A DNA stretch of 64,000 nucleotides from an uncultured Bacilli bacterium (GTDB lineage Bacteria > Bacillota_I > Bacilli_A > RF39 > UBA660), in the NCBI GenBank assembly GCA_934096735.1, contig CAKOMS010000003.1:7298-71297 (forward strand), in the 5' to 3' direction. Positions 1 to 64,000 of this stretch are shown here, in pieces. A program made the position numbers and the translations under genes. A model generated the notes under the pieces. The model was not told the origin of the DNA. It searched no databases and was given only the letters and a program-made list of their open reading frames with translations. The first letter of the stretch is position 1, and each line of letters starts with the position of its first letter.

Positions 1-1
1 A

Positions 2-493
2 ATTAAGGCTTTAGAAGAAAGTGGTAAATTAAAAGATACAGTTATTGCTTTAGTAGGGGATCATTATCCATATGAACTTACATTAGATGAAGTTAATGAA
101 GTAAGTAGTTATGAAAAAGATGCTATAGTAACAGTTAATAAAAGTAATTTTATTTTATGGAATAGTGAAATGGAAACTGTAGAAGTTAATAAAGTTGGTA
201 GTCAAATTGATGTAATTCCTACTATATATAATTTATTTGGTATAAAGTATGATTCAAGGTTATTTATAGGTAAAGATATACTTAGTACTGAAGGTGGTCT
301 TGCTATTTTTGGGAATTCTAGTTGGGTTACTGATAAAGGTATATATTATTCTAATAGTAGAAAATTTGTATCAAATGATGGATCTACAGATAATAATGAT
401 TATATTAAAATGGTTAATGGTATTGTTAATAATAAGATTACTATGAGCAAGTTAATAATAGAGAATAATTATTATAAGAAGGTTTTAGATTAA
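2..493 (+). CDS. C-terminal part of an LtaS-type sulfatase-fold lipoteichoic acid synthase / phosphoglycerol transferase (5' end outside window)
   Basis: The frame of ORF 170..493 stays open to the window edge. Translation IKALEESGKLKDTVIALVGDHYPYELTLDEV...GSQIDVIPTIYNLFGI resembles the conserved C-terminal half of LtaS-family enzymes. Confidence 0.7.
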   Translation: MKALEESGKLKDTVIALVGDHYPYELTLDEVNEVSSYEKDAIVTVNKSNFILWNSEMETVEVNKVGSQIDVIPTIYNLFGIKYDSRLFIGKDILSTEGGLAIFGNSSWVTDKGIYYSNSRKFVSNDGSTDNNDYIKMVNGIVNNKITMSKLIIENNYYKKVLD

Positions 494-527
494 ACTTTCT
501 TTTTTTAATAAAAAAATATACCTTGTT

Positions 528-2000
528 TTATGGTATATTTATTGTTTCTTTTTCTTTTATGTTTTTTAAAATGTTCTCAATTTTATTTTTATATTCTTTA
601 TTAAAGTTTTTATGATTTTCAATTTTTTCTTTGTAATAATTTATTTTATTTAAATCTTTTTTTTCATAATATATATACATAAGTTCACATAAAGAATCAA
701 TTAAATTGGATGATTTTTCATAATAATCTATAGCTTTATTTAAGTCTTTTTCTAAATTAACATAAATGCATCCAGTAGAATAGAAGTATTTTGCAAGATA
801 ATAATAAGATGTGATGTTTCTTTCTTTTATAGAAGATGTTAATGATTCATTAAAATATTTAAATGCTTCTTTTAAAGAATTATTTTTTAAATAAATTACT
901 CCAAGTTCTTTGCAAGCATAACTTTCTTTTAATTCTGCGCTTTTTTTAAAGCATTCAATAGTTTTATTTATATCTTTATCTTTGTAATAATTAGCTAAAT
1001 TATTAAAAGCATAGACATAATTTTTACTTGCTGCTTCTTCAAATAAACTTAAAGCAATATTTATGTCTTTTTTTACTCCTAGTCCTTCTTTATACATAAG
1101 ACCTAGAGAATTAATTGCAGCGATGTTTCCTAAAGATTTAGCTTTTTCAAAGTATTTGATTGCTTCATCGTATTCATAGTTTCCAATTTTACCGTTTTTA
1201 ATCATGTTACCCATAGTCCACCAGGCAGATGGGTGATTTTTTTCAGCAGCAGATGCAAAATATTCAAATGCTTTTTCATAATTTGGTTTGCCACTAAAGT
1301 AACCTCTATATTCATTTATTCCTAAATGATAATTAGCATATGCATTTCCTTCTTTGGCTAAATTTACTAGTGAATAATCAAAGTTTGTTCCTTCATTTAA
1401 TTCAAGAAGCAGAAAGTCTTCTAAATCTTTTACTCCTATTTTAGTACTTTCTAAAAGAGTTTCAACAACATTTTTAATTCTTTCATCTTCATATAATGGT
1501 TGTTTTTTTTCTAATATACCATATATTAAGAAATTTACAAATAAATCATAATAATTTTCTTTATTAAATAAATCAGTAAATTTTTCTAAAGCTTCTTTTT
1601 TTATGTAAAGGTCATTTTTGGATATATTGTATAGTTTTATACAAATTTCTTTTAGAATTGAATTTTTGTTTATTTCTTCAATATTCTTTATATCATAAAT
1701 TCTACCATTTACGATTGTTAAAATATTACAAACAATATCTATAAAAACTTTGTTATTTTTTTCATATTTATTTTTTAAGTTAATATAAATTTGTTTGTAA
1801 TCATTTCCAATACTTCTTGAACCAATGCAATAATTATTTATTGTAGAGTCATTTGCATAGGGCACGTTAAAAATTGTACAAAACACTTCGCTTTGTATTG
1901 CGGATGATTTATTTTTACTTAGTTCTTTAATAGTAATTATTATATTACCTAAAGATAGATGACTATAAGAGTCATTTAATTTTATATATTTTCTTTCCAT
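528..2000 (-). CDS. Sel1-like/TPR repeat protein with uncharacterised N-terminal domain
   Basis: 490-aa ORF. The C-terminal half has repeated A..G...A...LG.MY..G.GV..D...A..(Y/W)F..AA units typical of Sel1 repeats. Confidence 0.65.
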   Translation of the reverse strand: MERKYIKLNDSYSHLSLGNIIITIKELSKNKSSAIQSEVFCTIFNVPYANDSTINNYCIGSRSIGNDYKQIYINLKNKYEKNNKVFIDIVCNILTIVNGRIYDIKNIEEINKNSILKEICIKLYNISKNDLYIKKEALEKFTDLFNKENYYDLFVNFLIYGILEKKQPLYEDERIKNVVETLLESTKIGVKDLEDFLLLELNEGTNFDYSLVNLAKEGNAYANYHLGINEYRGYFSGKPNYEKAFEYFASAAEKNHPSAWWTMGNMIKNGKIGNYEYDEAIKYFEKAKSLGNIAAINSLGLMYKEGLGVKKDINIALSLFEEAASKNYVYAFNNLANYYKDKDINKTIECFKKSAELKESYACKELGVIYLKNNSLKEAFKYFNESLTSSIKERNITSYYYLAKYFYSTGCIYVNLEKDLNKAIDYYEKSSNLIDSLCELMYIYYEKKDLNKINYYKEKIENHKNFNKEYKNKIENILKNIKEKETINIP

Positions 2001-2114
2001 GTTTTTATTATATCACTTTTTCGAATAAATTGCGAGTGAAAAATATGAAAAGCGGGTATATGTGTAAATGAAATTAATTTTTATTTTATAATATACTTTT
2101 TATAGGAGGAAGTT

Positions 2115-3347
2115 ATGAAAAAATTTTTGAAAAATTATAAGAGTACTTTGATACTTCTTGGTAGTGTTATTTTAGGGGTTATAGTTGGTCTTGTTTTTGG
2201 AGAGAAAGCAACAGTATTAAGTCCACTTGGAGATATTTTTATCAATTTAATGTTTGTTGTAATTGTTCCTTTAGTATTTTTAACTATTAGTAGTGCAATT
2301 ATTAAAATGGATAGTCCAAAAAGACTTGGAAAAATTATGTCTAGAATAGTAATTGTATTTATTTTAATGTCTCTAGTAGCAGCATTAGTAGGAGTAGTTT
2401 CAACTTATGCAGTTAAACTTGTAAATGGAAGTGATGTAGTTGGTATATTAGAACTTATTGATGATAGTGCATCGACTGATACAGAACTTAATATTTTAGA
2501 AAGGACTGCTAGTATACTTACTGTAAATGATTTTAATAAATTACTTAGTAAGGATAGTATAATTGCAATATTAATATTTGCTATAATATTTGGTTTAGGT
2601 GTTAGAAAGACAAAAGAGAAAGGCGAAATAGTTAGTAAATTTATTATAGGGTTAAATGATGTTATATTAAATGTTGTAAATATAATAATGTATTATGCAC
2701 CGATTGGTCTTTCTTGTTATATGGCAGCATTAATTGGTAGTTATGGAAGTAGTATAGCAGTAGGATTTTTAAAAACATTTATTGTTTATACTATTGCATC
2801 AATATTTATTTATGTAGTTATTTATAGTATTTATGCTTTAATTAGTGGTGGATTTGATGCTTTAAAAAGATATTGGAGTGTTATTCTTGCTCCGACTACA
2901 ATGGCTCTTGCTACATGCTCATCTGCTGCTAGTATTCCTGTAAATGTAGTTGCTACTAAAAAAATGGGAGTATCACCTGATGTTTGTGAGGCTACTATTC
3001 CAATGGGTACAAGTTTCCATAAAGATGGCTCTGTACTTGGTAGTGTATTTAAAATTATGTTTTTAGTTTATTTGTTTAATACAAGCCCTAGTATTTGGAC
3101 TGTAATTGGGGTATCATTACTTGCAACTTTACTTGTAACTGCAGTTCCAGTAGGTGGTGGTACTATTTCAGAAATGTTTATTTTAACTCTTATGGGATTT
3201 CCTGTTGGAGCATTACCAATACTTACAATTATTGCAACAGTTATTGATGCTCCTGCAACAGTACTAAATGTTGTTGGTGATACATCGGCGTCATTATTGA
3301 TAGGAAGACTCGTTGATGGCAAAAAGTTTCTTACAAATAAAAAATAA
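2115..3347 (+). CDS. dicarboxylate/amino acid:cation symporter (DAACS/GltP-SstT family)
   Basis: 410-aa polytopic membrane ORF with RBS aggagg upstream. Motifs CSSAASIPV, IPMGTSFHKDGS and VVGDTSAS are typical of the sodium:dicarboxylate symporter family. Confidence 0.8.
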   Translation: MKKFLKNYKSTLILLGSVILGVIVGLVFGEKATVLSPLGDIFINLMFVVIVPLVFLTISSAIIKMDSPKRLGKIMSRIVIVFILMSLVAALVGVVSTYAVKLVNGSDVVGILELIDDSASTDTELNILERTASILTVNDFNKLLSKDSIIAILIFAIIFGLGVRKTKEKGEIVSKFIIGLNDVILNVVNIIMYYAPIGLSCYMAALIGSYGSSIAVGFLKTFIVYTIASIFIYVVIYSIYALISGGFDALKRYWSVILAPTTMALATCSSAASIPVNVVATKKMGVSPDVCEATIPMGTSFHKDGSVLGSVFKIMFLVYLFNTSPSIWTVIGVSLLATLLVTAVPVGGGTISEMFILTLMGFPVGALPILTIIATVIDAPATVLNVVGDTSASLLIGRLVDGKKFLTNKK

Positions 3348-3352
3348 TTTTT

Positions 3353-3378
3353 AACACTTCTTAGTAAGTGTTTTTTTT
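3353..3378 (+). terminator. rho-independent terminator after the symporter gene
   Basis: aacactt-cttagt-aagtgtt hairpin followed by a T8 run. Confidence 0.6.
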
Positions 3379-3402
3379 GTTATAATTAATGTGGAGAGTA
3401 TT

Positions 3403-3936
3403 ATGAATAAAGAAAAAAATTTAGTTGTATTTTTGTTATCTTTTATAATTATATTTGTTATTTTAATTATTTTTATTATTACTTTTAATGAAAATGATAA
3501 TAAAAAAATATATACATATGAAAATAATAACGAAATTGTAACTGTTAACTTAAAATGGATTAATTATTTAGAAAATAGTAATATTAATAGTATAAATCTA
3601 TATAAAGAAGAATATGATGATACTTTAGAAGTTAGTATTAATAATGATGATCTTAAAGAAATATTTGATAATATAAAAAATAAGAATTTAATAAAAACTT
3701 ATTATGTTGGACTTGGTAGTGGTGTTACTTATACATTAGAAGTTAATTATAATAATGATTATTATTTTAGAATAATTAATGGAAATATTTTTATAGATGA
3801 ATGTGATGATAATTTAAAAAATATATTTAATAGTATTTCTTATGATGAAATTAAAGTTACTAATAGTGATGAGTATTATTATGAGATTGATAGTTATGAT
3901 AGTTCTTTTTATTTAAAGTATTTTAGTAATAATTAA
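3403..3936 (+). CDS. hypothetical N-terminally membrane-anchored protein
   Basis: ORF with one N-terminal TM helix. I start it at ATG 3403, because tataat at 3381 and ggagag just upstream argue against the GTG at 3391. No recognisable family. Confidence 0.45.
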   Translation: MNKEKNLVVFLLSFIIIFVILIIFIITFNENDNKKIYTYENNNEIVTVNLKWINYLENSNINSINLYKEEYDDTLEVSINNDDLKEIFDNIKNKNLIKTYYVGLGSGVTYTLEVNYNNDYYFRIINGNIFIDECDDNLKNIFNSISYDEIKVTNSDEYYYEIDSYDSSFYLKYFSNN

Positions 3937-3983
3937 TGCTAGTAAAATAGTTATATTTATTTTATAATTTAGATGGTGATACT

Positions 3984-4343
3984 ATGAAATATAAATGTAA
4001 TCCTGGTAAAAGTAATAAATTTGTTATGAATATGCTTTTATGTTTTATTATATTTACTTCTGCTGTTTGGTTAATACTTAGAGAATATGTTTATTTTTTT
4101 GTATATTTATTTTTAGCAGTGATTTTATGGCATATGTATTACTTTAGTAGTTATGAAATTAAAGATAATTATTTTGTTTATAAAGTTGGTTTTTTAAAAT
4201 TTAAAATTAAATATAAAGATATAAAAGAAGTTATTAAAAATAATAATAAAATTATTTTGAAATTAAAGTTTATAAGACTTGGTGTATATGTAGAAAATAT
4301 TCAAGGGTTTTATATGAATTTGTTAAGTAAGATGGAAAGGTAG
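3984..4343 (+). CDS. small membrane protein with bacterial PH-like C-terminal region
   Basis: 119-aa ORF: two hydrophobic helices, then SYEIKDNYFVYKVGFLKFKIKYKDIKEV, which resembles bacterial PH (bPH) domain proteins. Confidence 0.4.
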   Translation: MKYKCNPGKSNKFVMNMLLCFIIFTSAVWLILREYVYFFVYLFLAVILWHMYYFSSYEIKDNYFVYKVGFLKFKIKYKDIKEVIKNNNKIILKLKFIRLGVYVENIQGFYMNLLSKMER

Positions 4344-4348
4344 TTAAT

Positions 4349-5443
4349 ATGGAATATGTTATTTTAGGACTTTTAATAGTTATAGTTATTTTACTTATAG
4401 TAATATTACTTAAGGGTACTAATAAAGATTTTGTTGAAAGAATAGGGAGATTTGAAGTTAATATGACCCGAGAAATCGGAGATTTCAAAGTTAATTTTAG
4501 TAAAGATATTAGACATGATTTTGATGTTTTAGATAATAAGATTGAGTATAAATTAAATGTTATAAATGATAGAGTTAATAATAAATTAGATGAGAGTTTT
4601 GAAAAAAGTAATAAGACATTTATGAATGTACTTGAAAGACTTAATAAGATAGATGAAGCTCAAAAGAAAATAGATAGTTTAAGTACCGATATTGTTTCTT
4701 TACAAAGTGTTTTAACTGATAAAAAGACTAGAGGTACATTTGGAGAAGTAAACTTAGAATATATACTTAATAATGCATTTGGAAGTAAATCTAGTGGTAT
4801 ATATAGTGTGCAACATAAAATGAGTAATGGTTATATTGCTGATACTTTGCTTTATGCTCCAGCTCCTTTGGGTACTATTGCAATAGATAGTAAGTTTCCT
4901 TTAGAAAATTATCAAAAAATGGTTGATAGAAGTAGGACTAAAGAAGAAAGACTTCTTTTTGAAAAAGCATTTGTGAGTGATGTTAAGAAACATATTAATG
5001 ATATTAAAGAAAAATATATTATTCCTGGAGAAACTAGTGATGAAGCGATTATGTTTTTACCTGCTGAGGCTATATTTGCAGAAATTAATGCTTATCATCC
5101 AGAACTTTTAAATTATGCATATTCTAATAAAGTATGGATAACTGGACCAACTACTTTAATTAGTACTTTATCTATAATTAGTATGATTATTAAAAATATG
5201 GAAAGAGATAAATATGCTAAAGTTATACATGAAGAATTAGAAAAATTAGGTATTGAATTTAATAGATATAAAGATAGATGGGATAAGTTATCTAGGAATG
5301 TTAAGAGTGTTAATCAAAGTATTGAAGAATTACATACTACTAGTGAAAAGATAAGTAAGAGATTTAATAGTATTAAGAATGCTAATATAAAAGAGATTAA
5401 AGAAGAAAATGATTTAAAGATTGATTATAATGATGAGGAGTAA
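4349..5443 (+). CDS. rmuC: DNA recombination protein RmuC
   Basis: 364 aa: N-terminal TM helix, coiled-coil region, then TRGTFGEVNLEYILNNAFG...MFLPAEAIFAEI, typical of the RmuC family. Confidence 0.8.
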   Translation: MEYVILGLLIVIVILLIVILLKGTNKDFVERIGRFEVNMTREIGDFKVNFSKDIRHDFDVLDNKIEYKLNVINDRVNNKLDESFEKSNKTFMNVLERLNKIDEAQKKIDSLSTDIVSLQSVLTDKKTRGTFGEVNLEYILNNAFGSKSSGIYSVQHKMSNGYIADTLLYAPAPLGTIAIDSKFPLENYQKMVDRSRTKEERLLFEKAFVSDVKKHINDIKEKYIIPGETSDEAIMFLPAEAIFAEINAYHPELLNYAYSNKVWITGPTTLISTLSIISMIIKNMERDKYAKVIHEELEKLGIEFNRYKDRWDKLSRNVKSVNQSIEELHTTSEKISKRFNSIKNANIKEIKEENDLKIDYNDEE

Positions 5444-5447
5444 TTGT

Positions 5448-6056
5448 ATGAAGATTTATATGATATGTAATGAATCTTTATTAGAAGATTTTAGATATGA
5501 AAATAAAGATAATTTAGAGTTTATTAGAATGATTAGACCACTTAGTATATATGGAGAAGAACTTGCAAAGAATTTAGTTAATAATAAGATATTTGAAGGT
5601 GATTATAAAATTTATTCTAGTTATTATACGAGTACTATTAGTAGTGCCAAATATTTGTCTTCTAAGTTAGAGACTGAAGTTATATTAGATGAAAGTTTTA
5701 ATGATTGTAAAGTTGGAGAACTTGGAAGTAAAAATATGAAGATGGTTAAAGGTATTCAAAATAGAGATTTTTCTTATAAGCTTGTTAATGGAGAATCTTT
5801 AGAAGATGTTAGAAAAAGAGTAGTCAGTAAAGTTAATAAATTACTTTTAGGTGAAGATGATATTATTATTTTTACTCATAAAAGAGTAATTCTTGCTTAT
5901 TTATTAGAATATTTTAATCATGATTATAATTTAGATGAAAATATTATTATTGAAAAAGATGGAAAAGTAATATTTGAAGATAATGAAAAAACTTTAGAAG
6001 TTTATGAATTTACTTATACAAATAAAAAATTAACTGATGTAAAAATTGTCAGTTAA
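5448..6056 (+). CDS. histidine-phosphatase-fold protein with substituted catalytic N-terminal motif
   Basis: Layout resembles the phosphoglycerate mutase-like superfamily (LSIYGEELAKNL, IYSSYYTSTISSAKYL, GESLEDVRKR, IIFTHKRV). The N-terminal RHG position reads ICNES. Start chosen at ATG 5448, after the rmuC stop. Confidence 0.45.
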   Translation: MKIYMICNESLLEDFRYENKDNLEFIRMIRPLSIYGEELAKNLVNNKIFEGDYKIYSSYYTSTISSAKYLSSKLETEVILDESFNDCKVGELGSKNMKMVKGIQNRDFSYKLVNGESLEDVRKRVVSKVNKLLLGEDDIIIFTHKRVILAYLLEYFNHDYNLDENIIIEKDGKVIFEDNEKTLEVYEFTYTNKKLTDVKIVS

Positions 6057-6064
6057 TTTTTTTA

Positions 6065-6256
6065 TTATTCATTGTCTATTGTGATCCATTCAGTAGTACC
6101 ACATGTAGTACATATTTGAGGTACTAAAACTTTTTTACCTTTTGGTAAATCAATCTTTTTTTCTAAAGTGACACAAAGCATACCACTTTCTGGATCAATA
6201 TAGCATCTTCCTTGAGTTTGTGTTTCGTTACATTTTGAACATCCTGGTTTTTTCAT
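6065..6256 (-). CDS. small zinc-ribbon protein
   Basis: 63-aa ORF with CSKC...C and CTTC cysteine pairs. Confidence 0.45.
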   Translation of the reverse strand: MKKPGCSKCNETQTQGRCYIDPESGMLCVTLEKKIDLPKGKKVLVPQICTTCGTTEWITIDNE

Positions 6257-6362
6257 TTTCTCACCCTTTACTAGTATGCTCGTAAATAATTTTTTATATG
6301 CAAATTTTATCTATAAAAAAAATGTAAATTCGTGTATAATTAAAATGTAAAGGAGAATACCA

Positions 6363-6923
6363 ATGGAATATAAAGTAAATGTAAGAGTAAGTAATAGACA
6401 TGTTCATTTAACAAAAGAAACTTTTGAAAAATTGTTTGATGGAGAAATAGAAAAAGATTATGATTTAAATCAAATAGGAGAGTTTGCATCAAAACAATTT
6501 TTAACTATAAATTATAATGGTATTAGAATACCTAATGTAAGAGTACTTGGGCAATTTAGAGATTATAATCAAGTTGAGATATCAAAAAGAGATGCTAGAG
6601 GTTTAAAATGTAATCCACCGGTTAGAAGTAGTGGTGTATTAGATGATGCTCTTTTTGTTACTTTAGAAACTCCAAAGGGTAGTGTTACTACTAAAGCATT
6701 AATTATTGCAGATAGACATGTACATATGAGTCCTGATGATGCAATTAAGTATGGTGTTTTAGATAAACAAAAGGTAAAGGTAAGAATTCCTGGTGATAAA
6801 AGTGGAGTTATGGATGCAGTAATAAAAGTTGGTACAACTGGATATTATGAGTTTCATGTTGATACAGATGATGCAAATGCCTTTTTGATTGAAGATAATG
6901 ATGAGGTAACATTAATAATATGA
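6363..6923 (+). CDS. pduL: phosphate propanoyl/acetyl-transferase PduL
   Basis: 186 aa with a duplicated SNRHVHL / ADRHVHM motif characteristic of PduL; RBS aaaggag. Confidence 0.85.
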   Translation: MEYKVNVRVSNRHVHLTKETFEKLFDGEIEKDYDLNQIGEFASKQFLTINYNGIRIPNVRVLGQFRDYNQVEISKRDARGLKCNPPVRSSGVLDDALFVTLETPKGSVTTKALIIADRHVHMSPDDAIKYGVLDKQKVKVRIPGDKSGVMDAVIKVGTTGYYEFHVDTDDANAFLIEDNDEVTLII

Positions 6924-7906
6924 GTGGTTTTGATATAGGTAATGTTCATATAGATAATAAAGTGGTGCTTGCTCCGATGGCTGGAATAACAAGTACTACT
7001 TTTAGAAAGATTTGTAAAAGTATGGGAGCTGGCTTGGTAGTTGCTGAGATGGTATCTGATAAAGCTATTGTTTTTGAATCTAAAAAAACTTTTGATTTAT
7101 TAAAGATGGATGAAATGGAAAGGCCTATTTCTCAGCAAATATTTGGAAGTGACCCAAAAACTATGGCGCTTGCTGCTAAAAAGATTGAATCTGTAATGAA
7201 ACCAGATATTATTGATATAAATATGGGTTGTCCTGTTCCAAAAGTTGCAATTAAAAATCATGCTGGAAGTAGTCTTATGAAAGATCCAAAGTTATGTTAT
7301 CAAATTGTTAAGAGTGTGGTAGATGCAGTAAGTGTTCCTGTTACTGTTAAAATTAGAAGTGGTTGGGATGAAAAAAGTATTAATGCACCTTATATAGCAA
7401 GTATTTGTGAAAAAGCAGGTGCTAGTGCTATTTTTGTTCATGGTAGAACTAGAAGTCAAGGTTATAGTGGTTGTGCTGATTTAAATGTTATTAAAATGGT
7501 AAAAGAGAGTGTTAGTATACCTGTTATTGGAAATGGAGATATAAAAACACCAGAAGATGCACAAAGAATGATGGACATAACTAATTGTGATGCAGTTATG
7601 ATTGGCAGAGGTGCACTTGGTAATCCTTGGCTTATAAGAGATACAATAGAGTATTTAAATACTGGAAAGAAAAATGAAGAAGTTTCTATAAAAGAAAAAA
7701 TAGATATGATGATTTATAATATAAAAGAACTTGTAAAAGATAAAAATGAGAAAATAGGAGTGCTTGAGATGAGAAGTGAACTTATGTATTATTTGAAAGG
7801 ACTTCCTAATACTAAAGAATTAAAATTAAGCATTTGTTCTTGTACTACAGAAGAAGAACTTATAAATCTTTTACACGAATATTATAATAGTCTTATGGAG
7901 AGTTAA
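6920..7906 (+). CDS. dusB: tRNA-dihydrouridine synthase B
   Basis: 328 aa with LAPMAGIT, DINMGCP and HGRTR motifs of the Dus family. ATGA overlap with the pduL stop. Confidence 0.9.
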   Translation: MSGFDIGNVHIDNKVVLAPMAGITSTTFRKICKSMGAGLVVAEMVSDKAIVFESKKTFDLLKMDEMERPISQQIFGSDPKTMALAAKKIESVMKPDIIDINMGCPVPKVAIKNHAGSSLMKDPKLCYQIVKSVVDAVSVPVTVKIRSGWDEKSINAPYIASICEKAGASAIFVHGRTRSQGYSGCADLNVIKMVKESVSIPVIGNGDIKTPEDAQRMMDITNCDAVMIGRGALGNPWLIRDTIEYLNTGKKNEEVSIKEKIDMMIYNIKELVKDKNEKIGVLEMRSELMYYLKGLPNTKELKLSICSCTTEEELINLLHEYYNSLMES

Positions 7907-10273
7907 ATGAATTATTTAGAGTATGTGAAAGATAATACTATAATTATTTGTAATAATGATAAAAAAATGGCTATATTAAAAAGTCTTAGTGATACTAAGA
8001 AGTTTTTAAATGTTGTTTTTTATACTGAAAAAGAATTTATTAGAAATTATTTATTTAAAGTTAAAGATGAAGCTTTGGAGTATATTACTTCAAAATATAA
8101 TCTTAATATTGATGTTTCTAAAATGTATTTAGGTAATATATATTATGTTTGTGAAAATATTAATTATAATAATAAAAAGTTAGATAAATTAGTAAGTATA
8201 AAAAAAGATTTAATAGATAATGGATTTATTATTTATAATAATTTATTTAAAAGTTATATTAAAAATTTTAATATTTTAGTTTTAAAAGATTTATATATAG
8301 ATGAGTATATATTGAATATTTATAGAGAAGTAAATGCTCAAATAATTGAACCAAAGAAAATATATGAAATAAAAGAATGTTATTTGTTTGATTCAATTAC
8401 TGAAGAAGTTAGATATGTTTTTAAGAAGATAAGTGAGCTTATAAAAAAAGGAATAGATATAAATAATATTAAAATATGTAATTTAGATGATACTTATAAT
8501 AATTTAATAAATAGATTTAGCGAATTTTATGGTATTGTAGTTAATGTAAAAAATAATAATACGTTATATGGAAATATTATTGGTAAAAAGTTTTTAGATA
8601 ATTTAAATTTAGGATTAGAAAAAGATATTGAAACAATTAAAAATTATGATAAAGATATAGTTAATAAAATTATTAATATTGTTAATAAATATAATTATGT
8701 TGATGAATATAATATAAAGAAATATTTAATATATGAATTTAAAAACACTAAAATAGAAAATTTTAATTATAAAAATTATATAGATATTGTAGATATTACT
8801 TATCCTTTTTGTGATAATGATTATGTATTTCTTATGAATTTTAATATGGGAAGTATTCCAAAATTTGTTAAAGATGAAGATTATATAACAGATAATATTA
8901 AAGATAAAGTTAATATGTTTAAGACTGATTATATAAATAAAGAAATAAAAAATAATACTATAAATATAATTAAATCTATTAAAAATCTTACTATTACTTA
9001 TAAATTAAAGGGTGAAGTAGAATGTTATCCATCTAGTTTAATAAGTGAACTAGATTTAAATGTAATAAATACTACTAATGATATTTATGAAAGTTTTAGT
9101 GAAAAAGATGATTTAATAATTTATGCAAGTTATTTAGATTTATATAATAAGTATGGAGATTTAAATAATAATTTATTTGCTTTTTATAATACGTATAATG
9201 ATATTGGTTATGGAACTTATGATAATAAATTTAGTGGAATTGATACAAATAGTTTAAAAGAGTATTTAAGTAAAGGAATTAATTTGTCTTATTCATCTTT
9301 AAGTAATTATAATAAATGTGCATTTAGATATTATATAGAAAATATACTTAAATTTTCTAAATATGAAGATACTTTTGAGGCTTACTTAGGTTCTTTATTT
9401 CATTATGTTTTAGAGAAATGTTTTAATAATAGTGATTTAAATGTAGAAGATGTAATAAAAGAATTTTTAGTTAATAATGAAAAATGTTTAAATAGTAAAG
9501 AAGAATATTTTATAGAAAAATGTGAGAGTCAAATTAATTTTGTGTTAAATGTTTTAAATGAAAGAAAAATGTATACTTCACTTGATAAAAATTTAGTAGA
9601 AAAGTATATAAGTATTAAAATAGATGAAGATAATAATGTAAATTTAGTTGGTATTGTTGATAAAATATTATATAAAGAATATGATGATAAAACTATTGTA
9701 AGCATAATTGATTATAAAACTGGAGATGTTTTAACTGATTTAACTTATTTAGATTATGGTATTGGCTTACAGCTTCCTCTTTATCTTTATTTAGTTAAGA
9801 AATCTAATTTATTTAATAATCCTAGATTTGCTGGTTTTTATATAAATTATATAATTAATTCAAATAATAATTCTCTTAAAAATAAAACTTTAGAAGAAAA
9901 GATGAGAGATAATTTAAAATTGGTAGGATATTCAAATGATGATACTAAAATACTTTGTGAATTTGATAATAATTATTCTTCTAGTGAACTTGTTATGGGT
10001 CTAAAAACTAAGAGTGATGGATCTTTTTATAAAAGTAGTAAAGTTTTAAGTGATAGTGAAATTGATGATATTATATTAGAAGTTCATAAAGTAGTAAGTA
10101 ATAATGCTAAAGATATTTTAAATGGTATATTTACTATTAATCCTAAAAAGATTGGATATAGTGATGATTACGGATGTAAGTATTGTAAGTTTAGAGATTT
10201 GTGTTTTAAGAAAGAAAATGATTATGTAATTATAGAGAAAAGAGGTGAGAGTAGTAATGCCGAAGTGGACTAA
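7907..10273 (+). CDS. addB: helicase-nuclease AddAB subunit B (short form)
   Basis: Sits directly upstream of addA. C-terminal PD-(D/E)XK region (IVDKILY...IIDYKTG) and Fe-S cysteines (CAFRYY ... CKYCKFRDLC). Only 788 aa and no Walker A seen. Confidence 0.75.
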   Translation: MNYLEYVKDNTIIICNNDKKMAILKSLSDTKKFLNVVFYTEKEFIRNYLFKVKDEALEYITSKYNLNIDVSKMYLGNIYYVCENINYNNKKLDKLVSIKKDLIDNGFIIYNNLFKSYIKNFNILVLKDLYIDEYILNIYREVNAQIIEPKKIYEIKECYLFDSITEEVRYVFKKISELIKKGIDINNIKICNLDDTYNNLINRFSEFYGIVVNVKNNNTLYGNIIGKKFLDNLNLGLEKDIETIKNYDKDIVNKIINIVNKYNYVDEYNIKKYLIYEFKNTKIENFNYKNYIDIVDITYPFCDNDYVFLMNFNMGSIPKFVKDEDYITDNIKDKVNMFKTDYINKEIKNNTINIIKSIKNLTITYKLKGEVECYPSSLISELDLNVINTTNDIYESFSEKDDLIIYASYLDLYNKYGDLNNNLFAFYNTYNDIGYGTYDNKFSGIDTNSLKEYLSKGINLSYSSLSNYNKCAFRYYIENILKFSKYEDTFEAYLGSLFHYVLEKCFNNSDLNVEDVIKEFLVNNEKCLNSKEEYFIEKCESQINFVLNVLNERKMYTSLDKNLVEKYISIKIDEDNNVNLVGIVDKILYKEYDDKTIVSIIDYKTGDVLTDLTYLDYGIGLQLPLYLYLVKKSNLFNNPRFAGFYINYIINSNNNSLKNKTLEEKMRDNLKLVGYSNDDTKILCEFDNNYSSSELVMGLKTKSDGSFYKSSKVLSDSEIDDIILEVHKVVSNNAKDILNGIFTINPKKIGYSDDYGCKYCKFRDLCFKKENDYVIIEKRGESSNAEVD

Positions 10274-13200
10274 AGAACAAATGGATGCCATATATGAAAG
10301 TGGTAAAAATATTATTGTTTCAGCAGGAGCTGGTAGTGGTAAAACTGCTGTTTTAACCGAAAGAGTAGTTGAAAAATTAAAGACTGGTATAAAAATAAAT
10401 GAATTATTAATTTTAACTTTTACTAATGCTGCTGCTAGCGAAATGAAAGATAGAATTAGAAAAAAAATAAATGAAAATGATAGTATTAAAGATAATTTGG
10501 ATTATTTAGAGTCTAGTTATATTACTACTTTTGATTCTTTTTCTTTATCTTTAGTAAAAAAATATCATTATTTATTGGGACTTTCTAAAAATATTGGTAT
10601 TGTTGATAATAGCGTTATTGCAGTTAAAAAAGAAGAGGTACTTGATGAGGTATTTAATTATTTTTATGAAGTAAAAGATAAGAATTTTTTAAAAATGATT
10701 GATGACTTTTGTGTTAAAAATGATACGGGATTAAAAAATGATATTAGAAATATTATTAATGTATTAAATAATTATCCTGATTTAGATGATTATTTAGATA
10801 GTTATATTAGTGTGTATTTTAGTGATAATAAATTAAATGAGTATATAAATAAGTATATGAAAATCTTATATAATGTAATTGAAGAGATAAATACTAATTT
10901 ATATTATATGGAAAGTGAGTGCAATTCTGTTTCAGCTGAATATTATTCAATGTGTGAAATTGCTTTAGAAAGATTAATTAAGAGTAAAAGTTATGAAGAT
11001 ATTAAAAATAATACTAATGTTATTTTACCTAGAAGACCAAAAGGCAGTGATGAAGTTAAAATATATAAAGATAATATTACTAAATGTATTAATAAATTAA
11101 AAGATTATACTATATACGATAGTGTTTCAAGTATTTATCAAAGTATTAAAAGTACTAAAGGTTATGTAGAGAGTATTATTAATATAGTTAGATTGTATAA
11201 TAAGAAATTAAAAGAATATAAAGATGAATATGCTATATATGAATTTATTGATATTGAACTTATGTGTATTAAATTACTTAAAGATAATAAAGATATATTA
11301 GATGAAGTTAAGAGTAATTATAAAGAGATATGTGTTGATGAATATCAAGATACTAATGATATACAAGAAGCTTTTATTAATTTAATACAAAATAATAATT
11401 TATATATGGTAGGAGATATTAAACAATCTATATATGGTTTTAGAAATGCTAATCCAAGTATATTTAAAAATAAATATGATAATTATAAAAATAATTTTGG
11501 TGGTATGAAGATTGATTTAATAAAGAATTTTAGATCTAGAAGTAATGTTTTAAGTGGTATTAATACTATTTTTGATATTGTTATGGATAATGAAATAGGT
11601 GGAGCAGATTATAAAAATGGTCATGAAATGGTATTTGGTAATAGTACTTATACTGATAATATAAATGAACTTCAAAGTTATGAAACAGATATTATTAGTT
11701 ATAATAATATTTTAGATAAATTTAATAATGAAGAAGTAGAAGCCTTTATAATAGCAGATGATATTAAAAATAAAATTAAAAGTGAATATAAAGTCATTGA
11801 TAAAGAAAGTGGAGTTCTTAGAAATATTTCTTATAGTGATTTTTGTATTATTATGGATAGAGGTAGCAATTTTGGATTATACAAAAAGATTTTTGAATAT
11901 TTAGGTATACCTTTAGTTATATATGAAGATAAAACTTTAAATCAAGATAATGAATTATTAATTATAAGTAATATTATTAATTTAATAATTAAGATATATG
12001 ATAATGAATTTGATAAAAGTTTTAAATATTCTTTTATGAGTGTTCTTAGAAGTTATCTTTTTAATTATGATGATAATAGAATATTTAATATTATAAAAAA
12101 TAATGATTATAAGAATAATGAACTTTATCTATTGTGTTTGAATATTAGTAAAGATTTACAAATACTTTCTAATTCTTTATTAGTTTTAAGAATTATAAAA
12201 GACTTTAAAATATATGAAATGAGTATTACTACTGGGGGAGTAGATAATGTTATTAGGATTTGTGATAATATTGTAAATATTTCAAATAATTTAAGTTTAA
12301 TGGGATATTCAGTTAAAGATTTTAGAGATTATTTAGATAAGATAGCAAATAGTAAATATGAAATTAAATATAAAGAAGATGTAAATAATACTAATGGAGT
12401 TAAAATAATGAATGTTCATAAATCTAAGGGACTTGAGTTTCCAGTATGTTATTTTTCTGGTCTTTATAAGAAGTTTAATGATAGTGATATTAAGAATAAA
12501 TTTTTGGTTAGTAAAGATTTAGGAATAATTACTCCATATTTTAAAGAGGGAGTTTTAGAAACTGTTTTAAAGGATATTTATAAATATGAATATAAAATAA
12601 ATGATATATCTGAAAAAATTAGACTTTTTTATGTTGCTCTTACTAGAAGTAAAGAAAAAATTATTTTAGTATGTCCTTATAGAGATATAGATAATTATAA
12701 TATGGATAAGAGAAAGTATCAGTCTTTTTTGGATATTTTGGAGTCTGTTAAAAATAAATTTAAAGATAATACTTATGAAGTTAATTTAAATAAATTAAAC
12801 ATTAGTAAAGATTATTTATTTAATAAGATTAATTTTAATAATAATTTGGATAATAAGTATGGTAAGATTAATAGAAATGTAAATGTTATTAATTATGAGT
12901 TTGAAGAAGATAAAAAAGCTTCAAAAGTTATTAGTAAATTACTTAGTAAAGATGATAATAAAAAGCTAGAGTATGGTACAAATATACATGAAATGCTTAG
13001 AATGAGTGATTTTTTAAATAGTGATAATAGTATTATAAATAATATATGTAAAATACTTAATATTAATAGTGAATGTAAGTTGTATAAAGAACATGAATTT
13101 ATATATTATAAAGATAATATAAAATATCATGGTATTATTGATTTAATAATTGTAAGTGATAAAGAAGTTAAAATTGTTGATTATAAATTAAAAGATACTA

Positions 13201-13328
13201 CAGATGATAATTATAAAAAACAAGTTAAGATATATTATGATTATTTAGAAAGTTTAGGTTTTAAAAATATTAAAATGTATTTGTATAGCATTATTTTAAA
13301 TGAATTAAAAGAAATTAATAATTCATAA
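10257..13328 (+). CDS. addA: ATP-dependent helicase/nuclease AddA (UvrD/Rep superfamily 1)
   Basis: GAGSGKT Walker A, VDEYQDTN, C-terminal nuclease IDLIIV..IVDYK. Start set at ATG 10257, 7 nt after agaggtgag, rather than GTG 10245. Confidence 0.9.
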   Translation: MPKWTKEQMDAIYESGKNIIVSAGAGSGKTAVLTERVVEKLKTGIKINELLILTFTNAAASEMKDRIRKKINENDSIKDNLDYLESSYITTFDSFSLSLVKKYHYLLGLSKNIGIVDNSVIAVKKEEVLDEVFNYFYEVKDKNFLKMIDDFCVKNDTGLKNDIRNIINVLNNYPDLDDYLDSYISVYFSDNKLNEYINKYMKILYNVIEEINTNLYYMESECNSVSAEYYSMCEIALERLIKSKSYEDIKNNTNVILPRRPKGSDEVKIYKDNITKCINKLKDYTIYDSVSSIYQSIKSTKGYVESIINIVRLYNKKLKEYKDEYAIYEFIDIELMCIKLLKDNKDILDEVKSNYKEICVDEYQDTNDIQEAFINLIQNNNLYMVGDIKQSIYGFRNANPSIFKNKYDNYKNNFGGMKIDLIKNFRSRSNVLSGINTIFDIVMDNEIGGADYKNGHEMVFGNSTYTDNINELQSYETDIISYNNILDKFNNEEVEAFIIADDIKNKIKSEYKVIDKESGVLRNISYSDFCIIMDRGSNFGLYKKIFEYLGIPLVIYEDKTLNQDNELLIISNIINLIIKIYDNEFDKSFKYSFMSVLRSYLFNYDDNRIFNIIKNNDYKNNELYLLCLNISKDLQILSNSLLVLRIIKDFKIYEMSITTGGVDNVIRICDNIVNISNNLSLMGYSVKDFRDYLDKIANSKYEIKYKEDVNNTNGVKIMNVHKSKGLEFPVCYFSGLYKKFNDSDIKNKFLVSKDLGIITPYFKEGVLETVLKDIYKYEYKINDISEKIRLFYVALTRSKEKIILVCPYRDIDNYNMDKRKYQSFLDILESVKNKFKDNTYEVNLNKLNISKDYLFNKINFNNNLDNKYGKINRNVNVINYEFEEDKKASKVISKLLSKDDNKKLEYGTNIHEMLRMSDFLNSDNSIINNICKILNINSECKLYKEHEFIYYKDNIKYHGIIDLIIVSDKEVKIVDYKLKDTTDDNYKKQVKIYYDYLESLGFKNIKMYLYSIILNELKEINNS

Positions 13329-13357
13329 AAAAAGGATTGAAAAATCAATCTTTTTTT
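13327..13357. terminator. bidirectional terminator between convergent addA and murC
   Basis: A-run, gattga-aaaa-tcaatc hairpin, T-run; overlaps the last murC codons. Confidence 0.5.
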
Positions 13358-14721
13358 AATAAGTCTATTCCAACTTCATTTATAGGTCCTGCTCCGATAG
13401 TTATAACTAAATCGTTTTCTTCTAAATTATTTTTTAGAAAATCCACAATTTTTTTAAATGAATCAATATAATAAACATTTTTATTATGAGGTTTAATTAA
13501 ATCACATAGGTCAGTTTCTTTAACACCCCAGATATTTGTTTCTCTTGCAGGGTATATTGGTGCAATTATAATATTGTCAAAATCCTTTAAAACATTTGCA
13601 AAATCATTTAAGTGTTCAATTGTTCTTGAATATGTATGAGATTGAAATATAGCCCAATTTTTATGACATTTTATGCTTTTTGCTGAATCTAATGTTGATT
13701 TTATTTCGGTTGGATGATGAGCATAATCATCATATACTAAAATATTTTCTTTGTATGTTCCAATAAATTCAAATCTTCTTTCTACACCTTTATAACTTTC
13801 AATTCCTGCTTTTATATCCTTTTTATTAAGTCCACTGTCTATGCAGATTAGTGTTGTTGCTAAAGCATTATAAATATTATGAATACCTAATACATTTAAT
13901 TTAATATTTAAAAATAATTCGTTATTATAAAAAATATCAAAAGAGTATTTATTAAAGTCATCTTTAATTATGTTTTTTGCAGTACACATAGCGTCATTAT
14001 TTATTCCGTATGTTAATATTTTCAAATCATTTCTTAGATTTAATTTTTTTATATTTTCATCGTCATTATTTATGATAAGTGAACCATTTTGTGGAAGACG
14101 ATTAACATATTTATTATAAGAATTTATTACTCCTTCCATGTTTTTAAAATAATCTAAGTGATCATCATCAATATTAAGTATTACTTCTTTGGTAGGAAAA
14201 AAGTGTAGGAAACTATCTTTGTATTCACAAGCTTCCATGATGAAATAATCTTTACTACCGATTTTATAATTGGCATTTATTATTGGTAAGTATGCACCGA
14301 TTTGAATAGTTGGGTTCTTTTTAGCATTTATAAAACATGTACTAATCATACCTGTCGTAGTACTTTTTCCATGTGTACCAGAAATGCAGATAACATTTTT
14401 ATAATTTTTTGTTAAAAGTCCTAAAAAAACACTTCTTTCATATATTTCTTTATTTAATTTTTTTGCTTCTTTAAGTTCTTCATTGGCTTCGTTTATTGCT
14501 TGAGTATAGATTACTATATCGGCATCTTTAATAAGATCTTTATTTTCTCCAATAATGATATTTGCCCCTTTTTCTTGAAGAGTTGTAATGGCTTTGTTTT
14601 TTGCAATATCACTACCTGAAATTATAGCACCATTATCTAAAAGTATTTCTGCTATACCACTCATTGATATGCCTCCAATGCCTATTAAATGAATTTTTTT
14701 GTTTTTGTACATATATATCAC
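13345..14721 (-). CDS. murC: UDP-N-acetylmuramate--L-alanine ligase
   Basis: IHLIGIGGISMSGIAEIL N-terminus and GTHGKSTTT P-loop, Mur ligase architecture. Confidence 0.9.
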   Translation of the reverse strand: MIYMYKNKKIHLIGIGGISMSGIAEILLDNGAIISGSDIAKNKAITTLQEKGANIIIGENKDLIKDADIVIYTQAINEANEELKEAKKLNKEIYERSVFLGLLTKNYKNVICISGTHGKSTTTGMISTCFINAKKNPTIQIGAYLPIINANYKIGSKDYFIMEACEYKDSFLHFFPTKEVILNIDDDHLDYFKNMEGVINSYNKYVNRLPQNGSLIINNDDENIKKLNLRNDLKILTYGINNDAMCTAKNIIKDDFNKYSFDIFYNNELFLNIKLNVLGIHNIYNALATTLICIDSGLNKKDIKAGIESYKGVERRFEFIGTYKENILVYDDYAHHPTEIKSTLDSAKSIKCHKNWAIFQSHTYSRTIEHLNDFANVLKDFDNIIIAPIYPARETNIWGVKETDLCDLIKPHNKNVYYIDSFKKIVDFLKNNLEENDLVITIGAGPINEVGIDLLKKD

Positions 14722-14734
14722 CCTTAGTAATTAT

Positions 14735-14763
14735 ATTATAATATTTTTAATTTTATATAGCAA
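14735..14763 (-). promoter_or_regulatory. putative sigma-A promoter of murC
   Basis: On the minus strand: TTGCTA, 17 nt spacer, TATAAT, about 14 nt before the RBS aaggg. Confidence 0.4.
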
Positions 14764-14941
14764 CTAAATATGAATTGTTCGCTTTACAAAAGATTGATTG
14801 TAAAACGAACAAAAAAAGTTTTTCTGCTTAGGTTAAAATGCAATCTTAGGTACTATCGAGGTTTTATGTTTTTTTTTATATTTTTTTATATTTTTTTTGA
14901 ATTATGTCTTTACATTTTTTAAAAAAATATAAAAAAAAACA

Positions 14942-14970
14942 TTGAATATAATAAATTAATTTTTTATAAT
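14942..14970 (+). promoter_or_regulatory. putative sigma-A promoter of the nrdD operon
   Basis: TTGAAT, 17 nt spacer, TATAAT, ending 30 nt upstream of the nrdD ATG. Confidence 0.45.
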
Positions 14971-15000
14971 GAAGGAGAGTTAGGAAGGTTATGTTGTAAG

Positions 15001-17277
15001 ATGAAAGACGAAGTTTTAAACGATTTAGTAGTTGTAAAAAGAAGTGGTCAGAGGGTTCCTTTTAATGGCACTAAAGTTGCAATTGCTATTAAAAAGGGAT
15101 TTGATTCAGTGTATGGAGATGCATATGATGAGAAAGATGCCAATAAGGTATATGAAAAAGTTTTAAGTATTATTGAAAAAGAATACAAGGATAGAAAAAC
15201 TATTGGTGTTGAAGAAATACAAGATATTATAGAAAGAGTTTTAAAAGATAAAGATGAAATTGTATATAATTCTTTTTCAGATTATCGTGAGAGAAGAGCA
15301 GCATCAAGGGAAGCATTTGTTGTTAAACAACAACATAAATTTGTAAAAGCTATTGAATCTTTAGGGTTAAAGAGTGCTAAAGAAGAGAATACTAAAAGAG
15401 AAAATGCTAATGTTGATGGGGATGGCCCAATGGGTACAATGCTTCATTTTGGAAGTACAATATCTAAAGAATTTGCTAAAGCATATTTAATGGATGCAAA
15501 GTATTCTAGAGCTCATGATGAAGGTGCTATTCATGTTCATGATTTAGATTTTTTACCAATGGGTACTACTACATGTAATCAAATTGATTTAGATAAATTA
15601 TTTAAAAATGGATTTTCTACTGGTCATGGTTATTTGAGATGTCCAAATGATATTATGAGTTATGCTGCTTTGGCTGCAATTGCTATTCAAGCTAATCAAA
15701 ATGATCAACATGGTGGTCAAAGTATTCCAATGTTTGATTATTATATGGCTCCAGGAGTAATGAAAACATTTAAAAAACAATTTAAACAAACTTTGTATGA
15801 TTTTTTAGATTTAGATGGTTTTTTAGGAGAATTAAATTTTGAGAAAATAGTTGAAAAAATAAATGATTTAAGTAGTATTTCATTTGATGTTACAAGTTTG
15901 TTTAAAGAATATATAACTAGTGAAAGATTAGAAGAAATTTTTACTAAATCATATAATAAGGCTTTAGCTAAGACTGATAGAATTACTTATCAAGCAATGG
16001 AAGCATTTATTCACAATTTAAATACAATGCATAGTCGTGCTGGAGCACAAGTGCCATTTTCTTCAGTTAATTTTGGTACTGATATAAGTCCGGAAGGAAG
16101 AATGGTTATTAAGAATTTCTTACTTGCAACTGATGCTGGACTTGGTAATGGAGAAACTCCAATATTTCCAATATCTATTTTTAAAGTAAAAGAAGGAGTA
16201 AGTTATAATGAGGGAGATCCTAATTATGATTTATTCAAACTTGCTTGTAAAGTATCTGCTAAAAGATTGTTCCCTAATTTTTCATTCTTAGATTCTTCAT
16301 TTAATAAGCCATATTTGAAAGATGGAGATCCAAGATGTGAAGTAGGATATATGGGTTGTAGAACAAGAGTTATTGGTAATGTTTGTGATAGAGATAAAGA
16401 GATTACTCCAGGAAGAGGAAATTTATCATTTACTACTATTAATTTACCTAGACTTGGTATTAAACATGGTATTGCACTTCATGAAAGAGATAAAGCTGAT
16501 ATGAAAGGCTTTTATGAAGAACTTGATGAAATGCTTGATTTGGTAAAAGGACAATTATTACAGAGATTTGATATTCAATGTAGTAAAAGTGTTAATAATT
16601 TTAAATTCTTACTTGGTAGTCATGTTTGGCTTGATTCTGAAAAATTAGAACCTGGTCAAAAGATTAGAAAAGTATTAAAACATGGAACATTATCTATTGG
16701 ATTTATTGGACTTGCTGAGTGTTTAAAAGCTTTAATTGGAGAACATCAAGGTGAAAGTGAAGAAGCACAAAAATTAGGTCTTGAAATTATTGGGCATATG
16801 AGAGATAAGTGTGATGAATATAGTGAAGAAATGAAACTTAACTTTACTTGTCTTGCTACTCCTGCTGAGGGATTAAGTGGTAGATTTGTAGGAATTGATA
16901 GAGCTATATATGGAAAGATAAAAGGTATTACAGATAGAGAATATTATACAAATTCATTCCATGTACCAGTATATTATAAAACTAGTATTCAACATAAATT
17001 AGAAGTTGAAGGAAAATATCATAAACTTACTAATGCTGGTCATATTTCATATATTGAAATTGATGGTGATACTGCAAATAACGTAGCAGCTTTTGAAAAA
17101 ATTATACGTATAATGCATGATTCTGATATTGGATATGGTGCAATAAATCATCCAGTTGATAGAGATCCAGTTTGTGGATATGTTGGAGTTATTGATGATG
17201 TTTGTCCTAGATGTGGAAGACATGATTTTGAGGGTGTTCCGGTTGAAGTATTAAAAGGTTTACATTGTGATTGTTAA
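15001..17277 (+). CDS. nrdD: anaerobic ribonucleoside-triphosphate reductase (class III), large part lacking the glycyl-radical segment
   Basis: N-terminal ATP-cone (VVKRSGQRVPF), class III RNR barrel motifs, C-terminal CPRCG zinc ribbon. The ORF ends with three consecutive TAA codons before any RxxGY glycyl-radical motif. Confidence 0.9.
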   Translation: MKDEVLNDLVVVKRSGQRVPFNGTKVAIAIKKGFDSVYGDAYDEKDANKVYEKVLSIIEKEYKDRKTIGVEEIQDIIERVLKDKDEIVYNSFSDYRERRAASREAFVVKQQHKFVKAIESLGLKSAKEENTKRENANVDGDGPMGTMLHFGSTISKEFAKAYLMDAKYSRAHDEGAIHVHDLDFLPMGTTTCNQIDLDKLFKNGFSTGHGYLRCPNDIMSYAALAAIAIQANQNDQHGGQSIPMFDYYMAPGVMKTFKKQFKQTLYDFLDLDGFLGELNFEKIVEKINDLSSISFDVTSLFKEYITSERLEEIFTKSYNKALAKTDRITYQAMEAFIHNLNTMHSRAGAQVPFSSVNFGTDISPEGRMVIKNFLLATDAGLGNGETPIFPISIFKVKEGVSYNEGDPNYDLFKLACKVSAKRLFPNFSFLDSSFNKPYLKDGDPRCEVGYMGCRTRVIGNVCDRDKEITPGRGNLSFTTINLPRLGIKHGIALHERDKADMKGFYEELDEMLDLVKGQLLQRFDIQCSKSVNNFKFLLGSHVWLDSEKLEPGQKIRKVLKHGTLSIGFIGLAECLKALIGEHQGESEEAQKLGLEIIGHMRDKCDEYSEEMKLNFTCLATPAEGLSGRFVGIDRAIYGKIKGITDREYYTNSFHVPVYYKTSIQHKLEVEGKYHKLTNAGHISYIEIDGDTANNVAAFEKIIRIMHDSDIGYGAINHPVDRDPVCGYVGVIDDVCPRCGRHDFEGVPVEVLKGLHCDC

Positions 17278-17298
17278 TAATAATGGAGGAGGAGTATT

Positions 17299-17454
17299 AT
17301 GGAAACAACAAAAAAAACAAAAACTGTAGGAGAGGGAGTAGGATTCGAACATATTAGAAGAATTACTGGTTATTTAGTAGGTACTACAGATAGATTTAAT
17401 AACGCAAAAAGATGTGAAGAAAAAGATAGAGTAAAACATACTGGGGTAAAATAA
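17299..17454 (+). CDS. separately encoded NrdD glycyl-radical domain peptide (51 aa)
   Basis: Absent from the ORF track (too short). ATG 17299 lies 6 nt after GGAGGAGG. Translation METTKKTKTVGEGVGFEHIRRITGYLVGTTDRFNNAKRCEEKDRVKHTGVK carries the RRITGYL glycyl-radical motif normally found at the NrdD C-terminus. Same frame as nrdD. Confidence 0.7.
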   Translation: METTKKTKTVGEGVGFEHIRRITGYLVGTTDRFNNAKRCEEKDRVKHTGVK

Positions 17455-17455
17455 A

Positions 17456-18013
17456 ATGACTATTAGACTAGCAGCTCCACTACAAAGTGATAGTGTAGTT
17501 GATGGTTTTGGTATTAGGACAGTTATATGGACACAAGGTTGTTCTCATAATTGTCCTTTTTGTCAAAATCCACAAACTCACTCATTTACTGATGGAATAG
17601 ATTATGAAGTAGATGATATTTTGGAAGAGTTAAATAATTTAGAGAATCAAGATGGTATTACTTTTTCTGGAGGAGATCCTATGTTTCAAGTAGAACCTGT
17701 TTTAGAAATTGCTAAATATGCAAAAAGTATTGGACTTTCTGTTTGGTGTTATACTGGTTTTACTTATGAAAAAATATTAGAAATGGGTAAAGATAATAAG
17801 AAATATTTAGAATTACTTAATTATTTAGATGTTTTAGTTGATGGAAAGTTTGAGATTGCTAAAAGAGATATTAAACTTTTATTTAGAGGATCTTCTAATC
17901 AAAGAGTTATAGATATACCAAAAACCCTTGAAAAAAATGAAATAGTTCTTATACCAGAGTGTGATGGAATATATGAAGAATTTAAAGTAAGTAGAGAAAA
18001 TATGTACATTTAG
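17456..18013 (+). CDS. nrdG: anaerobic ribonucleotide reductase activating protein (radical SAM)
   Basis: CSHNCPFCQNP CX3CX2C cluster, GGDP motif, 185 aa; starts 2 nt after the preceding stop. Confidence 0.9.
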   Translation: MTIRLAAPLQSDSVVDGFGIRTVIWTQGCSHNCPFCQNPQTHSFTDGIDYEVDDILEELNNLENQDGITFSGGDPMFQVEPVLEIAKYAKSIGLSVWCYTGFTYEKILEMGKDNKKYLELLNYLDVLVDGKFEIAKRDIKLLFRGSSNQRVIDIPKTLEKNEIVLIPECDGIYEEFKVSRENMYI

Positions 18014-18092
18014 TGCATTTTTTTCTTTTGCTTAAATCGTGTTTAATTGATTTTTAAGTATTAAGAGTTATATAATTAAGTAGAAAGGAATT

Positions 18093-19421
18093 ATGAAAAT
18101 GATAGAAAATAAGAAAATATTAGTGTTAGGACTTGCTAAGAGTGGAATGAGTGCTATAAGACTTTTATATAAAAATAATGAGATTATTGCTACTGATAAA
18201 AAAGAACAAAGTAGTGAAGTATTAGATGAACTTAATAAAATGAATGTAACATTTATAAAAAGTGAAACTGGGGAAGAAATTTTAGATAATACTTTTCAAT
18301 TAGTTATAAAAAATCCTGGTATTGAACCATTTCAACCTACAGTAAAAAAAGCTAATAGTTTAAATATTAAAGTTATTAATGAAATGGAGGTTGCATATAA
18401 GTATTTACCTAAAGATGTAAAAATTATTGGTATTACTGGTTCAAATGGTAAGACAACAACAACTACTATGATTTATGATTTACTTAAATTACATGGTAAA
18501 AAAGTATATCTAGGTGGTAATATTGGTTTTCCTCTTTGTAGTTTAATAGGAAAAGTTGAAAGTGATAGTATTTTAGTTTTAGAAATATCCGATCATCAAT
18601 TATATAATTTAGATGAATTTAAAACTGATATAAGTATACTTACTAATTTGTGTCCTACTCATTTGGATTTTCATGGTAATTATGAAAATTATATAAATAC
18701 AAAAAAGAAAATATTTAATCACCATACTAGTAGTGATTTAGCAATTATAAATTATGGTAATAAAGATTCATTAAAAATTACTGAAGATATAAAAAGTAGG
18801 AAGAAATATTTTTGCAATAATGTAAATTATTATAATAGTGAAGGAATATTTATTAATAGTGAACTTATTATTAAATTAGAAAATATTTTAATAAAAGGAA
18901 ATCATAATTATGAAAATATACTTGCTAGTTTAGTGCTTTTAGATGAATTTGGAATAAATAAAGATATTGTTAAAGATTATTTTAATAATTTTAAGGGGGT
19001 TGAACACAGACTTGAAGTTGTGCCTTCTAAAAGAAAAATAAGTTTTTATAATGATAGTAAAGCTACTAATCCAACATCTACTTTAATTGCACTTAAAACT
19101 ATGGATAAACCTACTCATTTAATTTTAGGTGGAATGGAAAGAAAACAAGATTTTAATGAACTTAATGATGGGATAAATATAGTTAAATGTATATATGCAA
19201 TTGGAGAATGTGAAGATAGAGTTGTAGAGTATGCAAAAAGTAGAAATATTTTATGTTATAAGTGTGATACTCTTTTAAATGCTATTTTAAAAATAAAAGA
19301 AAATGTGAAAGATAATGAAACTGTTTTACTTTCTTGTGCTAGTGCTTCTTGGGATCAATATGATAAATTTGAAACTAGAGGAGAAGAATTTAAAAATGCA
19401 GTTGAAAAATATTTTAATTAA
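18093..19421 (+). CDS. murD: UDP-N-acetylmuramoylalanine--D-glutamate ligase
   Basis: ILVLGLAKSG N-terminus, ITGSNGKTTTT P-loop, GVEHRLE, Mur ligase layout. Confidence 0.9.
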   Translation: MKMIENKKILVLGLAKSGMSAIRLLYKNNEIIATDKKEQSSEVLDELNKMNVTFIKSETGEEILDNTFQLVIKNPGIEPFQPTVKKANSLNIKVINEMEVAYKYLPKDVKIIGITGSNGKTTTTTMIYDLLKLHGKKVYLGGNIGFPLCSLIGKVESDSILVLEISDHQLYNLDEFKTDISILTNLCPTHLDFHGNYENYINTKKKIFNHHTSSDLAIINYGNKDSLKITEDIKSRKKYFCNNVNYYNSEGIFINSELIIKLENILIKGNHNYENILASLVLLDEFGINKDIVKDYFNNFKGVEHRLEVVPSKRKISFYNDSKATNPTSTLIALKTMDKPTHLILGGMERKQDFNELNDGINIVKCIYAIGECEDRVVEYAKSRNILCYKCDTLLNAILKIKENVKDNETVLLSCASASWDQYDKFETRGEEFKNAVEKYFN

Positions 19422-19466
19422 AGATATAATTGTAATAGTAGAGTAAAGTAAAAGGGGCTCGATAAA

Positions 19467-20819
19467 ATGAATAATAATGATTTAAATGGAAATGTATTAG
19501 GTAGTACTACTTTAGGCGATACGACTAATATGAATAATAATACATTAAATAATACTAGTAGTGGTGTTGAAAATTTAGGTAGTGTAGAGTCTTTAGAACA
19601 AGTAAATAATAATACTAATTTTAATACTATGCAACCTAATCAAATGCAAAGTAATCAAGTACAAAATAATCAAGTGCAACCTAATCAAAATTTAAATAAT
19701 GTAAATAATACTATTAATCCTGGAGTATCTACTTCTAATGTTATGCCTGAGGCTGCTTATACTAATCCTCAGAATATAACACCTACACCAATGCCTGGTT
19801 TTGAAAGTAGTAGTGTTATTGGTACAACGCCACCTATGCAAAATGAAAATAGAAATGCAAATGTATCAAAAGAACCTAAGAAAAAAGGTAGTAAAGCGTT
19901 ATTTATAATAATAGTTGTAGTGCTTTTATGTGGAGTTGGTTTAGGTACTTATTATGTATTAAATTATACTGATTTACTTAATAAGAAACCTACTGTAACA
20001 ATAGAAGTTAAAGATTTAAGTTTAAATGTTGGAGATAAGTTTCCTTCAATAGATGAAGTTGCTACAATTACTGGTACTGATGTTTCAAATTGTAATGTAA
20101 TATCAACTGATGTAAATACAAATAAAGAAGGAGAGTATTCATATTCAGTTCATTGTGGAGAAGTTATGAAAACTGGTAAAGTAACAGTAGTAGATAATAC
20201 AACAATAGAACTTAATACTAAGACTGTTTATAAAATTAAAAATGGAACTGTGAATGCTAAAGATTTTGTTAACAATTATGATTCAAAATTAACTTATAGT
20301 TTCGTTTCTGAAGATAGTGTAAAAGCAAATTTGCAAAATGTTGGAACTTATAAAGTTTCAATAAAAGCAACATCATCATCTGGTAAAGAATCAGTTAGTG
20401 AGGCTACTTTAGTTGTTTTAGAATATGAAATAAAAGGTTATGTTAAATGTGCTACTAATGAACAAGCTGTTACTGGAACAAGTGCTAATTCAGTTATAAG
20501 CTATAATTTTGCAATTGCTAATGATGGAGCAAATGGTTATGGTAAGATTGCTAATGTATCTTATACATTTAAATTTACTGATGAAACTGAGTATGATGAA
20601 GTTTTAAGTAAAGCTAATAATGGAGAGTTAACATTTAATGATATAACTGGAAGTTATACAGCTGATAAAAATAGTTTAACAATTGTTATTACTAAAGAAA
20701 GAACTAATGAAGAAGCTACTTCTGAAATTGGTGAAGAAAATATATCTAAGTATTCTACAATTAAAAATTATTATGAAAATACTAAAGGATATAAATGTTC
20801 TTTTGAAAAGATTAGTTAA
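19467..20819 (+). CDS. hypothetical single-pass membrane protein with Asn/Gln-rich N-terminal region
   Basis: 450-aa ORF: ~140 aa N/Q/T-rich low-complexity region, a TM helix (ALFIIIVVVLLCGVGLGTYYVL), then an extracytoplasmic beta-rich region. Confidence 0.5.
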   Translation: MNNNDLNGNVLGSTTLGDTTNMNNNTLNNTSSGVENLGSVESLEQVNNNTNFNTMQPNQMQSNQVQNNQVQPNQNLNNVNNTINPGVSTSNVMPEAAYTNPQNITPTPMPGFESSSVIGTTPPMQNENRNANVSKEPKKKGSKALFIIIVVVLLCGVGLGTYYVLNYTDLLNKKPTVTIEVKDLSLNVGDKFPSIDEVATITGTDVSNCNVISTDVNTNKEGEYSYSVHCGEVMKTGKVTVVDNTTIELNTKTVYKIKNGTVNAKDFVNNYDSKLTYSFVSEDSVKANLQNVGTYKVSIKATSSSGKESVSEATLVVLEYEIKGYVKCATNEQAVTGTSANSVISYNFAIANDGANGYGKIANVSYTFKFTDETEYDEVLSKANNGELTFNDITGSYTADKNSLTIVITKERTNEEATSEIGEENISKYSTIKNYYENTKGYKCSFEKIS

Positions 20820-20883
20820 TAATTAATTAGAGATAAACAAGGTTGTTTTGAAAATAATCTTGTTTTTTTATGAAAAAAACCTC

Positions 20884-21441
20884 TTAATTAAGGTCTTTTA
20901 AGTAATTAGCAAGTTCTTTATATCCGTCAGTATTCCAAACTTTACATCTTTCTTTATCAGGGTAATTGCCCATTGTTTTATCATAGCCATCAGGTATAAA
21001 AATGAAATCCCAACTCCAACCATAAGTTCCAGATTTTTCTTTTGCTATTTTACCTTTAGTTACTGATTTAAAAGCAATTGGATCTTTTCCATATTCACAA
21101 TAGGCAAATGCTTCAATAAAACAAGCATTTCTATTTTCTATTCCTTCAAGAAGTTTTAAGATTCCATCTTCTTTAAGTGTGTCATCAACATAATGTGTAT
21201 AAGGTCCAGGAAAACCATTTAGGGCTTCTATAAATAATCCTGTGTCATTTTTTAATACATTACATTTTAATTTATCACTTGCTTCTTTTGCAGAATGTAT
21301 TGCAATTTCTTCGACAGTGTCAGCTTGAATTTCAGTTGTTTCCATTTTTATATTGTCAACTATAAATCCTAAAGGTTCTAATATGTTTTTTGCACTCATT
21401 ATTTTAGACCAATTACCAGTTACATAAGTTATTTTTTTCAT
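20884..21441 (-). CDS. non-canonical purine NTP pyrophosphatase (HAM1/ITPase family)
   Basis: 185 aa; DTGLFIEALNGFPGPYT and GWSWDFIFIP resemble the HAM1/RdgB signature regions. Confidence 0.75.
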   Translation of the reverse strand: MKKITYVTGNWSKIMSAKNILEPLGFIVDNIKMETTEIQADTVEEIAIHSAKEASDKLKCNVLKNDTGLFIEALNGFPGPYTHYVDDTLKEDGILKLLEGIENRNACFIEAFAYCEYGKDPIAFKSVTKGKIAKEKSGTYGWSWDFIFIPDGYDKTMGNYPDKERCKVWNTDGYKELANYLKDLN

Positions 21442-21582
21442 ATTTATAAATTCTCCTTTTGATTATTATAACACATGAAATAGTAATTATTAATTTCTTT
21501 TAATCCTTATTTTTATGAAATAATCTTGTTTTTTTTATGGTTTTATTTTAAAATTATTCATGTGAATTGCGAGGGGAATTTT

Positions 21583-22707
21583 ATGGTATATTTAGATTAT
21601 TCTGCTACAACACCAGTTAATAAAGAAGTTTTGGAAACTTTTAATAAATGTTGTTTAGATTTTTTAGGTAATTCAAATTCTTTACATAAATTGGGAGTTA
21701 GATGTAATAAACTTATAAATGAAGCAACTTTTCAAATAGCTAGTTTGTTTAATGTCTTACCTAGTGAGATTATATATACTAGTGGTTCAACAGAATCTAA
21801 TAATACTGCTTTAATCGGGGTGGCTTTAAGAAACAAAAATAAAGGAAATAAAATAATAACTACTAAGTATGAGCATTCATCTGTTATTGAATCATTAAAT
21901 TATTTAAAAACTTTAGGTTTTGTAATTGAATATGTAAAAACTGATTTATTTGGAAGAGTTGATTTAAATAATTTAAAAGAAATTCTTGATGATAATACTA
22001 TTATAGTTACAATTAACTGTGTTAATAGTGAAATTGGTATTAGACAACCCATTGAAGAGATTGCAGATATTATAAAAAAGAATAGTAATGCTTATTTTCA
22101 TACTGATTTAACTCAGGCTGTTGGTAAATGTAAATTTGATTTAAAAAATGTTGATTTAGCAAGTTTTTCTGCACATAAATTTTTTGGATTAAAAGGTATT
22201 GGAGTTTTAATAAAAAAAGAAAATGTGCATATGAATAAGTTGATACATGGTGGAAAAAGTACTACTATTTATAGAAGTGGAACTCCTGCACATCCTTTAA
22301 TAGCATCACTTGCAAAATCTGTTAGAATGGCTTTAGAAGATTTAGAAAATAAAATTAATTATGTAAGTGAATTAAATGTATATTTAACACAAGAATTAAA
22401 TAAAATATCTGGTGTTCATGTAAATAGTAATATTTATTCAATTCCTTATATTTTAAATTTTAGTATAAAAGGAATAAAAGCAGAAACAATGTTACATGCT
22501 CTTGAAGAAAAGGATATTTATGTATCTACTAAATCTGCTTGTAGTGATGAAGATGCAATCAGTGAAGCTGTTTATGATTTAACTAAAGATTTAGATTTGG
22601 CAAAGTCATCAATAAGAATTAGTTTATCACATTTAACTACTAAGGAAGAATTAAATTATTTTGTAGATAGTTTTAAAGATTGTTTAAATAAATTATTATT
22701 GAAGTAA
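21583..22707 (+). CDS. cysteine desulfurase (class V aminotransferase, NifS/IscS-like)
   Basis: YLDYSATTP N-terminus and the SAHKFFGLKGIGVL PLP-lysine motif. Start moved to ATG 21583, preceded by gagggg. Confidence 0.85.
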   Translation: MVYLDYSATTPVNKEVLETFNKCCLDFLGNSNSLHKLGVRCNKLINEATFQIASLFNVLPSEIIYTSGSTESNNTALIGVALRNKNKGNKIITTKYEHSSVIESLNYLKTLGFVIEYVKTDLFGRVDLNNLKEILDDNTIIVTINCVNSEIGIRQPIEEIADIIKKNSNAYFHTDLTQAVGKCKFDLKNVDLASFSAHKFFGLKGIGVLIKKENVHMNKLIHGGKSTTIYRSGTPAHPLIASLAKSVRMALEDLENKINYVSELNVYLTQELNKISGVHVNSNIYSIPYILNFSIKGIKAETMLHALEEKDIYVSTKSACSDEDAISEAVYDLTKDLDLAKSSIRISLSHLTTKEELNYFVDSFKDCLNKLLLK

Positions 22708-22746
22708 AAAAGATATCTCATTTTGATATGAAATATCTTTTTTTTA
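22706..22746. terminator. bidirectional terminator between convergent genes
   Basis: aaaagatat ... atatctttt 9-bp stem flanked by A- and T-runs. Confidence 0.55.
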
Positions 22747-23487
22747 CTATGCTGTTGGTCCTGTAGGTCCCGTTGGTCCGGTTGGTCCGGTTGGCCCAGT
22801 TGGTCCTGTGGCTCCGGTTTCACCTTGAATACCTTGTAATCCTTGAGGTCCTGTTGGTCCCGTAGGCCCTGTTTCACCTTGAACACCTTGGATACCTTGT
22901 AGTCCTTGAACTCCTGTAGCACCAGTTGGCCCAGTAGGTCCAGTTGGTCCTGTGGCTCCGGTTTCACCTTGGATACCTTGTAATCCTTGAACTCCTGTAG
23001 CACCAGTTGGCCCAGTAGGTCCAGTTGGTCCTGTAGCTCCGGTTTCACCTTGAACACCTTGGATACCTTGTAGTCCTTGAACTCCTGTAGCACCAGTTGG
23101 TCCAGTCGGTCCAGTTGCACCAGTCGGTCCAGTCGGTCCAGTAATTCCTTGAGGTCCAGTAATTCCTTGAGGTCCAGTTGGTCCTGTAACACCTTGAATA
23201 CCTTGAACACCTTGTAATCCTTGGACACCTTGTGGCCCAGTAGCACCATTTGCTCCAGTAGCACCAGTAGGTCCTTGAGGTATTACTAAATTTAAGATAA
23301 AGTTTGGTGATTGGCCTGTGATTGATGCAGATGCTTGAGAACCTGGAGCTCCCGTTGTAACTGTTCCAATTTGAAAAGTTGCATTGATTGGAGTACCTGT
23401 TTGTCCTAAACAACAACAACCAGATGTAGGTCTATAATTTTTGTTAAAATTATTTACTATACATCTAGCTTTATCAACATTATTCAT
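22747..23487 (-). CDS. collagen-like triple-helix repeat protein (candidate BclA-like spore/cell surface glycoprotein)
   Basis: 246 aa: a ~70-aa N-terminal domain with a CCC motif and the [21 protein letters not shown] 'preface' motif, then ~58 uninterrupted G-X-Y triplets ([15 protein letters not shown]) running to the C-terminus. RBS aggagg. Confidence 0.85.
22750..23274 (-). repeat. tandem imperfect 81-90 nt repeats encoding the G-X-Y region
   Basis: Units such as accagttggcccagtaggtccagttggtcctgt(g/a)gctccggtttcaccttg recur back to back. All three frames of this strand stay open, which produces the spurious ORFs 22656..23264 and 23045..23419. Confidence 0.8.
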
Positions 23488-23541
23488 TAATTTCCTCCTA
23501 ATATAGGATATGAAAATTGTGAAAAAAATAAATTATAAATA

Positions 23542-23569
23542 ACTAATTTATAGTGCTTTTCATAAAATA
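23542..23569 (+). promoter_or_regulatory. possible sigma-K-type promoter upstream of the glycosyltransferase gene
   Basis: AC, 17 nt spacer, CATAaaaTA matches the Bacillus sigma-K consensus AC-N16/17-CATA---TA; located 20 nt before the ATG. Confidence 0.25.
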
Positions 23570-23589
23570 TTTTAGGTGATTATATAAAA

Positions 23590-24663
23590 ATGAGAAAAGT
23601 GTGTGTATATGCGATATGTAAAAACGAGGAGAAATTTGTAAAAAGATGGTATGAGTCTATGAAAGAAGCAGATAAAATAATAGTTTTAGATACTGGATCA
23701 AGTGATAATACAGTTAATTTATTAAAAGAGTGTGGAGTAGATGTTTTTGTTAAAAAAATTGATCCTTGGAGATTTGATGTTGCTAGAAATGAATCATTAA
23801 AGTTAGTTCCAGAAGATTATGAGATATGTGTGTGTACTGATTTAGATGAAGTGTTTTTAAAAGGATGGAAAGATAAATTATTAAGTTCTTGGAAAGATGA
23901 TACTACTAGAGCAAGATATTTATATAATTGGAGTATAAAAAAAGATGGTACTGTTGGAACAAGTTTTTATTTAAATAAGATTCATAGAAGAGATGCTTAT
24001 TATTGGACACATCCTGTTCATGAAGTTTTGACTTCTAAAGTGAAAGAAAATGAAATACTTATTCCTGAAATAGTATTGAATCATTATCCAGATGTATCTA
24101 AATCTCGAAGTAATTATTTGCCTCTTTTAGAACTTAGTGTAAAAGAAGATCCTAAAGATGATAGAAATATGCATTATTTAGGAAGAGAATATATGTATTA
24201 TGGGAAGTATGAAGATGCAATTAGAACTTTAAAGAAACATAAAAGATTAAAAAGCGCAACTTGGAAAGATGAAAGATGTGCTTCAGATAGATTTATAGCT
24301 AGATGTTATAATGCATTAGGTAATAAAAAAATGGCTGTTAAGTGGTATAAAAAAGCAATTTTAGAAGCTCCTTATTTAAGAGAGAGTTATATTGAACTTG
24401 CATATTTAGAATATGAGAGGGAAAAATATATGGAGGCATATGTTTTATTAAAAAGAGCATTTGAAATTAATAATAAAAGTATAAGTTATATTAATGAAGA
24501 ATTTGCTTGGAATTATTTTCCTTATGATCTTATGTCTATTTGTGCTTTTAATTTGAAATTATATAATGAGTCTTATGAAAATGCATTAAAAGCTTTTGAA
24601 AAAAATAAAGAAGATCTTAGATTAAAAGTTAATTTAGAATTGATAAAAAAATATATACAATAG
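23590..24663 (+). CDS. family 2 glycosyltransferase with C-terminal TPR region
   Basis: VYAICKNEEKFV...IIVLDTGSSDNT...CTDLDE matches the GT-A/GT2 N-terminal pattern; the C-terminal half is TPR-like (YLGREYMYYGKYEDAI, AVKWYKKAI). Confidence 0.7.
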   Translation: MRKVCVYAICKNEEKFVKRWYESMKEADKIIVLDTGSSDNTVNLLKECGVDVFVKKIDPWRFDVARNESLKLVPEDYEICVCTDLDEVFLKGWKDKLLSSWKDDTTRARYLYNWSIKKDGTVGTSFYLNKIHRRDAYYWTHPVHEVLTSKVKENEILIPEIVLNHYPDVSKSRSNYLPLLELSVKEDPKDDRNMHYLGREYMYYGKYEDAIRTLKKHKRLKSATWKDERCASDRFIARCYNALGNKKMAVKWYKKAILEAPYLRESYIELAYLEYEREKYMEAYVLLKRAFEINNKSISYINEEFAWNYFPYDLMSICAFNLKLYNESYENALKAFEKNKEDLRLKVNLELIKKYIQ

Positions 24664-24704
24664 TTATTTTATATGATAGAATATAGCCAAAAAAAGGAAT
24701 GGTT

Positions 24705-25337
24705 ATGAAGAATGTACTAGTATATGGCGATTCTAATACATGGGGAGATTTACCCTGTTATAGTAGTAGAATTGCTTTAAAGAAAAGATGGACTTATAAG
24801 TTAGAAAAGAAACTTAAAAGAAAATGGAATTTGTATGTTGATGCTTTACCTGGTAGACTTGTAGGTGAAGGATGTGAAGAAGAAAAATTTAAATGGGGAA
24901 AAATTGTTTTTGAATCGGTTATGCGTGTAAATGGCCCATTTGATATTGTAATAATATTTTTAGGTACTAATGATTTGATGCCTAAATGGAAAAAGAAAAG
25001 TAAAGATATTATTAATGATTTAAAATGGTATAGTGAAGTATTTGATAATTATTATTTAAATGATGATAGATGTAAGAAATATTTAAATAATAAAAAGCCA
25101 ATGGTGTTATATATATTACCCCCTAAAATGTATTTGAGTGAGTGTACTAAAAAAGAAAATGAAATAATTGAGAAAAAAAGAAAAGATATAATAGAATATT
25201 TTAGTAAAAGTAATTATAATGTAGTTATAAATGATGAAGTTAGTGTGGTAGAAGATGGAATACATTTAAGTGAAATTGGTAATGAAGAAGTATATAAAAA
25301 AGTATATGATTATATAAATGTGAATAAATTGTTTTAG
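24705..25337 (+). CDS. SGNH/GDSL hydrolase (esterase/deacetylase-like)
   Basis: Block I VLVYGDSNTWG, block III GTNDL, block V DGIHLS. Confidence 0.75.
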   Translation: MKNVLVYGDSNTWGDLPCYSSRIALKKRWTYKLEKKLKRKWNLYVDALPGRLVGEGCEEEKFKWGKIVFESVMRVNGPFDIVIIFLGTNDLMPKWKKKSKDIINDLKWYSEVFDNYYLNDDRCKKYLNNKKPMVLYILPPKMYLSECTKKENEIIEKKRKDIIEYFSKSNYNVVINDEVSVVEDGIHLSEIGNEEVYKKVYDYINVNKLF

Positions 25338-25354
25338 AGTAATAGGAGATTTTA

Positions 25355-26695
25355 ATGAGAATAGCAATTAATAACGAAGGAAAAGTTTTTCATTTAAGTA
25401 ATAATAAAATAGAAAAGTTAGATAATAGTATAATTGAAAGTAATATAAAGCTTTCACTTATTGATAAGTGTTTAAAACCAAGAAGTATGATTATGGTTAA
25501 TAAAAAAACAAATGATATTATTTTTGAAACATCTGAGATTTATCCACAACATTTTTATCCTTTAACTATTTTAGATTATGCAAATGCAATAAAAAGATCA
25601 ATGAAAAGTGATATAGATAATTTACCGATATTATCTATTAGTACTAAAGATTATCCATTTTGTGATTTTAGATGTAGAGAATGTTTAGCAGATCCTACTA
25701 GAATGTGGGCTATTAAAAATATAGATAAATGTGTTTTGGGATTAGAAGAATATAAAAAAATATTAAAAGAAATATCTAGATATTCTAAAAAAAGAGGATG
25801 TAATTCTGTAAGACTTGAAATATGTGGTGAAGGTAATCCAGACATGTATATTCATAGAAAAGAAATAATTAAATATGCTAAAGAAGAATGTAATATGGGA
25901 ATAGTATATATTTCTACTGGAAGCAAGTTAGATGAAGAAGCAATGGAAACATTATGTAAATATGCATCTTATATAAGGATTAGTTTACCTGGTATTTCAG
26001 ATGAGGCTTATACTTATTATAGTAATCAACTTAAAAATGATTTTACTTTTTCTGATTCTATGAAGTTATTAAAAAAATTATGTGAACTTAGAAAAAAATA
26101 TAATAGAGAAAATGAACTTATGATAGGAGTTAGAACTTGTATTAGACAAAAGAACGAAGGACATTATTTAGAACTTTCTAAAATACTTGGAGATATGGGT
26201 GTAGATAGTTTTCAAATGGTTAAAGTACTTACTGATGAAATTGAAGATAAGAAAGATATTGAACTTAGTGAAAGAACTCAAAATGATTTAATTATGCTTA
26301 CAAAGAAATATAAATCTTTAGGACTTAAACATATTCAAACTCCTAAGTTATTAGATAAACTTTATATTAATAGAGAGTTTATTAAAAATAGAAAACCTAC
26401 TAAATGTTTTTCTTCACTTGTTAGTCCAATTTTGTATGGTAATAGTTTAATTGTATGTATACATTGGGATAAAATAAGAGATAAAGAGAATGCTTATTAT
26501 GGAAAACTTACTGGTAAAAGAGGAGAACTTGAGAAGATTATGCAAGGAGAGAGAGCTAAAAGTATAAGATCAAATTATCCTTTAAAATGTCATGATTGTT
26601 GTGCTTTGAATGATAATTTAATGTTAGAAGTTATAAGAAGTAATTTAGCATTATTTAATGATATTGATATAGTAGATTTTATGTTAGTTTATTAA
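25355..26695 (+). CDS. radical SAM enzyme, unknown substrate
   Basis: 446 aa; CDFRCRECLADP (CX3CX2C), a CGEGNP glycine-rich motif, and extra C-terminal cysteines (KCHDCCALND). RBS aggag. Confidence 0.75.
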   Translation: MRIAINNEGKVFHLSNNKIEKLDNSIIESNIKLSLIDKCLKPRSMIMVNKKTNDIIFETSEIYPQHFYPLTILDYANAIKRSMKSDIDNLPILSISTKDYPFCDFRCRECLADPTRMWAIKNIDKCVLGLEEYKKILKEISRYSKKRGCNSVRLEICGEGNPDMYIHRKEIIKYAKEECNMGIVYISTGSKLDEEAMETLCKYASYIRISLPGISDEAYTYYSNQLKNDFTFSDSMKLLKKLCELRKKYNRENELMIGVRTCIRQKNEGHYLELSKILGDMGVDSFQMVKVLTDEIEDKKDIELSERTQNDLIMLTKKYKSLGLKHIQTPKLLDKLYINREFIKNRKPTKCFSSLVSPILYGNSLIVCIHWDKIRDKENAYYGKLTGKRGELEKIMQGERAKSIRSNYPLKCHDCCALNDNLMLEVIRSNLALFNDIDIVDFMLVY

Positions 26696-26715
26696 TGTAG
26701 TATAGGGGGTAATAT

Positions 26716-27450
26716 ATGGAAAAGTTAGTTTCTAAAAATTTTTTGGGACAGGATATGGAATTTTATGGTTGTAAGAGTTGTGCAATTTCTAATCATGAAA
26801 TAACTAATATTATTGGAGATTATATTTATGATGATGGTTTTGTTAATGTTATTGCAGATCCAGAGGTTCCGATTAAGGGGTTTTTAGTTGTGGGTATTAA
26901 ACCTCATGTTGCTAAACTTACAGAACTTAGTAAAGATGAAAGAAGTCATATTTTTGAAATTGTTAATAAAATAGAAGTATGTATGAGTAGCCTTGGAGAA
27001 GATAGTGTATTAAAGTTTGAAGATGGTTATGGTAGTCATTGGAGACAATGGATTTTACCTGCTAATTATGAGTATTATTATAATCCACAAATATATGAAA
27101 GTGATGAAAAATCTAAAAGTAAAGGTAGTCTTTATTATAGTAGATTTTGTTCACTACTTTTGAAATTGTTTATTGATAGTTGTAAAAGTAAAGAAGAACT
27201 AGATTTTATAAAAGATGCGATTATAGTAAATTCTAGTATTGAAGATATAATTGTTGTTTTAAGAGATGTTTTGGGTGATAGATTAGATGATATATTAAAA
27301 CAGTTAAAAGAATATAACTGGAATTTTGGAAGAGGAAAGAATTTAAAAAATATCACTAATTATGCAAAAATGTTTACAAGTGATGATGAGAAAGAAGAAG
27401 TAGTAGATTTTGCTAGAAAGATGAAAAAGAAATATGATGAACTATATTAA
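26716..27450 (+). CDS. HIT-like fold protein with degenerate histidine triad
   Basis: CKSC...IYDDGFVNVIADPEVPIKGFLVVGIKPHV...LSKDE follows the HIT layout, but the HxHxHxx position reads SHWRQWILP. Confidence 0.4.
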   Translation: MEKLVSKNFLGQDMEFYGCKSCAISNHEITNIIGDYIYDDGFVNVIADPEVPIKGFLVVGIKPHVAKLTELSKDERSHIFEIVNKIEVCMSSLGEDSVLKFEDGYGSHWRQWILPANYEYYYNPQIYESDEKSKSKGSLYYSRFCSLLLKLFIDSCKSKEELDFIKDAIIVNSSIEDIIVVLRDVLGDRLDDILKQLKEYNWNFGRGKNLKNITNYAKMFTSDDEKEEVVDFARKMKKKYDELY

Positions 27451-35499: not shown

Positions 35500-35740
35500 T
35501 TGACAAATAGTTTTTTTTATTATAAAATCTAGTAAATCGAAGAGAAGGACCCTAGTAGTTATGAATATAACTTTTGTAGAGAACTAATGGTTGGTGAAAA
35601 TTAGTAAAGTCTTCATAGTGAATAAAAACCTTTGAGAGAATTTTATCCGGTTGAACCGTTATAACTTAAGAGAATCAGTTAATGATTAAAGAAGGGTGGT
35701 ACCACGAAAGAATCGTCCCTTTAGTCATTAACTTTTTTTA
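35500..35740 (+). promoter_or_regulatory. promoter plus T-box leader (tRNA-sensing riboswitch) of lysS
   Basis: TTGACA, 17 nt spacer, TAAAAT. Stem I elements are present (agaga, distal ggtgaaa). The canonical T-box/antiterminator is aaGGGTGGTACCACG...CGTCCCtt with a 7-nt tggtacc bulge. It is followed by the gttaatgattaaag/ctttagtcattaac helix and T7. An AAA in the gaataaaaacc region is a plausible Lys specifier. Confidence 0.7.
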
Positions 35741-35757
35741 TTATATAGAAAGAAGGA

Positions 35758-37257
35758 ATGGATATGGAAAGAACATTTACTGAACAAGAGTTGGTAAGAA
35801 GAGAAAAGGCTGAAAATTTAAGAAAACTTGGTCTTGATCCTTTTGGACAAAGATTTGATAGAACAAGTAATTCTAAGGATATTTTTGAAAAATATAATGA
35901 AATGAGTAAAGAAGAACTTGAAAGTTTAAAACCAGAAGTTAGTATTGCTGGAAGAATTATGAATAAAAGAAGAAGTGGTAAAGCTGGTTTTATGGATATT
36001 CAAGATAAGTATGGTAATATTCAAATTTATATTAGTATTAGTGATGTTGGAGAAAGTGAATATGAGCTTTATAAATCATGTGATTTAGGAGATATTATTG
36101 GTATTAATGGTTTTGTCTGTAAAACTAATACTGGTGCATTAACTGTACATGCTACAAAATATACTCATTTAGTTAAAGCATTAAAACCACTTCCTGAAAA
36201 GTATCATGGTCTTACTGATATAGAAGAAAGATACAGAAGAAGATATGTTGATTTAATAATGAATGAAAATTCTAAGAAGATAGCATTTACTAGACCTAAG
36301 ATAATTAGATGTATACAAAATTTTATGGATGGTAGAGGTTTTACAGAAGTTGAGACTCCAGTGCTTACAAGTTTACTTACAGGTGCATCAGCAAGACCAT
36401 TTGTAACTCATCATAATGCACAAGATATGGATATGTATCTAAGAATTGCTTTAGAACTTCCACTTAAGAGATTACTTGTTGGTGGTATGGAAGCGGTTTA
36501 TGAAATTGGTAGAGTATTTAGAAATGAAGGAATGGATTTAAAGCATAATCCTGAGTTTACTTTAATGGAAGCATATTTAGCATATTCTAATTTAGATGGT
36601 ATGATGGAACTTACTGAAAGTATGTTTCAAACTATAGCTAATACTGTATTTAATAAAACTGTATTTAATTGGAGTGGTTATGAAATTGATTTAAAAGGAC
36701 CTTGGAAAAGAATTTCTATGACTGATGCAATAAAAGAGAAAACTGGTATTGATTTTAAGAAAGAAATGAGTGTAGAAGAAGCTTTAAAATTATGTGAAGA
36801 ACATAATATTGAAGTACAAGAACATGAAAGAAATGTTGGTCATATAATTAATTTGTTCTTTGAAAAATATGTTGAAGAAACATTAATTCAACCTACATTC
36901 TTATATGGTCATCCAGTTGAAATAAGTCCACTTACTAAGAGAAATCCAGAAGATCCAAGATTTGTAGATCGTTTTGAATTATTTATTGGCGGTAAAGAAT
37001 TTGCAAATGCTTATACAGAATTAAATGATCCAATTGATCAACTTGCCAGATTTGAAGATCAAATAAGTGAAAGAGATCTTGGTAATGACGAAGCTAATGA
37101 TATTGATATGGATTTTGTTGAAGCACTTGAATATGGTATGCCTCCTGCTGGTGGAATTGGTTATGGAATTGATAGACTTTGTATGTTATTTAATGAAACA
37201 GATACAATTAGAGAAGTAATATTATTTCCAACTATGAAAAATATCAATAAAAATTAG
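35758..37257 (+). CDS. lysS: lysine--tRNA ligase (class II)
   Basis: 499 aa; OB-fold N-terminus and class II motifs ([15 protein letters not shown]). Confidence 0.95.
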
Positions 37258-37347
37258 TGATAATTTAGTGATATTAGTGTTAAAAAAGCGTAAAATGCTT
37301 TTTTTTTGATTTTTAGAGTGTTATAATTTTTCTAGGAGGTAGAAAAG

Positions 37348-38841
37348 ATGACAAAGACACAAATTATAAGTCTTGTAGTTGTAGGTTTATTAACAGTTCT
37401 ATCTGGTTTTTTCATTTTTTGGAAATCTAAAAAACATACTGGTTTTAAATGTTTAGCATTGCTTTTATTTTTAGCAGTGGCTTTAACTTGGATTTTTCCA
37501 TATGGATATTACCAAGGAGCTGAATACTATGAGTATGGTATGCAATATCAAGGAATATTTGATATTCCAAATATTATGTATTATGCAATTAGTTTTGGAT
37601 GCGATAAGATTATATTCTTAATTCTTTTAGGAGTATTCTATGCAATACTTAGTAAATGTAATGGATATAAGAAATTAGTTCATAATATCGCAAAAAGATT
37701 TGAAGGGATGGAAGTTGTATTTAGTATATTTGTATCACTATTTTTGGTAGCTCTTACAGTACTACTTAATCAAACATTTATGGTACTTGTATTTGTTCCA
37801 TTTTTAGTATCAATATTACTAAATATGAAATTTGATAAAATTAGTACATTTTCTGTTACTTTTGGATCTATATTAGTAGGTATTTTAGGTACTTTATATG
37901 GTACTGAAGGTCTTTTAGGTTTTGGAGATTATACTGGTATAAATTCAACTGATAGTATCTTATGGAGATTATTAATTTTAGTTGCTGCATTTGTAATATT
38001 TAATTTTATTAATATATTACATATTAAAAAGAATTTAAAAGAAAATAAAAAAGTTAATGAAGAAAAGGAAGATCCATTTAAAGTTGAAAATGTAAAAGAT
38101 GGTAAAACTTGGCCAATTATAGTAGTACTTGCTTTAGTATTTATTATAACTATCTTAGGTTTTGTTGGATGGAGTAATTATTTCAATATTAAATGTTTTG
38201 ATGAATTCCATAATTATTTATATGGTCTTACTATTGGAGAAGAAAAAAGTTTCTTTATTTTCAAAGAATTACTTGGAAAAGTTAATGCTGATAAAGCACT
38301 TGGTACTTGGACATTATTCCATGGAAGTATTATTCTTGCATTCTTTAGTATTATTCTAGGATTATGTAATAGAATTAAATTTGATGAATTTGTTGATGCA
38401 GCAGATGAAGGAATCAAAAAATTTGGTAAGAGTATTGGATTATTTGTAATGGTATATATGATATTTGCTATTGGATATTTATGTCCATTTATACCATCAA
38501 TCTTAAATGTAATGTTTAAGGGTGGATCTCATTTTAATCCATATTTAGTTAGTTTAGGAGCATTAATTTCTAACTTAACTTATACTGATTTAGGATTTGT
38601 TGGATATTTGGTAGGTTCATTCTTTACAGGTTCATATGGAACTAATTTATCTGTACTTCATACAATATTTGTTAGTACTTATGGACTTTTACAAATTATT
38701 GGGCCAACAAGTGCAATTATGTTAATTGGACTAGGATATTTAGATATTGATTATAAATCTTGGATTAAATATATTTGGATCTTTGCTGTAAGTATGTTAG
38801 TTATCTTAATACTAGTATTTACATTAATGACATATGTTTAA
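37348..38841 (+). CDS. polytopic membrane protein, YfcC/DcuC-like putative transporter
   Basis: 497 aa with about 12 hydrophobic segments and general similarity to YfcC-family permeases; RBS aggagg. Confidence 0.5.
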   Translation: MTKTQIISLVVVGLLTVLSGFFIFWKSKKHTGFKCLALLLFLAVALTWIFPYGYYQGAEYYEYGMQYQGIFDIPNIMYYAISFGCDKIIFLILLGVFYAILSKCNGYKKLVHNIAKRFEGMEVVFSIFVSLFLVALTVLLNQTFMVLVFVPFLVSILLNMKFDKISTFSVTFGSILVGILGTLYGTEGLLGFGDYTGINSTDSILWRLLILVAAFVIFNFINILHIKKNLKENKKVNEEKEDPFKVENVKDGKTWPIIVVLALVFIITILGFVGWSNYFNIKCFDEFHNYLYGLTIGEEKSFFIFKELLGKVNADKALGTWTLFHGSIILAFFSIILGLCNRIKFDEFVDAADEGIKKFGKSIGLFVMVYMIFAIGYLCPFIPSILNVMFKGGSHFNPYLVSLGALISNLTYTDLGFVGYLVGSFFTGSYGTNLSVLHTIFVSTYGLLQIIGPTSAIMLIGLGYLDIDYKSWIKYIWIFAVSMLVILILVFTLMTYV

Positions 38842-38940
38842 TAAATAAATTAAGAGTTTTATTAAAAGACTCTTTTTTATTTGAATAAATTAATTATAAA
38901 TATATCATTATTAACATAGAATTGTAAGGGAGAGAATGAT

Positions 38941-41052
38941 ATGTTTAATAATTTTGGAATTAATATTAGTAATTTATTTAAAGTAGCAGAAAAAGAAAGA
39001 TATGAATTAAAACATCCTTATGTTGGTACTGAACACTTGCTACTTGCTATATTAAAATGTGATGAAGAACTTAAGAGTTTTTTATCTAAATATAATTTAA
39101 CTTATGATAATTTTAAAAAAGAACTTATTTTAGTGGTTGGTACTAGTTCTAAAAGTACTACAATAAATTTGTATACTCCGATGCTTAAAAGAGTTATTAA
39201 TACTGCAATTTCTAATAGTAAAGAGAAGTGTAATGGAGTTGTTAGTAGTAAAGAGTTACTTCTTGCTATTATTGAAGAAGGAGAAGGTATTGCAATAAGG
39301 CTTTTATTGGGTATGGGTATTGATACAGATATTATTTATAGTAAACTTAATGATAATATAAAAAGTAATAAGAAATTAGAAATATTTGAAGTTGGAGTTC
39401 TTCTTAATAGTAATATCAATATGAATGAACAAGTTATTGGAAGAGATAAAGAAATTGATTCAATTATTGAAACACTTCTTAGAAAGAAAAAAAATAATCC
39501 CTTACTAATTGGAGATGCCGGAGTTGGTAAAACTGCTATTGTTGAAGAATTTGTAAGAAGGATAGAAAAAAAAGAAGTACCGGAAGATTTATTTGATAAA
39601 AAGGTGGTTTCTTTAGAAATGGGAGCCTTAGTGTCTGGTACTAAGTATCGTGGAGAATTTGAAGAAAAATTAACAAAAATTATTAAAGAACTTGAAAATA
39701 ATCCAGATATTATTTTATTTATCGATGAAATACATTCTATGGTTAATGCTGGTGGTGCAGAGGGTGCTATTAATGCTAGTGATATTTTTAAACCTGCTCT
39801 TGCAAGAGGAGATGTTAAATGTATTGGAGCTACTACCACTGAAGAATATCAAAGATATTTTCAAAAAGATAAGGCATTAATGAGAAGATTTGAAGTTATT
39901 AATATATGTGAACCAAATAATGAAAAAACAAAGGATATTTTATATAAAATAAAGAATGAGTATGAAACTCATCACAATGTTAATATTACTGATGATAATA
40001 TTAATTTAATTGTTTCTTTAACTGATAAATTTATAAGGAATAAAAAAAATCCAGACAAATCAATAGATTTTTTAGATAGTGTATGTTCAAGAGTTAAATC
40101 TTTAAATAATTATAATGTTATTAAAAAAGATTTTTATAATAAACTTAGTAAATTAAGAGAAGAAAAAGAGAAAGCAGTGAGTTCAAATGACTATGATAAA
40201 GCAGTTTTAATTTATAGTGAAGAAGTTAATATTAATAATAAATTAAATTCTAATTTAAGTAAATTAAAGTATGATATAAGTGAAAAAGATATTATTGAGG
40301 TTTTAGAAAATAAGACTAATATGGTATTTACTTTAGATAAAATGAAATTTTTAGATAATATTAAAGTAAATGTAAATAGTAAACTTTTTAATTTAGAAAA
40401 TGAAACTAATATGATATGTGAATTAATTAAAAATAATTTAATTAATAAAATGGGATGTCTTAAAGTTTATTTAGAAGGGGAAAAATATTTAGGTAAAAGT
40501 AGTTTAGTAAAAATTATTGGTGAGAGTTTTCCAAAAGCTAATTATATTAGAATTGATTTAAGTGAGTTTAGAAGTTCAACTGATATTAATAAACTTATTG
40601 GTACTACTCAAGGATATATTGGGTATGGTGATGAACATTTATTATCTAGAGTTAAAAACAATAATTTTAATATAATTCATTTTGATAATTATAGTTTATG
40701 TCATGATAATGTTAAAGAATTAATTAAAGAGATATTAAAAGAAAAATGTATTAGAGATAATTTGGGTGAAAAAATATATTTTGATAATTCTTTTATATTT
40801 ATAACAGATGATATTATTAAAAAAAGTAGTGTAGGATTTAGTAACGAACAGGGTGAAAATGTTGAAAGTGAATTATATGGATTAGTTGATAAAGTTATTA
40901 AATTTAAATCACTTGATAAGAAAACAGTTTTAAATTATTTAGATAAATATGAAATTGAAGATAAAGATGAAATATTAAATAAATGTAATTATGAGATTTA
41001 TAATTATAAAAAGTTGTGTAAAATGGTTAGTGATAAATTACTTGTTAGATAG
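38941..41052 (+). CDS. Clp/Hsp100 AAA+ ATPase, ClpC-like with divergent second nucleotide-binding domain
   Basis: Clp_N repeats (GTEHLLLAIL, SKELLLAII). NBD1 has GDAGVGKTAI and ILFIDEIH. NBD2 retains only a weak P-loop (GEKYLGKSS). 703 aa, shorter than typical ClpC. Confidence 0.7.
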   Translation: MFNNFGINISNLFKVAEKERYELKHPYVGTEHLLLAILKCDEELKSFLSKYNLTYDNFKKELILVVGTSSKSTTINLYTPMLKRVINTAISNSKEKCNGVVSSKELLLAIIEEGEGIAIRLLLGMGIDTDIIYSKLNDNIKSNKKLEIFEVGVLLNSNINMNEQVIGRDKEIDSIIETLLRKKKNNPLLIGDAGVGKTAIVEEFVRRIEKKEVPEDLFDKKVVSLEMGALVSGTKYRGEFEEKLTKIIKELENNPDIILFIDEIHSMVNAGGAEGAINASDIFKPALARGDVKCIGATTTEEYQRYFQKDKALMRRFEVINICEPNNEKTKDILYKIKNEYETHHNVNITDDNINLIVSLTDKFIRNKKNPDKSIDFLDSVCSRVKSLNNYNVIKKDFYNKLSKLREEKEKAVSSNDYDKAVLIYSEEVNINNKLNSNLSKLKYDISEKDIIEVLENKTNMVFTLDKMKFLDNIKVNVNSKLFNLENETNMICELIKNNLINKMGCLKVYLEGEKYLGKSSLVKIIGESFPKANYIRIDLSEFRSSTDINKLIGTTQGYIGYGDEHLLSRVKNNNFNIIHFDNYSLCHDNVKELIKEILKEKCIRDNLGEKIYFDNSFIFITDDIIKKSSVGFSNEQGENVESELYGLVDKVIKFKSLDKKTVLNYLDKYEIEDKDEILNKCNYEIYNYKKLCKMVSDKLLVR

Positions 41053-41172
41053 CTAAAAATTACTAGAGATAGTAGTTTTTTTATAAATTACTTTACACTT
41101 TAAAATATTTTTTTATTGCATGATAAAAAATAAAATTATATACTTATAGAGTAGATATAAGAGGTGTTTAAA

Positions 41173-41481
41173 ATGTCCGGTAGTACAGGATATAAAGATA
41201 AATTACTTAAAGTGTCTTTTTGGATATTTGGTATTAGTTTTATAGTTACTTTTATTTCTTTAATGGTTGATTCTGTTATAAGAAGTATTATTATAAATAA
41301 AGATATTTTAAGTATGAGTAGTAATGTTGTTTTAGTTATTTTAATTATTAATTTTATATTTAATTTAATTGGTATTGGAATATTTTTAGTTAGTTTACAA
41401 GGAAATAATGATAAAATTGTTGATAGTAATGATTATGTAGTTTTGAAAAAAGAAGATTATGATAAAATAATTAATGGTTAA
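41173..41481 (+). CDS. small hypothetical membrane protein
   Basis: ORF with two hydrophobic helices; no recognisable family. Confidence 0.35.
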   Translation: MSGSTGYKDKLLKVSFWIFGISFIVTFISLMVDSVIRSIIINKDILSMSSNVVLVILIINFIFNLIGIGIFLVSLQGNNDKIVDSNDYVVLKKEDYDKIING

Positions 41482-41529
41482 AAGTAATAATGAAAAACAT
41501 TAGATATTATTAGTGTTCATGATGAAAAA

Positions 41530-42222
41530 TTAGATTTTTTTGTTTTTTATAAATTCACGGAGTGTTTTTGTAAGTGCTCTTTTTTCTATTCTTGAAACAT
41601 AACTTCTAGATATACCTAGAGAATCTGCAATTTCCTTTTGGGTTAAATCTTTTTCATTATTAAGGCCATATCTTTTAATTATTATTTCTTTTTCTCTTTT
41701 ATTTAATTTATTTATATATTTCTTTAATAAATCAATATTATCCTTTGTATCAATAACATCAATAATATCTTCTTTTTTGTCTTCGATCATATCACTTAGA
41801 TTAATTTCATTACCTTCTTTATCGTAACCAATTGAATCATTTAAAGAGATAGTATTTTTTTGTTTTTTGGTAGTTCTATAATACATTAATATTTCATTTT
41901 GTATGCATCTTGCTGCATAAGTGGTAATCTTTACAGTTGGAGTTTTTTTGTAAGTATCAATTCCTTTTATTAATCCAATTGTACCGATTGATATTAAATC
42001 ATCCATTCCGGTACTTTTAGCATCAAATTTTTTAACTATATGTGCTACTAATCTAAGATTGTGTTCAATTAATTTACTTCTTGCTTCAGTGCTTCCTTTA
42101 AGCATTTCATCTACTAAAGTGTCTTCTTCTTCTTTACTTAGTGGTGGTGGAAAAACATTATTTCCATAACTTCCTGTAAAGAACATCATACTTTTTACTA
42201 AACTTATTAAATATAAAAACAT
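41530..42222 (-). CDS. sigK: sporulation sigma factor K (pro-sigma-K), uninterrupted
   Basis: LIEHNLRLVAHIVKKF, LISIGTIGLIKGI, TYAARCIQNEILM, DKEGNEI and GISRSYVSRIEKRAL closely match Bacillus SigK; a hydrophobic N-terminal pro-sequence is present. Confidence 0.8.
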   Translation of the reverse strand: MFLYLISLVKSMMFFTGSYGNNVFPPPLSKEEEDTLVDEMLKGSTEARSKLIEHNLRLVAHIVKKFDAKSTGMDDLISIGTIGLIKGIDTYKKTPTVKITTYAARCIQNEILMYYRTTKKQKNTISLNDSIGYDKEGNEINLSDMIEDKKEDIIDVIDTKDNIDLLKKYINKLNKREKEIIIKRYGLNNEKDLTQKEIADSLGISRSYVSRIEKRALTKTLREFIKNKKI

Positions 42223-42332
42223 AATTCACTTCCTAATAAAATATATGTCTAAGTTTTTATTTAAGTAGTCTAAAATTGAAATTAAACTTTTAAATGTGTA
42301 CTATTTTAGATATAATAAATATGGGTGATATT

Positions 42333-44891
42333 ATGCAAAGGAAAGTAGTTTTAGTTGATGGTAATAATTTGCTATTTCGTTCTTATTATGCTACTGCATA
42401 TACTGGAACAATACTCAGAAATAGTAAAGGATTACCTACAAATGCTTTATACGGATTTTCTTCAATGATTAATAAAATAATTAATGAAGAAGAACCGGAC
42501 TACATGGTTGTAGCATTTGATATCGGGAGAAATTTTAGAAAAAAAGAGTATGATTTTTATAAGGAAGGAAGGCAAGATACTCCAGATGAGTTAAAAGTAC
42601 AGATGCCTATTGCAAGAGAGTTACTTGATGCGATGGGGATAAGTCATATGGAACTTGAACCTTATGAGGCTGATGATATCATTGGTACTATATCTAAAAA
42701 GAGTAGTTTAAATGATGAATATTATTCATTAATTGTTTCTAGTGATAAAGATTTACTTCAACTTATTGATGATGAAACAGAAGTTAAGTTACTGAAACAA
42801 ACTGGATTCATTAGATATAATAAAGAATCTTTTATGAATGATTATGGTGTTTCACCAATTAAAATAATTGATTTAAAAGCATTGATGGGAGATTCTTCAG
42901 ATAATATACCTGGTGTAAAAGGAATTGGAGAAAAAACGGCTTTAAAACTTTTACAAGAATATGGTTCACTTGATAATATTTATAATAATATAGATAGTAT
43001 TAAGGGTAAATTAAAAGAAAAGTTAGAAAATGATAAGGAAAATGCTTATATTAGTTATAAACTTGCTACTATATATAGAGAAGTTCCATTAGATGTGGAT
43101 TTTGAAAGTTTTAAATATAAGGGACCTGATGTAATTAAATTAAGAGAAATGTATGAAGAATTAGAATTTTATTCTCTTATTAAAAATATTAATGTAAAAG
43201 AGGATGAAAGTAAATCTTGTGATTACGTATTAGTTAAGAATATTGATGAGATTCTTGTCTCTTCTAGTGATGAAGTTGCATATTATTTAGAAATGGATGA
43301 TTATAATTATCATTTAGGTAATATGTTAAAACTTGGTATTGCTACTAAAGATAAGACTTATATAGTAGATAGTGATTTAATAAGTAGTGCAATGGATAAA
43401 ATTAAAGATAATAAATTGTATACTTATGATTTAAAGAAAAGTTTAGTTAAAATAGGAATGGATATTAAAAGTAAAGATTTAATGGTAGCATCTTATATAT
43501 TAAATTATAATAGTTTAGAAGATATAAGTACACTTATGAATGAGTTTGGATTAGATATTCCTAAGTATGAAAATATTAAGAAAAATAAATTTGAAAATAT
43601 TAATGAACTTGTTTCTAAAAAGGTTAGATTCATATATGATAATTCTAAAAAAATATTTGATAAATTAAATGAAGATGAGAAAAATTTATATGAAAATGTA
43701 GAACATCCTTTAATTTATGTACTTGCTAGTATGGAAGTAGCAGGATTTAAATTTGATGCTTCTAAAAATACTACTTTAAAAGAAGAAATTAATAAAAGAG
43801 TTGATATTTTAAAAGAAGAAATATATGAACTTGCTGGATGTACTTTTAATATAGCAAGTCCTAAACAACTTGGAGATGTATTATTTGAAAAATTAAAAAT
43901 TGGAGTTTCTAAAAAGAATGATTATGGATATAAAACTGATGTTAAAACATTAAAGAAGTATGCAGTGGATTATCCAATAGTAGATAAAGTATTAGAATAT
44001 AGAAATATTACTAAGATATTAAATACTTATTTAGAAAGTTTAGAAGAATATGCTAAATATGATGGAAAAATACATACAATATTTAATCAAACTTTAACTA
44101 GGACTGGTAGACTTTCATCTAGTGAACCAAATTTACAAAATATTCCTGTTAAAGAAGAACTTGGTAAAAAAGTAAGAATTGCATTTGTTCCTAGTAATGA
44201 TATTTTAATAAGTGCAGATTATAGTCAAATTGAACTTAGAATATTGGCACATATTTCTAATTGTAAAGAGTTAATTGAAGCATTTAGAAGCGATGAAGAT
44301 ATACATACGAAGGTTGCAAGTGATATATATGGTGTTAGTGATAAAGAAGTTACTAAAAAGATGAGAAGTACTGCTAAAGCTGTTATATTTGGCATAGTTT
44401 ATGGTATTAGTGGATTTGGTTTAGGAGAAAATTTAAATATTAGTCAAAAGGAAGCTAAAGAGTTTATTAATAAATATTATGAATTTTATCCTGGTGTAAA
44501 AGAATATATGGAAAATATTAAAGAGTATGCTTATAAAAATGGATATGTTACTACTATGTTTGGAAGAGTTAGAAATATTGGAGAGTTAAAAGATAGTAAT
44601 TTCCATGTAAGAACTATGGGTGAAAGAATGGCTTTAAATACTCCAATACAAGGTACTAGTGCAGATATTATGAAAATGGCTATGATAAATGTATATAATA
44701 GATTCATAAGTGAAGGAATAAAAAGTAAAGTTATACTTCAAGTACATGACGAAATTATAATTGATGCCTTTAAAGATGAAGAAGAAAAAATTGAAAAAAT
44801 ATTAAAAGAAGAAATGGAAGGAGTAGTAAAATTATCTGTTCCATTAAAAGTTGAAGTTAATACAGGAATAAATTGGTATTCTGTTAAATAA
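42333..44891 (+). CDS. polA: DNA polymerase I
   Basis: 5'-nuclease N-terminus (VLVDGNNLLFRSYYA), polymerase motifs (DYSQIELRILAH, QVHDEI). Start at ATG 42333 (or 42321), because tataat at 42311 argues against 42294. Confidence 0.9.
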   Translation: MQRKVVLVDGNNLLFRSYYATAYTGTILRNSKGLPTNALYGFSSMINKIINEEEPDYMVVAFDIGRNFRKKEYDFYKEGRQDTPDELKVQMPIARELLDAMGISHMELEPYEADDIIGTISKKSSLNDEYYSLIVSSDKDLLQLIDDETEVKLLKQTGFIRYNKESFMNDYGVSPIKIIDLKALMGDSSDNIPGVKGIGEKTALKLLQEYGSLDNIYNNIDSIKGKLKEKLENDKENAYISYKLATIYREVPLDVDFESFKYKGPDVIKLREMYEELEFYSLIKNINVKEDESKSCDYVLVKNIDEILVSSSDEVAYYLEMDDYNYHLGNMLKLGIATKDKTYIVDSDLISSAMDKIKDNKLYTYDLKKSLVKIGMDIKSKDLMVASYILNYNSLEDISTLMNEFGLDIPKYENIKKNKFENINELVSKKVRFIYDNSKKIFDKLNEDEKNLYENVEHPLIYVLASMEVAGFKFDASKNTTLKEEINKRVDILKEEIYELAGCTFNIASPKQLGDVLFEKLKIGVSKKNDYGYKTDVKTLKKYAVDYPIVDKVLEYRNITKILNTYLESLEEYAKYDGKIHTIFNQTLTRTGRLSSSEPNLQNIPVKEELGKKVRIAFVPSNDILISADYSQIELRILAHISNCKELIEAFRSDEDIHTKVASDIYGVSDKEVTKKMRSTAKAVIFGIVYGISGFGLGENLNISQKEAKEFINKYYEFYPGVKEYMENIKEYAYKNGYVTTMFGRVRNIGELKDSNFHVRTMGERMALNTPIQGTSADIMKMAMINVYNRFISEGIKSKVILQVHDEIIIDAFKDEEEKIEKILKEEMEGVVKLSVPLKVEVNTGINWYSVK

Positions 44892-44894
44892 AAT

Positions 44895-44920
44895 TAATTC
44901 TTTTTGAATTAGTTTTTTTT
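44895..44920 (+). terminator. rho-independent terminator after polA
   Basis: taattc-ttttt-gaatta hairpin followed by T8. Confidence 0.5.
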
Positions 44921-44950
44921 AAGTTATGATATAATTAGAAGGGTGATGTT

Positions 44951-45772
44951 ATGCCAGAACTTGCAGAAGTTGAAACAGTAAGAAATACGTTAAAAAAAAG
45001 AATATTAAATAAAAAGGTTAGTGATGTAGTTATTATTTATGATGGGGTAGTAAAAAATGATTTGGATTTTTTTAGAAAAAGTCTTATTGGAAATGAATTT
45101 TGTGATATTTTAAGAATTGGTAAATGGTTAATATTTGAACTTAATGATTATTATTTATTGAGTCATTTGAGAATGGAAGGAAAATACTTTATAAAAAATA
45201 GTAATGAACCTTTTGCTAAACATGAACATGTTATTATTAGATTTTGTGATAATACTGATTTAAGATATCATGATGTTAGAAAATTTGGAGTAATTAAAAT
45301 TGTTAAAAAAGAAGATTTATATAATACAGAAGAAATTAAAAAACAAGGACCTGAAATTATAAGTGATAATCTTACTAGTGAGTATTTATTAGAAAAATTT
45401 AAAAAATGTAGGTTACCAATTAAGACCGCTTTACTTTCTCAAGATATTATTAGTGGTATTGGTAATATTTATGCAGATGAAATACTTTTTGCTTCTTTTA
45501 TAAATCCTTTAAAGAAAGCATGTTTTTTAACTCAAGATGAATGTGAAAAAATTATTTTAAATGGACGTAATATTTTGAATAAAGCAATAGAAGAAGGTGG
45601 ATGTACAATTAGGAGTTATACTTCTAGCTTAGGTGTTATTGGAAATTATCAAAATTATTTAAAGGTGCATAAAAAAGAGGGAGAAAAATGTCCTAATTGT
45701 GGAAATGTAATAAAAAGAATAAAAGTTGGAGGAAGAAGTACTTATTATTGTGATAAATGTCAAGATAACTAA
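44951..45772 (+). CDS. mutM: formamidopyrimidine-DNA glycosylase
   Basis: MPELAEVETV N-terminus, H2TH region, C-terminal CPNCG...YYCDKCQ zinc finger. Confidence 0.9.
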   Translation: MPELAEVETVRNTLKKRILNKKVSDVVIIYDGVVKNDLDFFRKSLIGNEFCDILRIGKWLIFELNDYYLLSHLRMEGKYFIKNSNEPFAKHEHVIIRFCDNTDLRYHDVRKFGVIKIVKKEDLYNTEEIKKQGPEIISDNLTSEYLLEKFKKCRLPIKTALLSQDIISGIGNIYADEILFASFINPLKKACFLTQDECEKIILNGRNILNKAIEEGGCTIRSYTSSLGVIGNYQNYLKVHKKEGEKCPNCGNVIKRIKVGGRSTYYCDKCQDN

Positions 45773-45804
45773 TTATTAAATATATAATTTAAATGAGGGA
45801 TGAA

Positions 45805-46887
45805 ATGAAAAACATTATTAAAAATATTTTAAATGAGATTGAAAAAAATGGATTTAAGGCATATTTAGTTGGTGGTTTTGTAAGAGATTATTTACTTGGT
45901 AAAGAAAGTATGGATGTTGATATTTGTACAAATGCACTTCCTAAAGATTTACATAAAATGTTTCCAAATAATTCGAATAGTAATCTTTATGGAGGATTTA
46001 ATTTGAAGATTAAAAATTATAATATTGATATAACTACTTTTAGAAAAGAGTTAAAATATGCTAATAGAAAACCTACTGAGATAGTATATATAGATAGTTT
46101 AGAAGAAGATATTGTAAGAAGAGATTTTACAATTAATTCTATATGTATGAATTCTTCTTGTGAAATTATAGATTTAGTTAATGGTTGTGATGATTTAAAT
46201 AAAAGAATTATTAGAATGCTTGGTAATATAAAAGAAAGGTTAACTGAAGATCCTTTAAGAATACTTAGAGCGATTAGATTTGCTACTATACTTGATTTTG
46301 ATATTGATAGTGAACTTGATAAGGAAATAATGGATAATTATATGCTTGTTAATAATTTAACTAGTGATAGATGTAAAATGGAACTTAATAAAATATTTAT
46401 GTCTAAAAACTATAATAAAGGGTTGGAGTTATTAAAAAGGTATAATTTGTTAGATATACTTGGTTTGTCTTATGATGAAGTTAGTTATGTAAGCGATATT
46501 TCTGGTATGTGGGCTCAGTTTAATATTAGTAGAAATTATGGATTTACAAAACAAGAATTAACTAATATAATAAAGATTAAAGAAATTTTGAATATTGGTG
46601 TTATAAATAATAAGATACTTTATAAGTATGGGTTGTATTGTTCTTTAGTAGCTGGAGAAATTTTAAATATTAATAAGAAAACTATATTAAAGAGATATAA
46701 TAAACTTGATATTAAAAGTATGAATGATTTACAAATTAGTAATAAAGAAATTATAGAACTATTAGATATTGAACCAGGTAAAATTATAAGTGATGTAAAA
46801 AAAGATATTGTTAATGAAATATTAAATGGTAAACTTAAAAATAGAAATAATGATATTAGAAAGTATATATTAAAAAGAAAGGAATAA
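45805..46887 (+). CDS. cca: CCA-adding tRNA nucleotidyltransferase
   Basis: YLVGGFVRDYLLGK...DVDI polymerase-beta motif, RDFTINS; start at ATG 45805 after gaggga. Confidence 0.85.
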   Translation: MKNIIKNILNEIEKNGFKAYLVGGFVRDYLLGKESMDVDICTNALPKDLHKMFPNNSNSNLYGGFNLKIKNYNIDITTFRKELKYANRKPTEIVYIDSLEEDIVRRDFTINSICMNSSCEIIDLVNGCDDLNKRIIRMLGNIKERLTEDPLRILRAIRFATILDFDIDSELDKEIMDNYMLVNNLTSDRCKMELNKIFMSKNYNKGLELLKRYNLLDILGLSYDEVSYVSDISGMWAQFNISRNYGFTKQELTNIIKIKEILNIGVINNKILYKYGLYCSLVAGEILNINKKTILKRYNKLDIKSMNDLQISNKEIIELLDIEPGKIISDVKKDIVNEILNGKLKNRNNDIRKYILKRKE

Positions 46888-46889
46888 TT

Positions 46890-47516
46890 ATGCAAAATAA
46901 CAAAAAATTTGTGGTTGATGGTATGTTTATTAAATTAGCAGGGGAATTAGATTTATCGTTACCCGAATTTTTGTTACTTATGTATTTTGAGAATGCAGAT
47001 AGTCCTACTTTTGATATAGGTGTTATTAGTGAAAAGTTACAAATTAATAACATAAAAATAATGGAAGCTTTTAATAGTTTGCTTAGTAAAAATATTATTA
47101 GTTTGAAGACTCTTAAAAATAAAGATGGTCAAAGATATGATGTTGTTAGTTTAGATAATTTTTATAATAGTTTGAATGAATGTACTATAAAGCAAAAAAA
47201 AGAAAAAGAGAAAATTGATATATTTACTAGATTTGAAAGTGAGTTTAGAAGACCTTTAACTGGTATGGAGATAGAAACTATTAAGGCTTGGGTAGAAAAT
47301 TCTTATAGTGAAGAGTTAGTTATTGAAGCTTTAGAAAGAGCAGTTTATAATGGGGTTACTACTATTAGATATATTGATATAATACTTTCTGAATGGAATA
47401 AACTTGGTTATAAAACTAAAGAAGATGTATTAAATAATTTAAAGAAGGATAATAAGAAATTAGAAGAGACTAGTGTACTTAATTATGATTGGTTAGATGA
47501 TTATGAAAACAATTAA
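46890..47516 (+). CDS. dnaD: DnaD-domain replication initiation protein
   Basis: C-terminal DnaD/DnaB-2 motif (FRRPLTGMEIETIKAWV...YIDIILSEW), plus the conserved dnaD-nth adjacency known from Bacillus. Confidence 0.7.
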   Translation: MQNNKKFVVDGMFIKLAGELDLSLPEFLLLMYFENADSPTFDIGVISEKLQINNIKIMEAFNSLLSKNIISLKTLKNKDGQRYDVVSLDNFYNSLNECTIKQKKEKEKIDIFTRFESEFRRPLTGMEIETIKAWVENSYSEELVIEALERAVYNGVTTIRYIDIILSEWNKLGYKTKEDVLNNLKKDNKKLEETSVLNYDWLDDYENN

Positions 47517-48123
47517 TAGCAATTATATTATGGATTCTTTAGATAATATAATAGATAATCCTAGATGTGAACTTTTATATAATAAAGATTATGAATTGCT
47601 TATTGCTACAATACTTTCTGCTCAATCTACTGATAAAAGAGTAAATATTGTTACTAAAAAGTTATTTAGTAAGTATGATTTAGATGGTTTAAGTAAAGCA
47701 GATTTAAATGATATTGAAAGTATTATTAAGTCTGTTGGTACTTATAAAAGAAAAGCTATGTATATTAAAGAAGTAGCTAAAAGATTATTGAATGATTATA
47801 ATGGTGTTGTACCAAATAATAGAGAATATTTAGAAAGTTTACCTGGAGTTGGAAGAAAGACTGCTAATGTAGTGTTAAGTAATATTTATAATGTTCCAGC
47901 TTTTGCAGTAGATACACATGTTTATAGAGTATCTAAAAGATTAGGTATATGTAGTGATAGTGATGATGTTTTTGCTACTGAGAAGAAATTAATGAATTGT
48001 TTTCCAAAAGATAAATGGAATAGATTACATCATCAGTTAGTACTTTTTGGAAGATATTATTGTACTAGTAAGAAACCACAGTGTACGGGATGTCCTTTTT
48101 TGAATTTTTGCACTAAGAAATAG
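47497..48123 (+). CDS. nth: endonuclease III
   Basis: LLIATILSAQSTD, LPGVGRKTANVV helix-hairpin-helix, VDTHV, C-terminal CX6CX2CX5C Fe-S cluster; exact start uncertain (47497 or 47527). Confidence 0.9.
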   Translation: MIMKTINSNYIMDSLDNIIDNPRCELLYNKDYELLIATILSAQSTDKRVNIVTKKLFSKYDLDGLSKADLNDIESIIKSVGTYKRKAMYIKEVAKRLLNDYNGVVPNNREYLESLPGVGRKTANVVLSNIYNVPAFAVDTHVYRVSKRLGICSDSDDVFATEKKLMNCFPKDKWNRLHHQLVLFGRYYCTSKKPQCTGCPFLNFCTKK

Positions 48124-48198
48124 GTTGGAAATTAAAGAAATTGCCTTAAAAACATTGAATTTTGGGATTAATTTTTATACAATTGACTTGTGGTTGTT

Positions 48199-49326
48199 AT
48201 GGATAATAAGTTAGGAAAGTTTTTATATGATTTAAGAAAGAAAAAGGGATTAACTCAACAAGAACTTGCAGATAGATTACATATTAGTGATAAATCTATA
48301 TCAAGATGGGAAAAAGGTGTAAATTTTCCAAGTGTGGAAATGTTACATACAATTAGTGAGCTCTTTGGAGTAAAATTTAACTATTTATTATCGCTTAGAG
48401 TGGAAGATAATGCACTTGATATAAATGATACAAAAGAAATAATTAAAGAATTAAACGGTATAAATGGAAGAAAAATTAGAAGACTCAGATTATTTACAAT
48501 TATAAGTTCAATATTAGTTGTGCTCTCAATCGGAGGTCTTCTTTTTACAAGAAGTTATAACAGATTTAAAGTTTATAGGGTTTATGCATCAAATGATTAT
48601 TTTGCTTTTAATTATGGAATTTATGTAGAAACTAGAATTAAAGATATACTTTATTTAGGTAACTTGGATTTAGTTAATGTTGAAACTTCTAAAGATGCTG
48701 AAATTTATGCAGAACTTATTTTTAAAAAAAATGGAAAGGATCAAATAATACATAAGTTTTCAGCTATAAAAGATTTATATTTTAAATTATCAGATAGTTA
48801 TATTAAAATTGATGATTTATCAGATCATTTTAATAAAATATATATAAAGGTTATTGTAACTAATGATAAAGGTGAAAAGAAAGAGTATGAAGCTAAATTA
48901 AAATTTGTAAAAGACTTTTCAAATAATAAAGTGTTTCCGGATGATAATAATGAATATTTAGATTACTCTGATATAACACTTACTACTGATGAGATTAAGA
49001 AAATTTTGGAGAAGAATGGTTTTAAGAAAATAGAAAATATTTATATGAAAACTATTGATGATTATAAAATATACTATTATTATGATTCAAATAAAATTGT
49101 TTTAAGATTCTTTAAAGATAATTTAGATTATAAATATACATATTTTGTAAGTAGTAATGATGTTGAAGTTTTAATAACGAATAACGAAAATATTGAGATA
49201 GAAAATTACTTTTATGATTTAAATTCAAGAAGAGTTACGTGTATTACTGGTAATTGTAATTGTTATGATGAAGCATTAAAAGTATTAAATGAAAAAATAT
49301 TATATTTATTAAAAGAAGAAAAATAG
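48199..49326 (+). CDS. XRE-family HTH regulator with TM helix and extracytoplasmic domain
   Basis: LRKKKGLTQQELADRLHISDKSISRWEKG HTH_3 motif, a central TM helix (LFTIISSILVVLSIGGLLF), and an uncharacterised C-terminal domain. Confidence 0.7.
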   Translation: MDNKLGKFLYDLRKKKGLTQQELADRLHISDKSISRWEKGVNFPSVEMLHTISELFGVKFNYLLSLRVEDNALDINDTKEIIKELNGINGRKIRRLRLFTIISSILVVLSIGGLLFTRSYNRFKVYRVYASNDYFAFNYGIYVETRIKDILYLGNLDLVNVETSKDAEIYAELIFKKNGKDQIIHKFSAIKDLYFKLSDSYIKIDDLSDHFNKIYIKVIVTNDKGEKKEYEAKLKFVKDFSNNKVFPDDNNEYLDYSDITLTTDEIKKILEKNGFKKIENIYMKTIDDYKIYYYYDSNKIVLRFFKDNLDYKYTYFVSSNDVEVLITNNENIEIENYFYDLNSRRVTCITGNCNCYDEALKVLNEKILYLLKEEK

Positions 49327-49442
49327 TCCATATTTTTGGGCTTTTTTTAATGTTCTCATTATGTGAGAATGATATTCTCGGTTTTCTAGGTTGCATATTT
49401 TCGACAAAAAACTTATTCTTAAGCCAGAAAGGAGATAAACAG

Positions 49443-50336
49443 TTGAAGTGTTACTTGAATATTTACCAAAAGTTGATCGCGTTCGCATCCTTACTGAGTG
49501 TAGCCTTAGTGCCTTCTTTGGTGAGTGCGATGACGAATCAGAACGGTGTCGTTGTTACTGATGAGGAGGTGAAAGAGTTTAGTAAAGTATATTCTCCTGA
49601 ATATATATATACTATGACTCAAGATGATTACGATAGAATTTCTCAATATGACTTTGATAATATAAGACAAGTTGAGAAATATGTAATGTCCACTTATAAC
49701 AGTGCAACGGATACTACAACAGAAGTTTTAATATCAGAAGAAGATTATAACAATTTTGTTCCAATGGTTAGTATGAACGGTGAAGGTGAGAATGAATTAA
49801 ATGGTGTTTATGATGATGCTACATTAACAGAAACACAAGTTAAAAAACTTACCTTAAGTTATATGACTGTTGGAGGAAACTATGACAGTGTATCACTTAC
49901 ACTAGTTTGGAAGTATATTCCACAATATCGTTCATTCGATGTAATTGGTGTAAGAGGTGAGGGATTTACATTTAGAAATGGATCTCAAACTGGAAGACAA
50001 ATTTACAAGATTAAAAGCACAGGTGAATTTGATTATGTAAGATATGCTTGGAATGGAACAAACATTAAAAAATTTAATGATGGATTTGGTATATCAATGA
50101 ATATTGTAAATACTGATATATTACAATTATCTATATCATTAGATTGTGATGTTGTACCTACTAAAGAATATCCAATGTTATTTGGTTCTTACCAACATGT
50201 ACAACACAATATAACTTTAGCACAATCTCAAAATTATACTTTGGGTGGTGCCGGTTTAGGTGGAGTATTTGTATATCCATACAGTATAAGTCAATATTTT
50301 GATGGTATGGCTGGAGCATCAATAGTGTTCCGTTAA
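49443..50336 (+). CDS. secreted hypothetical protein
   Basis: TTG start 8 nt after aaaggag gives the signal peptide MKCYLNIYQKLIAFASLLSVALVPSLVSA. No recognisable family. The first ~130 nt have atypically GC-rich codons. Confidence 0.5.
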   Translation: MKCYLNIYQKLIAFASLLSVALVPSLVSAMTNQNGVVVTDEEVKEFSKVYSPEYIYTMTQDDYDRISQYDFDNIRQVEKYVMSTYNSATDTTTEVLISEEDYNNFVPMVSMNGEGENELNGVYDDATLTETQVKKLTLSYMTVGGNYDSVSLTLVWKYIPQYRSFDVIGVRGEGFTFRNGSQTGRQIYKIKSTGEFDYVRYAWNGTNIKKFNDGFGISMNIVNTDILQLSISLDCDVVPTKEYPMLFGSYQHVQHNITLAQSQNYTLGGAGLGGVFVYPYSISQYFDGMAGASIVFR

Positions 50337-50379
50337 AAAAAAGGTTTAAATTATATAGCAAGGTATAATTTAAATATAA

Positions 50380-50522
50380 TTATGTCATCTATTTGGGATT
50401 CCTTGGGGTAGGTGGCATAATCAAAATAATAGTCGACAAATACAAGGAGGTGTCGTGTCTGACGACATTCTAGACAAACTAAGGCTTATGTGCCAGGAAA
50501 CTGGCACGTATTTTGTGTTTTT
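50380..50522 (+). ncRNA. structured orphan transcript-like region ending in a strong terminator (function unknown)
   Basis: 12-bp helix ttatgtcatcta/taggtggcataa whose two G-U pairs work only for + strand RNA. Small hairpins follow around aaggagg. Then gtgccag-GAAA-ctggcac followed by a T-rich tail. Confidence 0.3.
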
Positions 50523-50661
50523 GGGTAAAATTCAACTGTTTAAAAAAATTATAAGCACAAAAATTGTAAAAAAACATGAGTTATCGATTAATTTTACACT
50601 TCAAATCTTAAAAAGTGGTCGATAACTTGCTTTTTTTTGAGAAAATACTTTATTTTCATAT

Positions 50662-50924
50662 TTGAAAGGTAGAAATTATAGCTTAAGTGTAGGGAAAATT
50701 GATAATTTAGAATGTGATTTTATTGCAAGACGTGGAATAGATGAATATTTTTATATACTGATGATAAAAAAACTGAAGAAAGAGAATATAAACCTTTTTA
50801 TGAAATTAAGGAATTATATCCAAGATATTTATTTATTTTAGATTTAATACTTCAAAAAAATATAAATGGAATAAATAATGTTAATATAGTTGACTTTATT
50901 TATAATAAAGAAGATTTAAAATAA
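50662..50924 (+). pseudogene. 3' remnant of a DUF4143-type AAA ATPase gene
   Basis: Translation ...GKIDNLECDFIARRGIDEYFYI, then after a frame change at an A7 run, TEEREYKPFYEIKELYPRYLFILD...INNVNIVDFI. This matches the C-terminal region of that family. The N-terminal ~300 codons are absent. Confidence 0.55.
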
Positions 50925-51036
50925 TTTAAAGTTTATGGAAAATATAGGGTATGTAAAGAATTATTACATACTCTATATTATTTTTTTGCATATTATTTTT
51001 AATTTATCATAGCATTAAGTAGAAAAAGGTGAGTGT

Positions 51037-52515
51037 ATGGAAAATGAAAAAATAATATCTTCTATCGCCAAAAGGGGTAATGGTGAAATATATTTAGGTG
51101 TTGTTGGTGCCGTTCGTACTGGTAAATCAACATTTATTAAAAGAGTAATTGAGAATTTAGTTGTACCAAATATTACTGATTCTTTTGATAAGAAAAAATG
51201 CTTAGATGAAATTCCCCAAAGTGCAGAAGGTAAAACTATTATGACAACTGAACCTAAATTTGTTCCTTCGAATGGTGCTACTATTAAGGTAGATTCTTTT
51301 GAAACAAATATTAAACTTGTTGATTGTGTTGGTTATGTAATACCAGGAGCAAATGGTTATGAAGATGAAGATGGAAATCCTAGAATGGTTAAAACACCTT
51401 GGTTTCCAGATTCTATTCCTTTTGTAGAAGCTGCTGAAATTGGTACCGAAAAAGTAATTAAGGATCATTCTACAATAGGTATTTTAGTTACTACCGATGG
51501 TTCTTTTGGAGAAATTAAACGAGAAAATTATGTTGAAGCAGAAGAAAAGATAGTTAGTGAACTTAAAGAGATTGGTAAGCCATTTATTGTTATTTTAAAT
51601 AGTTTACATCCTACTAATACTGAGACTGCTGAACTTAGTAGAGAACTTGAAAGTAATTATGATGTACCTGTAATGCCTATTAATGTTGAAGGCATGAATG
51701 AAAAAGAAATTATGAGTATTTTAAAGTCTGCTTTATATGAATTTCCTATTTTAGATATTGAAGTTAATATGCCAGAATGGATACATGTTCTTCCTAATAA
51801 TCATGAAATTAAAATGCATTATTTAGAAAAGATAAGAGAAAGTGTTGTTAGTGTTAGTAAAGTTAAGGATGTAGATTATATAATTGGTCATTTTGAAAAT
51901 AGTGAATATATTAGTAAAGCATATATTAGTAATTTAGATACTGCGAGTGGTGTTGTTACAATTAATTTAGAGAGTCCAAATGAATTATATAATGAAGTAC
52001 TTAAAAATATTATGGGTAGTAGTACTACTACTAAGGCAGGCCTTTTAAAGATATTTTCAACTTATAAAGAAAATAAAGAAGAGACTGAATGTATTAAATC
52101 AGCTTTAAGACAAGCACAAACTACAGGTTATGGTATTGTTTATCCAACACTAAAAGATATGAAACTTGAAACTCCAGAGATTATTAAACAAGGTAATAGA
52201 TATGGAGTTAAATTAAAAGCTCTTGCTAGTAGTATACATTTAATGAAAGTTGATGTTGAAAGTACCTTTGAACCTATAATTGGTAGTGAACTACAAAGTA
52301 AAGAATTAATTAATTATTTAATGAAAGATTATGAAACTGATCCAAGTAGTATTTGGAAAAGTGAAATATTTGGAAGAAGCTTAGAAGTTATTGTTCAAGA
52401 GGGTATTCAAGCTAAACTTAATATGATGCCTGATAATACAAGATTTAAGTTATCTAATACTGTAACTAAGATAGTAAATAAGGGAAGTAATAACTTAATT
52501 GCTATAGTTATATAG
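51037..52515 (+). CDS. spoIVA: stage IV sporulation protein A
   Basis: 492 aa; GEIYLGVVGAVRTGKSTFIK Walker A and full-length similarity to SpoIVA. Confidence 0.95.
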   Translation: MENEKIISSIAKRGNGEIYLGVVGAVRTGKSTFIKRVIENLVVPNITDSFDKKKCLDEIPQSAEGKTIMTTEPKFVPSNGATIKVDSFETNIKLVDCVGYVIPGANGYEDEDGNPRMVKTPWFPDSIPFVEAAEIGTEKVIKDHSTIGILVTTDGSFGEIKRENYVEAEEKIVSELKEIGKPFIVILNSLHPTNTETAELSRELESNYDVPVMPINVEGMNEKEIMSILKSALYEFPILDIEVNMPEWIHVLPNNHEIKMHYLEKIRESVVSVSKVKDVDYIIGHFENSEYISKAYISNLDTASGVVTINLESPNELYNEVLKNIMGSSTTTKAGLLKIFSTYKENKEETECIKSALRQAQTTGYGIVYPTLKDMKLETPEIIKQGNRYGVKLKALASSIHLMKVDVESTFEPIIGSELQSKELINYLMKDYETDPSSIWKSEIFGRSLEVIVQEGIQAKLNMMPDNTRFKLSNTVTKIVNKGSNNLIAIVI

Positions 52516-52540
52516 TAAATTATTTGTAAAATATTAAAAA

Positions 52541-52566
52541 AATAGGAGATATTTCCTATTTTTTTG
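52541..52566 (+). terminator. rho-independent terminator after spoIVA
   Basis: aatagga-gatatt-tcctatt hairpin followed by a T-run. Confidence 0.6.
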
Positions 52567-52670
52567 TGTTTTTTATTGATTTTATCTAGGTTTTTTGTTA
52601 ATCTTAATATGTAAGAACAATAGGTCTTACCTTAGATATTGTTAATTTTTAAAATGAGGAGGTAGAGAAC

Positions 52671-52943
52671 ATGTCTAAAACTGAAATAGTAGAATTTATT
52701 GCAGCTAAAACTGGTTTAACTAAAGCTGATGCTGCTCGTGCATTAGATGCTACATTAGAAGGTATCACTAATGGACTTAAAAAAGAAGGAAAAGTAACTT
52801 TTGTTGGATTTGGTACTTTTAGTGCTAAAAAAAGAGCTGCTAGAGAAGGAATTAATCCTTTAACAAAAGAACCTTTAAAAATTGCTGCTAAAACAGTTGC
52901 TTCATTTAAAGCTGGAAGTAAATTAAAAGACGCTTTAAATTAA
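52671..52943 (+). CDS. hup: DNA-binding protein HU
   Basis: 90 aa; GFGTF...R.GINP.T HU/IHF signature; RBS gaggagg. Confidence 0.95.
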   Translation: MSKTEIVEFIAAKTGLTKADAARALDATLEGITNGLKKEGKVTFVGFGTFSAKKRAAREGINPLTKEPLKIAAKTVASFKAGSKLKDALN

Positions 52944-53020
52944 TTATTTAATTAAAAAAATTGGTACTTTATAGTACTGATTTTTTTATTTGTAAAAAAT
53001 AGATATTGGTTATTCAAGAC

Positions 53021-53049
53021 TTGAATAATAAAAAATTTTATAGTATTCT
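53021..53049 (+). promoter_or_regulatory. putative promoter of family copy 2
   Basis: TTGAAT, 17 nt spacer, TATTCT; conserved with the copy 1 and copy 3 upstream regions. Confidence 0.35.
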
Positions 53050-53109
53050 ATTTATAGAAAGATAGAAAATAAGTAAAAAGGAAAACTTACTTACCTGGAG
53101 GTTGATAAA

Positions 53110-54630
53110 ATGAAAAAAATAGACTTCCGGGGGGGGGTTGTGAAACTCCTTCTTGGAATAGAATTAATAACTTTATTTTTAGGGATTAAGAGTTTTGGTA
53201 ATAAAAACAACACATTAGATGATATTAAATTGTTAGATAATAAATCTAATAATCTTTTTGCAATTATGGTAAAAGACTCTAGTGGTAATTATAATGAATC
53301 AAGTACATTTCCAGAAGGAATGTATGTACTAAATGAAACAATGTCATCATGCATAGATAATAATGGTAACAAAATAGATAATGTACTTAGTTATAGTGAT
53401 GGAGTAGTATCAGCAAGAACAAATAAGACAGTATATTGTTATTTATATTTTGATAAAGATAATACTGTATATGCAAAAGTATTAGATGATTTTTCTAATA
53501 ATAATGGAGTACAAAAAACAACAGATGAAAATGGAAAATATGTATATTACTATACAGGTAATGTAACAAATAACAATTTAGTATTAAATAATTATTGTTG
53601 GAAGATGGTAAGAACAACCGAAACAGACGGAGTAAAACTTTTGTATAATGGACTTTATTCAGATAGTACAAAGTGTAACAACACAGGAGCAAGTGTATAT
53701 ATAGATTCAAATAAAACTGCATTCAATACAAATTATAATTCACCAGCCTATGTTGGATACATGTATGGAACAGTGTATGCATGGAATAGTAAAAATGTAC
53801 GCAATTTCGAAACATATTATTATGGAAGTGATGTAACATGGGATGGAACAACATATACTTTAAGTGAAGCAGAAAGCGGAGCAATAGCAGATATGTCTAG
53901 TAAATTAAATACGAAACATTATACCTGTTTAAGTACAAGTTCATCATGTTCGACAGTTTATTATATATATTCTAGAGCTTCAAATGGTTCAGTATTTTAC
54001 ATGACATTAACAAATGGCAAAAAGATAGAAGATGCCTTAGATGAAATGTTAAATTACAATACAACAAATAGTAATATAAAGACAGTAATAGATAATTGGT
54101 ATAGTACAAATATGACAAATGCAATAAATTATTTAGAGAATGCAATATATTGCAATAATAGAAATATATATGATTTAGGAGGATGGAATCCAAGTGGAGG
54201 AATTGTATCAGGATCAGCAAGTTATTTACGTTTTAATGATTATTTTTCTAGTAAAGCAAGATTAACATGTCAAGATAAAGAAGATCAATTTACATTAAAA
54301 GTAGATTCTGGAGGAACATTAGGATATGGAAATAATGCCTTAGATTATCCAATAGGATTATTAACAGGTAAAGAAGCAAATCTAGCCATTGGTGATTCAA
54401 GCACTAATTATTTAAATGATAATAATGATGATTCTTATTGGTTGCTGTCCCCTTACCACTTCATCGGCGACATTGGTTATATTCGTAGCGTGCACTATGG
54501 GAGTTTGGACACCAACAATGTGTTAGGCACTTACGGGGTCCGTCCAGCTGTATCACTTTTCACAAAAGTTAAGCTGAGCGGAGAAGGAAATGGTACTGTT
54601 GAGTCACCATATATTTTAGCTCCGTTATAG
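53110..54630 (+). CDS. paralogous membrane-anchored surface protein, copy 2 (in-frame configuration)
   Basis: 506 aa, read from the RBS-preceded ATG through the G9 tract into MKKIDFRGGVVKLLLGIELITLFLGIKSFG (signal anchor) and the conserved family body. Confidence 0.8.
   Translation: MKKIDFRGGVVKLLLGIELITLFLGIKSFGNKNNTLDDIKLLDNKSNNLFAIMVKDSSGNYNESSTFPEGMYVLNETMSSCIDNNGNKIDNVLSYSDGVVSARTNKTVYCYLYFDKDNTVYAKVLDDFSNNNGVQKTTDENGKYVYYYTGNVTNNNLVLNNYCWKMVRTTETDGVKLLYNGLYSDSTKCNNTGASVYIDSNKTAFNTNYNSPAYVGYMYGTVYAWNSKNVRNFETYYYGSDVTWDGTTYTLSEAESGAIADMSSKLNTKHYTCLSTSSSCSTVYYIYSRASNGSVFYMTLTNGKKIEDALDEMLNYNTTNSNIKTVIDNWYSTNMTNAINYLENAIYCNNRNIYDLGGWNPSGGIVSGSASYLRFNDYFSSKARLTCQDKEDQFTLKVDSGGTLGYGNNALDYPIGLLTGKEANLAIGDSSTNYLNDNNDDSYWLLSPYHFIGDIGYIRSVHYGSLDTNNVLGTYGVRPAVSLFTKVKLSGEGNGTVESPYILAPL
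53129..53137 (+). repeat. G9 homopolymer (in-frame length)
   Basis: Nine consecutive G counted directly. Confidence 0.9.
54439..54555 (+). other. adenine-depleted hypervariable block at the 3' end of copy 2 (DGR variable-region-like)
   Basis: Runs tggttgctgtccccttaccacttcatcggcgac...ggggtccgtccagctgtatca. It has the same borders as the copy 1 block, but its internal codons differ mainly at positions 1 and 2. Confidence 0.5.
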
Positions 54631-54771
54631 TAATTATTCTTGTCAACGAAGACATAAAAATAGAAAAAGTTCTCCCGAATTAAGAAAGGCCTTTATAGGC
54701 TTTTTTTAGTGCTTTTAAAGTTATAAAAAAATTCTTGTTTAGATAAATTATTTATGTTATACTAATTTTAT

Positions 54772-55389
54772 ATGGAGAAATGGGGTCTTTTATTGGAACA
54801 CTATTTTACGAATAATGAAAACTTGAAAAGTGAACTTAGAGATATTAAATTTTCTTTTTGTGATTATAATTTTTTATTTAAAAGTGATAATGGTGTTTTT
54901 TCTAAAAATAAAATTGATTATGCCAGTATGTTTTTGGTTGAAACCTGTTTAAAAAATATAACTAATACTGAAAATATAAATAGTATACTTGATGTTGGCT
55001 GTGGGTATGGTTTTATTGGTATAACCCTAAGTAAAGTATTAGATAAACATGTAGATATGGTAGATATAAATAAAAGAGCAGTACATTTATGTGATATGAA
55101 TATTTCAATTAATAAAGTAGATGCTAAAGTTTTTTTGAGTAACATTTATGAAAGTGTTACTAATAAGTATGATTTAATTATTACTAATCCTCCTATTAGG
55201 GCTGGGAAAGAAATATTATATGAATTTCTTAAAGGTGGTATTAGTAGATTAAATAAAAATGGTAATTTATACTTTGTTATTTCTAAAGATCAGGGTGCTA
55301 AAAGTGTTAAATCTGAATTTGAAAAAATATGTGAAGTAGAGGTTATTGATAAAAGTAAAGGTTTTTGGGCATTTTTAGTTAGAAATTAG
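54772..55389 (+). CDS. class I SAM-dependent methyltransferase (RsmC/YbxB-like)
   Basis: VLDVGCGYG SAM motif and ITNPPIRAG motif; its position directly upstream of rpoB matches B. subtilis ybxB. Confidence 0.75.
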   Translation: MEKWGLLLEHYFTNNENLKSELRDIKFSFCDYNFLFKSDNGVFSKNKIDYASMFLVETCLKNITNTENINSILDVGCGYGFIGITLSKVLDKHVDMVDINKRAVHLCDMNISINKVDAKVFLSNIYESVTNKYDLIITNPPIRAGKEILYEFLKGGISRLNKNGNLYFVISKDQGAKSVKSEFEKICEVEVIDKSKGFWAFLVRN

Positions 55390-55477
55390 TTGACTTATAC
55401 TAGAAATACTGGTAAAATCTTAAATTGGTGACGTATTTGTTTTTTCAAAATTTAAATCTAGGTATAGGGGTGATATC

Positions 55478-58400
55478 GTGGCTTATAAAACCTTAAAATT
55501 TGGTGATTATCGCGAAAGAAGAAGCTTTGCAAAATCAAAAAATACGCTTGAATTAGCAGACTTATTGGAAATTCAAAAGAAGAGTTATCAAGACTTCTTA
55601 GAAAAAGGAATTAGAGAAGTTTTTGATGATTTATTTCCTGTGGAATCATTTACTGGTAACATTTCTTTAGAATTTGGAGATTATTCATTTGATACTCCAA
55701 GATATTCAATTAAGGAAGCAAAAGAAAGAATGGTTAATTATGCAGTACCTTTAAAAGTACAAGCAAGATTATTCGTTCATGAAACTGGAGAAGTTAAGGA
55801 ACAAGAAATATTCCTTGGGGATATGCCTTTAATGACTGATGCTGGAACATTCATTATTAATGGTGCAGAAAGAGTTATTGTTTCTCAACTTGTTAGAAGT
55901 CCATCTATTTATTTTAAAAGAGAAATAGATAAGAATGGTAGACACATTATTACAGGAGAAGTTATACCTAATAAAGGTACATGGCTAGAATTTGAAACTG
56001 ATGCTAAGAATGTTGTTTATGTAAGAATTGATCGTACTAGAAAAGTACCAGTTACAACTTTTTTAAGAGCACTTGGTTTATCTAGTGATGAAGATATTCA
56101 TGAAGTTTTTGGTGATAATGATTATTTAGCAACTACAATTGCAAAAGACAACACTAAAAATACTGATGAAGCATTAATTGAAATTTATGAAAAATTAAGA
56201 CCAGGTGAACCAGCAACACTTGATAGTGCTAAGAATCAATTAATAACTAGATTCTTTGATAGATTCCGTTATGATTTAGCAAAAGTTGGTCGTTATAAAT
56301 TCAATAAAAAATTAAATATTACTGAAAGATTACTTGGATGTACTTTAGCAGAAGATGTTAAGGTTGGTAAAAAAGTAGCATTTAGTAAAGGTACTTTAAT
56401 AGACAAAAAAGTATTACAAGAATTAAAGAAAATATTTCAAGATGGTTATAATTTAAAAGAAACTATTACTAATATGGAATTAGATGATTATAATAAGATT
56501 CAAACTATTAAAGTATTTGATAAAAACGATGGTAAAAAAATAGTAAAAGTAATTGGTATTGATACTACAACTGATGAAAAGAGGCTTACTATTCCTGATG
56601 TATATGCAGCAGTTAACTATTATTTAAACTTACATGATAATATTGGTAATACTGATGAAATTGATAACTTAGGAAATAGAAGAGTTAGACAAGTTGGAGA
56701 ACTTATTCAAAATCAATTTAGAACTGGTGTAGCTAGAATGGAAAGAGTTATTCGTGAAAGAATGACTACTCAAGAAATTGAAAATATTACACCTAAGACT
56801 CTTATTAATATAAGACCAGTTACTGCTGCTTTAAAAGAATTCTTTGGTTCATCACAACTTTCTAAGTTTATGGATCAAATTAATCCAATTGCAGAATTAA
56901 CTGATAAAAGACGTTTATCTAGTTTAGGACCAGGTGGACTTTCTCGTGATCGTGCTGGTATGGATGTACGTGATGTTAATAGTTCACACTATGGTAGAAT
57001 TTGTCCGATTGAATCTCCAGAAGGTCAAAATATCGGATTAATTACAAGTTTAGCAGGTTATGCTAAGATTAATGAATATGGATTTATTATGACACCTTAT
57101 AGAAGAGTTCAAGATGGTGTTGTAACTGATGAAATAGTTTATATGACTGCTGATGAAGAACAAGATTTATATATAAGTCAAGCAACAGTATTAATGGATA
57201 AAGATAATAAAATTGTTAATGATGAAATACTAGTTCGTCATAATGGTGATAACGTTATGGTTAAGAAAGAATTAGTAGATTATGTAGACGTTGCTCCTAG
57301 TCAAGTAGTATCTATTACAACTAGTTGTATTCCTTTCTTGGAATTCGATGATGCTAACCGTACATTAATGGGATCTAACATGCAAAGACAAGCTGTTCCA
57401 CTTTTAACTAGTGAAGCTCCAATTGTTGGTACTGGTGTAGAATGGATAGCTGCAAGAGATTCTGGAAGTACAGTAGTATGTAAAGCTGATGGTGTTGTTG
57501 AATATGCTGATGCTTTAAAAATAATTGTTAAAGTTGCAAATGGTACAGATACTTATCATTTAGCTAATTTTGAAAGAAGTAATGCTTCAAGTTCTATAAA
57601 TCATAAACCTTTAGTTAAAAAAGGTGATATGGTACATAAAGGACAAGTTATTGCAGATGGACCTTCTACTGAAAAAGGTGAACTTGCATTAGGTAAAAAT
57701 ATGACTGTAGCATTTATGACTTATAATGGATATAACTATGAAGATGCTGTTATATTAAATGAAAGACTTGTTAAAGATGATGTATATACTAGTTTACATA
57801 TTGATCACTATGATATAGATTGTCGTGATACAAAACTTGGACCTGAAGAAATTACAAGAGATATTCCAAATGTTGGAGAAGATGCAAGAAAGAATTTAGA
57901 TGCTGATGGAATTATTAAAATTGGTACTGAAGTTAAAGAAGGAGATATTTTAGTTGGTAAAGTTACTCCTAAAGGTGTACAAGAGCTTACTTCTGAAGAA
58001 AAATTGTTGCATGCAATATTTGGAGAAAAGACTCGTGAAGTTAGAGATACTTCTTTAAGAGTTGAACATGGTGCTGGTGGAGTTGTTCATGATGTTAAAG
58101 TTTATACTAAAGAAAATTCTGATGAATTACCTGCTGGTGTATCAAAAGTAATTAGAGTTTATATTATTCAAAAGAGAAAGATTCAAGTAGGAGATAAAAT
58201 GTCTGGACGTCATGGTAATAAGGGTGTTATTTCTCTAGTATTACCAGAAGAAGATATGCCATATTTACCAAATGGTAAACCTGTTGATGTTATGCTTAAT
58301 CCACTTGGTGTTCCATCTCGTATGAATATCGGACAAATTCTTGAATTACACTTAGGAATGGCTGGAAAAAGATTAGGTGTCCATTATGCTACTCCAGTAT

Positions 58401-59089
58401 TTGATAGTGCATCTTGGGAAGATATTCAAGAAGAAATGGCTGAAGCTGGAATGGATCCAGATGGTAAAACTGTACTTTATAATGGTAGAACTGGTGAACC
58501 ATTTGATCAAAGAATTTCAGTTGGTGTAATGTATATGGTTAAACTACATCATATGGTTGATGATAAATTACATGCAAGAGCTACTGGACCTTATTCTTTA
58601 GTTACTCAACAACCATTAGGTGGTAAAGCACAATTTGGTGGACAAAGATTTGGTGAAATGGAAGTTTGGGCATTGTATGCTTATGGTGCTGCTCATGTAT
58701 TACAAGAAATTTTAACTGTAAAAGCTGATGATATTGTTGGAAGAGTTAAAGTATATGAAGCATTAGTTAAAGGTAAACTTGTTAATCAAGCTGGTGTTCC
58801 AGAATCATTTAGAGTATTAGTTAAAGAGTTCCAAGCGTTAGGACTTGATGTACAAGTACTTGATAATAATGATAAGATTGTAGAATTTAAAGATTTAGAA
58901 GAAGATGAAGATGACAATGATTCATTTAAAATAGAAGAAATTGAACTTCCTCAAGGTAATGATGAGAAAGAAGAACCTTTTATTGAAGAAGATGAAGATG
59001 ATTTTGATGATGAATTAGATGAAGAACCTGATTTAGATGATTTAGAATTTCCACTAGATTTAGAAGAAGGGGACGAAGGTGAAGAATAA
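55478..59089 (+). CDS. rpoB: DNA-directed RNA polymerase subunit beta
   Basis: 1203 aa with unmistakable RpoB motifs ([23 protein letters not shown]). GTG start. The ~70-aa acidic C-terminal tail is unusual. Confidence 0.97.
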
Positions 59090-62000
59090 TGATAGATGTT
59101 AGTAAATTTAAAGGTTTAAAAATTAGTATTGCATCTCCAGAAAAGATTAGAAGTTGGTCTTATGGAGAAGTAAAAAAACCAGAAACTATAAATTATCGTA
59201 CTTTAAAGCCTGAAAGAGATGGATTATTTTGTGAAAAAATATTTGGACCTACAAAAGACTTTGAATGTTCTTGTGGAAAATATAAAAGATTAAGATATAA
59301 AAATGTTGTTTGTGATAGATGTGGTGTAGAAGTTACAAGAAGTAAAGTAAGAAGAGAAAGAATGGGACATATTGAACTTGCTGCACCTTGTTCTCACATT
59401 TGGTTCTTTAAAGGTGTTCCTTCTAAAATGGGATTAGTATTAGATATGAGTCCAAGGGATTTGGAAGAAGTATTATACTTTGTATCATATGTAGTAATAG
59501 ATCCAGGTAATGTACCTTTAGAAGAAAAACAAACTTTAACCGATAAAGAATATAGAGCATATTATGAAAAATATGGAAATACTTTTAAAGTAGGAATGGG
59601 TGCTGAAGCTATTCAAGAATTACTTAAAAAAGTAGATTTAGAAAAAGAAATTGAAAAAGTTAGAAAAGAATTAGAGAATGCAACTAGTCAAAAGAGAATT
59701 AGACTTGTTAAAAGACTTGATGCATTAGTAGCATTTCATGAATCAGGAAATAAACCTGAATGGATGGTTTTAACTGTTTTACCAGTTATTCCTCCAGAAC
59801 TTAGACCTATGATTCAATTAGATGGTGGTAGATTTGCTACAAGTGATTTAAATGATTTATATAGAAGAATTATTAATAGAAATAATCGTTTAAAGAAATT
59901 ACTTGAACTTGGTGCTCCAACTATTATTGTTCAAAATGAAAAAAGAATGCTTCAAGAAGCAGTAGATTCATTATTTGATAATGGTAGAAGAGGAAGAAGT
60001 ATAACTGCTGCATCTAATAGACCATTAAAATCTTTATCTAGTATGTTAAAGGGAAAACAAGGTAGATTCCGTCAAAACTTATTAGGTAAAAGAGTTGACT
60101 ATTCTGGTCGTTCAGTTATTGTTGTAGGACCTAGTCTTAAAATGTATCAATGTGGATTACCAAAAGAAATGGCTATTGAGTTATTTAAACCGCATGTTAT
60201 ACATGGTTTAGTTGAAAGAGGTCTTGCACATAATATTAAGGGTGCTAAGAAGTTAATTGATAGTAGAGATGAATGTGTATGGGATGTTGTTGAAGATGTA
60301 ATTACTGAATATCCTGTAATGTTAAACCGTGCTCCAACACTACATAGATTAGGTATTCAAGCATTTGAACCTAAATTAGTTGGTGGTAAAGCAATTAGAC
60401 TACATCCACTTGTATGTACTGCATTTAATGCCGATTTCGATGGTGACCAAATGGCTGTCCATGTACCACTTTCTGAAGAAGCTAAAGCCGAAGCTAGAAT
60501 TCTTATGTTAGGTGCTAATAATATTTTAAATCCTAAAGATGGAAAACCTATTGTTACACCAAGCCAAGATATGGTATTAGGTAATTGTTATTTAACTATG
60601 GAAGAAGAAGGTCTTAATAATGAAGGTAAGGCTTATAAAGATTGTAATGAAGCATTAATGGCTTATGAAAGAAGAGAGTTATCTTTACATACAAGAATTG
60701 CTATTCCAGTTAAATCATTTAAACATAAATTATTTACTGAAGAACAAATGGATAAATATTTAGTTACTACTGTAGGTAAAATTAAATTTAATGAAATACT
60801 TCCAGATACTTTCCCTTATTTAAATGAAGGTACAAAAGAAAATATTGAAGGAATTACTCCAATGAAATATTTCTTACCAATGGGAACTAATTTAGAAGAG
60901 GAAATTAAAAAGATGCCTTTGGTTAGTCCATTTATTCAAAAGACTTTAGGTCAAATAATTGCTCAAGTATTTAAAAGATATAAAACTACTGAAACTTCTG
61001 TAATGCTTGATAAATTAAAAAATCAAGGATTTAAATATTCAACTATAGCTGGTATTACAGTATCTGCTGCAGATGTTGTAAGAAGTGATGCTAAGAATGA
61101 AATTATTGCAGATGCTAAGAGTAGAGTTGATAAGATTAATAAACAATATCAAAAAGGGTTAATTACTGAACAAGAAAGATATAATGGTGTTATTCAAATT
61201 TGGACAGAAGCTACTGATCAAGTTAAGAATGCACTTGCTGCAATAAGTAAAGATGATTTTAAAAATCCAATCTTTATGATGATGAATAGTGGTGCCAGAG
61301 GTAAAATATCTAACTTTACACAACTTGCTGGTATGAGAGGTTTGATGGCTAAACCAGATGGTACTACAGTTGAAATTCCTATTACATCATGTTTTATGGA
61401 AGGGTTATCAGTTTCTGAATTCTTCTTATCTACACATGGATCTAGAAAAGGTTCAGCTGATACAGCACTTCGTACTGCAGACTCAGGTTACTTAACAAGA
61501 AGACTTGTTGATGTTGCACAAGATATAATTGTTAAAGAACATGATTGTGGTACTATTCAAGGTGTAATGGTATATGATTTAATTAATGATAAAGATGGTT
61601 CTGTTATTGAATCACTTGCTGAAAGAATTTTAGGAAGATATGCTTCTAAGAAAATTATTAATCCAGAAACTAAAGAAACTATTCTAGAAGCTGGAGAAAT
61701 GATAACTGAAAATATTGTTTCTAAAATTATTAAAGCAGGTATTAAAAAGGTTGAAATTAGAAGTTGCTTAACTTGTAAGACTGTTAATGGCGTTTGCCAA
61801 AAATGTTATGGTAGAAATCTTGCAACTGGTAATTTGGTTGAAACTGGTGAAGCTGTTGGTATCATGGCTGCTCAATCTATTGGAGAACCTGGTACACAAC
61901 TTACAATGAGAACATTCCATACTGGTGGTGTTGCTGGTGGAGATGATATTACTCAAGGTTTACCAAGAGTTGAAGAATTATTTGAAGCAAGAATTCCTAA

Positions 62001-62745
62001 ATTTAAAGCTACAGTAGCAGAAATTACTGGTAAAGTAATAAATATTACTGAAAATAATGGTAAACATACTATTACTATTGAAAATGCTTCAGGAGTAAAA
62101 GATCATGTTACTAATTACAATATGAAACTTAGAGTTGAAGTTGGAGATGAAGTTAATGCTGGTGATAAATTAACTGAAGGTGTTATTTCACCAAAAGAAT
62201 TATTAGCAGTTACTGATCCACTTACTGCTCAAGAATATATCTTAAAAGAAATTCAAAATGTTTATAAACTTCAAGGTGTTGATATTAATGATAAACACAT
62301 TGAAATAATTGTTAAGAGAATGATTAATAAAGTAAGAATTATTGATGCTGGAGATACTGATTTTGTTGAAGGTCTAACAGTAAGTTTAAGAGAATTTGCT
62401 GATGGAAATAAACCAGTTATCTTAAATGGTGGAGTACCTGCTAAAGGAAATCCAATCATGTTAGGTATTACTAAATCTTCACTTGAAACTGATTCATTCT
62501 TATCTGCTGCATCATTCCAAGAAACAACAAGAGTTCTTACTGATGCTGCTATGAGAGGTAAATGTGATAATTTAGTAGGATTAAAAGAAAATGTTATTAT
62601 TGGTAAATTAATTCCTGCTGGTACAGGTGCTAAACAATATAGTGATATTGAATTAGAACTTGAAAAAGAATTATTAGATGATGATGCTGCTGAAGTATTA
62701 GAAGAAAAATTTTTAGCAGATAAACCTGAAGAAGAAACTATATAA
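59089..62745 (+). CDS. rpoC: DNA-directed RNA polymerase subunit beta'
   Basis: 1218 aa; [12 protein letters not shown] catalytic motif and a zinc-binding CX2C pattern near the N-terminus. Confidence 0.97.
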
Positions 62746-62750
62746 TATAT

Positions 62751-62787
62751 AAAGCAATCAATTTAATTATTGGTTGCTTTTTTTATT
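62751..62787 (+). terminator. rho-independent terminator after rpoC
   Basis: aaagcaatcaa ... ttggttgcttt stem followed by T7. Confidence 0.65.
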
Positions 62788-62830
62788 TAATGTTAGTTTT
62801 TTTAAAGTAGTTAGTACTTTGAATTTTTAC

Positions 62831-62859
62831 TTGAATAAAAATAAATTTTATAGTAATAT
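62831..62859 (+). promoter_or_regulatory. putative promoter of family copy 3
   Basis: TTGAAT, 17 nt spacer, TAATAT; conserved with the other two copies. Confidence 0.35.
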
Positions 62860-62920
62860 TTTAATAGATGATAGAAAATAAGTAAGAAATAACTCTTACT
62901 TACTCGGAGGTTGATTAAAA

Positions 62921-64000
62921 TGAAAAAAATAGACTTCCGGGGGGGGGGTTGTGAAACTCCTTCTTGGAATAGAAATAATAACTTTATTTTTAGGGATTAA
63001 AAGTTTTGGTAATAAAAATAATACATTAGATGATATTAAATTGTTAGATAATAAATCTAATAATCTTTTTGCAATTATGGTTAAAGATTCTAGTGGTAAT
63101 TATAATGAATCAAGTACATTTCCAGAAGGAGCATACATATTAAATGAAGGAATGTCATCATGTATAGATAATAATGGTAATAAGATAGATAATGTATTAA
63201 GTTATAGTGATGGGGTAGTATCAGCAAGAACAAATAAGACAGTATATTGTTATTTATATTTTGATAAAGACAATAGTGTATATGCAAAAGTAATAGATGA
63301 TTATGAAAATAATAATGGTGTTAAAAAGACAACAGATGAAAATGGAAAAGATGTGTATTATTATATAGGAAATATAACAAATAATAATATACTATTTAAT
63401 AATTATTGTTGGAAAATGGTAAGGACAACTGAAACAGATGGAGTAAAGCTCATTTACAACGGAGTATATAAAGAAGATACAAAATGCAATAATACAGGAA
63501 CAGATGTTTATATAAATCAAAATAAAGTTGCACTTAATAAAATAGGTGATTCACCAGCACATGTAGGGTATATGTATGGAACAGTGTATGCATCTTCTTC
63601 AAAATCAGCATCAAACTTTGGAACATACTATTATGGAAGTGATGTAACATGGAATGGAACAACGTATACATTAAGTGATGCAGAAAGTGGAGCAATAGCA
63701 GATATGTATAGTAAACTTAGTACAAAACATTATACATGTTTAAGTACAAGTTCAAGTTGTTCAACAGTTTATTATATTTATCATATGGGTAGTACAACGA
63801 GTATAGCATATTATATGACATTAACAAATGGTAAAAAAATAGAAGATCTCTTAGATGAAATGTTTAATTATAATACAACAAGTAGTAATATAAAGACAGT
63901 AATAGATAATTGGTATAGTACAAACATGACAAATGTAACAGATTATTTAGAGAATGCAATATATTGTAATAATAGAAACATATATAATTTAGGAGGATGG
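62921..64000 (+). CDS. paralogous surface protein, copy 3 (3' end outside window; signal-anchor segment read out of frame)
   Basis: The frame is open from ATG 62921 to the window edge (360 codons). Residues 10-23 read GCETPSWNRNNNFI instead of the hydrophobic VVKLLLGIE(I/L)ITLF, because of G10 (+1) and a T4 run at 62988..62991 (-1 relative to T5 in the other copies). Confidence 0.75.
62940..62949 (+). repeat. G10 homopolymer
   Basis: Ten consecutive G counted directly. Confidence 0.9.

Follow-up and report, generated by a model that had tools for sequence, protein, structure and literature searches.

Poly-G tracts at the start of paralogous anchored-protein genes in uncultured gut Bacilli as probable phase-variation switches

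Does a run of nine G residues close to the start of a gene act as a switch, turning this gene and each of its paralogues ON or OFF separately? The question was raised by an earlier note on the DNA analysed here (a 64-kb stretch, termed the window as a whole; positions refer to it, and all features of the family genes lie on its + strand), which read the locus as part of a stochastic, copy-by-copy system. The window has a G+C content of about 25% and belongs to an uncultured, spore-forming bacterium of the Bacilli recovered from gut metagenomes of the Hadza; exactly three paralogues of the family were found in it by tblastn (copies 1, 2 and 3). Copy 2, where the question arose, stands in the order HU, family gene, methyltransferase, rpoB and is flanked, according to profile matches, by the genes for SpoIVA, HU, RpoB and RpoC; the organism carries genes for a cell wall and for sporulation (MurC-type ligase, SpoIVA, sortase B).

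The start of copy 2, whose switch site reads ggaggttgataaaATGaaaaaaatagacttccGGGGGGGGGttgtgaaactccttcttgg, consists of a Shine-Dalgarno (SD) sequence GGAGG (53097..53101), 8 nt, the start codon ATG (53110..53112), aaaaaaatagacttcc, the G9 tract (53129..53137) and ttGTGaaactccttcttgg. The tract occupies codons 7–10 (cGG GGG GGG Gtt), and the ORF listing and translation gave a CDS of 506 aa in the ON state (53110..54630) which begins with MKKIDFRGGVVKLLLGIELITLFLGI and includes GTG at 53140 as an in-frame internal codon 3' of the tract; the same protein (P0001) occurs in NCBI and ENA assemblies. Nine G leading from this ATG into a 506-aa protein, as the earlier note had it, agree exactly with the sequence, the ORF list and the translation. 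Of its "G9/T5" state, the G9 part stands; the T5 run (tttatttttagg, 53175..53179) is invariant across every aligned copy and relative, with no sign of a second switch there.

The claim that paralogues of one genome occupy different tract states was also borne out, with G9 in copy 2 and G10 in copies 1 and 3. In copy 1 the SD GGGAGG (31169..31174) and ATG (31182..31184), both read from the sequence, are followed by the G10 tract (31210..31219, OFF length), and the ATG frame stops at TAA 31269..31271; the intact body of 626 codons (31222..33102, from GTG 31222) is a long form with an insert of about 134 aa. In copy 3 the SD (62906..62910) and ATG (62920..62922) were likewise read from the sequence, the G10 tract lies at 62939..62948 (OFF length), the ATG frame stops at TAA 62998..63000, and the body from GTG 62951 (62951..64000) leaves the window at its end, the full length being 493 aa (P0014). 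In both copies the ATG frame thus meets a TAA after 26–29 codons, and the long ORF lies in another frame.

Such tracts are highly anomalous in this DNA. The run-length table of the 64-kb window contained four G5, one C5, one G9 and two G10, with no G or C run of 6–8, so that the three family tracts are the only G/C runs longer than five; a search for runs of G8 or longer matched 8 times, with overlaps, at 3 sites, where dinucleotide shuffles of the window predict 0.07. A contingency locus is recognised by a repeat in an ORF or promoter that is long enough to be hypermutable (about G7 or longer) and anomalous for its genome, and all three copies carry one. In silico variation of the tract kept the protein in frame with G6, G9 and G12 (505–507 aa) and truncated it to 10–26 aa with G7, G8, G10 and G11; a change by one unit, as expected for such a locus, separates the full-length from the truncated product.

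Related DNA was gathered in four ways: JGI/ENA metagenome contigs were searched for the exact DNA context; the neighbours (HU, the small methyltransferase and a 207-aa protein upstream of copy 1) were looked up by identity, a route unbiased for tract state because the queries were neighbouring housekeeping proteins; family members were themselves looked up; and GTDB species representatives were scanned with a protein pattern. After leaving out L036 20265–20273, L046 1–10 (locus ends inside the tract) and one duplicate, there were 34 complete tracts within coding sequences of metagenome assemblies, each assembly giving one consensus length, i.e., the majority state. G9 (in frame) was found in 11 of the 34 and G10 (out of frame) in the remaining 23, and no other length occurred among them. 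The earlier note had named a tract identical in all relatives as evidence against its reading; instead, the tract varied. At the copy 2 locus five sequences had G9 (window, L001, L036, L039, L045) and six G10 (L037, L038, L040, L042, L043, L044); at the copy 1 locus G10 was present in the window, L061 and L013, and G9 in L060, where the gene was called from the ATG as a 639-aa protein; the copy 3 locus was G10 in all five assemblies.

The most direct evidence came from near-identical strains. L036 (G9) and L040 (G10), which originate from different samples, had no mismatch over 6118 bp and a single gap, the tract itself; between the window (G9) and L042 (G10) there were one mismatch and one gap, again the tract, in 6023 bp; and the window and L060 were 99.87% identical, with 6 mismatches and 1 gap, likewise the tract, over 5249 bp. 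Since such clonal pairs differ by the tract alone or nearly alone, it is the fastest-changing site in these genomes, and the repeat number is polymorphic among near-identical strains, another mark of a contingency locus.

These observations are best explained by slipped-strand phase variation at poly-G, with each paralogue an independent ON/OFF contingency locus, a reading we hold to be very probable. The tract, in codons 7–10, lies between a strong RBS with its ATG and the membrane-anchor segment, and slipped-strand mispairing during replication would add or remove one G. With G9, at the level of sequence, the ATG is in frame with a body of 490–630 codons and the gene should be ON; with G10 the ribosome would enter a frame that stops after 26–29 codons, leaving no anchored protein made from this ATG. 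As each copy appears to have a private promoter, RBS and tract, a lineage would express a random subset of at least five to nine divergent surface proteins, and the population would thus always be heterogeneous for them. Heterogeneity within a population and reversibility of the switch would follow from this mechanism; the benefit might be evasion of antibodies or phages, or varied adhesion.

A separate question is which start codon is used. Among the 67 closest protein clusters, some 60 have been annotated with a start at MKLLLG or MLALLLG, from a GTG just after the tract or formed by it, and only 7 with a start at MKKIDFRGGV.... The position of the start is indicated by three alleles without a switchable tract: the tract is missing from L017 and L028 (ATG AAA AAA AAT ACT CTA CAT GAA ATG ATT GTG AAA; MKKNTLHEMIVKLLL), with GGAG as the SD in L017, while in L059 the tract is interrupted (CC-G6-TGTGT-GTG; MRDIFKNDFRGVCVKLLL). 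In all three the CDS begins at the upstream ATG, which the conserved SD precedes, and the gene is locked ON; this ATG is therefore the true start, and the protein can do without the G run. The GTG accordingly reads as a Val codon inside the CDS, and the short gene calls are artefacts of the OFF length, about two-thirds of the family genes being mis-called from it because the assembly caught them at this length.

It might still be argued that G10 is not a true OFF state, and that what changes is the amount or the N-terminal isoform of the protein rather than its presence: the G run could serve as an SD for the GTG, giving an isoform (M)KLLLG... without the basic N-terminus, or slippage of RNA polymerase or the ribosome could restore the frame. 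The geometry would suit the former, since G10 followed by TT and GTG places five G's about 7 nt 5' of the GTG, where GGGGG might pair with the anti-SD through G-U pairs, and gene callers did choose this GTG in the roughly 60 relatives; RNA polymerase slippage on homopolymers is known in other bacteria. However, in the tract-less L017 and L028 the GTG persists as a Val codon within the CDS and is not preceded by an SD, a variant leader (...G10-TGCTTGCA...) forms its GTG with the last G of the tract and so has zero spacing, and ribosomes loaded at the strong upstream RBS would cross and occlude the GTG. We consider this explanation improbable, and even if correct it would be compatible with a switch at the DNA level and would merely modify its output.

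Sequencing or assembly error, with one true length everywhere, is a very unlikely source of the G9/G10 differences. G homopolymers are error-prone, and an Illumina or assembler error is possible for any single contig; coverage of some contigs was low, at about 5–7x (L001 6.5x, L058 5x), and contigs often broke at or beside the tract (L001, L012–L014, L019, L021), although the breaks are explained by the 86–88% identity of the leaders between paralogues. Against this, the states of one strain were reproduced in independent assemblies from different samples and assemblers (window, L001, L039 and L061 being identical at all three loci), and the 78x contig L011 holds one G9 and one G10 copy. Random error would not be expected to yield 9 or 10 G in 34 of 34 tracts, and comparisons over 6–7.5 kb, A8 and T8 runs included, contained no further indel.

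The G10 copies could alternatively be decaying pseudogenes, in which case the frameshift would be one-way. The OFF length does predominate, in the tract census as well as among the protein clusters starting after the tract, and copy 3 was never seen with G9 in its five assemblies. The OFF bodies, however, have no internal stops over 349–626 codons despite the 25% GC genome, and their dN/dS (Nei-Gojobori) was 0.26–0.32 in OFF-OFF pairs, compared with 0.27–0.36 in ON-OFF pairs and 0.35 in the ON-ON pair. As the ORFs are intact and dN/dS is the same as in the ON copies, the OFF copies are not pseudogenes but intact alleles under purifying selection, as in known contingency loci. They have kept the promoter-like block, the 5'UTR hairpin and the RBS as well as the ON copies have, and clone-mates can differ at a shared locus, ON in one and OFF in another, so that decay seems highly improbable. 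Programmed ribosomal frameshifting was rejected as the main decoding route, there being no stimulatory element and the G9 alleles at the same loci making a DNA switch sufficient, and was kept only as possible leakiness.

Slipped-strand phase variation therefore remains the preferred reading. The stochastic, copy-by-copy interpretation of the earlier note is supported by both states occurring at one locus in near-identical strains, by the restriction to G9 and G10 and by selection on the OFF copies. Each feature by which a contingency locus can be judged from sequence, as described above, was present and none was missing, and the anatomy matches that of classical slipped-strand phase variation.

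The leaders contain further conserved elements. In copy 2 a promoter-like block, TTGAAT ... TTATAGTA (53021..53045), is invariant in an alignment of nine leaders, taken from the window and from further contigs, and may act as the promoter; a consensus promoter scan did not call it, and its 12-nt spacing is non-canonical. The GGAGG is kept in every tract-bearing copy. Just 5' of the RBS, a hairpin TAAGTAA / TTACTTA (53070..53093) is shared by copies 2 and 3 with most of the relatives and is absent from the copy 1-type leader; it was predicted for copy 3, while the minimum-energy fold of copy 2 was without it. A predicted SD / CUUCC-Gn pairing was not found in the copy 1 leader, and it is beyond a covariation test, as poly-G can pair with C as well as with U. 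An internal promoter around the window tract (TAGACT...TGTGAAACT) was rejected for its poor -10, with the + strand consensus scan empty there. Rfam gave no match in the leaders; its only match in the window was a T-box at 35531–35723.

The copy 2 protein has the N-terminus MKKIDFRGGVVKLLLGIELITLF, with residues 10–26 hydrophobic, and a remainder rich in Asn, Tyr and Cys with eight invariant cysteines; sequence entropy was highest at residues ~425–480, within the C-terminal domain, and in the long forms the ~134-aa insert follows residue 181. Pfam and NCBIfam scans of the family proteins in the window gave no match (Pfam at E <= 0.01). At permissive settings Pfam DUF6273 (PF19789) was reached below threshold in 5 of 20 members (best E 0.0011). 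An AlphaFold2 model built from a 20-sequence alignment (pLDDT 72) had a mostly beta fold, for which the top Foldseek hit in BFVD was a DUF6273 phage protein (E 4e-5, probability 0.96, TM 0.2). The best PDB hit was the IgAse of T. ramosa (9qa6; E 0.03, 102 columns, 24% identity, the matched part of the chain not being given); the N-terminal domain of the Thomasclavelia ramosa IgA peptidase is C-type-lectin-like (PMC12237041). A PDB sequence profile search returned only chance antibody matches. A type IV pilin or pseudopilin was rejected: the G|F(M)TLIE motif, with Glu at +5 following a short basic leader, is absent, the sole Glu being at +2 when counted from the closest Gly and at +9 when counted from RGG, and there was no pilin match in Pfam or NCBIfam. 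Sequence and model together point to an N-terminal membrane anchor and a putative Cys-containing extracytoplasmic domain with a faint DUF6273 / C-type-lectin-like resemblance at the C-terminus, for which a surface-exposed, ligand-binding or antigenic role is plausible.

The family extends to more than 1000 homologues, all unnamed and without Pfam domains. At least five copies were found in one genome (three on the window contig and two in tandem on L046, which comes from the same sample), and at least nine in sample ERZ4560700, five on a 224-kb and four on a 193-kb contig, which probably belong to one genome. Single copies lie scattered between housekeeping genes, and every copy has a leader of its own. 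In two sister subfamilies the N-termini differ and are canonical signal anchors (such as MKNKNVSLILLLSVFVVITGVIFL), and the tract is in the promoter, TTGACAc-G9-ttgttaTATAAT, within a 16-nt spacer between the -35 and -10 boxes; the length was G9 in 14 of 15 such tracts and G7 in one, so that the promoter type is nearly fixed and not every G tract of the family is visibly variable. A Gn-TTGT motif is common to the coding and promoter types. With the same G9 in the promoters of sister subfamilies, the association of the family with poly-G control is a recurrent one. Some strains have, at the HU locus, a 630-aa long-form allele in place of the 506-aa one, indicating that alleles are also exchanged between loci.

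A wider picture can be drawn from this, which we offer tentatively, as somewhat less than an even chance. Walled, spore-forming Bacilli of the gut (Hadza and other human gut metagenomes) may possess a Mollicutes-style system of surface variation, in which at least five to nine dispersed genes for lectin-like anchored proteins have private poly-G switches, the G9-TTGT module acting in codons 7–10 (translational) or in the -35/-10 spacer (transcriptional). Together with a hypervariable patch for ligand or antigen and with alleles replaced, cassette-like, at loci that stay in place, this would generate combinatorial phasotypes shaping interactions with IgA, phages or mucus.

Homopolymer contingency loci are textbook knowledge in the case of some few pathogens, but records from gut commensals are scarce, and none was found in the literature for spore-forming low-GC Bacilli. 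The annotation of this family in MAGs can now be corrected, the strain-level G9/G10 differences offer a ready marker of within-host selection in public metagenomes, and IgA or phages may exert pressure on this family, a candidate target in a not-yet-cultured lineage.

Among known systems, that of Campylobacter jejuni is similar in several respects; its genome is AT-rich, as is the host genome here. Its contingency genes (PMC3401435, PMC4965091) share with the present family intragenic G tracts, lengths of mostly G9/G10, frame toggling by one unit and many independent loci per genome. The C. jejuni tracts are biased to these lengths since G8/G9 mainly insert and G10/G11 mainly delete, and a bias of this type would explain the strict two-state distribution found here (PMC3401435). 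In contrast to this proteobacterium, the host here is an uncultured spore-forming Bacilli lineage of Gram-positive type, and the tract is fixed at codons 7–10 of one paralogous anchored-protein family, whereas the C. jejuni tracts target mostly unrelated glycan-modification enzymes.

In Mycoplasma hyorhinis each vlp promoter has a homopolymeric poly-A tract (Citti and Wise 1995, as cited in PMC10502178), and common to both systems is a low-GC lineage with a multigene family of variable proteins, here putative surface proteins, and one homopolymer switch per gene. In the sister subfamilies the tract lies between -35 and -10, while that of vlp is placed by PMC10502178 "in the promoter region"; in the window copies the switch is translational. 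Unlike Vlp, the tract here is poly-G rather than poly-A, the proteins are not lipoproteins and have no sequence relation to Vlp, and the host has wall and sporulation genes. Frameshift switches at a 5' intragenic poly-A are known from M. hominis Vaa and similar Mycoplasma adhesin genes.

In Neisseria meningitidis porA and opc, the tracts are in the promoter spacer. In hmbR and hpuAB of the same species poly-G lies within the ORF (PMC3786947). Frameshift and -35/-10-spacing placements thus occur together in one organism group there as well as here; the difference is that here both serve one protein family and share Gn-TTGT, and proteins and hosts are unrelated.

Bifidobacterium has a high-GC genome, where G runs are less anomalous. 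The sortase-dependent pilus genes of Bifidobacterium breve, a gut commensal like the present host, contain an intragenic G tract of mixed lengths within the population, as proven by maximum-depth sequencing, and replication slippage is needed there for expression of the surface structure (PMC9187656). These are single pilus loci, in contrast to the dispersed family of at least five to nine genes described here, for which each assembly gives one consensus length. Homopolymeric tracts within prokaryotic coding genes have also been the subject of a general study (PMC2831843). Compared with these systems, the present one is new in its host lineage, in a protein family that lacks annotation and in the two uses made of one G9 module.

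The copy 2 locus (window 53110-54630, + strand) proved to be variable among strains: in some of them the 506-aa form was replaced by a 630-aa long-form allele within the same HU-gene-methyltransferase-rpoB arrangement (homologous loci from other metagenome assemblies: L037 10471-12363; L038 1815-3707). Across the first 515 bp 3' of the G-tract the long-form and the 506-aa alleles were just 88-91% identical, which, together with the presence of the long form at the same locus, suggests a cassette-like exchange between paralogues. The family also had a hypervariable patch, which in copy 2 corresponds to residues ~425-480 (window 54380-54545). It is located inside the DUF6273-like C-terminal domain and flanked by the conserved motifs YWLLSP and GxRPAxSL; the mean column entropy reached ~2 bits in this patch versus 0.2-0.6 elsewhere.

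Natural locked-ON alleles were of two kinds. In L059 (1201-1245) the tract was broken (CC-GGGGGG-TGTGT-GTG) and the gene stayed in frame, encoding 639 aa, while the alleles in L017 (455-510) and L028 (6730-6785) had no tract at all, reading MKKNTLHEMIVKLLL. In sister subfamilies of the window protein family a poly-G was found in the promoter spacer, in the arrangement TTGACAc-G9-ttgttaTATAAT, after which came GGTGG and then the start codon (L002 2935-2965; L051-L058, e.g., L051 1450-1480 and 3100-3130, L058 1093-1125). The promoter tract was G9 in 14 cases and G7 in one (L006 42-70), and the motif Gn-TTGT was common to this tract and the in-CDS tract of the window.

In the leaders at window 53094-53131 and 62903-62941, RNA folding predicted a stem between the SD region (CCUGGAGGUU or CUCGGAGGUU) and, at the G-tract's 5' edge, GACUUCCGGG, so that the AUG falls in the loop (z ~ -3.5); no such pairing was predicted by folding of the copy 1 leader. 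If formed, this structure could damp translation initiation; covariation is uninformative for it, since G pairs with C and U alike. Directly before the RBS, a 5'UTR hairpin of 7-9 bp (TAAGTAAG...CTTACTTA; window 53070-53093 and 62877-62901) was kept in most family leaders and missing from the copy 1 leader type.

The paralogues were 86-88% identical over the leader and the first ~170 codons, because of which assemblies break at the tract: metagenome contigs often stopped at it or shortly past it (ends of L001 (17055-17070), L013, L014, L019 and L021; starts of L012 and L046). Due to this fragmentation the per-genome family size is probably under-counted. A tandem family pair was present in L046 (1-3235), consisting of a 499-aa gene truncated by the contig start and a second member at 1718-3235, both with the variant leader ...G10-TGCTTGCA (RGGVLALLLG type).

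Directly upstream of copy 1, a 203-aa protein (29782-30393, +) matched the Pfam domain Phage_30_3 (T4 gp30.3, E 1e-26); its gene cluster also encoded a radical-SAM protein, a GT2-TPR protein and a protein of 783 aa whose match to a PRTase domain was weak and fell below threshold. Convergent with copy 1 was the gene of a 542-aa protein (33186-34814, -) whose last 210 residues hold a class B sortase domain, preceded by a long stretch that carries no annotation; the phase-variable family proteins have no obvious sortase sorting signal. Further on, a T-box leader (35531-35723, +; Rfam RF00230, 111 bits) preceded a class II (Asp/Lys/Asn-type) aminoacyl-tRNA synthetase gene (35758-37257).

Finally, the spoIVA gene call in some strains covered the middle and C-terminal part alone (280 aa; L043 3307-6076 and L038 1-1189, orthologous to window 51037-52515), with the window homology beginning ~363 nt into the gene. 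Located 5' of this part was an element encoding a large serine recombinase of 528 aa as well as HTH proteins, so that spoIVA in these strains looks to be interrupted by a skin-like intervening element.
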